IMG/VR virus record: IMGVR_UViG_3300037785_000058
Coordinates: 1-47,616 of that record
Source: a virus
Taxonomy: Duplodnaviria > Caudoviricetes
DNA length: 47,616 nucleotides
Direction: 5' to 3' (one strand)
Every line of letters begins with the position of its first letter. Position 1 is the first letter of the stretch. Position numbers and translations under genes: made by a program. The notes beneath the pieces are model-generated. The model worked only from the letters and a program-made list of their open reading frames with translations. It did not search any database and was not told the origin of the DNA. Below, one piece after another: positions 1 through 47,616 of the stretch.

Positions 1-127
1 TCCTCCGCCGCCCGCGTAGCCGCGTCCCGAGCCCTAGTCAACTCCCGCTCGGCCTCTGCGGCGTCCTGCAACTGCCAGATCTGCTCCTGCCCGGCGCGGA
101 GATACGGCTCCATGAGCGACAGCTCGA
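1..127. repeat. 127-bp terminal direct repeat (copy 1); circular-assembly overlap
   Basis: Bases 1-127 are identical to 47490-47616 and lie inside a continuous ORF. 127 is a common assembler k-mer length. Confidence 0.95.
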
Positions 128-3100
128 GCTTGCGCGCCTCGGCTTCCTTGTCCTGTAGACCGAGAATGGTGATGCGCTGCCGGGTCAGGGAATCCGCCCG
201 TGCCTCCGCCGTCGCCTGCCGCTGCGCTTCGGCCTGCTCCCGAGCCGCTGCAGCCGCATCGCGGGACGCTTGCTGCGTCTGCCGGATACCGTCCTTCAGC
301 GCATCGAGCTGGCCCACAAGAGGCGCCAAAGACGCCAGAGCAGCCGCCGCCCGCGCCCGCCCGGCGTCGCTGGCATTTTCGATGCGGGAAAGAAGCTGGT
401 CGCTGTCTGTGATCGGCCCCGACAGCCCCAGCCGCCTCATCTCGCGGTTGATCCGCCCGCGAATGGCCGACATCTGGTCGCCGGGGTCCATCATCCCGAA
501 GAGTGCGCTTTCCGCACCGCCTAGGTTGATGTCGCCCAGAATGCTGGCCGCCGTTCCGGCGCCCGCCACGGTGTTCGGCAGGCCCGGAAGGCGCATGACC
601 GCCGCCGCGCCATTGTAAGTCGTCAACGCTCCCGACAGGCGGCCCAGCGTCTGCGCGACGGTCTCACCTTCGTTCTGCAAGGCAATGAAGCCGGGGATCA
701 TGCGGGCCACGGTGCGGTCCATCTCGCCCATGGCCCCCGCGATGTCACCGTCCACGATGGGGACGCGCAACTTCCGGAACCGATCCGCGACTATGCCAAG
801 CGGTGCGCCTGCGTCCCGAACGCCGGAAATAAACCCGCCGAACGCCTCGCGCGCCTGTTGGGTTTGGTCGTCCAGTTCCCGAAAGCTAGTCTTAATCTCG
901 CGCGATGTCTTGAGACCCCAGAAGCTCGTCTTCTCGAACTCCTCGCGGATTTGCTCGAAGAGCCCGCCGCCCATGCCGAGGACGCCGCGCGTCGTCGTCG
1001 TCTCGCCCACCTTCTCGCGGGACGAAAAGCCGTTAATGAGGTTCATGGCCGTCGAGATGCCGCCGATGATCGGCATCATCGGACCAAGGACCGCGCCCAC
1101 CGATCCCACGATGCCCTGCATGAAGGGCGCGTCCATGAACGAGCCGCGCGCCATGCCCAGCAACCCATCAAGGCCGCCCCGCAGATTGCCCGAGGCCGCC
1201 CCTTCGAACAGCCCCTCAATCGACGTGCGGCCGATCTGCATCTCCAGATCGCGCAGGGCCTTCTGCTGGTCGATGATTTTCTGCGTGGCCTGGTCGATTT
1301 CGTACCAAGCGCGCTCGTTGGCATCGGCGAGATCGCTCATGGCGCCCGCTGCGCCGCCGCCCCCTCCACCACCGCCGCCGCCAGCCGCAGCGTCAAGTTC
1401 AGCGAGTTCAGCACTCAGGCCCGCCGGGGTAACAAGGCCATTGTGAAGGCGTTCCAGATTGGTTCCAGCGTCCAATAGGCTGTTAGCAAACCCCCGAATG
1501 GAGCGCCCCAGTCCTTGGTGTTGTGTGAACACTGTTGATATGCTGCCAAAAGCAGAGCCAACCGCCTCGCCCATGCTCTGAACAGTATCCATCGCTCCAA
1601 CAGCAGTGAGTGCTTGGGCCGCAAGGCCCCGAATACCTGCACCCACACTTGAAAGCATGGATACGGCATTGGAAAGAGCGCTGGCAAGACTGCTAGCTGC
1701 CTGCGCCGCCCCAAAGATGGAATTAGCCAAGCCGTTCGCCCCAGCAGAACCAGATGCAAAAAGACCCGGAAAACGGGAGACAATGCTTTCGAGGAAAGCA
1801 GCGGAGCCAGACGCGGTGTCCGTCATTCGCGCAAGGCCAGCAGCCTGCAGCGCAGCTTGGGTAAGACCAGATACTGTCTTGAACGTGGACTCGTTCCAAG
1901 AGCCCATGTCGCCCGCGACTTCGACTACGCCCCGGCGAAGCTGCTGGAGAGCGCGAGCCTGCCCCTCGAAAGAGCTAGCGTCTCCGACCTGATCAATCAT
2001 GTCGGCAAGATGCCGATACTCGTCAACAGTCCTAACAATCTGAGGAAGAAGCCTGCGCACCTCCTCAACCGCTTGATTGATACTGCGAGAGGACTGTTCA
2101 GCAGCAATTTGACGCTGAACAGCCAGCTCCTCTTTGGCCAGCGTGACTAGAACGCCATACTCATCCACCAGTCCTTCTGCCGAGGGCATACGTACATCAA
2201 CGCTTCGGCTCGTTCCCGCGAAAGCGTCCAAAGCATCCCTAGACCTACGGATCGAGTCGGTATAGCTGTTCTGCGCATCAACAGCAAGAGCACCCTTGCG
2301 GATAATCTGCTCAAGGAATTCAGCAGCACTTTCGAGCGGAGCAGGGATGTTGCGGCCCTCGTCGGCCATCCGGTTGACGATCTCTGAAAGGACACGCTCT
2401 GCGTCGGAAGCGCTGTCTGCGAACTCCTGCATAGTGCGGGCTTCGGACAGGGGCTGCAAAGCCTCAACGAAGCTGCGAGCATCCTCGGGGAGAACACCAA
2501 TACTTTCCGACAGGCTGTCGATGGCCGCCTGAATGTCGTCGATATCAGACTGAACCACGCCACTGCCAAGGGAGGTGCCAAAAGTACCACTCTCCATATC
2601 AGCTTGCATCTGGCGCTGAGCCTCGCTCAACTCAGCCTGCAGCTGCGTCATTTCAGACACAGAGTCTCGGATCGGAGTGACGGCCCCCTCGACCAAATCG
2701 CGAGCGCGATCCATCGAGACAACCATCATCGTCTCGGCGGCAGCACGAACCTCCTCGGCCATGACGCCGAATTCTTCACTCAGTTCGATGGTCGAAGCGA
2801 GCGCCGTGTCGGCGTATCGAGCGTAATCGGTCAGAACCGTCGTAAACTCGGAGACCCTCTTACTCGCGTCTTCTGTTTCTTCGCCAGTTCTCGTGAGTCC
2901 CAAGGCCCACTGGCCGAGAGCAGCGAAACCGGCGACGAGAGCAACAGTGACCAAGGACATTGGGCTAATGAGGCTCATGAATGCACTCCGCAGGCCAGCG
3001 GCCATGCCTTGCCCACTCTGCTCCATTTGCATAAACACACCGGCCACCTGCGTACCTTGTTGGGCCGCAAGGAGCAGAGGTGCTTGGCCAGCAACAGTCA

Positions 3101-3872
3101 TCATCGCGATGTCCTGCAACTGGAAAACCATGTTAGTCGTATTAGCCCTGGCAGCGCCCATCGCCATCCCGTATTGACGGGCCTGAGTAGAAGCAATGTC
3201 GTATGCCGAAGCCACACGCGTCATGGCGGCAGCATGTTCGTCTTGAGTAATGACGTCGGCAGCCAGCGCAGCATTCAGTTGCTGGATCGAATTGTTCCGG
3301 CGCTGTTCAGCAGCGAACAAAGGGTCATAAGACGCACGCAGATTGTTGATTTGCGCGCGGGCCTTATCAAACTCCTGAAAGACCGAAGCGGACTCTTTCG
3401 CGCTACGGCTGTGCTGATCCAAAACTCCGGTGGCCATGTTGATTTGATGCTGCATGCGGGTGACGCTGAGACCCGTGGCATCAGCGGCAGTACCCACCGC
3501 AAGCAAAGCAGTCTGGACCGTATCGGTCATCCGCTGGTATTCAGAAAGACCGACTACGCCTTGATCGTAAGCTGCATCAAGCTGGCGAAGAGCAGCAGTG
3601 TGTTGAAGCTCCTCCTGCGATAGATTGCCGTAGGCCACTTGGAGCTGGTCGACCTTATCGCGAATGACATCAAAACTCCGAAAGGCGGCAGCCGAATCCG
3701 AGGCACTTTTACCCATCGTCCGAAGGACGCCAACAGACGTCTCAATACGGTTCTGCATCGTGGTGATGGAGCGCTCAACTTTGCCTGCAGACGCCTCCAG
3801 AGCATCCAGTTTCCCGGTGGCTTCTGTAGCGCCCTGAGAGCGGACGTTGATGCCTAGATCAGCATAATCCAT
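1..3872 (-). CDS. Tail tape measure protein, 5' part (continues across the junction to 47216; about 1381 aa in total)
   Basis: Starts ATG at 3872 (MDYADLGINVRSQGA...). The frame runs off the window edge and is the same frame as ORF 47216-47602 after circularisation (4146 nt in total). It has a lambda-type TMP N-terminal motif NMVFQLQDIAMMTVAGQAPLLLAAQQGTQV and follows the tail chaperones. Confidence 0.9.
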   Translation of the reverse strand, partial: MDYADLGINVRSQGATEATGKLDALEASAGKVERSITTMQNRIETSVGVLRTMGKSASDSAAAFRSFDVIRDKVDQLQVAYGNLSQEELQHTAALRQLDAAYDQGVVGLSEYQRMTDTVQTALLAVGTAADATGLSVTRMQHQINMATGVLDQHSRSAKESASVFQEFDKARAQINNLRASYDPLFAAEQRRNNSIQQLNAALAADVITQDEHAAAMTRVASAYDIASTQARQYGMAMGAARANTTNMVFQLQDIAMMTVAGQAPLLLAAQQGTQVAGVFMQMEQSGQGMAAGLRSAFMSLISPMSLVTVALVAGFAALGQWALGLTRTGEETEDASKRVSEFTTVLTDYARYADTALASTIELSEEFGVMAEEVRAAAETMMVVSMDRARDLVEGAVTPIRDSVSEMTQLQAELSEAQRQMQADMESGTFGTSLGSGVVQSDIDDIQAAIDSLSESIGVLPEDARSFVEALQPLSEARTMQEFADSASDAERVLSEIVNRMADEGRNIPAPLESAAEFLEQIIRKGALAVDAQNSYTDSIRRSRDALDAFAGTSRSVDVRMPSAEGLVDEYGVLVTLAKEELAVQRQIAAEQSSRSINQAVEEVRRLLPQIVRTVDEYRHLADMIDQVGDASSFEGQARALQQLRRGVVEVAGDMGSWNESTFKTVSGLTQAALQAAGLARMTDTASGSAAFLESIVSRFPGLFASGSAGANGLANSIFGAAQAASSLASALSNAVSMLSSVGAGIRGLAAQALTAVGAMDTVQSMGEAVGSAFGSISTVFTQHQGLGRSIRGFANSLLDAGTNLERLHNGLVTPAGLSAELAELDAAAGGGGGGGGGGAAGAMSDLADANERAWYEIDQATQKIIDQQKALRDLEMQIGRTSIEGLFEGAASGNLRGGLDGLLGMARGSFMDAPFMQGIVGSVGAVLGPMMPIIGGISTAMNLINGFSSREKVGETTTTRGVLGMGGGLFEQIREEFEKTSFWGLKTSREIKTSFRELDDQTQQAREAFGGFISGVRDAGAPLGIVADRFRKLRVPIVDGDIAGAMGEMDRTVARMIPGFIALQNEGETVAQTLGRLSGALTTYNGAAAVMRLPGLPNTVAGAGTAASILGDINLGGAESALFGMMDPGDQMSAIRGRINREMRRLGLSGPITDSDQLLSRIENASDAGRARAAAALASLAPLVGQLDALKDGIRQTQQASRDAAAAAREQAEAQRQATAEARADSLTRQRITILGLQDKEAEARKLELSLMEPYLRAGQEQIWQLQDAAEAERELTRARDAATRAAE

Positions 3873-3886
3873 GGGCTATTTGACCA

Positions 3887-4228
3887 TCACAGTTTACCCA
3901 GCGGGTTCTCGCCGATGTTGTATCCTTCAAGATACGCTACGCACATCTCACGGATGAGGAAAAGTTCTTGGCGGGTAAAGGGACCAGCGATCTTAGAGAA
4001 GGGGTATATCTGGTCCCAATCGACCACTTGAACCCCGTGTTCAGAGACCCTGAGCGGAGAAAGGTCCATCATAGCCCGAAAAAGATAAGCCCCCTCGCCC
4101 ATGTCAGGCAAAGAAGCTCCATCCTCGTATCGGCTGGGGCCTCTAGAGCTATCGTCAGACCGCTTGCGCGGCGCGACTAAAAACGCATATTCACGCGTCT
4201 TGTCGATCAGTCTGCGCCGCGCTTCTCG
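3887..4228 (-). CDS. Tail assembly chaperone, frameshifted (gpT-like) part
   Basis: The -1 frame is open from the slippery heptamer TTTTTTC (4234-4228) to the stop at 3887. It lies between the chaperone and the tape measure. Confidence 0.75.
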   Translation of the reverse strand, partial: REARRRLIDKTREYAFLVAPRKRSDDSSRGPSRYEDGASLPDMGEGAYLFRAMMDLSPLRVSEHGVQVVDWDQIYPFSKIAGPFTRQELFLIREMCVAYLEGYNIGENPLGKL

Positions 4229-4635
4229 AAAAAATTGGATTGTTTCCGCGAGAAGGCGGTGACCTGACGATCGAAGTCGGGCTGAGAGACCACGAAAGCA
4301 ATCTTGTTTGCACGGGTGCAGGGCCAGGGTTCGCCCTTTTCATCTTCGAGGCCAGTCCAAGAGACGATCATGGCATCGATAAGATTTTCCGGCGTAGAAT
4401 CACCACCGTCCATGCCCGCTCGCATGTCCTTTCGTTGCGCGTTCTGGACCACCTCGGCGTCGCTGCTGCGGACCCGAACAGTGATCGGCTGAGCGTCTTT
4501 TTTCGGCCCGACCAGTTCACCAATGTGATTCGCGCCCTTGCCCGTATAGAGTAGATGGCCGAAAGCAGGGTGGCGCAGATGGAGGTCTTTGCCATCTTGG
4601 GCGTGTTCGGGGAGGGATAGATCGGAAAATTTCAC
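4207..4635 (-). CDS. Tail assembly chaperone (gpG-like)
   Basis: GTG start at 4635 after an AAGGA RBS. It follows the major tail gene and ends ...SNFF over a slippery site. Confidence 0.8.
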   Translation of the reverse strand: MKFSDLSLPEHAQDGKDLHLRHPAFGHLLYTGKGANHIGELVGPKKDAQPITVRVRSSDAEVVQNAQRKDMRAGMDGGDSTPENLIDAMIVSWTGLEDEKGEPWPCTRANKIAFVVSQPDFDRQVTAFSRKQSNFFEKRGAD

Positions 4636-4744
4636 GGGTGTGTCCTTTATAGGCGTATGTGGTGTCATTTTGGCAGGGGCGGCGACAGACACCCAAATCG
4701 CCGCCCCACGCCAGCCCTGAGGTTACCCTCTTGGGCCGACGGAA

Positions 4745-5227
4745 TTAGACCGGTTCGGTGGCCTCCACCTCGTCGGCATTCTGTTGAAAAGTGACCGTAA
4801 AGCCCTGGTAGGAAGAACCAGTGCCTTGGTTGCGTACGTGGGAATGGACATAGCCATGCGCATACACGATTGCATCGCCCGCCGCAAGCGCGTAGTTCGT
4901 GCCCGACCCGAGGTCGATGCCCATCTTGAGGGCACAGCGCCCCGGCCAACTATTCGCCGAGGCCACGAGAGCGGTCTGTCCAGCATCGGCTTCTTCCGGC
5001 GTGAGACAAATGATTTCCGAGCTACGGAAGGACTTCATGCCCTTGTCGTTGTACATCGTGCCGTCGGTCACTGAACCGCTCTCGATGTTGGCATGCGTAT
5101 TGCCGAAAACCGGAAGCTGTTCTACGGCGCCAACCTCGGTCCAGGTAAGGGCCTCGAAAGCAGTCGAAGTGTTGGCAGTCGGGGGGACTGGGGAGTGGAA
5201 GAGTTTGCGTCTCAGATGGGTCGGCAT
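4745..5227 (-). CDS. Major tail tube protein
   Basis: 160 aa with FEALTWTEVGAVEQLPVFG-type N-terminus. Located between the tail terminator and the chaperones. Confidence 0.75.
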   Translation of the reverse strand: MPTHLRRKLFHSPVPPTANTSTAFEALTWTEVGAVEQLPVFGNTHANIESGSVTDGTMYNDKGMKSFRSSEIICLTPEEADAGQTALVASANSWPGRCALKMGIDLGSGTNYALAAGDAIVYAHGYVHSHVRNQGTGSSYQGFTVTFQQNADEVEATEPV

Positions 5228-5317
5228 TAATTTTGCCCTCCGGGGCTAGTTGTACCCCTTTTAGAAGGGGAGGTTGCTGTGGTCGGCTGCAGCTTCATGC
5301 TGGCCCGCCGTAGGCCC

Positions 5318-5695
5318 CTAGAAGACCATCCTACCACGGATGATCACAGGAACGCTGTATACTTCTGACATGCCCAAAGGTGCACGAGGAAGGGGTGCTT
5401 CGGTTATCTCGACACCATCGAAAACATCCCCTACAGAAAACCTCGCGACAAGAGCCGCGACAAGCTGGTCGTTCTGAGTAGCGTAAGCGTCTGCCACAGT
5501 CTCGACCCTGACAACGATTTCGGGAAATGCCTCGGTAAGTCCACTAGCGCCCAAAGAACGCTGCGACCCGCCAGAAGACTGAACAACATACCTAGGAAGG
5601 TTGTGTGTAGAACCGTTGGGCAGGACTATGTTCGCGTCAGTCGTCATCGTAACGATGCGCCGGATTAAGGCCTGCTGACCAGTGGAGATACTCAT
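5318..5695 (-). CDS. Putative tail terminator protein
   Basis: Size, position and C-terminal YSVPVII beta strand. Confidence 0.55.
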   Translation of the reverse strand: MSISTGQQALIRRIVTMTTDANIVLPNGSTHNLPRYVVQSSGGSQRSLGASGLTEAFPEIVVRVETVADAYATQNDQLVAALVARFSVGDVFDGVEITEAPLPRAPLGMSEVYSVPVIIRGRMVF

Positions 5696-6102
5696 TGGGG
5701 GTATTTCCTAACAGCTTCCGCAACGTAGCCAGACCAACCCTGAACCGCGTTTCTTACAAAGAACCTGCCTCGGAATTTCGACGTGCCATACTCTACCCAT
5801 CTAGCGTGAGGGGCGCTGAAATGCATAGCCGTGGAACTCTTTAGCTGCAATAGTGGCACCCGAGAATAAGCACCAATGCCAGAGGCTACAATAAGACCAT
5901 TGTTGGTAACTGTCTGCGACTCAGCCAACTCACCCGAAAGAACCGGGACCTTACCGACCTCGAAAGAGCCCCCAGTAAACTGTACTGACTCCTGAGTGCG
6001 GCCAGCTGCCTGAACCAGTTGCTTCACCGCGTCTGTATAGATCAAGTCGCCCCGATCTTCGGTCTTTCTTCTCCAGCTTCGAATTTGATCTAAAAAGCCC
6101 AC
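5692..6102 (-). CDS. HK97 gp10-like tail completion/neck protein
   Basis: Motifs VPVLSGELAES and HARWVEYGTSK...GRFFVRNAV. Confidence 0.7.
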   Translation of the reverse strand: MGFLDQIRSWRRKTEDRGDLIYTDAVKQLVQAAGRTQESVQFTGGSFEVGKVPVLSGELAESQTVTNNGLIVASGIGAYSRVPLLQLKSSTAMHFSAPHARWVEYGTSKFRGRFFVRNAVQGWSGYVAEAVRKYPQ

Positions 6103-6479
6103 TAGGTGCGCCTCACTTCGGCCTCGTAGTAAAGAACTACACCCCCCGGTTGATAAGGCTCTACATTCACGATGTTATACACGCTCCCGTACACCTCAAG
6201 ACGATCATTGTTACCGGGTGTAACAGCGATGTCAGGTGCGATCATCGCCATTAAATTCTCGGCAGAAACGTTGGTGTTGTTGAAGTCCCTTTGGGCCTTG
6301 CTGGTCACCAAAACCTTGCATGGGATACGGGTTTCAGACCCCAGAACTGGGGGATAGACCGTTTCGTCCGCACCAGACGACCTTATGAGATATGCGATGG
6401 GCGCTGCCGCACTGCCTGTTCGTGCTAGAGCCCGTGCTATCCCCTTGGTCACTTTGTCGGCTATATCAGCGCCACTCAT
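6102..6479 (-). CDS. Head closure / head-tail joining protein
   Basis: Position after the adaptor; C-terminal YNIVNVEPYQPGGVVLYYEAEVR. Confidence 0.65.
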   Translation of the reverse strand: MSGADIADKVTKGIARALARTGSAAAPIAYLIRSSGADETVYPPVLGSETRIPCKVLVTSKAQRDFNNTNVSAENLMAMIAPDIAVTPGNNDRLEVYGSVYNIVNVEPYQPGGVVLYYEAEVRRT

Positions 6480-6982
6480 GCAACGATCCCGCTGATCCCA
6501 TAAGGGTTCGTGCCCTGTGTCATAAGCGGCGCAAGAAGCGCCATCACCGCAGGGATAATCGGGTCCGTGGGGCTGAGACCCGGCTGCTGCCCTTTGCCCG
6601 TCGCGTACTGGAAAGTGATTTCACCGAATTTCTCGATGATCACTCGCTGGTCAGACCGCAAAGCCGCGTTTAAAGCCCCGGGATTGACGCTTTCGTAGTG
6701 GGCGGCTTGATACGTAGCGTTGAGAATGCGCGTGGGGATAGAGTCAGAAGGAATCGCATTACCGTAGAAATCAACGGCGTTTTTGCGCGGCCACTCACTA
6801 GTTTGGCCCGCGCTGACAGGTTCACCGGGGTAGCGAGAAACGGGAACACCCGAAGCAGACATGCGCCACCCGAGGTTGTCGACAAAGAGCGACGCAACCT
6901 CAAGCAGTGCATTCGTCGGGCTGCCGCTCAAGCCGCGAGCATCCCAATACGACTGACAATCCAGAGTGTTCCCGTAACCCAC
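6476..6982 (-). CDS. Head-tail adaptor (DnaT-like annotated family)
   Basis: Motifs YWDARG, QTSEWPRKNA and IPTRILNATYQAA are typical of this adaptor family. It follows the capsid gene. Confidence 0.7.
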   Translation of the reverse strand: MGYGNTLDCQSYWDARGLSGSPTNALLEVASLFVDNLGWRMSASGVPVSRYPGEPVSAGQTSEWPRKNAVDFYGNAIPSDSIPTRILNATYQAAHYESVNPGALNAALRSDQRVIIEKFGEITFQYATGKGQQPGLSPTDPIIPAVMALLAPLMTQGTNPYGISGIVA

Positions 6983-6987
6983 AGAGG

Positions 6988-7278
6988 TTATTCCTCGGTC
7001 TTCTTCGTGGTCGGAGTGGAGGCCGCCTTCTTCTCGGCAGCGTCCGTCTTGTCCCCGGTTTCAGTGGCACTCGCCCCGGTGCTTTCCGAAGCAGGTTGCT
7101 CGTCATCGACCTTGTTCGCATCAACGAGCCGCCCTTCCGAAATCCACGCCTTGAACACAACGTCGCCCTTGACGCGATCAGCGAAGCCCTGGGAAACCGG
7201 CGTCACCACGCCCGGCTGAAAGACGACCTCGCCAGCCGCGAGGTCGCCCTTGGTCTTGTTGATGTACGATTTGGCCAT
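6988..7278 (-). CDS. Hypothetical virion protein
   Basis: ORF translationally coupled to the capsid stop; low-complexity C-terminus. Confidence 0.6.
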   Translation of the reverse strand: MAKSYINKTKGDLAAGEVVFQPGVVTPVSQGFADRVKGDVVFKAWISEGRLVDANKVDDEQPASESTGASATETGDKTDAAEKKAASTPTTKKTEE

Positions 7279-8231
7279 CAGATACCATCCCCGTAGCGAA
7301 CTTCCTTGGGAAGCCGGATATCCAGACCACCCAGACGGAAGACACCGGGAACCTTGTACTGCAGTCCGACGACCTGAACTGGCAAGAACCGATGGGGCAT
7401 AGGCATGTGCAGCTTGAGCACCTCGGGCGAGCGGCGATAGGCGATCATCCGCGCCGTCGAGCCAGCGCCCTTCTGAGTAAGGCCGCGCATGCCCCGGATC
7501 ATCAGGGGCTGGCCCGTCATCGCCGTGTAGACGTTGTTCTGGCGAATGAACTCCAGAACGGTCATCGACGTGTCGGTGAGGCGTGTCGAAGCGATAGTCT
7601 GAAACCGCTCGACCGGCAGGATGAGCGTATCGGCCATCGACACGGTGTTCGTGGCCGAATAAAGGCCGGTGAGCACCTTGTTGACATCGCGGATGATCAG
7701 GTCGGGCGTCTTCGCGGACCAGAGGGCCGAAGAACCGGAGCCATCCGCCGGGATCGCCTCAGTGGGGACACCAGTGTAATCGAACAGGCCCTCGTAGCCG
7801 ACCGAAGCATCGCCGAGGAAGCAGACGTCATAGACGAGCTGTTCACAGGCACGACGCGCAACTGCCGCCTTCTCGGTGTCCAGACTGATGCCGAGCATCC
7901 GAGCCTGATTGATCTCCTCGAAGCCGAAGTCGTAGCCGATCGCCGCCGTCCGGACCTCAGTTTCGTGCTTCTCCATGGAAACGCCGACGACCGGGATATC
8001 CGAAGCATTGCCGTTGATCCAGCTCGCCTCACCGACGCGATCCATCGAGAAGTACGTGACCGATTTCACGAACTCTCCGGCGCCCATGTCGACCGGGACC
8101 ATGGACGCGTAGTCCAGATCGGGGTACTGGATGCGATAGACCTCGGCCTCGATGTGCGAGGTCTGTTGGATCGCGAAGCCCAGATTTGCCTCTTGGGCGT
8201 CCGCGAACTGTTTGTGTGTCATGTGGTGCAT
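7278..8231 (-). CDS. Major capsid protein (DUF2184 / HK97-fold)
   Basis: 317 aa with motifs IGYDFGFEEINQARMLGISLD and RLGGLDIRLP. AGGAG RBS. Position after the decoration gene. Confidence 0.9.
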   Translation of the reverse strand: MHHMTHKQFADAQEANLGFAIQQTSHIEAEVYRIQYPDLDYASMVPVDMGAGEFVKSVTYFSMDRVGEASWINGNASDIPVVGVSMEKHETEVRTAAIGYDFGFEEINQARMLGISLDTEKAAVARRACEQLVYDVCFLGDASVGYEGLFDYTGVPTEAIPADGSGSSALWSAKTPDLIIRDVNKVLTGLYSATNTVSMADTLILPVERFQTIASTRLTDTSMTVLEFIRQNNVYTAMTGQPLMIRGMRGLTQKGAGSTARMIAYRRSPEVLKLHMPMPHRFLPVQVVGLQYKVPGVFRLGGLDIRLPKEVRYGDGI

Positions 8232-8243
8232 GATCAGAACTCC

Positions 8244-8726
8244 TTAGGCGGCGCCTGCGACGGCAGGAACGTCCATGTTGACGCGGATTTTCGCGAGGGC
8301 GCCGTTGGCGGCAGAAGATTCCCACCGGCACCCGGCCAGACGAAGCGAACCACTCGATCCGGCGTCCGCATTCGAGAAGGTGCCAGTGGCGACGGCGACC
8401 CAGACGGGATCACCAGCGGCGACGCCACCAGCATCGGTCACGGTAACCCACATGACCCCTTGGGTCATGATCATCGCGCTTGCCCCTTTGGGATAGAGGT
8501 TGCTGACCTGATCGTTGACGCGAACCGTGATCCCAACAGGATCATCGGTCGACGCCGCGACCACATTGATTTCGTCATCGGCAGTGCCCTGGATCACAGG
8601 AACGCCGAAGCCAATGCCAGCCTCGGTCTCGACAAGGCGGCTGACCAGAACCGAGGGTTCCAGATTGGCGACCATGCCCGCGAAAGCGGCGGCGAGGTTG
8701 TCGGGGTAGTTGGTCTGAAGAGCCAT
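8244..8726 (-). CDS. Capsid decoration/cement protein
   Basis: Motifs GIGFGVPV and MTQGVMWVTV...AAGDPVWV. Lies between DUF2213 and the capsid gene. Confidence 0.75.
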   Translation of the reverse strand: MALQTNYPDNLAAAFAGMVANLEPSVLVSRLVETEAGIGFGVPVIQGTADDEINVVAASTDDPVGITVRVNDQVSNLYPKGASAMIMTQGVMWVTVTDAGGVAAGDPVWVAVATGTFSNADAGSSGSLRLAGCRWESSAANGALAKIRVNMDVPAVAGAA

Positions 8727-9889
8727 CAGTGCGTCTCCTGCTTCGGTGCCTTCCAGGCATCCTTCATAGAGGCCAGACGGGCGGCGTAAGCCTCGTCGCC
8801 TGCGTGACCCGTCGGGGCCGATTTGATGCCGTCACCGAGAGGGGACGACGGAGAAGAAGTGCCGGCGTTTTTGACAGCCACGGCGAAAGCGCCCTCGATA
8901 GCAGCGTCGGACATGTCCTTCGCGGCATCGCCGAGGGTCTTCACCACCACGGCGCGGCGAATGCCTGCGTCGTCGAGCGAGTCGATGGCGGCATCAGTCA
9001 GACCAGCTTTCTTGGCGGAGTCGACCAACGAAGCCCGCTTGCGCGCGGCGTCGGCCAGAGCGGCAGGGGAGGTCTTCGTCTCCAGCTCCTTGCGCAAAGC
9101 AGCGATTTCGCCGTCCTTGGTCTCGATTTGCTTCTGCAGGTCACCGAGGCGCGTCTGAGCATCGCTCAGTTCGGCGGTCTTGGTGCCCAGCTCCGTTTGG
9201 AGACCTTTGATGCGGATAGCGCCCGCCTCATCGGTCCGGACCGCGCCATCGCCAACGGTCACCGTGACAGATTTGTCATTGTCGGCCATGGGGGCCTCCT
9301 TTTTCGGTTCAGTAGCCCGTGGAAGGGGACGGGCGCCCCATTCTTCTTGTCCATCACCAATACGAAAATCGTGGCCAGCGCGAGCGACGTTCACGATAGC
9401 CAGATGATCGACGAAAATATTCCTCTGAACAGCATCATAAGGAACGCCGTCCTCGGTGACACCCGCCGTCCAGTCGATCACCGCCATGTAACCCGCCGAA
9501 AGTTCGCGCGGACCACCGTCCTTGGTGATCATCTTGACGATTTCACCATCAGTGATAGCGACGTCAAGAGCCACGGCCTCGCCATCCCTTGCCACGTTGG
9601 CGATGTGGCCGCGAGAATATTTCTTGTGGTTGTCAGCAGTGACCCTCTCGCCGGGGTGGCCCAGCGTGATGGGCTTGCTCTTGAAACTGCCCAGCGCCCG
9701 GCGATCGAAGACCTCTTCCTCGGGACGGTAGACGGAGACCATCCGATCTTCGGTCAGGCCCAGCTCCGAGGCATGATACATCTGTATCCCGGTGCGAGCA
9801 GCATGTACCCGAGCCGAGATGTACCCGTCTTGGGTGACCCGAATTTCTCCGACTTCAACAGAGTCTACGAAACGAACCTCATCAGGCAT
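8726..9889 (-). CDS. DUF2213 prohead protease/scaffold protein
   Basis: Motifs ARTGIQMY, YRPEEEVF, KPITLGHP, RELSAGY and DHLAIVNVARAG, followed by a coiled-coil scaffold C-terminus. Confidence 0.9.
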   Translation of the reverse strand: MPDEVRFVDSVEVGEIRVTQDGYISARVHAARTGIQMYHASELGLTEDRMVSVYRPEEEVFDRRALGSFKSKPITLGHPGERVTADNHKKYSRGHIANVARDGEAVALDVAITDGEIVKMITKDGGPRELSAGYMAVIDWTAGVTEDGVPYDAVQRNIFVDHLAIVNVARAGHDFRIGDGQEEWGARPLPRATEPKKEAPMADNDKSVTVTVGDGAVRTDEAGAIRIKGLQTELGTKTAELSDAQTRLGDLQKQIETKDGEIAALRKELETKTSPAALADAARKRASLVDSAKKAGLTDAAIDSLDDAGIRRAVVVKTLGDAAKDMSDAAIEGAFAVAVKNAGTSSPSSPLGDGIKSAPTGHAGDEAYAARLASMKDAWKAPKQETH

Positions 9890-11232
9890 CAGCTGCGTCC
9901 ATCCATATTGTCGAACGGGTCCGTTCCCGGTTCTGTCTGACCCGGAGCGGGGTCAGGATCATCAGGAGCCGTGGTCCCCTGTAGTCCTCGAATACCGTTC
10001 TGGGCGAACATTTCTGCACCAACGTTGTTCACGTCCTGCTTCTTATACGTGCCCGACGAGGACAGCTTGAGAACCGTGTCGGCGTCCATTCGGCGGATTT
10101 CGCTCTTCTCTTTGTCAGTCATCTGCTTGAGTGGGTTCCACTCGTAGCTGACGTCCTCAGGGCGATTGCCTAGCACGTGACGAATAAACACCTCATCCAG
10201 CACTTCCATAGCCGGGCCGATGATCAGTTCTTGATCGGCACTCACCCGGTCGTAGTAGTTCAGCATGTCATGTTCGCCCGTCGAGTTCATCCCAGCGGGC
10301 GAGGTGCCAAGAAGGCGGGTCATCGGAATATCCGAAGCGCCCGAGGCGGTCTGCATGAACCTCAGAGCAATGTTGTCGAGGCCTCCGAAAGAGTACGACT
10401 TGGAATCGTAGTCCTCTTGCTCGTCAAGGATCAGGGTGCCATGGTTCCCTTTGAGCATCCGAGCCAGTTCGAAGCGCCTGACGAGGGCCGTCTCATACTT
10501 CCTGTCGGTGATGTTCTCCGTCAGCCCCGGTATCTTGACGATATCCGTTTTCGCGTCGAATACTAGACTCGCGATGTTGGCCATCGTACTGTCAAGATGC
10601 CTGCAAGCGTCATAGACCGCCTGCAGAACGCTGTCGCCCCACCCCGTCGAGGACAGGACAGGAGAGTTTCGCCACGGCACCTCGGCCCCACGAAACTCGA
10701 CGAGCCTGCTCGGGTGAACCCGCACAATCGCGTCACGGGACGTAGAAATCTGGTAAAGCCTGGGGCGACCGAAACGGGCCTGTCGAGGGTCGTCTTCCAG
10801 CTCTCCTGGATTGATGTCGCGGCGCGTCAGCACCGTAATATACTGTAGGTCTCCTTCGCCCACTGCGTCCACGTTCAGCGGTGCTTCGAGGTCATTTCCG
10901 ACCCCAATCAGGATCACCGCTCCGCCCCAGAGACGAGATTTCCAGTACGCCTCCCGGATTTTGTTCCGGATTTGGAGCTGCTTCTCCGCCGCCGCCAGCC
11001 TCTTTGCGGCTTCGAGGTCAGAGGCTGTCCAGTGTCTCCATTTCCGCACCGCGTCGTCGCACGGGGCCATGACCACTTTGCGCATGATCCACGACGTACG
11101 GAAAGCACTCTCCAGCTGCATATCGGTGAGCAGCGAAAGATTGTAGGAAACCGTCGAAGCTTTGTCGTTGGACGTGCCGAGACGTGTCGCCAAGCTTTGC
11201 AAGCCGTCTGCGATAATAGAGGATACGCTCAT
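9889..11232 (-). CDS. Portal protein (DUF1073 family)
   Basis: Motifs SRLWGGAVIL, VRVHPSRLV, GWGDSVLQ and IPMTRLLGTSPAGMNSTGEHD. Directly after TerL. Confidence 0.9.
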   Translation of the reverse strand: MSVSSIIADGLQSLATRLGTSNDKASTVSYNLSLLTDMQLESAFRTSWIMRKVVMAPCDDAVRKWRHWTASDLEAAKRLAAAEKQLQIRNKIREAYWKSRLWGGAVILIGVGNDLEAPLNVDAVGEGDLQYITVLTRRDINPGELEDDPRQARFGRPRLYQISTSRDAIVRVHPSRLVEFRGAEVPWRNSPVLSSTGWGDSVLQAVYDACRHLDSTMANIASLVFDAKTDIVKIPGLTENITDRKYETALVRRFELARMLKGNHGTLILDEQEDYDSKSYSFGGLDNIALRFMQTASGASDIPMTRLLGTSPAGMNSTGEHDMLNYYDRVSADQELIIGPAMEVLDEVFIRHVLGNRPEDVSYEWNPLKQMTDKEKSEIRRMDADTVLKLSSSGTYKKQDVNNVGAEMFAQNGIRGLQGTTAPDDPDPAPGQTEPGTDPFDNMDGRS

Positions 11233-11233
11233 G

Positions 11234-12715
11234 TCAGCTTGCCAGTGCGTGGATGTTATACGTCGGTGTGTTGACGAGCCTAGAGAACGCCCGGCTTACT
11301 GCATCAATTTGGTCTTTGTATTTGCCAACCGGGAACGTAGAGGCTTCGTCTAGAAAGGCCTCGTTCCAGTCCCCGGCCAGCAGCATCACGTTTCCTGCTT
11401 GAGCCTGAGCTGCGAAGGGCTGTGCCCTTGTTATCTTGTCGCCAGACTCCGGGCTTGCTTGGTAATCGTAACCAGCCAGCTGACTGATCAGATACTGTAC
11501 TTGTGCCTTTCCAGCTTGCCCAGGGTCTTGGGGGAGGTCGCCCTTGACCCACCCCCACTGTGCCTTGTCCTGGCTCGCCGTGTTTACCAGCAGCCTCTCT
11601 ACTTCTCCAGCTGTCCCCCGGATTCTTTTCATGTCAGCCAGAATGAACTTCTTGTCGGGCGTCATCCCCAGAAGAGCACCCGCCGTGTACGCGGCTTTGT
11701 TGCTCTTGGTCGCCGCGAGGTCCCATCCCCTTGCCCACCGGCACCCAGCAGGGACCGCATGCACAACCTCGAACCATCCTTTCTGCAGCATGCCGCCGCC
11801 ACGAGGTGCGGGGCGCTGTTGAAGCTGGCCAGCAGCAGCGTACGAACCCATCGTCGCTTCGAGCCGCTGAACCTGCACCTCCGGGAAGCGTTCGGGGAAC
11901 ATCAGCTCCCCTTCCTGCGTCCTCGGGTCCTTCCACCCGATGCTCGTCACGCAGCGGCGGTCCTCTTCGAACCGCATCGGAATAACCAGCTTCTCGTAGT
12001 CAAGACCCCGATCCATGATGATGCCCGAAACATCCCGCTCGTGGAGCCTCTGCATAATCACGACGATAGACGAGAGGTCGTTATTGACCCGCGTCGGAAG
12101 GGCTTCAGTAAACGTCTTCTCCACAGCTGCTAGTTCGGCGTCAGAATTGGCGTCATCCACGCTGAGCGGGTCGTCGAGGATCACCCTGTCTCCCCGCGAA
12201 CCGGTCAACGAAACAAAAGCCATGGATTCCCGGAACCCAGTTCTATCGTTCTCGAACTTCGTCTTCGCGTTCTGGTCAGTCGTAAACCGGATAGGCCAGC
12301 GCTTCTGATACCATTCCGACTGGATCAAGCGGCGGCACTTCAGCGAATCCCGGATTGCGAGAGACTCTTTGTGGGCCGTCCCCAAGTAACGATAGTGCTG
12401 GAGGTCCCTTGGACCCCATTCCCAAGCGGGCCAGATGACCCCCGTGAGCAAGGATTTCATGGACCCCGGCGGCACGTTCATCATCAAGTTGCCGATTTTG
12501 CGCTCTGTCACCGCTTCAAGGTGTTCACAGATCGCGTCGAGTGCCCATCCCCATTTCAGAGGGGTGCTCGGCTCCAAAACGTGCCATGCCTGTTGCGCGA
12601 AGAATGCCAGGCTCCGCTTGCAGAGTTCCTTCTCGATCAGCCGCTCGTCAGCGGAGTTAAGCTTGATCTGTCTCGGGTCGTTGGCAAGCAATGAACAGTT
12701 CCTTGAGAACTTCAT
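11234..12715 (-). CDS. terL: Terminase large subunit (exact start uncertain)
   Basis: Walker A NVPPGSMKS, TGSRGDRVILDDP, IMQRLHERD, and nuclease motifs RGWDLAAT and FPVGKYKDQIDA. Confidence 0.95.
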   Translation of the reverse strand: MKFSRNCSLLANDPRQIKLNSADERLIEKELCKRSLAFFAQQAWHVLEPSTPLKWGWALDAICEHLEAVTERKIGNLMMNVPPGSMKSLLTGVIWPAWEWGPRDLQHYRYLGTAHKESLAIRDSLKCRRLIQSEWYQKRWPIRFTTDQNAKTKFENDRTGFRESMAFVSLTGSRGDRVILDDPLSVDDANSDAELAAVEKTFTEALPTRVNNDLSSIVVIMQRLHERDVSGIIMDRGLDYEKLVIPMRFEEDRRCVTSIGWKDPRTQEGELMFPERFPEVQVQRLEATMGSYAAAGQLQQRPAPRGGGMLQKGWFEVVHAVPAGCRWARGWDLAATKSNKAAYTAGALLGMTPDKKFILADMKRIRGTAGEVERLLVNTASQDKAQWGWVKGDLPQDPGQAGKAQVQYLISQLAGYDYQASPESGDKITRAQPFAAQAQAGNVMLLAGDWNEAFLDEASTFPVGKYKDQIDAVSRAFSRLVNTPTYNIHALAS

Positions 12716-13142
12716 TCGACATATTTGAGACGTCGATCTGTGCGGGTGGTTCTATGTCTCGCCCGAGAACTGGTGTGTTTTGCGATCCGAAGCCTCTGTC
12801 CGCGCCCAGCGACTTGAGGAAAAACTGTCGTGCTGCCGCATCCCCGTTCAGAGCCTCCTGCATATAGTCCCATTGGATGGTGTCGAGGAACGCGTTGCGG
12901 AGGTCTTCCATTAAGGCCAGAAGCAGGTGATTATTGAAAATGTAGGTCTCTGTGGCGCGGCGCGACCTACGAAGCAAATCCGCAGCAGCCGTTATGTTTC
13001 CCGTCTCGCGTATCAGTGCAACTGCGACGTCCTGCTCCGAAAAGGGTCCATTCGGGTGGGTAACTGTGTAGCAGCCCGCGAACTGGTACGAAGCGATGTA
13101 CTCAGGATCCTTAAGATCGGGGCGCTTTTCAAATATGTCCAT
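12657..13142 (-). CDS. Putative terminase small subunit
   Basis: HTH-like segment ALIRETGNITAAADLL, FFLKSLGADRGF and C-terminal IDVSNMSNEVL. Immediately upstream of TerL. Confidence 0.7.
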   Translation of the reverse strand: MDIFEKRPDLKDPEYIASYQFAGCYTVTHPNGPFSEQDVAVALIRETGNITAAADLLRRSRRATETYIFNNHLLLALMEDLRNAFLDTIQWDYMQEALNGDAAARQFFLKSLGADRGFGSQNTPVLGRDIEPPAQIDVSNMSNEVLKELFIACQRPETDQA

Positions 13143-13201
13143 GTGTCACAGTGAACGAGACCGGGTCTCGCCTTTTGGGTGTCAGCGATAGGCCGGTGCT
13201 G

Positions 13202-13702
13202 TTACACCAGCGAGACGTCCTCCATCGCCAGTCGGATCGGCATCTTCGCTTTCGCGCCGAGGTCCACCTTCACCTCGCGTGCGGTCGCAAAAACGGCTGT
13301 CACTTTCCCTGTCCAGCCCAGCATCCACTCGGCTAGACCCCTCTTGATTTCGACAGTGGACCCGACCTCGAAAGGAGGGAGGTTTTCCTCCAAAGTCGGG
13401 TCCACGTCAAGCGCCTGCAGCAACTCAAGGGACTCGAGTTGCACCTCTCGTTCCAGTTGCAGGAGGCGCTTGAATGCGTGAGGCCCTATCACGGCTCGGT
13501 CGCCTGAGTCCTCACGCATGAAACCGAAGACGCGCGAGGAGCGGCGCGGATACTTCGGCGGATCAGATGGAACGAAAACGTATCCCAAAAAAGCTGGCTC
13601 ATCATCCGCGAGCAAAGGCACGTACCCATTCACTACATGGGAGACCTCCAGCTCGAATCCGGAACGTACACGAAGTACATGATATGAGGCGCACTCTTGC
13701 AT
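13202..13702 (-). CDS. NusG/RfaH-family transcription antiterminator
   Basis: NGN-like YHVLRVRSGFE...PAFLGYVFV...RVFGFM plus KOW domain FEVGSTVEIKRG...GWTGKV. The real start is probably ATG 13702, not 14041. Confidence 0.85.
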   Translation of the reverse strand: MQECASYHVLRVRSGFELEVSHVVNGYVPLLADDEPAFLGYVFVPSDPPKYPRRSSRVFGFMREDSGDRAVIGPHAFKRLLQLEREVQLESLELLQALDVDPTLEENLPPFEVGSTVEIKRGLAEWMLGWTGKVTAVFATAREVKVDLGAKAKMPIRLAMEDVSLV

Positions 13703-13708
13703 GGGTAC

Positions 13709-13737
13709 ACTATAGCACAGCCAAAACAGCCACACAA
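13709..13737 (-). promoter_or_regulatory. sigma70-like promoter of the late operon
   Basis: TTGTGT-17bp-TATAGT with an extended TG. The -10 box ends 6 nt before the NusG-like ATG. Confidence 0.7.
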
Positions 13738-14071
13738 GTCTCCACAGATGTGGGGGCTGGAGGCCGAAGAAAATCCAAGAGCGGACGAAGCGGCAGGGGC
13801 CAGACGGGGGCCACGGGGCGCAGGTGTGGGGGCTGGGGCGGTGTATATAGCTGGCACACCCCACATAGGGCACGGGCGGGCCACACGCGCGGGGGCGCAG
13901 GCACGCGCACATACGGGGTATAGGCACGGGCAGGCAGACGAGGGGCGGAGAGGCGAGGCACAGGTGTGGGGGTGGCAGATGGGCGTCGTGGAGCGAGGAA
14001 ACGGTTGCGCCGGGGCGATATATGTATCCCCCTTGCAACACTGTGGCGCGGGTGCCACATTCCGCCCCGCC

Positions 14072-14154
14072 GTGTTACAGCGAATCACAGATCCGTGAGC
14101 GGCTGTAACACGGGCGCGCGGGGGCTTGCGCGTGTCGCGTCGCTGTGTTTTTCT
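14072..14154 (+). promoter_or_regulatory. Inverted-repeat operator-like element plus early promoter 1
   Basis: GTGTTACAGC..TCAC-N6-GTGA..GCTGTAACAC, then TTGCGC-17bp-TTTTCT (weak -10). Confidence 0.5.
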
Positions 14155-14190
14155 GGGGGCACAGACACACACGGACACGGAGAGACACCG

Positions 14191-14448
14191 ATGCAAGCCA
14201 GCCACACCCCCGCCGCCCGCGCCGCCGACGACGCCGCCCGCGCCGCCCGTTGGGCCGCCGTCGCCCGGGCGGGGCTCCCCTTGTGGGCGCCCCGCGACGG
14301 AGCCGAGCGCGCCGCCCGCGCCGCCGAGCGCGCCGCCCGCGCCGCCCGCGCCGCCGCCCGCGCCGAGCGCGACGGACGGAACGCCAACCCCGCCGCCGAG
14401 CGCGCCGCCGCCGCCGCCCGGAGCGCGCAGCGCGCCGCCGGGGCGTGA
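14191..14448 (+). CDS. Small Ala/Arg-rich low-complexity protein
   Basis: ATG after ACACGGAGAG, the same RBS context as other early genes; 85 aa of AARAA repeats. Confidence 0.5.
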   Translation: MQASHTPAARAADDAARAARWAAVARAGLPLWAPRDGAERAARAAERAARAARAAARAERDGRNANPAAERAAAAARSAQRAAGA

Positions 14449-14483
14449 CGGGGCGGCAACGGCGCCACCCGCGACGACAAAAA

Positions 14484-14550
14484 GGCGAAACGGGGCACAC
14501 GCCGCCCCGTCCGCCGGGCTTGCTCCGCCCGGCGCTGACGAGCCAGAGCG
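14484..14550 (+). ncRNA. Type II hammerhead ribozyme 1 (pseudoknotted)
   Basis: GGC-GAAA-CGGGGC/GCCCCG-UC^-CGCCGGGC[UUGCUCC]GCCCGGCG-CUGACGA-GCC-AGAGCG. Full catalytic core with GUC cleavage triplet (cut after 14511). Loop I UGCUC pairs with the 3' GAGCG. Confidence 0.9.
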
Positions 14551-14569
14551 ACACACAGGAAACAGACCG

Positions 14570-14779
14570 ATGACAAAGACCACCAACGCAAACGCCAACG
14601 ACGCAGAGCGCGAAACCCTCCTCGCAGCCCTCCGCTCCCTTGCGGCGGAGACAGAGCTGGCAGGACGAGCTTGCCCTCGCGCCGTCTGGGAAGAAGCCGA
14701 CGACGAAGACCAAACGAGCGAACTGCACGACACCTGCGTGGCGCAGGCCGCAGCGAACCTGCTGGCCCTCCTTTCCTGA
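14570..14779 (+). CDS. Hypothetical early protein (69 aa)
   Basis: ATG after an ACACAGGA RBS, downstream of ribozyme 1. Confidence 0.7.
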   Translation: MTKTTNANANDAERETLLAALRSLAAETELAGRACPRAVWEEADDEDQTSELHDTCVAQAAANLLALLS

Positions 14780-14974
14780 CGACGCAGGGGCGGGCGACGA
14801 AGCCCGCCCCACACCACCGCTTCCGCCGGGCAAACGGCGGCCCTTTCTAAGACGCCCGAGGGAATCGGGGGAGGCGACGCCGAGGTATGCCTTGCGTCCG
14901 AGGCCGGTTGTACCGACGCAGCCGACGCAACCCCCAGTTGCAAAACCCCCAACGCAGCCGACGGAAGCCCGCTC

Positions 14975-15046
14975 TTGTTACAGTCATTCACAGACTCGTG
15001 AGGCCGTGTTACAGTGATTGCGCAACCTCGCCGCCTGTGGTAGAAT
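14975..15046 (+). promoter_or_regulatory. Operator-like element plus early promoter 2
   Basis: TGTTACAG..TCAC-N6-GTGA..TGTTACAG, then TTGCGC-17bp-TAGAAT. Homologous to 14072-14154. Confidence 0.65.
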
Positions 15047-15097
15047 GGTTGTAGATCGGGGGGCACGGAGCACCCCGGCGACACAGGAGAAGCACCA

Positions 15098-15898
15098 ATG
15101 GACACCCAAGCACACACCGACATCCCCACCCTGCGCGACGCACTGGAAGGCGTCCGCATCCACCACGCCCGCAGGGCAAAGGCCGAAGCGCTTGCCGACA
15201 CGCTCGCCGCCGAATACACCGGCATCGCCCTGCAACCGGTCTGCATCGACGAAGGCGGCGCGGAGGTCCTCGCCGCGTGGGAGGTCGTGGCGACGCAAGA
15301 GTGGACCGGCGACGAAGGCGAAGCCAGCACCGAACCGGGCACGGTCCTTTTCGTCACGGAAGACGCCGTTGTCCCGGCCCTCGCGGACATCCTCGACGTA
15401 ATCGACGAGAGTTTCCCGGGATATCCCGTCGAGGGCGACGCCGACGACGAAGAGCAGAAACCCTCTGGATCGGTGGTGCCCGAGACCTATCGTGCCAGCT
15501 ACCGGGAGAACAGCAGCACCGGCCAATCCTGCGGCGACTTCCTCGCCGAGTGGCTCGCGACGCAGACCCTCGACGCCGACGGCAAGCTGGACGTCTCCGC
15601 CTTTGACGCGATCCTCGACGCGAATGGCGTGGAGCGCGTCGGCAAGTGGGCGAGCCTCCCGCAATCGGGTCAGAAGGGCTGGGTCGGGCGCTACCGGATG
15701 AATGGGCGGCAGGTGCTGGAGAAGCGCGTGGCCATCTCGGAGACGCTGCGCCACGGCGACGGCACCCCGGTCGAGCACGCCGAGCTTCCCGCCGCAATCG
15801 CCGACCTGCAGGCCAAGCACGCTAAGTGGCTCGCCAAAGAGCGCAAGGCGATCGCCGCCGCCGAAGAGGCGCTGCCCGGCAAGCCCGAGGCCGAGTGA
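15098..15898 (+). CDS. Hypothetical early protein (266 aa)
   Basis: ACACAGGAG RBS and strong GC3 codon bias. C-terminal domain resembles 23969-24481. Confidence 0.8.
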   Translation: MDTQAHTDIPTLRDALEGVRIHHARRAKAEALADTLAAEYTGIALQPVCIDEGGAEVLAAWEVVATQEWTGDEGEASTEPGTVLFVTEDAVVPALADILDVIDESFPGYPVEGDADDEEQKPSGSVVPETYRASYRENSSTGQSCGDFLAEWLATQTLDADGKLDVSAFDAILDANGVERVGKWASLPQSGQKGWVGRYRMNGRQVLEKRVAISETLRHGDGTPVEHAELPAAIADLQAKHAKWLAKERKAIAAAEEALPGKPEAE

Positions 15899-15969
15899 GG
15901 CGAAACGGGGCGGCACACCCACCGCCCCGTCCACCGGGACTGCTCTACCGGTGCTGACGAGCCAGAGCA
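15899..15969 (+). ncRNA. Type II hammerhead ribozyme 2 (pseudoknotted)
   Basis: GGC-GAAA-CGGGGCGG/CCGCCCCG-UC^-CACCGG[GACUGCUCUA]CCGGUG-CUGACGA-GCC-AGAGCA. Cut after 15931. UGCUCU/AGAGCA pseudoknot, with a compensatory change relative to copy 1. Confidence 0.92.
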
Positions 15970-15989
15970 AACACACAGGAGAACACCCG

Positions 15990-16361
15990 ATGTCCATCCT
16001 TATTGCCCTTCCCGCGCCCAAGGCCGAGCGCGACGCCTACGCGAAAACGCTTGCCGCCTACAACGAAGCGCGGGCGCAGCTGCTTGCTGCGATGCGGCAG
16101 ACCACCATCGCCGAAGTCTATCTTTCCCAGCCGGGCGCGAGCGATACCGACACCGACACCGAATACGAAGATCGATGGAACGAAGCCGAGTTCCGAATCC
16201 ACGACGAAAATGGAAACGCACACCCGATTGCGTGGGTCGACGAGCAGGAAGGACCGGATGGTCCTTTCTACGAGGTCTGGACCTACGACCATCGAGGCAA
16301 CGAAACCGTCGTCGGCTACTACGACGCAAAAGCACCCGTCTACTACGTCCCCCTTGCCTAA
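15990..16361 (+). CDS. Hypothetical early protein (acidic)
   Basis: ATG after an ACACAGGAG RBS, downstream of ribozyme 2. Confidence 0.75.
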   Translation: MSILIALPAPKAERDAYAKTLAAYNEARAQLLAAMRQTTIAEVYLSQPGASDTDTDTEYEDRWNEAEFRIHDENGNAHPIAWVDEQEGPDGPFYEVWTYDHRGNETVVGYYDAKAPVYYVPLA

Positions 16362-16398
16362 GACGAAACCACACCACGCCACACAGGAGAACACCCCC

Positions 16399-16620
16399 AT
16401 GTTTCGCACCTACGAGTCCCACGTGGACGTGCAAGGAACCGATGGCACCACGATGTGTTTCGGCGGGCTGGGCAGCAGCGAAAGGGCTGCCCGTCGCGAC
16501 GCACTCGCCCGCGCCCTGCTGGAAATCGAGAACATCGACCCGGCAGCGCAGCGCACCGGCGATCTTTCCCTCGATCTGCTTGCCGCGTGCAACGCGGGCT
16601 GGAGGTTTTCCCATGCCTAA
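16399..16620 (+). CDS. Hypothetical protein
   Basis: ACACAGGAG RBS; starts MFRTYESH. Confidence 0.65.
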   Translation: MFRTYESHVDVQGTDGTTMCFGGLGSSERAARRDALARALLEIENIDPAAQRTGDLSLDLLAACNAGWRFSHA

Positions 16621-16840
16621 GCGCGACGGAGACTGGCTGAAACAACACGCCACCGAAGCGCTGGGCGAAAGAGTCCGGGTGACGAAGGAGCACGGCGGCA
16701 CGATGCACGAAATCCTTGTGGTTTCCAACGGCGCGGGACCACTGGTTTGCATCGACCTGCAAGGCGAAATCCGCGTGCACCCGAGGACCACCCAGCACCA
16801 AGAGGCCGCACTGCTCAGCGGCATCCTTTCCACACAATAA
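16613..16840 (+). CDS. Hypothetical protein
   Basis: GGAGG RBS; overlaps the upstream stop. Confidence 0.65.
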   Translation: MPKRDGDWLKQHATEALGERVRVTKEHGGTMHEILVVSNGAGPLVCIDLQGEIRVHPRTTQHQEAALLSGILSTQ

Positions 16841-16842
16841 AC

Positions 16843-16871
16843 TAGACCCGGTGCCCCGGTCGTGTTAGACT
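16843..16871 (+). promoter_or_regulatory. sigma70-like promoter
   Basis: TAGACC-17bp-TAGACT with an extended TG, upstream of 16901. Confidence 0.5.
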
Positions 16872-16900
16872 AGGGCACCATCCACACAGGAGACGACCAA

Positions 16901-17197
16901 ATGCAAACTGTAATATCCGAGGCTTTCCCTGAGTGCACGATCCTCGGGACCCCAGACGCCAAAATCTGGATATACCTACGCACCCGCGACGACCGAGTTT
17001 TTGTCGTCACTGACATGGATGCTTTCCTCCGAGAGGGCAACGACGAAAGCAAATACCTCGTCGAAGAACTACTCGACCCCGAGGAAATCGAGCACAAAGA
17101 GGGGCCGATGTCCCTCGCCACGGTGGTCATCTATACAGGCGACGCTTTTTTCGATGGTTTGGCCGCCCTGCGGCAAGAAATCGCAAAGGTACACTGA
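16901..17197 (+). CDS. Hypothetical protein
   Basis: ACACAGGAG RBS; 98 aa. Confidence 0.7.
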   Translation: MQTVISEAFPECTILGTPDAKIWIYLRTRDDRVFVVTDMDAFLREGNDESKYLVEELLDPEEIEHKEGPMSLATVVIYTGDAFFDGLAALRQEIAKVH

Positions 17198-17199
17198 CG

Positions 17200-17442
17200 A
17201 TGGTCGGACGGAGGCAACTACCATGCAGCGACCCGGAGGAGCAACGCCTCCGGGAAGCCTTCTACGCCGCCGAAGAAGGGTCGAATAGGCGACAGCAAGT
17301 GGCCGACGAACTCGCCCGGTATCTTTGGCAGCGTGTTTCCGCCGAGGTCGAAGAAGACCGCAAGAGGCACCCAAAGAAGAAGCGGAATCTGCCTGTCGGG
17401 CACGACGTAGTACGGCAACCGGGTGGCAGAACACTTCCATGA
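17200..17442 (+). CDS. Hypothetical protein
   Basis: Starts 2 nt after the upstream stop; 80 aa. Confidence 0.5.
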   Translation: MVGRRQLPCSDPEEQRLREAFYAAEEGSNRRQQVADELARYLWQRVSAEVEEDRKRHPKKKRNLPVGHDVVRQPGGRTLP

Positions 17443-17649
17443 CGACCTAGAACCGAAACTCAGACCGCTAGCGGCGGAATCAGAGGCATGTCTGAAACCT
17501 AGGGGTGAATGGGGCACTGCTTTCTAGCGACGCAGGGCGCAAAGACCGAATAGCGACGGCGTAGACGTGTGGGGTTTGGCGGGGTGGCGCACGGTCGAAA
17601 GGGCGCTCTGCCCCGGCCCCGAAGGCACTCCTGTGCTGCGCTGCAGCGT

Positions 17650-18040
17650 TACACCACGCACACCATGTACACCTGCGGGCATACCTCCCCCCATAAAAAA
17701 CTTTTTGACCACTCTCTCCCCCCTCTCTCTCCTAGTGAGGGGGGGAGAGGTGTACGTGGTGTGCGTGCCCCGCATTCGGTCTGCCGCGCCGCCCCGTCCC
17801 TACGGCCTCTAGCCGCTATCACATACATGCACACCTACCCATGCACACCTAGGGTGTACACCCCCACACCTCATGCCCCATCATAGGCGTACACCTAGTA
17901 AACGGAAGTTGTAACAAACCTCCGCGCCTTAGCCCTCTTGCCATGCACACCAGCCGCACACGCACACCTCTGATATAACGCTAGCTGTGGGGGCGTACAC
18001 CCCATGTGTACATACTAGGTGTACACCCCCACATGCTGCG
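17650..18040. repeat. Repeat-rich non-coding region; candidate replication origin
   Basis: Many G(T/C)ACACC motifs, two CTAG(G)GTGTACACCCCCACA copies, a CTCTCCCCCCTC/GAGGGGGGGAGAG inverted repeat and an AT tract AAAAAACTTTTT. Lies upstream of the primase-helicase. Confidence 0.45.
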
Positions 18041-18129
18041 CCTGCAGCATACTCTTTCCCTCGCCATGGGTTGACAGGTCGCCCCGTCCCGTGTTTTAGT
18101 CGTCGTAGGTACAAAAAGGGTTTAGGACC

Positions 18130-18309
18130 ATGTTCCTCTTTAAGGTGACGTTCACCGATGGAACTATTCGCCATATTCGGGCGTCCACGCCAGCTTCTGC
18201 CGGGTGGTTCCTTCACTATGCAACTCTTTCGGAGCAGGTCTCCAGCGTCGTCGCTGCCGGAATACACGAGGAAGAGGAGCACCAACCATGCTTAATCACA
18301 AGAAAATAG
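18130..18309 (+). CDS. Small hypothetical protein (59 aa; not in the ORF track)
   Basis: MFLFKVTFTDGTIRHIRAS..., downstream of TTGACA-18bp-TTTAGT (18071-18100) with a purine-rich RBS. Confidence 0.5.
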   Translation: MFLFKVTFTDGTIRHIRASTPASAGWFLHYATLSEQVSSVVAAGIHEEEEHQPCLITRK

Positions 18310-18743
18310 TGCCGTACAGCCGGGTGCGCCCCTTGGTAAATGCGTGCCCGGCTGTCCCCGTTTCGAAGGCTCTGAACGTTGCGCCCCGGCGACTCCAGTC
18401 TGTCGCGCGTCGTGTCCCTGTGCGCAACAAAAACGGCTACTACCGGACTCGCCTCCTTTCGTTCTACCAGTATTTCGATCCCACCACTCTCTCGCTCCGG
18501 GATGGCGAAGTGCACCCGACTGATCCGATGTACGTGTATTACGGGGCGCTGGCAGACGCCGCCGTTTCGTTCTTGAATTGCAGCTTTACTCGCACCCTGT
18601 TTGCACAGGAAACCGCGCTGCTGTATCCCGACCTGCCGAAACGCGTGTACGATTATACCCGGCGCAACCGAAATGGGGTCCTCGTGCACCGTCGTCGCTG
18701 CGTAGCCTACCACCTGCCTCACCTCTTCCCACACTGGTACTAG
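18288..18743 (+). CDS. Hypothetical basic protein
   Basis: GAGGAG RBS before ATG 18288. Confidence 0.6.
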   Translation: MLNHKKIVPYSRVRPLVNACPAVPVSKALNVAPRRLQSVARRVPVRNKNGYYRTRLLSFYQYFDPTTLSLRDGEVHPTDPMYVYYGALADAAVSFLNCSFTRTLFAQETALLYPDLPKRVYDYTRRNRNGVLVHRRRCVAYHLPHLFPHWY

Positions 18744-18769
18744 ACGCACTCTCTCTCCTGTGCTATAGT
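18741..18769 (+). promoter_or_regulatory. sigma70-like promoter of the candidate sRNA
   Basis: TAGACG-17bp-TATAGT with an extended TG. Confidence 0.65.
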
Positions 18770-18775
18770 AGGGGT

Positions 18776-18885
18776 CTGGGGCTGCTACACCGTGTTGGCA
18801 GTCTGCCTTCTCTCGCGGCGCTGCTGCCCAGCCGCGACACTAGCCCCGATCGCTTTGCCTGTGTAGCGATCGGGGCTTTTTATTT
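18776..18885 (+). ncRNA. Candidate structured small RNA (about 110 nt)
   Basis: Own promoter, two 7-bp hairpins (18781-18802, 18813-18837), and a 13-bp terminator stem with U tract (18842-18885). No ORF with an RBS. Confidence 0.55.
18842..18885 (+). terminator. Intrinsic terminator
   Basis: AGCCCCGATCGCT-N10-AGCGATCGGGGCT-TTTTATTT. Confidence 0.85.
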
Positions 18886-18898
18886 CTCACGCGATCAC

Positions 18899-18928
18899 TA
18901 GACACGCCGCGCACGCCTGTGCTATAGT
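18899..18928 (+). promoter_or_regulatory. sigma70-like promoter of the primase-helicase
   Basis: TAGACA-18bp-TATAGT with an extended TG. Confidence 0.65.
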
Positions 18929-18954
18929 AGCAGGGCACCACACAGGGCCGAACG

Positions 18955-21366
18955 ATGAACAAACCAACACAGGACGACGTACTTTTTGAACACAAGCGCA
19001 CCACGGTAGAAGTGCTCAAGGCGGCAGGGGCGCTGGCGGTCGCCACCCCGGTCGGACAGAAGGACCCCGGATACAAGCGCTGGGACCCGAAATCCAACGA
19101 CGCCACCAAATCTGAGGTCATCTTTGCAGAGACGCTCTCCAATAGCGACAACATAGGCGTCCATCTTTGCGGCGACATCGTGGATGTGGATGTCGACACG
19201 GACAATCCCGACATGATCGAGGCGCTGGACCACTTCTTGCCTCCGACACCGCATGTATGGGGCAGGGCTTCGCGGCTGCGCACTCACCGGCTCTACCAGT
19301 TGAACGGGATGGAGGCACATTTCGATCCCAGCCTCTACGGGTTCATTGGCAAAATACAGGGCAAACCTGAGATAGCCACGGAGATACGAGGCGGGGAGAA
19401 GAAATCTGGACAGTACAGCATCATGCCGGGGTCCCTCCACCCTTCGGGCGAAGCATACCTATGGGATAACCTAGGGGCTGCCAAGACAACGCTTGCGCAG
19501 ACAAGTATCGAACGCATCGTGAACGGGGTTCGCTTCGCAGCGCTGTGCGCGACCATGAAACCGCACTGGATTGAGGGGCAGCGCAACCAAATGTGCATGG
19601 CGCTGTCGGGTTTCATGCACAGGGCCTCGACTTATGCCGAAGACGGGGCCATGGGGCTCTTCTTCGACAAGGAAGATGCGCTGTCGATTATGCGCTACAT
19701 CGCGGAGCGCTACGACGACGAATCTGATTTCTACATGCGGATCAAGACGTTCGAAAAAACGTGGGATAAGGCAGAGGCTGGGTCCCCGGTGTCTGGCGCT
19801 TCGACGATCAAGGAACTGACGGGCGACCCCGACATCATTGGGCTGCTGTACTCCTTGCTCGTCAACACGGACGAAATGCAGCAGCTGGATGCGGTGTTTG
19901 AGAGGTTCATCCATTATGCGAACACCACGACTTACTTTGACGCCAAGACACGAGGCGACGTGTGGATGCTCGACACGCCATCACTCCGAGCCGAACTCGC
20001 AGGGCACTATCTTACCGCCGCGAACGGAACCAAGGTGAAGCTGGCCGAGGTGTTCCTAGAGTCTTCACGCAAGACCAAGGTGGCGAGGGTGGGACTGAAC
20101 CCCGGAGAAGGAGCAGTCTATCACGAGCACGACGAGGAAGATCTGATCCCGGTGCTCAATCGCTGGAAAGGATGGGCAATCCCGCCGCACCCGGAGCCAG
20201 TTCCGGACTCTGATGTAGAGGTCTTCCGCAACTACGTGTGGGAGGTAATTTGCAGCGAGGACGAGAAAGTATATGAGTGGGTAATGGCGTGGCTGGCGGA
20301 CATCTTCGCTGATCCGACGAACAAACCCGGCACCGCGCTGGTGTTAGTTGGAGAGCCGGGTGCGGGCAAATCTATCCTATTCGAGATGTTCCTCAATCCC
20401 ATCATCGGACGCCGCCACAGCCTCGGGGTGAGCGGGACACAGGAGCTAGCGACGCGTTTCGACGAAATGCACTCGGGTAAACTCGTCATTCTGGGCGAAG
20501 AAGTCACGAACGCGAGACAGATCGCGGTGGCGAACATCCTCAAAGACAGGATCACCCGGAAATACCGGACCTATGAAGAGAAGAACCGCCCCAAGTATGA
20601 AATGGAGAGCCACACACGATATCTGCTGTGCTCTAACCAGATGACGGACGTGGCGCACCTCGACCAAGGCGACAGGCGCTACACGGTAATCGAGGTCAAC
20701 AGCAAATACGCGAGCAAGAACAAGAGCACGTCACAGGAACAGAAGCTTAAGTTCTTTGGCAAGCTGGTCCGCTTCGGGGAGAGCAAGGAGAACCTCGCCA
20801 AGCTGCATCGCTGGTTCGCGGACTACGAGTACGAAAAAAGCATGATAAAGACCAGCTACGACACGGAGGTGAAGAGGCAGAACGTCATATCTTCGCTGGA
20901 CGACACCGCCAAATTCCTAATGAAGATGATCCAGTCCGAGCACCCCCTCGCGGCATTCGCGCACATGGACACCGCGCAAACCGCCACAGCGACGCTGCGT
21001 CCTTCGGGCGGATATCGCTCGCTTGAAACCACGGCTTCGGAGTGGCCAGTCGTCGCGCATATGGATAGCCTCGCGGACATTCATAACTTCTTCCTTGGAA
21101 AGAGGAGCCATGGGCACAAGAACGCGCAGCAGCTGGCTCAATTTTTCCGCGAGAACGGACTGATCGTCGATGACGTGAGCAAACCGAAGACTGTTGATGG
21201 TAAGCGCCGCCGCGTCCTTGAGTTCCCGCGCCGAGAGGCCATCGCGCGATATCTCTACACGAAAGAGTACATCAGCGAGGCGGAGTATGAGGAACAGAAA
21301 CGTTGGGACGTGGACAACATCGAGGACCACAAGCCCGAAGCCAAGGTCAAGGAGGTAGGGTTCTAA
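18955..21366 (+). CDS. Primase-polymerase (AEP) / SF3 helicase, NrS-1-like architecture
   Basis: N-terminal NIGVHL..IVDVDVD, THRLY and IMPGSLHPSGEAYLW. PriCT-like EGQRN. C-terminal Walker A GEPGAGKS and Walker B LVILGEE, plus LLCSN and DRRY. Confidence 0.9.
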   Translation: MNKPTQDDVLFEHKRTTVEVLKAAGALAVATPVGQKDPGYKRWDPKSNDATKSEVIFAETLSNSDNIGVHLCGDIVDVDVDTDNPDMIEALDHFLPPTPHVWGRASRLRTHRLYQLNGMEAHFDPSLYGFIGKIQGKPEIATEIRGGEKKSGQYSIMPGSLHPSGEAYLWDNLGAAKTTLAQTSIERIVNGVRFAALCATMKPHWIEGQRNQMCMALSGFMHRASTYAEDGAMGLFFDKEDALSIMRYIAERYDDESDFYMRIKTFEKTWDKAEAGSPVSGASTIKELTGDPDIIGLLYSLLVNTDEMQQLDAVFERFIHYANTTTYFDAKTRGDVWMLDTPSLRAELAGHYLTAANGTKVKLAEVFLESSRKTKVARVGLNPGEGAVYHEHDEEDLIPVLNRWKGWAIPPHPEPVPDSDVEVFRNYVWEVICSEDEKVYEWVMAWLADIFADPTNKPGTALVLVGEPGAGKSILFEMFLNPIIGRRHSLGVSGTQELATRFDEMHSGKLVILGEEVTNARQIAVANILKDRITRKYRTYEEKNRPKYEMESHTRYLLCSNQMTDVAHLDQGDRRYTVIEVNSKYASKNKSTSQEQKLKFFGKLVRFGESKENLAKLHRWFADYEYEKSMIKTSYDTEVKRQNVISSLDDTAKFLMKMIQSEHPLAAFAHMDTAQTATATLRPSGGYRSLETTASEWPVVAHMDSLADIHNFFLGKRSHGHKNAQQLAQFFRENGLIVDDVSKPKTVDGKRRRVLEFPRREAIARYLYTKEYISEAEYEEQKRWDVDNIEDHKPEAKVKEVGF

Positions 21367-21375
21367 CGGGACATA

Positions 21376-21404
21376 TTGTGCACCGTCGCGCGATGTGATA
21401 TAGT
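21376..21404 (+). promoter_or_regulatory. sigma70-like promoter
   Basis: TTGTGC-17bp-TATAGT; near-duplicate of 22638-22666. Confidence 0.7.
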
Positions 21405-21433
21405 AGTCCTACGATAACACGGGAGACTACGAC

Positions 21434-21658
21434 ATGCTAGAGACGATTAAGTTCCCCACGGACGGACGCCAAGAAGCCTGCGGTTTCCACATTGGACAGC
21501 GGGTCATTGTTATCAACGTCAATGGAGGCGAGGGCACCATCATTGGATTCGGCCCGGCGTGGCACAAAGGGTGCACCGTTAAGGTACAGCTGGATAGTGG
21601 CCGTGGTAACATGGGCACCCATCATTCAGTGGGGTCTCGGTGGGCGAGGGCGCTGTGA
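21434..21658 (+). CDS. Hypothetical protein (KOW/SH3-like)
   Basis: GGGAG RBS; FHIGQRVIV...GEGTIIGF. Confidence 0.6.
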   Translation: MLETIKFPTDGRQEACGFHIGQRVIVINVNGGEGTIIGFGPAWHKGCTVKVQLDSGRGNMGTHHSVGSRWARAL

Positions 21659-21918
21659 TGGGCATTAAGCAGCGCTACCGGATCGCCAAGCACGAATGGG
21701 ACTTCTGGCAGTACCAGCTTCGAATGCAAGGCGGCACTGAGCATGACGTCTATTGCCTGCGCTGCGAATTAGAGTTCGATCGCATGCGCGGCCTCGATAC
21801 CATCGCGCCGACCGACACCGGTCTGTGGCTCATTTGCAAGTGGACAGACTTTTGCCAGACCACCCGGCTCGTTGCCTTCGTCCTGTTCGGGGCATATCAA
21901 GAAGAGTTGGACCTATGA
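21658..21918 (+). CDS. Hypothetical protein
   Basis: TGATG coupling to the upstream gene. Confidence 0.55.
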   Translation: MGIKQRYRIAKHEWDFWQYQLRMQGGTEHDVYCLRCELEFDRMRGLDTIAPTDTGLWLICKWTDFCQTTRLVAFVLFGAYQEELDL

Positions 21919-22343
21919 TGGGCGAGGGAGACTACGACATGGACATCGTTGAGTTCGTCAAGCGCGCCCGCCGCAACGGAGCACGGTTCGAGAATCGCAA
22001 GGCCGTCCGCGCCCTGCGCCCCGTCCACCACACTATCAATGAGCGCGGCGCATACGCTGTGATTTTCACCACTCGTGCCGTGGAGGGAAAGATCGGCGTC
22101 ATCGTGGAGGGCATGGACTGCGACTGCACCCAGTACCGCCGGGAGTTTGTCATGGATGTCCCCGCGTCGCTGATGGCTTTCCAGAGGGCCGAAGACGAGC
22201 ACTACATGTCGCTCGACGGTCCGGAATCTACGACCTACACCGCGCCGAGAAACGTCAATGATGGCTACCGCGCCAGCGCCGACCGGGCGCTCGAAGCTTT
22301 CGAGGAAGGGCGCCCCGGCACCGTTTATTGGGGGAGCCTCTGA
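21915..22343 (+). CDS. Hypothetical protein
   Basis: ATGA coupling; contains GMDCDC. Confidence 0.65.
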   Translation: MMGEGDYDMDIVEFVKRARRNGARFENRKAVRALRPVHHTINERGAYAVIFTTRAVEGKIGVIVEGMDCDCTQYRREFVMDVPASLMAFQRAEDEHYMSLDGPESTTYTAPRNVNDGYRASADRALEAFEEGRPGTVYWGSL

Positions 22344-22540
22344 TGGATATCACCCGATATTGGGTTCGACACAAGGCTGCCACGAGTGCTATGAGCACTG
22401 GATTCACCGATCTGGACGAGGCCAAAAAACACGCTGAATGGATGGCCAACACCTACGGAGGCGTGGCGCAAGTTACGTCCAACGACCTCGCTTTCAGAGG
22501 GCTGGCCTTTAGCGCCGCCCGAGGCTGGAGGGGGCAATGA
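22343..22540 (+). CDS. Hypothetical protein
   Basis: TGATG coupling and GGGGAG RBS. Confidence 0.55.
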   Translation: MDITRYWVRHKAATSAMSTGFTDLDEAKKHAEWMANTYGGVAQVTSNDLAFRGLAFSAARGWRGQ

Positions 22541-22637
22541 AGCGCCTCACGCCCGAGATGGTCTTTTCAACGGACAGGCGCGCCTGTAACTTCCATGCGG
22601 TATGGGGGCGGGTGGCTTAGCTTTCTGACGAGACATA

Positions 22638-22666
22638 TTGTACGCTACCGCGCGATGTGATATAGT
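22638..22666 (+). promoter_or_regulatory. sigma70-like promoter
   Basis: TTGTAC-17bp-TATAGT. Confidence 0.7.
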
Positions 22667-22706
22667 GGTGATAGGGCAGGACAGCCCGTCACATAGGAGA
22701 CACCCA

Positions 22707-23867
22707 ATGCCAGTTTACTTCGCGAACGTTGAACCGATCGACATGGACGTGATCCGCGTCATGGGCGTGTCGGTAAAGAGCAAGACCGACGCCATCGGTT
22801 ATTTCGGCACCGGTCTCAAGTATGCCATTGCCACGCTGCTCCGCACTGGACACACGATCATCATGGAGCGCGACGGCGAGGAATTCGTCTTCACTGCCCG
22901 CGAGGTCGAAATCCGGGGTGAGACGAAGCTTCGCGTTTTCATGAATGAGGAGGCGCTCGCCTTCACCGTTGATCTGGGGCGCAATTGGGAAGTGTGGCAG
23001 GCGTATCGCGAACTTTATAGTAATGTTCTCGATGAAGATGGGGTGATCTGCGATCGCATTAAGAATGTCCCGGAGAACAGCGGCACTGTGATCAAGGTGA
23101 ACGGACCCACTATCGATGTCGTGCACGCCGATCGCCACCAAATTTTTATTCAGACCGATCCGATTCTCTCGACGCAGAGTATTGAGGTACACGAAGGGCC
23201 GAGCAACTACCTGTTTTATCGCGGAGTGCGTGTGGCGAAGGTTCCCGGTGGGACCACGCACACGTACAACTTCACGCGGCAAATGGAGCTGACCGAAGAT
23301 CGGACGATCAAGAGCATGTTCGATGCCCAGTATGTTCTCGGGCGCGAACTGCCCCAGATCGATGACGAGAAGTTCCACAGGGAACTCCTGCAGGGCGGCG
23401 ACGCGTGGGACCAGAGCCTCGAGTTTTCGTACTGCTCCGCGCCGAGCGACGCCTTTTACAAGGTGGCAGAGAAGTACTACAAGGACGCCCGTGCTTCGCG
23501 TTCTGCCCGGTACATGGTCGAGAAGAACAGGCAGGACAAGGCCCAGTTTCCTGCGGCGCAGCTGACCAAGCGTCAGAAGGCGATGCTGGACGAGGCGATG
23601 GGCTTTCTGGAGAAGATGGGTTGCACTGTGGAGCGCGACGAACTGGAGTTTGTGAAGACGTGCGGTGAGAACGTCCTCGGCCTTTACCATCGGGGACGCA
23701 ATCAGATTTACGTCTCGATGCAGTCCTTCGAGTTCGGGATGGAGACAGTCGTCGGTACTATCTACGAGGAATGGCTCCACAAGCACAGGGACCTTAAGGA
23801 CAACAGTCGGCAAATGCAGGACCACCTGCTCCGGGCGCTCGTGGTGTCCTACGTTCAGAGAGACTGA
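22707..23867 (+). CDS. GHKL (HSP90-like) ATPase domain protein with a C-terminal zincin-like domain
   Basis: G-box IGYFGTGLKYA, N-box RELYSNVLDE, GT motif SGTVIKV, and C-terminal VLGLY...TIYEEWLH. AGGAG RBS. Confidence 0.7.
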   Translation: MPVYFANVEPIDMDVIRVMGVSVKSKTDAIGYFGTGLKYAIATLLRTGHTIIMERDGEEFVFTAREVEIRGETKLRVFMNEEALAFTVDLGRNWEVWQAYRELYSNVLDEDGVICDRIKNVPENSGTVIKVNGPTIDVVHADRHQIFIQTDPILSTQSIEVHEGPSNYLFYRGVRVAKVPGGTTHTYNFTRQMELTEDRTIKSMFDAQYVLGRELPQIDDEKFHRELLQGGDAWDQSLEFSYCSAPSDAFYKVAEKYYKDARASRSARYMVEKNRQDKAQFPAAQLTKRQKAMLDEAMGFLEKMGCTVERDELEFVKTCGENVLGLYHRGRNQIYVSMQSFEFGMETVVGTIYEEWLHKHRDLKDNSRQMQDHLLRALVVSYVQRD

Positions 23868-23888
23868 CGCCCTTTCACACGGGAGGTA

Positions 23889-23917
23889 TGGACACGCAGC
23901 CTCCCGTGTGCTATAGT
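23889..23917 (+). promoter_or_regulatory. sigma70-like promoter overlapped by an 11-bp inverted repeat
   Basis: TGGACA-17bp-TATAGT. CACACGGGAGG (23876-23886) and CCTCCCGTGTG (23900-23910) flank the -35 box. Confidence 0.65.
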
Positions 23918-23968
23918 GGACAAGCAGACACCGTGTGTTATGTCGCACACCAACCCAAGGAGGCTACT

Positions 23969-24481
23969 ATGCCCGACGAAAACGACACCCCCAAGACCGA
24001 GGCGAACTCGATCATCGACCCCAAGTACCGGGATCGCTACAAAGAGCCGGACTGGCTCGGCGAGCAGATCAATGGCGCGTGCTACGAGCAGACCACGAAG
24101 GACGTCGAGGTGCCGATCAAGGACCCCGACACCGGCGAGGATACTGGCAAGACGGAGACGCAGACGAAGACTGTCGGCAAGCCCAAGCTGAACCTCGATT
24201 CCTTCTTCGGCCTGTGCCAGGAAAACAAGATCGACACCGCCGACATGGAGGCGCAGCGCGATCGCAAGAACGCCGCTGGTCGCATTCGGATGACTCTCGG
24301 AAACTCGCTGCGCGCGAATGTGAAGAAGCGGCACGGCCTCTACGTCAACGGAGAATGGGTCGGCGCCCCGGCGGAATACCTCGGTTCGATCGGTGCACCG
24401 GATGAACCGACCGAGACCCGCGACGGCGAGAAGATCAAGCCGCCGGCCCCCGCCTCGGAAGAGACCGCCGACGCCGCGTAA
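23969..24481 (+). CDS. Hypothetical protein, probably highly expressed
   Basis: AAGGAGG RBS, own promoter and terminator, strong codon bias. Confidence 0.8.
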   Translation: MPDENDTPKTEANSIIDPKYRDRYKEPDWLGEQINGACYEQTTKDVEVPIKDPDTGEDTGKTETQTKTVGKPKLNLDSFFGLCQENKIDTADMEAQRDRKNAAGRIRMTLGNSLRANVKKRHGLYVNGEWVGAPAEYLGSIGAPDEPTETRDGEKIKPPAPASEETADAA

Positions 24482-24507
24482 TTCGCGCGCCAGTCGTCGA
24501 TCACAAC

Positions 24508-24543
24508 AGGCCCTGCTTTCCAACGGAGGCAGGGCCTTTTCGT
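24508..24543 (+). terminator. Intrinsic terminator
   Basis: AGGCCCTGCTTTCC-AAC-GGAGGCAGGGCCT-TTTCGT. Confidence 0.75.
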
Positions 24544-24553
24544 ATCTGGTATA

Positions 24554-24582
24554 TTGTACCAGTACCACGGGTGTGGTATAGT
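24554..24582 (+). promoter_or_regulatory. sigma70-like promoter
   Basis: TTGTAC-17bp-TATAGT. Confidence 0.7.
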
Positions 24583-24622
24583 GGGTGTGGGGGACTGACC
24601 CCCACAACACAGGAGAGACACC

Positions 24623-25099
24623 GTGCTGACTGAGAAACAGAAAAAGAGTGCGATCGACAAACTGGCGATGTTCGATGGGACCCCGCCCCACGACGGCCCC
24701 GGCAACCCGTGCAGGGCCGATGGGCATTTTGCTCGCTCGATCGTGGAGGAATTCGGCATGTCTATCTCGGACCTGCGGAAAGCAGTGACGGCGACAAACG
24801 ACGCCGCTACTCGCAATCGCCCCCATGTCGCTCCGGTCTACCTCAGCAAGCTGATCAACGACATCGGAGTCATTCAGACCGCCAAAGTCTTGGGTCTGAC
24901 TCCCGGGGCACTGCGCAAGAATATCAACACGGGCGAGTGTGTCCTCACCACCGAGGTGGCCGCGAAGGGCGTCTATTTCGAGCGCCACAAGAAGGCCGGA
25001 GAGACGAAGATTTTGATTGCTCGGATGCCTGCCGAACACATCGGCACCGCGAAGAAGTTCCTCGCTACGCTGGGGACTGTTATGGAGATTTCGGGATGA
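24623..25099 (+). CDS. Hypothetical protein with an HTH-like segment
   Basis: ACACAGGAG RBS, GTG start; GVIQTAKVLGLTPGALRKNI. Confidence 0.65.
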   Translation: MLTEKQKKSAIDKLAMFDGTPPHDGPGNPCRADGHFARSIVEEFGMSISDLRKAVTATNDAATRNRPHVAPVYLSKLINDIGVIQTAKVLGLTPGALRKNINTGECVLTTEVAAKGVYFERHKKAGETKILIARMPAEHIGTAKKFLATLGTVMEISG

Positions 25100-25482
25100 G
25101 AGAGCACCGCGTATCAGACGAATTCATTGAATTTCTGGGGGACCTCTTGGAAGAGGGGTCCTTCAAGCTACTTAACGTCAGTACGATTCATCATTCGTTT
25201 CGCATGGCGGGTGATGGGAAATACGCGAGCGTTGCACAGGCCGGGGGCTGGCCTGAGTTCGTCCACTACCCGGTGTATGTCGAGAAGTATAATAGAGAGT
25301 ATGCTCGGCTGCCCGGCCATCGGATCACCGCAGCCCGCATGGTACAGTATTTTGTAGACAAGGGCGCACTGGTCAACCCTCGATACAAGTACATCGAGCG
25401 CAAGGGCAACAAAATTCGGTGCCGGTCGTTCCCCACGAAGCTGGCTCTGACAAACTTGGTCCTCAGCGAAAGGAACAAGTAA
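25096..25482 (+). CDS. Hypothetical protein resembling the primase-helicase C-terminal domain
   Basis: ATGA coupling and GGAG RBS; aligns by eye to the end of 18955-21366. Confidence 0.6.
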   Translation: MREHRVSDEFIEFLGDLLEEGSFKLLNVSTIHHSFRMAGDGKYASVAQAGGWPEFVHYPVYVEKYNREYARLPGHRITAARMVQYFVDKGALVNPRYKYIERKGNKIRCRSFPTKLALTNLVLSERNK

Positions 25483-25820
25483 TGGCCAATGGCAGGCAGA
25501 AACACCAGTTGATGGCAGTTCTCGGCAGGAATAAGTGGAAAACCCGAGAGGGCGAAGTTGTTCTGTGGTCCAGTATGGACGTGACGCATCTAAAGAATGC
25601 GGTGCGTATGCTCAAGCGACAGAGCGAACAGAAGGACGAAGAAGCCCTTGCTTGTTTGGGGTACACCGGGGGCGAGTACGCTCAAATGGAGGCGGAGATT
25701 GCCTCCACCAACGCATCGAACGAAGCAGCCCGACTCAAGAGGATGGCACACGAAATGGCCTTGTACGCCGTTCTCCGGGAAGAATATTACTACGTCATGG
25801 AGGGACCGATCAATGGTTAA
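25482..25820 (+). CDS. Hypothetical protein
   Basis: TAATG coupling, AAGGA RBS; WKTREGE...SMDVTHLKNAVRML. Confidence 0.65.
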   Translation: MANGRQKHQLMAVLGRNKWKTREGEVVLWSSMDVTHLKNAVRMLKRQSEQKDEEALACLGYTGGEYAQMEAEIASTNASNEAARLKRMAHEMALYAVLREEYYYVMEGPING

Positions 25821-26121
25821 GAAAGCCCCAATGTGGCACAAGCCCGGCGACGCGGAGCAGGCGCGGAATGTGGAGCAGTTTCGGTCCATGGTCCTGAATC
25901 CTTACAGGATCATGGTCCCTTTTCGGTACCCCAACGTCAAGCTCGCCCCGTGGCACATTCAGGCCAAGGTGAATGGCCACGTAATCAATTTCTGGCCTCA
26001 TCTGCTCAAATGTTACTGCGAGACTATAGAGGGCGGGGCGCGGATCGGAGTGGCAGCAAACATCCGGATGATCGAGTATGCGCTGAACAATCCGCACCAA
26101 GACCCGGTATTGATAGAGTGA
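25813..26121 (+). CDS. Hypothetical protein
   Basis: GGAGG RBS; overlaps the upstream stop. Confidence 0.6.
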   Translation: MVKKAPMWHKPGDAEQARNVEQFRSMVLNPYRIMVPFRYPNVKLAPWHIQAKVNGHVINFWPHLLKCYCETIEGGARIGVAANIRMIEYALNNPHQDPVLIE

Positions 26122-26368
26122 CCGGCCAGTGCCCCGCCCCGGTGCCTGTGCGCCCGCGCACGCTGGTGCTCGTACCACCGTATAGCTGTGCGCTGGTGCA
26201 TATGCTCGCGGTGCGCCTACGCACTCTAGAGCCCATCACATGCCCGGTGCCTGCGCGCCCGCGCACAGGTCCACCTTTCCCGGGCCACGGTAGCGGTGCT
26301 AGGCGGTATGTACATATGGCCCCGCGCGCCGGGGAAAGAGTGCCCTATAGCCCTTCCTACGTAGGGGA

Positions 26369-26397
26369 TTGTGTGCCTGCTCGGCGTGTGGTATGGT
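26369..26397 (+). promoter_or_regulatory. sigma70-like promoter of the replication/Z-DNA operon
   Basis: TTGTGT-17bp-TATGGT. Confidence 0.6.
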
Positions 26398-26434
26398 AGA
26401 GTCAGGTCCGAGAGACCATAACTAGGAGAGAACG

Positions 26435-26956
26435 ATGAGTAGCAAGGAATTCAAGGCCGGATGTGAGCGCATCGAGGCCGTCGCGCCCAAGCTGATCGCC
26501 CAGATCGAAGAACTCGAACGTTGGGTGGACCAAGCCGTCGACGACACCACCATCGACATGAGCGAAGTCGCCCGCGCGTTCTTCTATGCCCGCACCGCGC
26601 ACGAGGTGATGGATGCCGTGGCGAAGCGGCTCTACCACGTCAAGAACCACCTCGACAAATCCGTTCTGCCCGCGCGCATGGAAGCGAATGACACCGACAT
26701 GGTGCGCCTACCCGATGTCGGCCACAGCTTCTCGGTGCAGAGCAAGATGTCTGCGTCGCTGATCAACAAAGAGGCCGGGTTCGAGTGGCTCCGGAGCATC
26801 GGGCAGGGTGATATCATCCAAGAGACGGTGAACGCGTCGACCCTTTCGGCGTTCGTTCGGAGCCAGATTCTCGAAGAGGGGGTCGATCCACCCGAAGATG
26901 TGGTGCGGGTCAACACCTACAAGACCATCTCCGTTCGGAAGTATAACCCGAAATGA
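26435..26956 (+). CDS. Conserved phage replication-module protein
   Basis: AGGAG RBS; FEWLRSIGQGDIIQETVNASTLSAFVR motif typical of genes in front of the SSB in polA phages. Confidence 0.7.
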   Translation: MSSKEFKAGCERIEAVAPKLIAQIEELERWVDQAVDDTTIDMSEVARAFFYARTAHEVMDAVAKRLYHVKNHLDKSVLPARMEANDTDMVRLPDVGHSFSVQSKMSASLINKEAGFEWLRSIGQGDIIQETVNASTLSAFVRSQILEEGVDPPEDVVRVNTYKTISVRKYNPK

Positions 26957-27225
26957 GGCTCCGCATCCCCGCCCTCATGAGGGACGATGACATCGAAGTC
27001 GTCCCTGATCGCACCGCCCGCTTTCTGGCGGCAATCGACGAACTGAACGCGGCGTGGAGGGACATGCCGCGTGAAATCACCCCGTGGATTGACTGGAGGT
27101 CCCGCAGGGTCGTGGCGCAGATACGTCGCTTCGAAGCCGAGACCCTCAGCGAAGATCAACTCCGCGACCACCTCAAAACCATCGGCCTAGAACCATACAA
27201 CCCGAAAGGAAACGACCATGGCTGA
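26953..27225 (+). CDS. Hypothetical protein
   Basis: ATGA coupling. Confidence 0.55.
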   Translation: MRLRIPALMRDDDIEVVPDRTARFLAAIDELNAAWRDMPREITPWIDWRSRRVVAQIRRFEAETLSEDQLRDHLKTIGLEPYNPKGNDHG

Positions 27226-28054
27226 CGACAAGAAAGAACTGGTGACGACGCAGGGCGCGTCCGAACAGATGCCTGCTTTTATGCGGGGGCGCGGGTCGCA
27301 GGGGAGCGACAATTTCGATGCGACCGACGTCGTTATCCCCCGGATCAAGCTGCTGCAGGGGATCAGCCCCGAGGTGGAGGCGTATGACCACGCCAAGTCC
27401 GGCGAGTTCTGGTTCACCGGCCTTGATGAATCCGTCGGCCCGAACTTCCGCTTCGTGATCGCTGACCGGCGGAAGAAGTACCTGCTGTCCGCGCCGCTCG
27501 AAGATGGGCAGGGGGTGCTCGCTCGCGCCGACGACGCCGTGACGTGGGACCGCACCGGCAAGTGGTCGGTCAAGCTGAAGGGCGTCAAGCAGCCGGTGAC
27601 GTGGGAGATTGTTGACAAGGACGTGCAGAAGTCCGGCCTCGCCTCGTGGGGCACCTACAACCCCGACGACGAAGACTCGCCGCCCGCCGCGACGCTGTTC
27701 TACGACTACCTTGTGTTTCTGCCCGACCACCTCGAATACGGCCCGGCGGTCATCAGCCTCGCCCGATCGCAGATCAAGCCTGCGAAGAAGGGCCTGAACG
27801 ACAAGATCACCCTGCATAAGTCGCAGGGCCGTCCCCTGCAGGGCCTCATCTTCGAGGCGGTCAGCGTCAACGAGACCAGCGACAGCGGCGACTTCAAGAA
27901 CTGGAGCTTCCGAAGCGGTGGGTTCGTGCAGGACGAGGCGCTGTTTAATATGGCAATGGAACACGCCGGGTCGCTGGCGACCGTTAAGATCGGTGACGAG
28001 GCGTCGACCGACGAGAAGCCCGTCGTCCACGACGACGGCGAGGGCAAGTTCTAA
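27218..28054 (+). CDS. Putative ssDNA-binding/annealing protein
   Basis: DVVIPRIKLLQGISPEV motif and acidic C-terminal tail ending in F. Upstream of the DNA polymerase. Confidence 0.6.
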   Translation: MADDKKELVTTQGASEQMPAFMRGRGSQGSDNFDATDVVIPRIKLLQGISPEVEAYDHAKSGEFWFTGLDESVGPNFRFVIADRRKKYLLSAPLEDGQGVLARADDAVTWDRTGKWSVKLKGVKQPVTWEIVDKDVQKSGLASWGTYNPDDEDSPPAATLFYDYLVFLPDHLEYGPAVISLARSQIKPAKKGLNDKITLHKSQGRPLQGLIFEAVSVNETSDSGDFKNWSFRSGGFVQDEALFNMAMEHAGSLATVKIGDEASTDEKPVVHDDGEGKF

Positions 28055-28314
28055 TGGCCTTCGAAGGTGAAGCGCGCGACGAGGTGGCGCGCATCTTGAA
28101 GGAGGTGGCCCGTGAAGGGCTGCCTCACCCCCGTAATCTTGATGCCGCCATAGACGCGATCTATGAGGCGGTCAGGGGGTCCGGGGAACCTGTCATGAAG
28201 GTGGAAGACGTCGACGCTGGCGAGTTCTATTACGCCGAGGGCCACGATAGAACTGACGCCACTGAGATGTTCGGCACCGCCATCGTCGTTCAGAAAGGGA
28301 GGCTTTTGCTGTGA
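28054..28314 (+). CDS. Hypothetical protein
   Basis: TAATG coupling. Confidence 0.6.
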   Translation: MAFEGEARDEVARILKEVAREGLPHPRNLDAAIDAIYEAVRGSGEPVMKVEDVDAGEFYYAEGHDRTDATEMFGTAIVVQKGRLLL

Positions 28315-28520
28315 CCCGTTATCGCAAAGAAACCGAATACGTCGAGGTGCAGGTGCATTGCCACGCTGAGACGACCAAGGCAGCTTTGCTGTCGCCCGAT
28401 GGGCAGGTGACCAGCGCCGTCTGGATTCCGAAGAGCCAGATCAGGGGGTCAGTCACCCGCGACAAAGATGCGACGATCGAAATCGCAGAATGGATCGCGG
28501 AGCGGGAGGGCCTGATCTGA
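28311..28520 (+). CDS. Small hypothetical protein (TxKA...WIPKSQ family)
   Basis: GGGAGG RBS and GTGA coupling. Confidence 0.65.
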   Translation: MTRYRKETEYVEVQVHCHAETTKAALLSPDGQVTSAVWIPKSQIRGSVTRDKDATIEIAEWIAEREGLI

Positions 28521-28921
28521 TGTTACCCAGAGCAGGGAGTATGTGGCGGCACCGCAAGACCAACGGTCTTTATGTCGTGGTCGGCGGAGGGCGTCTAGAG
28601 TCGGAATGGGTGGCGTCTGTTTCGTATATGGCCTTGAATGGGGACAGCACCATCATTCATCGGGCTGCGACCGAGTTCATGGATGGCAGGTTCGAACACG
28701 TTCCCAACCATGTCATTCAGAAGGCCATGGAGGCCGACGCCGAGGGCGACGCGAAAGAGACTGTGTTGCCGAGTGGCGAGTGGGAGCCGATCCCCTGTCC
28801 TTGTGGCCATTCTGCCTGTAGAGACTGGATGATTCGTCCGGTCGCGGCGGTGCAGGGGGTCTCCTTCACAAAAGAAGAGGCTATTGCCGTCTGCGAGGCC
28901 CACAACAGAGGCTTGATTTGA
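28520..28921 (+). CDS. DUF1653-like domain protein with a Cys-rich C-terminus
   Basis: WRHRKTNGLYVV...VSY...HRAATEFMDGRF; CPCGHSAC. Confidence 0.55.
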   Translation: MLPRAGSMWRHRKTNGLYVVVGGGRLESEWVASVSYMALNGDSTIIHRAATEFMDGRFEHVPNHVIQKAMEADAEGDAKETVLPSGEWEPIPCPCGHSACRDWMIRPVAAVQGVSFTKEEAIAVCEAHNRGLI

Positions 28922-30777
28922 TGATCGATCTGGCAGCGAATGCTGATAAGGCCCTGCGCATCGCAGCGGAGGCACATGATATCTCTTACGACACCGAAAC
29001 GAGTGGGGTGGACTGGAGGTTCAACAACCCCGTGGGGTATGTGTTAGGTGCTCCGGGGAAAGATGGGGTGCTACGGCAGGAGGACGTCGTATACGTGCCG
29101 GTGCGGCACGGGGGCGGGGGAAACCTACTGGACGACGTCAAGCCGCTCCAGACGCCCACAGACCCTATCACTCCGTCCCGTTTCGAGACCGCGCTGGGTA
29201 AGGCATTCGCCGCCAGACCTACGACGAAGGGCCGGATCATCGGTCACAACATCAAGTTCGACTGCCACATGTCTGCAAACGCCGGGATCTACCTTGGTCG
29301 CCGCATGGCATGCACCCAGCTGCAAGAGGCGCTTCTGGACGAATACACGAAGTCATTCAGCCTCGATTCCTGTGCTCAGACTCATGGCGTCACGGCGAAG
29401 CTAGGACAAGACTTGTATAACGTTCTGTCGGCCAATTTCGGTGGTCCGGCGGAACGGAGCAGCATGCAGTATTTCTGGCGCATCGCTGGCAACGATCCTA
29501 CAGCTTACGATTACGCTACGGGCGATGGCGTCTCGACGTGGGAACTGTATCAGTCGCAGGTCCAGAAGCTGCAGGAAGAAGACCTCCAGTTGGTGACGGA
29601 CCTCGAAAATGATCTGATCTGGACGGTGTTCCGTATGGAGCGCCGGGGCATACGGGTTGATCGAGATCGGATTGACCAGTTGCGCCAAGCCACGGAGGCG
29701 CGCATCCGGGAATTGCTGACGAAGTTCCCAGTGGGTTTCAACGTCCGGTCCCCCAAGATGATGAAAGAGGCGATGGAGGCGGCGGGTCACACTGACTGGC
29801 CGACGACCGAGCGAGGCAATCCGTCTTTCACTGAGAAGTGGCTGTCCAAGCACGACACAGGGCGGGCGATCATCGACATTCGTCGCGCTAGTAACCTTCT
29901 CAATTCGTTTGTTGGACCTCTCGAAGAGCGCCATTTGTTCAAGGGCCGGGTCCATGCCACGCTCAACCAGCTTAAGAGCGACCAGATGGGCACCATTTCG
30001 GGTCGGTTCAGCTGCAACTCGCCCAACCTACAGCAGGTTCCGAAGCGCGTGAAGGAGGTGGCCAAACCGTTCCGGCGATTGTTCGTTGCGGATGAGGGGT
30101 ACATCTTTTGGGAGCGGGACTATTCTCAGTGTGAACCCCGTTTGTTCGCTCACTACTCGCAAGATCCCAATCTGCTCGACGGCTACAACTCGGAGCCATT
30201 CGTGGACGCACACTCGGTCACAGCTAAGCTGCTAGGCGTCGAAAGAGACCCTACGGCCAAGAGGATGAACATGGGCATCCTCACTGGAATGCAGGTTCGC
30301 GCGTTGGCTGGCCATATGGGTTGTAGCGAAGCCGAGGCACGCATCATGTGGAACAATTGGTATGCCGCTTATCCAGGCATCCGTCAGTTCCAAGACAAGG
30401 CCAAGACGAGGCTGCAGAACCGGGGATATGTCCACACTCTTCTCGGTCGCCGAGGCAGATTGGAGCATCGCCGCTTCGCGTACCGGGGCGTCAGCAAGAT
30501 CATTCAGGGTAGTAACGCCGACATCGTGAAGTACAAGCTACTCGAAGCGGATCGGCTTTGCGAAGATAACGGTGACATCGTGCAGGTTCACATGACCGTG
30601 CACGACTCCTACAACGGACAATACCAGGACACGCCCGAGGCCCGGAAGCTGTTCGAACACATGGTGCACCGCATGGAGCAAGTGCAGGAAGAACCGTTCA
30701 ATCTCTCTGTGCCCTTCGTGATGGAGGGCGAAGAAGGCGGCGACTGGTGCGAGGCAACATTCGGAGTCGATGACTGA
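28921..30777 (+). CDS. polA: Family A DNA polymerase with 3'-5' exonuclease; candidate Z-selective DpoZ
   Basis: Exo I DTETSG, Exo II GHNIKFD, Exo III YATGD; SGRFSCNSPNLQQVP; motif A DYSQCEPR, motif B AKRMNMGILTG, motif C VHDS. Confidence 0.95.
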   Translation: MIDLAANADKALRIAAEAHDISYDTETSGVDWRFNNPVGYVLGAPGKDGVLRQEDVVYVPVRHGGGGNLLDDVKPLQTPTDPITPSRFETALGKAFAARPTTKGRIIGHNIKFDCHMSANAGIYLGRRMACTQLQEALLDEYTKSFSLDSCAQTHGVTAKLGQDLYNVLSANFGGPAERSSMQYFWRIAGNDPTAYDYATGDGVSTWELYQSQVQKLQEEDLQLVTDLENDLIWTVFRMERRGIRVDRDRIDQLRQATEARIRELLTKFPVGFNVRSPKMMKEAMEAAGHTDWPTTERGNPSFTEKWLSKHDTGRAIIDIRRASNLLNSFVGPLEERHLFKGRVHATLNQLKSDQMGTISGRFSCNSPNLQQVPKRVKEVAKPFRRLFVADEGYIFWERDYSQCEPRLFAHYSQDPNLLDGYNSEPFVDAHSVTAKLLGVERDPTAKRMNMGILTGMQVRALAGHMGCSEAEARIMWNNWYAAYPGIRQFQDKAKTRLQNRGYVHTLLGRRGRLEHRRFAYRGVSKIIQGSNADIVKYKLLEADRLCEDNGDIVQVHMTVHDSYNGQYQDTPEARKLFEHMVHRMEQVQEEPFNLSVPFVMEGEEGGDWCEATFGVDD

Positions 30778-31016
30778 TGGGCTATGAATATGTTGTATTC
30801 GAAGGAGTGGTCCTCCAGCGAACCGCTCGGGGGGTTCTGTTCCAAGGCCACTATTGGGAAGCACCCCTATGGTTGCCTACTTCGCAGACTTTGCACGAAC
30901 CCGACGGCGACATGGCGTGCGTGATGGGCGTCAAATCGTGGCTGGCTAGCAAGAAAGGCCTAAGCGAGTTCACCCAGTACAGCGAAGAAGAAATCAAGCT
31001 GATAGCAGGGGTGTGA
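30777..31016 (+). CDS. Small hypothetical protein (WxPxSQ family)
   Basis: TGATG coupling; RTARGVLF...LWLPTSQ. Confidence 0.6.
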   Translation: MGYEYVVFEGVVLQRTARGVLFQGHYWEAPLWLPTSQTLHEPDGDMACVMGVKSWLASKKGLSEFTQYSEEEIKLIAGV

Positions 31017-31447
31017 TGGCGAAGACTCCCAGAAAAGAATTGAAGTTCCAGGATCACTTGATCGACAGCTACCGATTAGTGGGTGGTCACGCGCACAAGT
31101 GGGCCTCAGAGTGGCTTATAGGGGTGCCTGATTTGGTGTGTTGTCTGCCGACAATAGGCGTCCATTTGATTGAGGTCAAGCACATTCCTATACTCAGCTT
31201 GGGACAGAAGAACCCTATGACCGCTAAACAAGTATACGAGTGCAAGCGGTATAAGGACGCGGGCGGTCTGGTGTTCTTGGCTGTGGTGAAGGGGGGACCA
31301 GAGGCGCGAGCCACACAGGTGGCTCTTTTTGACGTCAGCAACGAAAAATTGTACGATCCTCTATCGGGCTGGCACCCTTACGTTCCCGGCAAGAAATACG
31401 ACGTCACCCGCATGGCAATAAAAGCTGTGCAACAAATGGAGAGTTAA
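31016..31447 (+). CDS. PD-(D/E)xK nuclease (VRR-NUC / Holliday junction resolvase-like)
   Basis: E..FQ...GVPDL...LIEVK...Q motifs. Confidence 0.8.
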   Translation: MAKTPRKELKFQDHLIDSYRLVGGHAHKWASEWLIGVPDLVCCLPTIGVHLIEVKHIPILSLGQKNPMTAKQVYECKRYKDAGGLVFLAVVKGGPEARATQVALFDVSNEKLYDPLSGWHPYVPGKKYDVTRMAIKAVQQMES

Positions 31448-31449
31448 GA

Positions 31450-31749
31450 ATGAGCGACGATGAACTGAGGTCAATCCTGAATGAAAGGGGCAGAAACTAT
31501 GGCCCCTTTTCGGGCCACGCTGACGCAACACAGTCCATCAAGAGGGCATGTCAGCGTCATTTGAACAAAAATGAGCGCTTCGATGACCTGAGCTATAAAG
31601 ATCAGGCTGTGGTTCTTGAAGCGCTAGACATGATTGCCCATAAGATCGGACGCATCGTCAACGGAGACCCGCTGTTCAAAGACAGTTGGGACGACATTGC
31701 CGGGTATGCTCGCCTCGTGCCCGAACACACAGGAGACAAAGATGCATGA
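31450..31749 (+). CDS. DUF6378-like helical protein (nucleotide-metabolism associated)
   Basis: ILNERGRNYG...KIGRIVNGDP..KDSWDDIAGYA. Confidence 0.7.
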   Translation: MSDDELRSILNERGRNYGPFSGHADATQSIKRACQRHLNKNERFDDLSYKDQAVVLEALDMIAHKIGRIVNGDPLFKDSWDDIAGYARLVPEHTGDKDA

Positions 31750-32791
31750 ATACTGTCAGGCCTTGACCCATGAAGGGTATCTGGCCGAAGGGGCGAATTT
31801 TCTCGTGGACGGCCAGTATGGTAGCACGGGGAAGGGACTCGTCGCTGCGCTTATGGGCGAGAACATGCCCTACGCAACCAACCGGGTCACCAGCAACGCA
31901 GGCCCGAATTCGGGACACACCAGCTTCATTGGTGGCAAGAAGGTCGTGCTGCAACAGCTGCCTTCTTTCGCCGTCGCTGCGGCTCGGCATCGCAATACGC
32001 CCATCGAGGTTCTTCTCAACGCAGGAGCGGTGATTGACCCCTCGATCTTGACCAGAGAAATTAGTCAACACGGCACCAACATCATCGTCAGGGTACACCC
32101 CAACGCCGCTGTGGTCACTGAGAGTGCCCTTCGCCATGAAACCGGGATGCACGAAAGAATCGGCTCGACTGGCAAGGGCGTCGGGGCAGCGATCGCGGCC
32201 AAGGTGATGCGAGAGCCTCTCGCTGTTGCTTCCCAACACGTCGCGGCACTGGAGGGCGCGGGGGTGCAGTACGCCATCCGACTCGGTCGCAAGGCGCCCC
32301 AGTTCGTCGAAGTGTCGCAGGGGTTCAGTTTGAGTTTGAATGCAGGAGGGTTTTATCCGTACTGCACAAGCCGAGACTGCACGGTGCAGCAGGCTCTTAC
32401 CGACGCAGGGCTGCATCCTCGTGATTATCATCAGGCCATCGCGGTCTACCGAACCTTCCCCATCCGGGTCGCGGGTTCCTCTGGGCCGATGTATTCGGAC
32501 CAGCAAGAGATATCGTGGCAATCGATCGGCCAGAAGCCCGAGATAACGACCGTGACGAAGAAAATCCGCAGGTTGTTTACGTGGTCGCGTCAGCAATTCA
32601 AGGCCTCGGTTGCTTGGAATCGTCCAGAACATCTGTTCATCAACTTCATGAACTACCTCAATCCTGAGGATCGAATGCCGTTCCTGCACCAAGTGATTTC
32701 TGACTACAAGGACGTCATCGGGCTTCGACCCCTCACCGTGGGATTGGGCTTCGGCCCCAAACCCGAAGACGTGGAGATGTACCAGATATGA
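31742..32791 (+). CDS. purZ: N6-succino-2-amino-2'-deoxyadenylate synthase (PurA paralogue)
   Basis: DGQYGSTGKG has Ser in place of the catalytic Asp of PurA GDEGKG. Also NAGPNSGHT, RIGSTGKGVG, SQGFSL, YPYCTSR, RTFPIRV, TTVTKKIRR and INFMNY. AGGAG RBS; 349 aa. Confidence 0.93.
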   Translation: MHEYCQALTHEGYLAEGANFLVDGQYGSTGKGLVAALMGENMPYATNRVTSNAGPNSGHTSFIGGKKVVLQQLPSFAVAAARHRNTPIEVLLNAGAVIDPSILTREISQHGTNIIVRVHPNAAVVTESALRHETGMHERIGSTGKGVGAAIAAKVMREPLAVASQHVAALEGAGVQYAIRLGRKAPQFVEVSQGFSLSLNAGGFYPYCTSRDCTVQQALTDAGLHPRDYHQAIAVYRTFPIRVAGSSGPMYSDQQEISWQSIGQKPEITTVTKKIRRLFTWSRQQFKASVAWNRPEHLFINFMNYLNPEDRMPFLHQVISDYKDVIGLRPLTVGLGFGPKPEDVEMYQI

Positions 32792-33096
32792 CTTTGCAAA
32801 TCCCGCTGCCGCCCGAAATGGAGCCGTACAGGACTGATCTAGAGTATTTCTTCAATACCATGGTCCGTAAGTTGTATTGCAACCGCCACAAGGGGACAGG
32901 ATCCGACTTGAACCCGGTAAATATGCTGTCGCTCTGCAGCCGAGAACTCGCCGAAGCGGAAAAGGCTATGGCACATGAAGGCCAGTTTCAGTTTCTGGTG
33001 GAGTGCTGCGATGTTGCGAATATGGCGTTTCTGGCCACTCGTGGAGCGCTACAACTGACAAGGGAGGAATTCGATGCAGTCGCACGATCTGAATAG
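32788..33096 (+). CDS. MazG-like all-alpha NTP pyrophosphohydrolase; candidate MazZ equivalent
   Basis: ExxE (ELAE) and ExxD (ECCDVANMA) metal motifs. Sits between purZ and datZ. Confidence 0.6.
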   Translation: MTLQIPLPPEMEPYRTDLEYFFNTMVRKLYCNRHKGTGSDLNPVNMLSLCSRELAEAEKAMAHEGQFQFLVECCDVANMAFLATRGALQLTREEFDAVARSE

Positions 33097-33598
33097 AATC
33101 CGAAGGCTTTCGATGGTGCCTCGCTGGTGCGTGGTGCCGACCATACGACAGCAGAGCGTGGCGGAGCATGTTTTCCAGGCGACGCGGACCGCCATGTGGC
33201 TTTATGACTTATACTGGCCGCTCACCGATCGGGGTCCCTCTACAAAACTGGCTCTGATTGACCACGTGTTGTCTCATGACGATGACGAAGCGGTGACCGG
33301 AGACATGCCTTCTCCTGTCAAGGGTCGCAAAAACCCGAAAGAGCTGAGCCAGATCGAGCTTATGGCTAAATGCGCGGATTATCTGGAGGCGATAGCGTTC
33401 CTGCAAGAAGAACGCAACATGGGTAATCAGTTCGGGATCGGGGTGCTAATGGCTGACCTCGTTGATAGGCTTGACTCATACTGGCTTTTGTTGAAAATCG
33501 ACGTTGAAAAGCCCCAAGTAGAGAAGCTCGTCACAGATTTTCTGAGGGCCTCGGTCAGGCCCAACAATCATCCGGCCATGGCGGAGGGCCAGTTTTGA
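33074..33598 (+). CDS. datZ: HD-domain phosphohydrolase; dATPase DatZ-like
   Basis: RLSMVPRW...QSVAEH...HDDDEAVTGDMPSPVK...KCADYLEA. Adjacent to purZ. Confidence 0.8.
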   Translation: MQSHDLNRIRRLSMVPRWCVVPTIRQQSVAEHVFQATRTAMWLYDLYWPLTDRGPSTKLALIDHVLSHDDDEAVTGDMPSPVKGRKNPKELSQIELMAKCADYLEAIAFLQEERNMGNQFGIGVLMADLVDRLDSYWLLLKIDVEKPQVEKLVTDFLRASVRPNNHPAMAEGQF

Positions 33599-35079
33599 AA
33601 CCTGAGTGGCTATTGGACTCGGAACCGAGAGCGGTGCAGGAAGAGGCCCTGCGCCGCTCGTACTATGGGTTCAAGATGTATGACCACAAAGACGCAGAAC
33701 CCAACGTGCGCCCTTTTCGAAACGGCCCCGACGAGGGCTGGGGGCATTTCTTGGCGATGCGCCTAGGCAAGACGCCTCTAGCTCTGAACGAATCTATGCT
33801 GTTCAACAAGCATTATAGCCTAGACACGATGGTTGCTGTGTGCCCGAACAGCTTCAAGAATGGGTGGGCCACAGAGGCAGAAAAATCCGGGTTCGACCGC
33901 CCATGGGTGATTTACGAGACGTCCAATGCAGCGCAGGCTTTGAGGGAATACAAAGCAGCGAAGGGGGCATGCGGCATATCTATTAACTACGAGGCGCTTA
34001 AGCAAGATAAGACCAAAGCGTTCTTTGATGAGGTGGATATGTCTCGGGTTTACTTGGTTCTGGACGAGAGCATCAAGACTAAGAATCCGAATTCTCTGCA
34101 GTCCAAGGCAGCTCGTGACTTGGCTTCACAAGCAGGAGTTGTCCGTTGTTTGACGGGTCTCCCTATGACGCAGGGGCCTCACGATCTTTATGCGCAGCTT
34201 CGGGCTATACGGCGCTTCAATGGGAAGAATTTTTTCTCCTTTCGTAACCGTTTTTGCAAGATGGGAGGGTTTAAAGGCAAAAAGGTCGTCGGTTCCCGCA
34301 ATGAAGAAGAGCTGCAGGGCTATCTTGACAGCTGCAGCTTCTTGGCGAAACGCGCTCAATGGGGTCGCTCCATAGGAGAGGACTACCACATCGAAGGACT
34401 AAGGATGACCAGCGCGATGGCGAAGCTATACAAGGAAATGGACGAGGACCTGATCGCTTATCTTGATAGTGGTGAGGTGGTCAGCGCTGATCTGGTCCTT
34501 ACTAAGCTCGGTAAATTAGCCCAGATCAGCTCCGGCTTCGTGTATGTCGATGGCGAATGCCGGATGATCGAGGACCCGCGCAAAACGCCCAAAATGGAGA
34601 AACTCATCGACATGCTAGAAGAGACTAGCGAAAAGATGGTTGTAGTGTATAATTATAAACCGTCTGGAAATGCATTGATGGAGGTACTCCAGAAATATGA
34701 GCCTACATGCATTCGGTCCAGTGAGTGGATGAAAAAGAACGACCGTGACCCAGAGACCGAAAAGAAGCGCTTTAACCATAGCCGCTCCAGTCGGGTGATG
34801 CTGTTGCAAACCACCAGTGGAAAGTATGGGCACGACCTCACTGGCACCGTCGATGATCGGTGCTCCCGCATGGTGTTTTATGAAGGGACGTATAGCCTCG
34901 ATGATCGTATTCAAATCGAAGCGCGCGTCCAGACCGCTTACCAGAACTGGCCAAATGATTACCATGATTTCGTTTGCTCGCCCATAGAAGGTCAGGCCAT
35001 CAAGGCCATTCAAGCGAAAGAAGACGTAGCGGAAGCGGTCATAGGGCGATTTAGAGGGTCTTCCAACGTGGCCCATTGA
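33595..35079 (+). CDS. SNF2-family (SF2) helicase
   Basis: Walker A-like MRLGKT, INYEAL, Walker B VLDES, LTGLP and C-terminal RIQIEARV. Confidence 0.85.
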   Translation: MKPEWLLDSEPRAVQEEALRRSYYGFKMYDHKDAEPNVRPFRNGPDEGWGHFLAMRLGKTPLALNESMLFNKHYSLDTMVAVCPNSFKNGWATEAEKSGFDRPWVIYETSNAAQALREYKAAKGACGISINYEALKQDKTKAFFDEVDMSRVYLVLDESIKTKNPNSLQSKAARDLASQAGVVRCLTGLPMTQGPHDLYAQLRAIRRFNGKNFFSFRNRFCKMGGFKGKKVVGSRNEEELQGYLDSCSFLAKRAQWGRSIGEDYHIEGLRMTSAMAKLYKEMDEDLIAYLDSGEVVSADLVLTKLGKLAQISSGFVYVDGECRMIEDPRKTPKMEKLIDMLEETSEKMVVVYNYKPSGNALMEVLQKYEPTCIRSSEWMKKNDRDPETEKKRFNHSRSSRVMLLQTTSGKYGHDLTGTVDDRCSRMVFYEGTYSLDDRIQIEARVQTAYQNWPNDYHDFVCSPIEGQAIKAIQAKEDVAEAVIGRFRGSSNVAH

Positions 35080-35104
35080 CACACACGCTCCGCCGTGGTA
35101 TAGT
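35076..35104 (+). promoter_or_regulatory. Near-consensus sigma70 promoter
   Basis: TTGACA-17bp-TATAGT. Confidence 0.85.
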
Positions 35105-35156
35105 GAGGTATAGATCGGTATAGATCGGTATAGATCGGTATAGATCGGGATAAAGC
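35097..35156 (+). repeat. 10-bp tandem repeat GGTATAGATC x4, plus 2 degenerate flanking units
   Basis: Perfect units at 35107, 35117, 35127 and 35137; degenerate units at 35097 (includes the -10 box) and 35147. Confidence 0.95.
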
Positions 35157-35159
35157 ACG

Positions 35160-35567
35160 ATGAAGATACACGTAAGGGGCAAGACATATGATTCAGTGCG
35201 CGAAGCATCTGAGAAACTGAGGGTAGCTCCGAACACTATCTACGCTGCTCTTCACCGAGGCACCATAGACAACGTGGGCAGAGGTCAGGGGCGGGCGCCG
35301 AAAGAGTCACCCCGTAGGGGCGGGAGGCCACCCAAACCTTTCGCTATGGGGGGCGTCATATGGGGGTCTATGTCGGAGGCGAGTCTGGCTCTCGGGAAAT
35401 CCAAGACATACGTCGCTGTCACCCTGAAAAGGGGTGGTCCTGTTGCCAAAGGCCGCCTGTTACAATTGGTGATGCAGTACAAAGCGCGGCAAGAACACAA
35501 GGCATTCAAGGACCTAGACAAACAGATGTCCCGGGGTATTGACAAGCGTCACACAGGCGGAGGCTGA
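35160..35567 (+). CDS. DNA-binding protein with two NUMOD1/IENR1-like HTH modules
   Basis: GKTYDSVREASEKLRVAPNTIYAALHRG and GVIWGSMSEASLALGKSKTYVAVTLKRG. Confidence 0.7.
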   Translation: MKIHVRGKTYDSVREASEKLRVAPNTIYAALHRGTIDNVGRGQGRAPKESPRRGGRPPKPFAMGGVIWGSMSEASLALGKSKTYVAVTLKRGGPVAKGRLLQLVMQYKARQEHKAFKDLDKQMSRGIDKRHTGGG

Positions 35568-35568
35568 A

Positions 35569-35727
35569 ATGAACAACCAGCACGCGTCCAGCCAAGATCC
35601 CCGATCGTCACGACTCTACCTAGAGGTTGCTGCTCGCTTTCAAAAGCTGCATGGGCCTTCTGCCCGAATACGTCCGAAAGGAAACAGGCGGGCCAGCGCC
35701 GCCTACCGCGAGAAGGTGAAGCCATGA
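35569..35727 (+). CDS. Small hypothetical protein
   Basis: GGAGG RBS; ends in the shared AAYREKVKP block. Confidence 0.5.
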   Translation: MNNQHASSQDPRSSRLYLEVAARFQKLHGPSARIRPKGNRRASAAYREKVKP

Positions 35728-35981
35728 CCATCAGCATCAAGGAACTTAAGGCGACTGTAGAACGCAATAGTCAAGCTGACCGCTTCGATTTGGCAGACCT
35801 CGCCCCCGATATGGCCGAGGCGCTGATAGCGGCGGAAGGCCCGGCGCGCGCTCTAAAGGCATTTCTGCATGAAGGCTTTGCGGAAGTCGAACTGCGAAAA
35901 CGCTTTGATGGTGCCACGGTGAATGACATTTTGCAGGGCCGCGCTGCACTCGCCGCCTACCGCGAGAAGGCGAAGCCATGA
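35724..35981 (+). CDS. Hypothetical protein (MTISIKEL paralogue 1)
   Basis: ATGA coupling; shares blocks with 35978-36313. Confidence 0.7.
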   Translation: MTISIKELKATVERNSQADRFDLADLAPDMAEALIAAEGPARALKAFLHEGFAEVELRKRFDGATVNDILQGRAALAAYREKAKP

Positions 35982-36313
35982 CCATCAGCATCAAGGAACT
36001 GCGGGAGGCGAAGGACGGGGCGGCACCGGGGCCGTGGCCACGTGCGCCCATGTGGCCGGACATTCCGCTCTCCCTTTCCGGCATCACCGTTTCAATTTTT
36101 CCAAGGGGCCAAGGGGGGCAAGAGGCCGAGGCCAACACGCAGTTAGTTTTGTCGGCCCCCGACATGGCCGAGGCGCTGCTGGCGGCGAACGAAGCCATCG
36201 GGGCTTTGCTCCATGAGCGCGACCTCGCATGTCAGGACATGGGCCAGCAGCTTGCTGCCTCAAAGGCGGCTGACGAGGCCGTCGCCGCCTACCGCGAGAA
36301 GGTAAAGACATGA
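35978..36313 (+). CDS. Hypothetical protein (MTISIKEL paralogue 2; Ead/Ea22-like blocks)
   Basis: APGPW...EAEANTQLVLSAPDMAEAL. Confidence 0.7.
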   Translation: MTISIKELREAKDGAAPGPWPRAPMWPDIPLSLSGITVSIFPRGQGGQEAEANTQLVLSAPDMAEALLAANEAIGALLHERDLACQDMGQQLAASKAADEAVAAYREKVKT

Positions 36314-36322
36314 GAGGACAAA

Positions 36323-36511
36323 ATGAAAAATTTTCAAGAATGGCTTGAACGGGCAATGGAAAAAAACTTCGCTGTCGTTTTTCTTGTTGGGGCGTGCATG
36401 ATGATCGGGGCGTTTGGATTTGTTCTCTTGGTCACAGCCTCAAACGGGATGGCGTTGGCGCTGCCGTTTCTTGCAATTGCATGGCTTTACTACAAGGATA
36501 CAAAGAAATGA
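36323..36511 (+). CDS. Small membrane protein
   Basis: GAGGA RBS; two hydrophobic segments. Confidence 0.6.
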   Translation: MKNFQEWLERAMEKNFAVVFLVGACMMIGAFGFVLLVTASNGMALALPFLAIAWLYYKDTKK

Positions 36512-36762
36512 CCTATGCCCCCTGCGGCACGCCCCGCAATCACGCGGAAGAAATCGCCAACGCGCGATACGCTACGCAATACTTCGACTGCCCCGCCGAC
36601 GATCCGCGCGCCTCGCGCATCACGCCCGAGCAATCCGCCAGGATCGCGATGGCCCTCTGCGAATTGCACGATCCCCCCGATGACCTGCCGCCGCGCAACG
36701 TGTTCCGCTGGATCTGGCTCGGCGTGGCCGTGGTCGTGACAATGGTGTGGGGGATGTGGTGA
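36508..36762 (+). CDS. Hypothetical protein with a C-terminal transmembrane helix
   Basis: ATGA coupling; WIWLGVAVVVTMVWGMW. Confidence 0.55.
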   Translation: MTYAPCGTPRNHAEEIANARYATQYFDCPADDPRASRITPEQSARIAMALCELHDPPDDLPPRNVFRWIWLGVAVVVTMVWGMW

Positions 36763-37034
36763 TGTCGGATGCATTGAAGAAGTTTGTGAAACGAAGCAAG
36801 GCTGATCGACTGCGCTACATTAGCCTTTTGCCGGATGATGGCTGGTCATGGTGTGAAGGGTTGCCGGCCGGAGAAGACTGCCGGATTGAATATGTTCGGC
36901 GCGAAGACTTGATTGCCGCGCTCGCAGAGCGCGACGCGCTCAAGGCGGAGGTGGAGAGGCTGCGGGAGGTCGCAGAAGCTAAGATGGCAGAGGAAAAGAC
37001 CCGGCGCGCCGCCCTGAAAGGAGGTGCAGAATGA
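36762..37034 (+). CDS. Hypothetical protein
   Basis: TGATG coupling; coiled-coil AERDALKAEVERL. Confidence 0.6.
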   Translation: MSDALKKFVKRSKADRLRYISLLPDDGWSWCEGLPAGEDCRIEYVRREDLIAALAERDALKAEVERLREVAEAKMAEEKTRRAALKGGAE

Positions 37035-37447
37035 CCAACATGCCAGAACAGATATGGGTGGACGACGAACGCCCCGAGGGCGGCGAGGTGCATGTATGGG
37101 TCGATTTGCAGATGGCTGCCCGTGATTGTGCCACCGAATACGTCCGTAAGGATATAGCCGACGCCCGCGTGGCGGCTGCATACGAAGCGGCGGCGGTTAA
37201 GATTTCAGAAATGGGATTTACCGCTGCATCCCCGTCCATCCGCGCCCTTGCCACCGATGCCCAGACCGACGCGCTGGAGCGGGTGCGGGCGGAGGCTTGG
37301 CGGGCCGGATACAGCGCGGGCTTCTCTACGTCAGGAGAGGGCTGGAACGGGGAGTTTCCTTACGGAGATCGCGGGGCGAGGCCGGAAGACGATCCGGATT
37401 GGATCGAAACGATGGAGAAAGTCCGCGCGCAGGAAGGGGGCAAGTGA
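37031..37447 (+). CDS. Hypothetical protein
   Basis: AGGAGG RBS and ATGA coupling. Confidence 0.65.
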   Translation: MTNMPEQIWVDDERPEGGEVHVWVDLQMAARDCATEYVRKDIADARVAAAYEAAAVKISEMGFTAASPSIRALATDAQTDALERVRAEAWRAGYSAGFSTSGEGWNGEFPYGDRGARPEDDPDWIETMEKVRAQEGGK

Positions 37448-37629
37448 TGCGAGTCAAGGTCTGGATCGATGAAGGCAACCTGATCGTCAGAGTGGAGGCG
37501 TGGGACGAGAATGGGGACTTGGAGTATGACCAAGACATCATCCCCTGCGTTGACATCGTGCGGGCGGCCTTCGCGCCCCTGACGCCGGCAGTGCGCCGCG
37601 CCCTACTCGCGCAGGAAGGGGGTGAGTGA
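37447..37629 (+). CDS. Small hypothetical protein
   Basis: Bounded by family B repeats. Confidence 0.6.
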   Translation: MRVKVWIDEGNLIVRVEAWDENGDLEYDQDIIPCVDIVRAAFAPLTPAVRRALLAQEGGE

Positions 37630-37910
37630 TGCGAAACCCAAAATCATTCGAGGCACGCCGGGACGCCGCCATGGAGCGGGACGATCTGACATGGGCGGCG
37701 AAGATGCTGCCGAACGCGTCGTCGCCTCGGGTTGTGGAAATGGCGTTTCACAAAGCGAGACTGGAGACATTATCCGTTTCAGATGCCAAACGCAGGGCAT
37801 CCCTGCAATGGCTTCGTGAGCGTGGCCTGACGCGCCTTTCGGGCGAACCTCTGCCTGACGACATCCCCAGAGATGAGGATGCCCCCTGCCGCGCGCAGGA
37901 AGGGGGGTGA
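37629..37910 (+). CDS. Hypothetical protein
   Basis: Bounded by family B repeats. Confidence 0.6.
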   Translation: MRNPKSFEARRDAAMERDDLTWAAKMLPNASSPRVVEMAFHKARLETLSVSDAKRRASLQWLRERGLTRLSGEPLPDDIPRDEDAPCRAQEGG

Positions 37911-37913
37911 GTG

Positions 37914-38231
37914 ATGGGCGGAAAGAAACCCAAGGTTCGTTGCGGGCTCTTTACTCAAAGGGACATTCTTCCCGGCGATGTGATTGAATGGTCCGTCGCC
38001 GTCAAGATGAACCACCTTGACTTATTCGCTACGACCATCGCGGCGGGCAAGGACACGGTAGTAGAGGTGAAGGATTGGTCCGTGAAGACTACGAACCGTA
38101 GCTTTTCGTTCTCGGAACTGCGTGGGGAAGAGCCAAACGTCAATTGCCGCATTTTCCCCGGCGGAAAGAACTACGCGGCTCCCCGAGAGAACCTGATACT
38201 GAAGTTCTTTGGAATTGAGGGCCGCCCATGA
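37914..38231 (+). CDS. Hypothetical protein
   Basis: Start lies within a family B repeat. Confidence 0.6.
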   Translation: MGGKKPKVRCGLFTQRDILPGDVIEWSVAVKMNHLDLFATTIAAGKDTVVEVKDWSVKTTNRSFSFSELRGEEPNVNCRIFPGGKNYAAPRENLILKFFGIEGRP

Positions 38232-38461
38232 CCGCCCCGCGCCCCGTCGCATACGAGAGCGAGAAAGTTGGCTGGTTTCGCCGCTGGACCAACCGCAGGC
38301 GCGGCCTGCCCGAATATACGTGCCACATAGACTGGCCCCGCTCCGACCACCCCGATATGCGGCAGGGCATGGCCTTCTGCCGCTACTGCGGTGGGCTTCA
38401 CCGGACGCGCAGTCGGCTGTCCGAGCAGGCGTTGGACGAGTTGATTGGTGGCCGTCGATGA
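38228..38461 (+). CDS. Small Cys/His-containing protein
   Basis: ATGA coupling; C..H...FCRYCG. Confidence 0.55.
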   Translation: MTAPRPVAYESEKVGWFRRWTNRRRGLPEYTCHIDWPRSDHPDMRQGMAFCRYCGGLHRTRSRLSEQALDELIGGRR

Positions 38462-38491
38462 CCGCGCCCATAACAGGACTAGGAGACAACG

Positions 38492-38824
38492 ATGACCGAT
38501 GACGCCAAGGCCCCACTCTACACGCTGACGATCACTTCGGGCGGTCACTCCGGCCCCGGTGGCGGTGGCGGCAAGGTCGTCCAGCAGCTCGGGCCATTCG
38601 CCGCCTATCCGGACTACGCCGCCGTGGTGGCCGAGCGCGATGCGCTCAAGGCCCAGATCGTCACGGCCACGGCGTTGGCGGAGGCGGCAAGGGCGCTAAG
38701 CGGCGTGTCGATCCCAGAGGAGCCGCAGGCCGTTCTGGTGCCCAAAGTTCTCCTTGCCGATTTGAAGGATCGATTGCGGCGATTCGCTGCGCTGCGCGGC
38801 ATCGACCTAGGCGAGCGCGGCTGA
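38492..38824 (+). CDS. Hypothetical protein
   Basis: AGGAG RBS; AERDALKA block. Confidence 0.65.
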   Translation: MTDDAKAPLYTLTITSGGHSGPGGGGGKVVQQLGPFAAYPDYAAVVAERDALKAQIVTATALAEAARALSGVSIPEEPQAVLVPKVLLADLKDRLRRFAALRGIDLGERG

Positions 38825-38828
38825 GCAT

Positions 38829-38862
38829 AAAAAAGCCCGGCGCCTCGAAGTGAGGGCCGGGC
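38829..38862 (-). terminator. Intrinsic terminator ending the late operon
   Basis: Minus strand GCCCGGC...GCCGGGC-TTTTTT at the point where the two transcription directions converge. Confidence 0.75.
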
Positions 38863-38924
38863 CAGTTGCAGGCAGGTAGCCGGTAGAGCGACCGGCGGCG
38901 CAGCACCGCCCACCCGGGCGGCGA

Positions 38925-39317
38925 TCACTTGATAACGCCTCGCACCAGCGCGACAGCTTGCCCGATCTTGCTCTCGGCAAGAACCTGAAGTTGCCGGTCG
39001 GTAAGCCCCCGGGCCGCTACGCTGTCACCCGCGCCGTCAGCCTTCGCCCAGCCGATCGCTTCTCGAATCGCTCGCTCGCGCTCTGCGATGTCCGCAAGGT
39101 TGAATTCCGGCCCGCGCTTGCTGATTTCTTTCAGAAGGCCGGTCATGATTGCGCTGTGAATGCGGGCCGTCTGCCGGTCGGCGATCTCGAAGCCCGTCTT
39201 GGCCTCAATCTCCCGCTCGATCCGCTTGATGACGAGGCGCAACGCGAAACCGAGGGCCACGAGGACGGTTCCGACGACGGCTTCGATGGTCTCGGGGCTA
39301 GTGAGCATGTCCAGCAT
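38925..39317 (-). CDS. Putative holin (single N-terminal TM helix, LL-H-like layout)
   Basis: Hydrophobic AVVGTVLVALGFALRLVI followed by a charged helical tail; downstream of the endolysin. Confidence 0.5.
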   Translation of the reverse strand: MLDMLTSPETIEAVVGTVLVALGFALRLVIKRIEREIEAKTGFEIADRQTARIHSAIMTGLLKEISKRGPEFNLADIAERERAIREAIGWAKADGAGDSVAARGLTDRQLQVLAESKIGQAVALVRGVIK

Positions 39318-39320
39318 GGG

Positions 39321-39512
39321 TCAGGCCTCCCCGACTACGGCAGGCGGGATCTCCTGCGTCTGCAGCGACGGGTAGCCTTCGGGCTTCAACAGGAAGACGC
39401 GGGTGGGGGTCAGTACGTCAATCTTGGCTTTGATGCGCGCCCATTCCTCAGGTGTTGGTGCCTCCTGAATGTTCATGCACTCGATGAAGCCTTGGAATTT
39501 GTTAACGGTCAT
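39321..39512 (-). CDS. Small hypothetical protein
   Basis: AAGGAG RBS; ATGA overlap with the amidase stop. Confidence 0.55.
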   Translation of the reverse strand: MTVNKFQGFIECMNIQEAPTPEEWARIKAKIDVLTPTRVFLLKPEGYPSLQTQEIPPAVVGEA

Positions 39513-40237
39513 TTGTTGTCTCCTTTCGAGACCATGTGGAAAATCTCGGCCAGCTTCCACCGCTGCCGCTTAACGTCGTCTGGGAGGTCGGGGGAGTAGC
39601 CGGTTGCGAGGGCGGCGACGCAGGCGTCACCGATTTCTTCCATGGTGTCGGCCAACCGCTGACGGTGTGCGTCCATAGGGTCTACTTCTTCCGGCTGCAC
39701 CACCATGCCCGCGCCTAGGAAGGCCCGTGCGCCGTTCAGTATGGCCACTGCCAGTTCGTCCATCCGCGCTCCCGCCAACCTGCACTCGGCAGCATTGGTT
39801 CCAAAATACGGCTCGATCAGCGCCGTGGGTTGGCTGGTCTGGTTCACTGCCGTGGACCCTCGCCCGTTGTACCGTGGCTTGAGGCCGCGATCCCTGTTGC
39901 CCAGGGTGCTTTGAATGCTGTGCTGGAGTTTGGCAGCTAGAGCCTTGCTTGCGGCGGACCTCCCGTAAATGGTCTCGCAGCCGTGGGAGGAAGAATACTC
40001 CGAACCGTTGAAGTGCATCTCCACGGCGCAGGCTGGTCGCCACGCCGCGACTTCTCGGTAAACACGACCGATCTCCCCCGGACCCGGAGTGCGCCGAAAT
40101 ATACGGATATTGCCCGGGTCCAGAGCATGTATACGATCGGCGATCTTGCCGTTCCAGACATACTCCGATTCCCCGTCAGTGACCCGGCGAGCCCCCTGAG
40201 ATTGTGGATTGTGTCCTATGACTAGGGCAATACGCAT
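39509..40237 (-). CDS. Endolysin, N-acetylmuramoyl-L-alanine amidase (Amidase_3)
   Basis: Zn ligands in IALVIGHN, GESEY, EMHFNG and the catalytic LIEPYF. Confidence 0.9.
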   Translation of the reverse strand: MRIALVIGHNPQSQGARRVTDGESEYVWNGKIADRIHALDPGNIRIFRRTPGPGEIGRVYREVAAWRPACAVEMHFNGSEYSSSHGCETIYGRSAASKALAAKLQHSIQSTLGNRDRGLKPRYNGRGSTAVNQTSQPTALIEPYFGTNAAECRLAGARMDELAVAILNGARAFLGAGMVVQPEEVDPMDAHRQRLADTMEEIGDACVAALATGYSPDLPDDVKRQRWKLAEIFHMVSKGDNK

Positions 40238-40265
40238 GGTGTCTCCATAAGTGGGCGTGTTTCGT

Positions 40266-40541
40266 TTATCTCACTTGCACGTTGATGGTTACTGACTGAT
40301 CGAAAGTTCTCCCGCCAGCAGTAGTTATTCTATTGGTCAGAGTGTGGCTGCCAATTTCGCCGTTGCTTAGCCAAACCGTCGTCACCGTGTCAGTAGTAGA
40401 GTCACTGTCTTTGGTGATTTCAGCGGGAACCAGCCACAGACTTGTCACAATGGTGTCTTCTGGAGCCAGCACTAGGCTCCAGTCGAATTGATAATCCAGG
40501 ACTTCATTCGGGTCTTTGGGGACGAAGGTCAAAATGGCCAC
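40266..40541 (-). CDS. Fibre-to-virion adaptor-like small structural protein
   Basis: KDPNEVLDYQFDW...TVWLS.G...TNRITTAGGRT. Confidence 0.65.
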   Translation of the reverse strand: MAILTFVPKDPNEVLDYQFDWSLVLAPEDTIVTSLWLVPAEITKDSDSTTDTVTTVWLSNGEIGSHTLTNRITTAGGRTFDQSVTINVQVR

Positions 40542-40544
40542 GAG

Positions 40545-42161
40545 TCATACTCCTCTGATTGGAACGACCACTGTTCTGGGGCGGGCGGCCACGGTCACTG
40601 TTCTGCTCGGACGTTCTGGGACTTCTACTACTCGACTGGGGCGTGCTGGGATTTGAACGATTCGCCAGTCAGGGGTCAGAAAGACTACGATGGAGCCGGT
40701 GGCTCTGGCAGCAGGGGCCGTCGCTGCGCCCGCGCCAATTACTTCCCGCTCACCTACGCCCGAAGCAGAAGCCGGGAAAGCGACGGCTGCGCCCTCCCCT
40801 ACAATCTCTCTTTTCCCGACGCCCGAAACTTGCGCTGCAGGGGCAGTACCGCCCCCGGAGCCGACCGCCCCCCGCTTACCTACACCCGAAACTTGTACTG
40901 CAGGGGCCGTCGCTGCGCCCGAGCCGACTACCTCCCGCTCACCTACGCCCGAGGCTGTGGCCGCTGGGCCAACTGCTGAGCCCGTTGGGTTGACGGCATC
41001 GGCCCCGGTCCCCGAGCCTGTGGAGGTCGCGGCAGGGGCCGTTGCAGCGCCCGTACCGACGACCTCGCGCTCTGCGGTGCCTGCGGCAGTCGCCGGGGCC
41101 GACGCAACGAGCTGAGCGCCCGTACCGACGACCTCGCGCTCTGCGGTGCCTGCGGCAGTCGCCGGGGCCGACGCAACGAGCTGAGCGCCCGTGCCGACCG
41201 CCTCGCGCTCGCCTGTGCCGCTCGCCGTCGCCGGGGCCGACGCAACGAGCTGAGCGCCCGTGCCCGTGACCTCGCGCTCGCCTGTGCCGCTCGCCGTCGC
41301 CGCAGGGGCCGTCGCCGCTCCGGTAACCTCGGCGGCCACCGTCGTCTCGACGCGCAGGATAACGACGCCCGAGCCGCCGTCGCCTCCTCCGCTGCCGGTG
41401 TCACCACCACCGCCGCCGCCCCCGAGACCGTCCGTGCCGGGCAGGCCTGTGTCGTCGAGTGTGACGCCCCCGCCTCCGCCGAGGCCCCCGTTACCGCCAA
41501 CGCCCCGACCGCCGCCTCCGCTGCCGCCCCCGGCGTAATACGTCGACACGCCGGTGATCGAACTAGGGAGACCGTCGCCACCGTCTCCGTAGAACCCGTT
41601 AACAGCATCAGCGTCACCGCCCGGGAAGCCCGCGCCGCCGCCCCCGCCACCGTAAGCGTTTGCATCCTCGTTGCCGCGCCCCCCGGCGTTGCCCTGCCCC
41701 GGCGTGCCGGGGCTTCCCAGCGCACCGCCGCTTCTGCCGGAACCACCACCCCCGGAGCCACCCGTGCCGCCAGATTTCAGAGAGAACGCGTCGCCACCGA
41801 AGCCACCGCCCAGAGCGACGACCAAGGCCCCGATGGAGCTGTCGCTGCCGGATGTGCCGGTGTTCGCGCTACCAGCAGCGCCGCCAATGCCGCCCGGGCC
41901 GACCGTGATGGCATATGACTGCGCCGAGACTGCGACCGTTCCTTCGAGCATCCCGCCCGCGCCGCCGCCCCCGACGGAGAGGTTCGCGTTCGAGCCGCCG
42001 CCGCCACCGCCGACGACCAGATACTCGACGTCGCCACCGGCAGAGAACTCGATGGTCCCGCCCGCCGTCGAGCTGAAGGTGTAGACGTCGAAGGTCTGCG
42101 ACCCGACCGTGATCGAGGTGAGGGCGGCGCCAGAGAATGAGGAGACGACGGCTGCGGGCAC
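40545..42161 (-). CDS. Glycine-rich virion fibre/spike protein with tandem repeats
   Basis: N-terminal Gly-rich domain (VEYLVVGGGGGG...YYAGGG...GGSGVVILR), then 23-aa and 20-aa repeats. Confidence 0.75.
   Translation of the reverse strand: MPAAVVSSFSGAALTSITVGSQTFDVYTFSSTAGGTIEFSAGGDVEYLVVGGGGGGSNANLSVGGGGAGGMLEGTVAVSAQSYAITVGPGGIGGAAGSANTGTSGSDSSIGALVVALGGGFGGDAFSLKSGGTGGSGGGGSGRSGGALGSPGTPGQGNAGGRGNEDANAYGGGGGGAGFPGGDADAVNGFYGDGGDGLPSSITGVSTYYAGGGSGGGGRGVGGNGGLGGGGGVTLDDTGLPGTDGLGGGGGGGDTGSGGGDGGSGVVILRVETTVAAEVTGAATAPAATASGTGEREVTGTGAQLVASAPATASGTGEREAVGTGAQLVASAPATAAGTAEREVVGTGAQLVASAPATAAGTAEREVVGTGAATAPAATSTGSGTGADAVNPTGSAVGPAATASGVGEREVVGSGAATAPAVQVSGVGKRGAVGSGGGTAPAAQVSGVGKREIVGEGAAVAFPASASGVGEREVIGAGAATAPAARATGSIVVFLTPDWRIVQIPARPSRVVEVPERPSRTVTVAARPRTVVVPIRGV
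41047..41300. repeat. 69-bp in-frame tandem repeats (about 3.5 copies)
   Basis: GCCGGGGCCGACGCAACGAGCTGAGCGCCCGT at 41092, 41161 and 41230. Confidence 0.9.
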
Positions 42162-42494
42162 TTATTCGCTCCTGAACACGAAGGCGTCGGGGTCCGGTTC
42201 CACAACGATGGCCGGGTAATCTTCCGACCACGCGTATCCCAATCCGGGGCGCGTCTTAATTGCGCCGGAGAGACCAATCTTTTGCAGTTCCCGGCGGATC
42301 AGCTTCACGCGGCTGTCTACGGAGCGATCGTCGCACTTCTCGGACATACCGAGAATGTCCATCAGCTGAACGCGCGAGTAGACCGTGCCGGGATACCTTG
42401 CCATGACTCTCGCCAGAGCAAAGCACCCGCGCGACGGCTCGATGGACTGCCCCTCGTACTCGATCTGCACTTTATTACAGTCCACCCTGACCAT
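42162..42494 (-). CDS. Stand-alone OmpR/PhoB-type winged-helix DNA-binding domain (ChvI-like)
   Basis: ARYPGTVYSRVQLMD...DDRSVDSRVKLIRREL...IKTRPGLGYAW; no receiver domain. Confidence 0.85.
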   Translation of the reverse strand: MVRVDCNKVQIEYEGQSIEPSRGCFALARVMARYPGTVYSRVQLMDILGMSEKCDDRSVDSRVKLIRRELQKIGLSGAIKTRPGLGYAWSEDYPAIVVEPDPDAFVFRSE

Positions 42495-42496
42495 TC

Positions 42497-42982
42497 CTAG
42501 GCCCCCACCGCCTCGAACGCAGCCTGCAGATCCGCCAGAGCGGCGGACGTCCGCAGAGGGTTCGCGTAGGTCGCCGGAATGAAGGCCCCGCGCTCGATGA
42601 AGGGAACGGTCACGCCGCCGAGATTGCGGGTCTTCACGGCAATCAGGCTGCTGGAGGGAATCGCCGCGAACGTGGCGGTCACCTCCGCGTGGAATGCAGC
42701 CGCCTTGGTCTCGATGTCCTCCAGCTTGACTTGGAAGTCCGCCAGCGTGGCGGGGCCTCCCATCTTGGCCATGAACTCCTCCGCGCCTGTGGGGGCCTTG
42801 CCGCCCTCGGCCAGCGCCGCGAGGGCGTTCACCTTGGAGTCGGACAGCCCCTGATAGACAAGGTCCAGATCTCGAAACGTAAGGTCTCCGGAGGAGGTGC
42901 GCACGTGGCGAAGGGCCTCGCCAGCCCGCAGGACAGCATCGGCTGCGGCGGACATCACTGTAGGGAAACGGGAGAGTGCCAT
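42497..42982 (-). CDS. Hypothetical protein
   Basis: 161-aa ORF tightly packed in the late operon. Confidence 0.65.
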   Translation of the reverse strand: MALSRFPTVMSAAADAVLRAGEALRHVRTSSGDLTFRDLDLVYQGLSDSKVNALAALAEGGKAPTGAEEFMAKMGGPATLADFQVKLEDIETKAAAFHAEVTATFAAIPSSSLIAVKTRNLGGVTVPFIERGAFIPATYANPLRTSAALADLQAAFEAVGA

Positions 42983-42985
42983 GGG

Positions 42986-43372
42986 TTAGCTCGCCGGGTG
43001 AGTGTAGGTGAGGGATTCGAGCCGAGCGGTATCGCCCGCGCCGAGGGTGAGGCTCGCGGTGCTGGGGAACGTAATGTCGCCCCCGCCCCCGGTCTCCGTC
43101 ACGGTGAAGGTCACCACAACGTTTCCGGCGCTATCCTTGGCCACCGCTTTCGCAATGGTGCCGCCCGTGGCGTTCGTGTCGGATGTGATGGCGTTTGCGG
43201 TTGCCGTGCCGTTGGCAGCGTCGCCGAAGGCGGGATCGGAGAAGGTCAGCGTTGCCACCTCCACGTCAGCCGATGTCTGGTACTCCAGAGTTCCGGCACC
43301 GGCCCCGGCGTCTATCAGGTCAACGACCGCGTTGCAGGCGGCGTTCTGTGCGGCTACGCTAAGAGTTGTCAT
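42986..43372 (-). CDS. Small virion structural protein
   Basis: Ala/Gly/Thr-rich; QNAACNAVVDLID...LTFSDPAF...; AAGGA RBS. Confidence 0.7.
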   Translation of the reverse strand: MTTLSVAAQNAACNAVVDLIDAGAGAGTLEYQTSADVEVATLTFSDPAFGDAANGTATANAITSDTNATGGTIAKAVAKDSAGNVVVTFTVTETGGGGDITFPSTASLTLGAGDTARLESLTYTHPAS

Positions 43373-43391
43373 TCGGGCATTCCTTTCGTTT

Positions 43392-43868
43392 CTACGTTGG
43401 GTTGAATTCGCCGTCGCTGTATACGGTGAATATGTTGCTGAGGGATTGGACCAGTTTGTCCGGTAGTCCGCCCCGCCCCCGCACCGTCCAGATTGTGGAA
43501 ATAAGGTATTGTCCGGGGGGAGGGCGGGTACACTTTCCGTCCGTCCACCACTCTAGCGTTAGCGGGTCGGGGAGGGCAGCGTCGGGCCGGTAGTCGCTCG
43601 TTCCGCGCGCCGTACACCACACTTTCCAACCCCCGGAGTCATGCGAGCGCACCACCACCGACCAATCGGCCACAAAGTCCCGGTGAATGGTGCGGTCCAC
43701 TTCCATTATCACGTCGGCCCCCGACACGCTGTCGAATACAGCCACCCGGTCCACGTCAAGCCACCACGACGCAGGCCAAAGCGAAATCGTGATTCGGAAA
43801 AGCAGATACATTGCCGCCAGCCAAAACAGGGGCCAAGAGTGGGTCCAGGAGATCAGCTTCCGAGCCAT
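43392..43868 (-). CDS. Membrane-anchored periplasmic protein (possibly lysis accessory)
   Basis: N-terminal TM helix and a Trp-rich domain with two Cys. Confidence 0.6.
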   Translation of the reverse strand: MARKLISWTHSWPLFWLAAMYLLFRITISLWPASWWLDVDRVAVFDSVSGADVIMEVDRTIHRDFVADWSVVVRSHDSGGWKVWCTARGTSDYRPDAALPDPLTLEWWTDGKCTRPPPGQYLISTIWTVRGRGGLPDKLVQSLSNIFTVYSDGEFNPT

Positions 43869-44077
43869 GCTTTAACCCTCGCTGCCAAAGAATCCCATGC
43901 CGCAATTGCCCCCGCTATCAGACCAAGCGTTACCACGGTGGCCCGCATAGCCCGGCCTAGGAATCGCAATCCGCGATAGGTGGCTATGACCTCCCGTATC
44001 AGAGCGGCTTCCTCCGGCGAGAACATTGGATCCGTGGCAACTTTCTTCTCTACGACCTGCAAAGTATCTTCAGTCAT
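43853..44077 (-). CDS. Small membrane protein (holin/antiholin-like)
   Basis: Single C-terminal TM helix ATVVTLGLIAGAIAAW. Confidence 0.55.
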   Translation of the reverse strand: MTEDTLQVVEKKVATDPMFSPEEAALIREVIATYRGLRFLGRAMRATVVTLGLIAGAIAAWDSLAARVKAWLGS

Positions 44078-44417
44078 GTTTGAACAAACTTACCGCTAGC
44101 CACATCAGCTTTCTTCGGATGCGGCCAACCCCGTCCGCCCGCAAGGCCTCGTGGAACTCCGCTCCCGCTGTTACTCTGGACCATCCGTTCTCCAGCATAT
44201 GGTCGTGAAGGCAAGCGGCTTTCAGATACCGCTCATCTTTTGGGTCGAATGCCCATTGCGCCCAGACGGGAATAGAAACGTCAAACCTAAAACCCGCCTC
44301 TACGGTGTAGACCCAGCCCGACCCAGACCTTCCTAAATGCCAGCGTATTGCGCGAACGGTGATAAAGTCGTCGCCCATCGGAACACACCAGTCGCGCAGA
44401 TCGGTGTAGTCGCTCAT
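44070..44417 (-). CDS. DUF1353 family protein
   Basis: VEAGFRFDVSIP...YLKAACLHDHML...FHEALRADGV...MWLAV. Confidence 0.8.
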   Translation of the reverse strand: MSDYTDLRDWCVPMGDDFITVRAIRWHLGRSGSGWVYTVEAGFRFDVSIPVWAQWAFDPKDERYLKAACLHDHMLENGWSRVTAGAEFHEALRADGVGRIRRKLMWLAVSLFKHD

Positions 44418-44959
44418 GGCCACCTCGCCGGATCGGCGAAATCGGCCGGGATCGGGTCCATGGCGAGGATCTGCGCCTGCGCCGCGAGGATCGCCCCGCT
44501 TGCCGCCGCATAGGTGTTGCGCTTGTCGATGACGAGCGTCGCCATCTCAAGCAACGACAGCCCGCGCGCCGCCGCGAGGGCCGTCAGGATCGGCGTATTT
44601 GCTCCCAGCCCCGGATCTGCCGCGAGATAGCGTTCAGCTTCTGCTACCTGTGGACCCCAAGTTTCTCGCTCGGCGGGGCTGTAGGGCGCACCGATGGCTT
44701 CGAGCTTTCGCGCAGCGAGGGCGCGAACATCGGCCTCAGTGGGGGCGGGAGGGGCTTCCGGCGCGGGCGCAGCGAAGGTCGTGCCGTCGTGCGTCCAGCC
44801 GATCTGCACCTCGGGACCGGCCTCGACATAGTCCGGCCATGCTTCGGCAAGAGTGGGCGGCGCGGGGTAGCCCTCCTCCGGCTCGGGCGGAACAGCCGCG
44901 ACGATGCGGTCCACGACCACGCCGCCCTCGATCTTCACAAGCATCACATTCGTCATCAC
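44414..44959 (-). CDS. Tail fibre assembly/accessory protein
   Basis: VQIGWTHDGTTFAAP and YSPAERETWGPQVAEA...LAAARG. Follows the fibre gene. Confidence 0.7.
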   Translation of the reverse strand: MMTNVMLVKIEGGVVVDRIVAAVPPEPEEGYPAPPTLAEAWPDYVEAGPEVQIGWTHDGTTFAAPAPEAPPAPTEADVRALAARKLEAIGAPYSPAERETWGPQVAEAERYLAADPGLGANTPILTALAAARGLSLLEMATLVIDKRNTYAAASGAILAAQAQILAMDPIPADFADPARWP

Positions 44960-45735
44960 GCATACTCCCAGATCAGGACGCAGCCGGGGGTCCCGTCGCC
45001 GCCCGTGTAGGACGTGTTCGTGTCGTAGGACGACGCGCCGCCCCCGCCTGCGCCGTAGCCGCTGGCGTTGTTGCCGTTGCCCCCGCCGGAGACTGACAAC
45101 CCGCTGATGGCGTTGGAGCGCCCGCCCTTGCCGAACTTGCTGCCCCCGCCGAGGCCGATTGTCAGTGAGTTGGTCGTCCCGCCCCCTGCACCAAACTCGC
45201 CGGCCGCGTTGACGATGCCGCCGCTGGCACCGCCACCACTTGTAGCCACGAGCACCGCAGTCGCAGAGGTTGACCCGGAGCGATGTGCCCCGCCTGCCCC
45301 GCCGCCTGCAGTCAGTGTCAGCCCGGAGGCTGTCACGGTCGTGTTGCCGCCCGCGCTGCCACCATTTCCGCCCGCACCGCCCGCACCTCCTGCGCCGATG
45401 GTGATGTTGTAGGACGCGAGTGCGGCATCGGCACCGAGGACATACCCCCCGCCGCCGCCGCAGGCACTGACCGCAAATTCACTCCCTGCGTTGTTCGCCA
45501 CCCCGCCGCCGCCGCCGCCCGCGCCCTGCACCTCGAAAAGAATCAGGCTCGTCCGGCTGTCCGGTGCCCACGCCGCGTTCGACGCGGTGATGAGCGTCGG
45601 GGCCTTGATCAGCACCCCGCCCACCGCGTTCAGCTCCTGCGAGAAGCTCCGAAGCTGCCCGACGATGGTCTGCATCCCCGAGGCGAACTCCGGGTCAGCG
45701 ATGGCCGGGGGAGAGTTGATGACAGTGAAGACCAT
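44956..45735 (-). CDS. Glycine-rich tail fibre protein
   Basis: FEVQGAGGGGGG...ITIGAGGAGG...GYGAGGGG...GGDGTPGCVLIWEY. Confidence 0.75.
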   Translation of the reverse strand: MVFTVINSPPAIADPEFASGMQTIVGQLRSFSQELNAVGGVLIKAPTLITASNAAWAPDSRTSLILFEVQGAGGGGGGVANNAGSEFAVSACGGGGGYVLGADAALASYNITIGAGGAGGAGGNGGSAGGNTTVTASGLTLTAGGGAGGAHRSGSTSATAVLVATSGGGASGGIVNAAGEFGAGGGTTNSLTIGLGGGSKFGKGGRSNAISGLSVSGGGNGNNASGYGAGGGGASSYDTNTSYTGGDGTPGCVLIWEYA

Positions 45736-47216
45736 CAGATGAGGCCCCTTACTTCCAAAGTTGCAAAAGAGCGGCCCGCCGCCGCGAGCGGGCCATCGAA
45801 GTCAGGCCGGTATCCGAGGACGAGCGGCGCGCGGTCAAACAGGCTCGCGTCGGCATAGTAGAAGCAAACGCCCTTGCCCTGCTGGGCGAGAATGCGGCGC
45901 GTGTTCTCCTCCGTCCCGACGACGCGCGAGATGCGAAACCGCATGACATCATAGGTCTCGCGCGGCACCACCGTGAGGTTTCCGAACGCATCCTCGGTGC
46001 GGGTGGACTTGTCCCGGAAACCTGCCGAGGTATCCACGACGCTGTCGCCGATCTTGACCCGGCGCCCCCAACCCAGCTCGGCAAGCTCGGTCGTGCCGCC
46101 CGCGCCGTCCAGCTCGATTTCGATTTGGTAACCGACGAATGCGATCAGGTTCTCGAATACCACGTCGGGCACGAAGTCCGGAACGAAGGTCACGAGGTCG
46201 AACCAGTCCCGGATGCCGCTGGAGTCCACCAGCTCGCGGAACAGGTTCTGCTCCTCCGTGGCGACGACCGCGCCTGCCGCCTTCTGCTGGTAGCTGGTCT
46301 CCGCCGCCCCGGCCTCGATCTGCATCCTGCCGAACCAGAACCCGCTGGTCCCGTCGCCGGTGTAGCTGTTCTGGTTGAGGTCGTTGATCGACATCAGCTG
46401 CATCCGGTAGTCGCCGAGCGCAGCGCCAGAGAGGACCGTCGTCAGGCGATAGATGCCGGTTTCGACCTGCGTAATCGACGTGGATGCGTGAACGCCAGTG
46501 CCAGCGGTCGACGTAAGGACGGCCCCGTCGTCGACCAGATCGACCGTCGAGCGCGCCGTGTAAGACAGGTCGTCAATCAGGATGCCAAAGTCGAGTCGCG
46601 ACCACTCGCCCGCCCGAACATCCACCGAGAACACGAGGTCGCCCGACAGGTCCACCAGCAGCGCCGTCCGCACGTAGTGCTGGCCTGTCACCGTGTCCTC
46701 GGTGAAGCGCACCATCGTGTTCAGGCCCGAGCGCCCGTTCGCGGCGCTGTCGGTGACCGATCCGCGCTGCACGAACATGCCGGTCGAGGTCTCGCTGTCG
46801 GGCAGAAGGTTCACCTGCGCCGCGTCCGGGTTGAGCACCCGCAGCCGGGCCGACGCCGCCTGCACACCCTTGAGCCCCAGCGCCGTGATCTGCGTCGTGG
46901 TCTCCAGCGTGTATTTGATCGACCCCGACTGCGTGACGCTCTGCCCCACGGCCCGGTCGAACGCGCGCCAGCGATTGGTCGAGCCGACGCGCACCCACGT
47001 TCCGGTCGCGGGATCGACGTTCGCCGCCACGTCTGGATCGTTGCCAGTGTTGCCGTCCGCCGTGGACTCGAAGACCGAATGCGTAGCGACGGAGATCACC
47101 CGGTCGCCGTTGGCGTAGGTCGTGCCCACGTCCCACGCGGCATGGTCGTTTTCCGGAACGTTGGTGGACACGAGGTTCGCGTCCGCGATGGGCTGGAGGG
47201 GGATCATGTTGCACAT
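45735..47216 (-). CDS. Tail tip/distal tail protein with an inserted carbohydrate-binding-like domain
   Basis: Directly after the TMP. Contains AWDVGTTYANGDRV and WVRVGSTNRWRAFD, plus an insert bounded by VNLLPDSE...QIEAGAAETSYQ. Confidence 0.7.
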   Translation of the reverse strand: MCNMIPLQPIADANLVSTNVPENDHAAWDVGTTYANGDRVISVATHSVFESTADGNTGNDPDVAANVDPATGTWVRVGSTNRWRAFDRAVGQSVTQSGSIKYTLETTTQITALGLKGVQAASARLRVLNPDAAQVNLLPDSETSTGMFVQRGSVTDSAANGRSGLNTMVRFTEDTVTGQHYVRTALLVDLSGDLVFSVDVRAGEWSRLDFGILIDDLSYTARSTVDLVDDGAVLTSTAGTGVHASTSITQVETGIYRLTTVLSGAALGDYRMQLMSINDLNQNSYTGDGTSGFWFGRMQIEAGAAETSYQQKAAGAVVATEEQNLFRELVDSSGIRDWFDLVTFVPDFVPDVVFENLIAFVGYQIEIELDGAGGTTELAELGWGRRVKIGDSVVDTSAGFRDKSTRTEDAFGNLTVVPRETYDVMRFRISRVVGTEENTRRILAQQGKGVCFYYADASLFDRAPLVLGYRPDFDGPLAAAGRSFATLEVRGLI

Positions 47217-47616
47217 CAGGCGGTGTTCTCCTCGATAGCCTCCAGAGAGTCCCTAGATTTCCGGATGTTCTGCTCGATAAGTATGAGGTTGGTATTGATA
47301 TGTTCGAGCTTGGTCATCAGCTCCGGCAGTTTTGCTGCTGTTTCTACCATGGGACTACCGGAGCCAGCAACGGGCACCCCTACGGGCAGCCCTGTTTCCG
47401 ACCCATAAGGGCTGCGACCAGCGCGCTGCACGGCAGCCATGAACTCCCACGCCGTTCTAAAGTCATCAGCGTCAATTGCTCTCCGCGCTTCCTCCGCCGC
47501 CCGCGTAGCCGCGTCCCGAGCCCTAGTCAACTCCCGCTCGGCCTCTGCGGCGTCCTGCAACTGCCAGATCTGCTCCTGCCCGGCGCGGAGATACGGCTCC
47601 ATGAGCGACAGCTCGA
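47216..47616 (-). CDS. Tail tape measure protein, 3' part
   Basis: In frame with 1-3872 across the circular junction; stop at 47216 coupled to the next gene. Confidence 0.85.
   Translation of the reverse strand, partial: ELSLMEPYLRAGQEQIWQLQDAAEAERELTRARDAATRAAEEARRAIDADDFRTAWEFMAAVQRAGRSPYGSETGLPVGVPVAGSGSPMVETAAKLPELMTKLEHINTNLILIEQNIRKSRDSLEAIEENTA
47490..47616. repeat. 127-bp terminal direct repeat (copy 2)
   Basis: Identical to 1-127. Confidence 0.95.

Follow-up and report, generated by a model that had tools for sequence, protein, structure and literature searches.

Two type II hammerhead ribozymes likely separate first genes from their followers in predicted early units of an apparently lytic tailed phage

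Two elements (HH1 and HH2) on the + strand of an uncultured phage genome have the make-up of pseudoknotted type II hammerhead ribozymes, and it is likely, judged from sequence, that they self-cleave after C14511 and C15931, respectively, splitting the first gene from its followers in two predicted early units. The window (the whole 47,616-nt stretch of DNA that was analysed) is a complete, circularly assembled genome of about 47.5 kb on one contig, with a 127-nt end repeat. It belongs to a tailed phage: among the 67 ORFs scanned, the genes for terminase, portal, head, and tail extend leftward from about 13,700, those for primase, polymerase, and helicase extend rightward from 18,955, and the ribozymes lie among small genes between these two blocks. 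The genes around the ribozymes are termed early from their position only. The locus comprises the following features:

14073..14154, + strand: promoter-like module 1, with a repeated operator-like motif, TTGCGC (14126-14131), 17 nt, and TTTTCT (14149-14154)
14191..14448, + strand: first gene of unit 1, 85 aa, Ala/Arg-rich, no family and no NCBIfam match
14447..14457, + strand: 11-nt arm over the stop codon at 14446-14448, perfect complement of 14501-14511
14484..14551, + strand: HH1, type II hammerhead (Rfam RF02276, listed pairs, and fold); stem II 14484-14486/14542-14544, stem III 14490-14496/14504-14510, stem I 14512-14519/14527-14534, pseudoknot 14520-14525/14546-14551 with one U-G pair; predicted cut after C14511
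14552..14572, + strand: CA-rich spacer, Shine-Dalgarno-like AGGA, and ATG for the gene behind HH1 (from sequence)
14570..14779, + strand: gene behind HH1, 69 aa, no family
14787..14810, + strand: GC hairpin after the 69-aa gene, folding z-score -2.77, without a U-tract (U-tract census)
14976..15046, + strand: promoter-like module 2, with the operator-like motif of module 1, TTGCGC (15018-15023), 17 nt, and TAGAAT (15041-15046)
15098..15898, + strand: first gene of unit 2, 266 aa, conserved uncharacterised family
15899..15969, + strand: HH2, type II hammerhead (Rfam RF02276, pairs, and fold); stem I 15932-15937/15948-15953, pseudoknot 15941-15946/15964-15969, all Watson-Crick; predicted cut after C15931
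15970..15992, + strand: CA-rich spacer, Shine-Dalgarno-like AGGAG, and ATG for the gene behind HH2 (from sequence)
15990..16361, + strand: gene behind HH2, 123 aa, no family, followed by further small genes
16359..16401, + strand: gap after the 123-aa gene, with stop codon, CGAAAC, a short unstructured spacer, and a Shine-Dalgarno tail of the HH2 type (alignment)

Both copies contain the complete core in the type II order described in the earlier note (GGC-GAAA, stem III, GUC, stem I, CUGACGA-GCC), with GUC at 14509-14511 (HH1) and 15929-15931 (HH2) and CUGACGA at 14535-14541 and 15954-15960, in agreement with the CUGANGA/GAAA/NUH rule of Hammerhead_II. Stem II (3 bp, GGC/GCC) is identical in the two copies, and stem I (8 bp in HH1, 6 bp in HH2) shows at its second pair the compensatory G-C/A-U difference that had been claimed. 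In the listed pairs and in the minimum-energy folds of the isolated elements, loops close stems I and III, and stem II is open. The proposed complementarity of loop I to the 3' segment amounts to a 6-bp helix in each copy, read from complementarity alone as the folding program cannot model a pseudoknot; in the Hammerhead_II definition, loop I forms at least four pairs with the tail behind stem II. The predicted cuts lie where the earlier note placed them, with 58 nt between each cut and the next ATG (14570 and 15990). That note had also asked for a search with the Rfam Hammerhead_II covariance model, in which both elements are significant: HH1 matches at 14483-14552 with 41.0 bits (E 4.8e-5) and HH2 at 15898-15971 with 40.4 bits (E 6.7e-5), each over the full model (1-66) and against a gathering cut-off of 37 bits. 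The assignment of HH1 and HH2 to the pseudoknotted type II hammerheads is thus supported. They are the only Hammerhead_II matches above cut-off in the whole window; there was no third ribozyme among the nine Rfam matches of a looser scan of the window (E of at most 10), nor with a pattern for core plus stems.

That pattern finds two sites in the window and none in 300 first-order Markov resamples; for the core words alone there are three matches against 0.6 expected, and at least three were reached by 4 of 100 shuffles. For the isolated elements the minimum-energy structure is the hammerhead, with modest folding z-scores (-1.46 for HH1 and -2.33 for HH2). When native flanks are included in pseudoknot-free folding, stem II rarely forms, and the full hammerhead fold lies above the ensemble by 1.8-7.8 kcal/mol (HH1) and 3.2-6.2 kcal/mol (HH2).

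The setting of these elements is shared with type II hammerheads elsewhere in IMG/VR. In 17 of the 64 parts of that collection, 153 loci match one strict pattern (estimate for IMG/VR: about 450 stretches). They comprise 160 distinct matches, of which a stem filter passed 134 and set aside 26. Although the pattern makes no demand on them, the initial four pairs of stem I are intact in 151-157 of the 160 matches, and those of stem III in 138-150. A pseudoknot of at least four Watson-Crick pairs occurs in 53% of the 134, vs. 13% with shuffled partners (maximum 22%, 500 shuffles). A Shine-Dalgarno sequence plus start codon follows within 50 nt in 109/134 copies; two controls placed upstream gave 23 and 14. 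An upstream gene on the same strand is present in 93 of the 126 copies with enough flank, and ends no more than 5 nt away in 60 of those 93. At least two copies occur in 31 of 80 wide-flank loci, with mixed strands in none; some of these loci share a contig and overlap, and related sequences are not independent. The survey copies thus point to a common cassette of stop codon, hammerhead, Shine-Dalgarno sequence, and start codon. Because they show the same stop/start layout, HH2, which begins at the base directly 3' of the upstream stop codon, is a standard cassette, and HH1 departs from it by a 35-nt spacer only. The equal spacing from cut to ATG in HH1 and HH2 was considered as a special signal and rejected, as it is the family norm (median 57 nt, IQR 53-60, in 109 other phage copies). 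Two survey matches (L002 3001-3060 and L103), excluded by the stem filter, have stems that fit only if the register is shifted, with a GUC as decoy, and possibly represent a different permutation.

HH1 and HH2 both sit in gaps between + strand ORFs, and the order around each is stop codon, hammerhead, Shine-Dalgarno, start codon. The word CACACAGG of the Shine-Dalgarno region behind the ribozymes occurs eight times on the + strand and not at all on the - strand. Unit 1 comprises the 85-aa gene, HH1, the 69-aa gene, and the GC hairpin, and unit 2 the 266-aa gene, HH2, and the 123-aa gene. As each ribozyme is preceded by a promoter-like module of its own and that module's first gene, there is likely one cut per unit, in two units; this picture is tempered by the hairpin between the units, which has no U-tract. 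The earlier note had the ribozymes punctuate early polycistronic RNA: self-processing of the + transcript stands as the best reading, and most likely it does not involve one long RNA, each ribozyme having a module of its own. The boxes of both modules were read by eye. Those of module 1 are absent from the output of a promoter consensus scan, and for module 2 the scan gives only a weaker overlapping site (14987-15015). Module 1 DNA matches two modules in a relative (G005/L164) in which the -10 box is TATTCT. The -10 box of module 1 (TTTTCT) is poor and lacks the usual A; the promoter may be weak or dead, and HH1 may therefore be weakly transcribed. In G005, a complete relative, the module is repeated ahead of its early genes.

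The operator-like motif, with TGTTACAG and CTGTAACA arms, lies directly upstream of the promoter-like boxes (14073-14110 and 14976-15014) and recurs in G005/L164 at about 199-240, 1120-1160, 1469-1509, 1625-1664, and 2145-2186; it is a possible site for a phage or host regulator. The gap at 16359-16401 may, speculatively, be the relic of a deleted third hammerhead. On the - strand, HH1 stem III and the upstream A-run form a hairpin with a U-tract (14479-14514), a possible leftward terminator.

The genome appears to be that of a PurZ-carrying phage of lytic type, and no integrase was found among the 67 ORFs scanned. Genes for a family A polymerase, a PurZ-like protein, and a dATPase-like protein are located at 28918-33598. 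The best NCBIfam scores are 231 bits for PurZ (NF038379, cut-off 300) and 288 bits for DpoZ (NF038380, cut-off 500), both below cut-off and therefore indicative of a divergent member; the best PDB match of the PurZ-like protein is 6fko, named as the PurZ of phiVC8 (PMC8342488). The DatZ-like gene was recognised by its match to a dATP triphosphohydrolase PHROG. From the PurZ-, DatZ-, and DpoZ-like genes, we infer that the phage likely has 2-aminoadenine (Z) DNA. A PurZ-like gene is also present in three complete relatives, and a PurZ scan of viral contigs gave no match. The nearest cultured capsids (49-56% identical) are mostly those of Rhizobium and Aminobacter phages, together with one Pseudanabaena and one Stenotrophomonas phage. 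Five relatives in which the capsid protein finds no match share early and Z-cluster genes with this phage, perhaps not the head module.

A link between the Z-genome and the ribozymes, by which U:Z pairs would weaken intrinsic terminators and ribozymes would make 3' ends instead, was considered and rejected on three counts: among 49 virus records with a hammerhead (long contigs chosen from about 170 loci), only two carry PurA/PurZ, the PurZ-positive relatives G003 and G005 are without a hammerhead, and ordinary U-tract terminators occur at 18877, 24537, and 38834. No literature title joining the two topics was found.

Three further features of the genome lie outside the ribozyme locus. A tandem 10-nt repeat, GGTATAGATC, directly follows the helicase gene (35097-35152) and is a possible origin or binding array. 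A 50-nt repeat occurs at three gene junctions (35697-35746, 35951-36000, and 36283-36332; two are 98% identical), which suggests cassette duplication among small genes. On the - strand, a 538-aa protein with 63/69-nt tandem repeats (40545-42161; PHROG of unknown function) adjoins the endolysin.

The 266-aa protein encoded upstream of HH2 allows the same gene junction to be viewed in related phages. It has 152 homologs (8000 candidates scored), and its structural model is confident (pLDDT 88). It has no Pfam, PHROG, or NCBIfam match, no PDB fold at E of 0.001 or less (Foldseek), and none in the Atlas; a viral structure library gives only uncharacterised Ochrobactrum phage proteins. An alignment search of genome contigs retrieved it from 0 of 96 candidates. 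In PurZ-carrying relatives the gene usually lies behind a promoter-like site of its own. An Rfam scan found a hammerhead in 0/19 ortholog loci, and the ortholog stop codon is followed by a GC hairpin of at least about 7 bp in 17/18 loci, a count made by eye, without a shuffle control, on related sequences that are not independent; one doubtful homolog (L159, 31% over 73 residues) was excluded. This hairpin is often adjoined by a Shine-Dalgarno sequence and start codon. In scans of whole records, Hammerhead_II matches occur in one of 18 related records (G010), and none of five cultured capsid relatives has a match above cut-off. G010 is PurZ-carrying, and two type II hammerheads flank one small gene there (L185/L186, G010:C1:27447-27806); the ortholog of the 266-aa gene in G010 lies about 5 kb away. 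As a hairpin stands at the ortholog slots and the hammerhead is patchy, HH2 would occupy a plain-hairpin slot in which it was gained or lost, and the cassette appears to be an optional part of these genomes, gained and lost rather than fixed in this phage group.

The modest value of HH1 and HH2 is comparative, and lies in the plain hairpin found in orthologous gaps of related phages. It suggests that the ribozyme keeps the 3'-end role of the hairpin and adds a new 5' end. The orthologous gaps provide a ready natural sequence pair for a reporter swap; direct tests are limited by the phage being uncultured, and the pair by itself leaves the question of what phage intergenic ribozymes do unchanged. 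The plain hairpin of relatives in the HH2 slot is what is newly added here, the element, its setting, and the hypothesis of its role having been known since 2011. No literature title dealing with the replacement of a hairpin by a hammerhead, or with phage hammerheads gated by ribosomes, was found in a search that covered few subscription journals.

Cleavage of this type would leave a 2',3'-cyclic phosphate on the upstream and a 5'-OH on the downstream product (PMC6765202). In the favoured reading, the upstream message would end in the stem III hairpin, which would take over the job of the relatives' 3' hairpin, and the downstream message would begin with the stem I/pseudoknot fold, about 58 nt before the start codon. 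An open stem II of 3 bp would let the products part, so that cleavage would be close to irreversible, and the separated messages would then decay and be translated independently. The hairpin-capped 5' ends envisaged in the earlier note are predicted for the HH1 product and not cleanly for that of HH2, the first three bases of which are predicted to be unpaired (0.84-0.89, pseudoknot left out of the folding). A cleavage-gated Shine-Dalgarno sequence was also considered and rejected: predicted access is the same before and after the cut (0.68 and 0.68 in one copy, 0.31 and 0.30 in the other), and a translation switch by that route is therefore not expected.

What the cut would do to expression depends on the fate of the 5'-OH product. 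Such ends slow RNase E. They are not always protective, because cleavage by the glmS ribozyme, which also leaves a 5'-OH, is followed by RNase decay and a drop in expression (PMC6765202). By analogy, cleavage by HH1 and HH2 might lower or time-limit expression through faster degradation of the 5'-OH product, with the genes downstream of the cut damped in relation to the first gene; a free 5' end predicted for the HH2 product would fit this, as would the preponderance of Rhizobiales phages (RNase J group) among the capsid relatives. Rhizobiales have RNase J as well as RNase E. We nonetheless regard such damping as unlikely, given that 109/134 surveyed copies place a good Shine-Dalgarno sequence and start codon at a tight distance downstream. 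Moreover, the 5' end of a major transcript of halovirus HF2 lies within 3 nt of a hammerhead cut, and cleavage products can therefore persist (PMC3088659).

A second alternative concerns HH1 and the 11-nt arm that precedes it, the target of which (14501-14511) comprises the 3' strand of stem III and the cleavage triplet. All 11 pairs are Watson-Crick, and about 5 per 10,000 composition shuffles reach 11. The arm helix has a predicted energy of -23.6 kcal/mol, vs. -13.6 kcal/mol for stem III, and the arm outcompetes stem III in naked RNA: in unmasked folding with the arm present, stem III has a probability of 0.00-0.10, which becomes 0.94 when the RNA begins 13 nt after the stop codon. HH1 might accordingly be gated by translation, with the arm hiding the cleavage site until a ribosome terminating at 14446-14448 covers it, so that the cut would report translation of the first gene; the recovery of stem III without the arm mimics what this ribosome would do, and three arm-paired bases in loop III could act as a toehold. 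If this were true, the phage would cut the message only after its first gene had been translated and, with HH2 in a plain-hairpin slot, there would be a natural swap experiment on the purpose of phage hammerheads.

Translational gating is nevertheless distinctly improbable. With the pseudoknot strands held out, stem III is favoured over the arm (0.60 vs. 0.34), and the local hairpin should form earlier during transcription. The arrangement is not general, as HH2 has no comparable arm and among 131 other copies 11 pairs are reached in none and 8 in one; an upstream competing arm was rejected as a general feature (at least 6 nt in 6 copies vs. 2.9 expected). A close relative that might show conservation of the arm was looked for and none was found: patterns for close relatives of the exact elements returned 1, 18, and 8 stretches with no early protein in common with the window, and the lone match of the first pattern is not a hammerhead. 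The arm also fits a family of hairpins in this phage (14787, 15907, and 4676) and the post-stop hairpin of G005/L164, where a similar arm follows the first gene; descent from such a hairpin accounts for the complementarity without selection. The arm is most likely the leftover 5' arm of an older post-stop hairpin, the simpler reading because it resembles the post-stop hairpins of the phage and G005 and is found in none of the 131 other copies. After cleavage, the arm helix would pair the upstream message through its last base.

It is also quite improbable that the cassettes cleave but are mobile or recombining repeats of a near-neutral kind, which spread and disappear through recombination among intergenic repeats and hardly affect fitness. 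Their patchy presence (1/18 related records and 0/5 cultured capsid relatives over cut-off) and the possible deleted third copy at 16359-16401 accord with such turnover. Against it, the loops of HH1 and HH2 have diverged, yet every core base, the compensatory stem I pair, and the 6-bp pseudoknot are kept, which points to selection for fast cleavage, and copies within a locus are all on one strand (no mixed case among the 80 wide loci). Release of a 1420-nt RNA (14512-15931), closed to a circle by a host RtcB-type ligase or by the ribozyme halves, is very unlikely: its ends would be 5'-OH and 2',3'-cyclic phosphate, stem II is identical in both copies, and the U-tract-less hairpin at 14787-14810 makes read-through possible, but a promoter-like module lies between the ribozymes, no RNA ligase was found among 67 ORFs scanned vs. 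PHROGs, a 3-bp stem II should favour product release, and spliced or circular products of tandem hammerheads are described as sought and not seen (data not shown in the source; PMC3088659).

Self-processing of phage transcripts is the best reading for HH1 and HH2, and it is an already-published proposal: the cutting of long phage transcripts into gene-length mRNAs was put forward by Perreault et al. (2011; PMC3088659), who also described type II hammerheads, the pseudoknot needed for fast cleavage, and clusters flanking prophage genes. In that account, tandem prophage hammerheads cleaved in vitro in three of three arrangements, and in Escherichia coli for one, and activity was seen for 14 of 18 consensus hammerheads (PMC3088659). 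A 2019 review repeats the transcript-cutting proposal and calls the purpose undefined and largely elusive (PMC6765202). HH1 and HH2 are like the elements of RF02276 and of that 2011 account in permutation, core, short open stem II, 6-bp pseudoknot, and GUC (PMC3088659); the architecture is otherwise equal, and stem II has 3 bp here where the Rfam consensus draws 2.

The HHphage hammerhead of haloviruses HF1 and HF2 likewise belongs to the early region of lytic viruses and lies shortly upstream of a start codon, with a transcript 5' end mapping near the cut; as described, HHphage is a core variant located 13 nt from the start in an archaeal virus, whereas HH1 and HH2 have the consensus core and a distance of 58 nt (PMC3088659). 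The glmS ribozyme resembles them in self-cleaving upstream of a coding region and leaving a 5'-OH, and differs in having another fold, needing a metabolite, and leading to decay (PMC6765202). The prophage clusters of Agrobacterium, Azorhizobium, and Clostridium scindens are similar in that several same-strand copies lie between small phage genes (PMC3088659). The present case differs from those clusters in having only two copies, each placed behind a first gene that has its own promoter-like module, in belonging to an apparently PurZ-carrying and lytic phage, and in that the flanking genes have no known family. In RiboJ-type insulators and in the RNase III processing of T7 early mRNA, a cut plus a hairpin gives a defined 5' end whatever lies upstream; RiboJ is engineered, and T7 early-mRNA processing uses a host nuclease and yields 5'-phosphate ends. 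HH1 and HH2 are comparable to both in that a cut plus a hairpin would define the 5' end of the gene behind each ribozyme.
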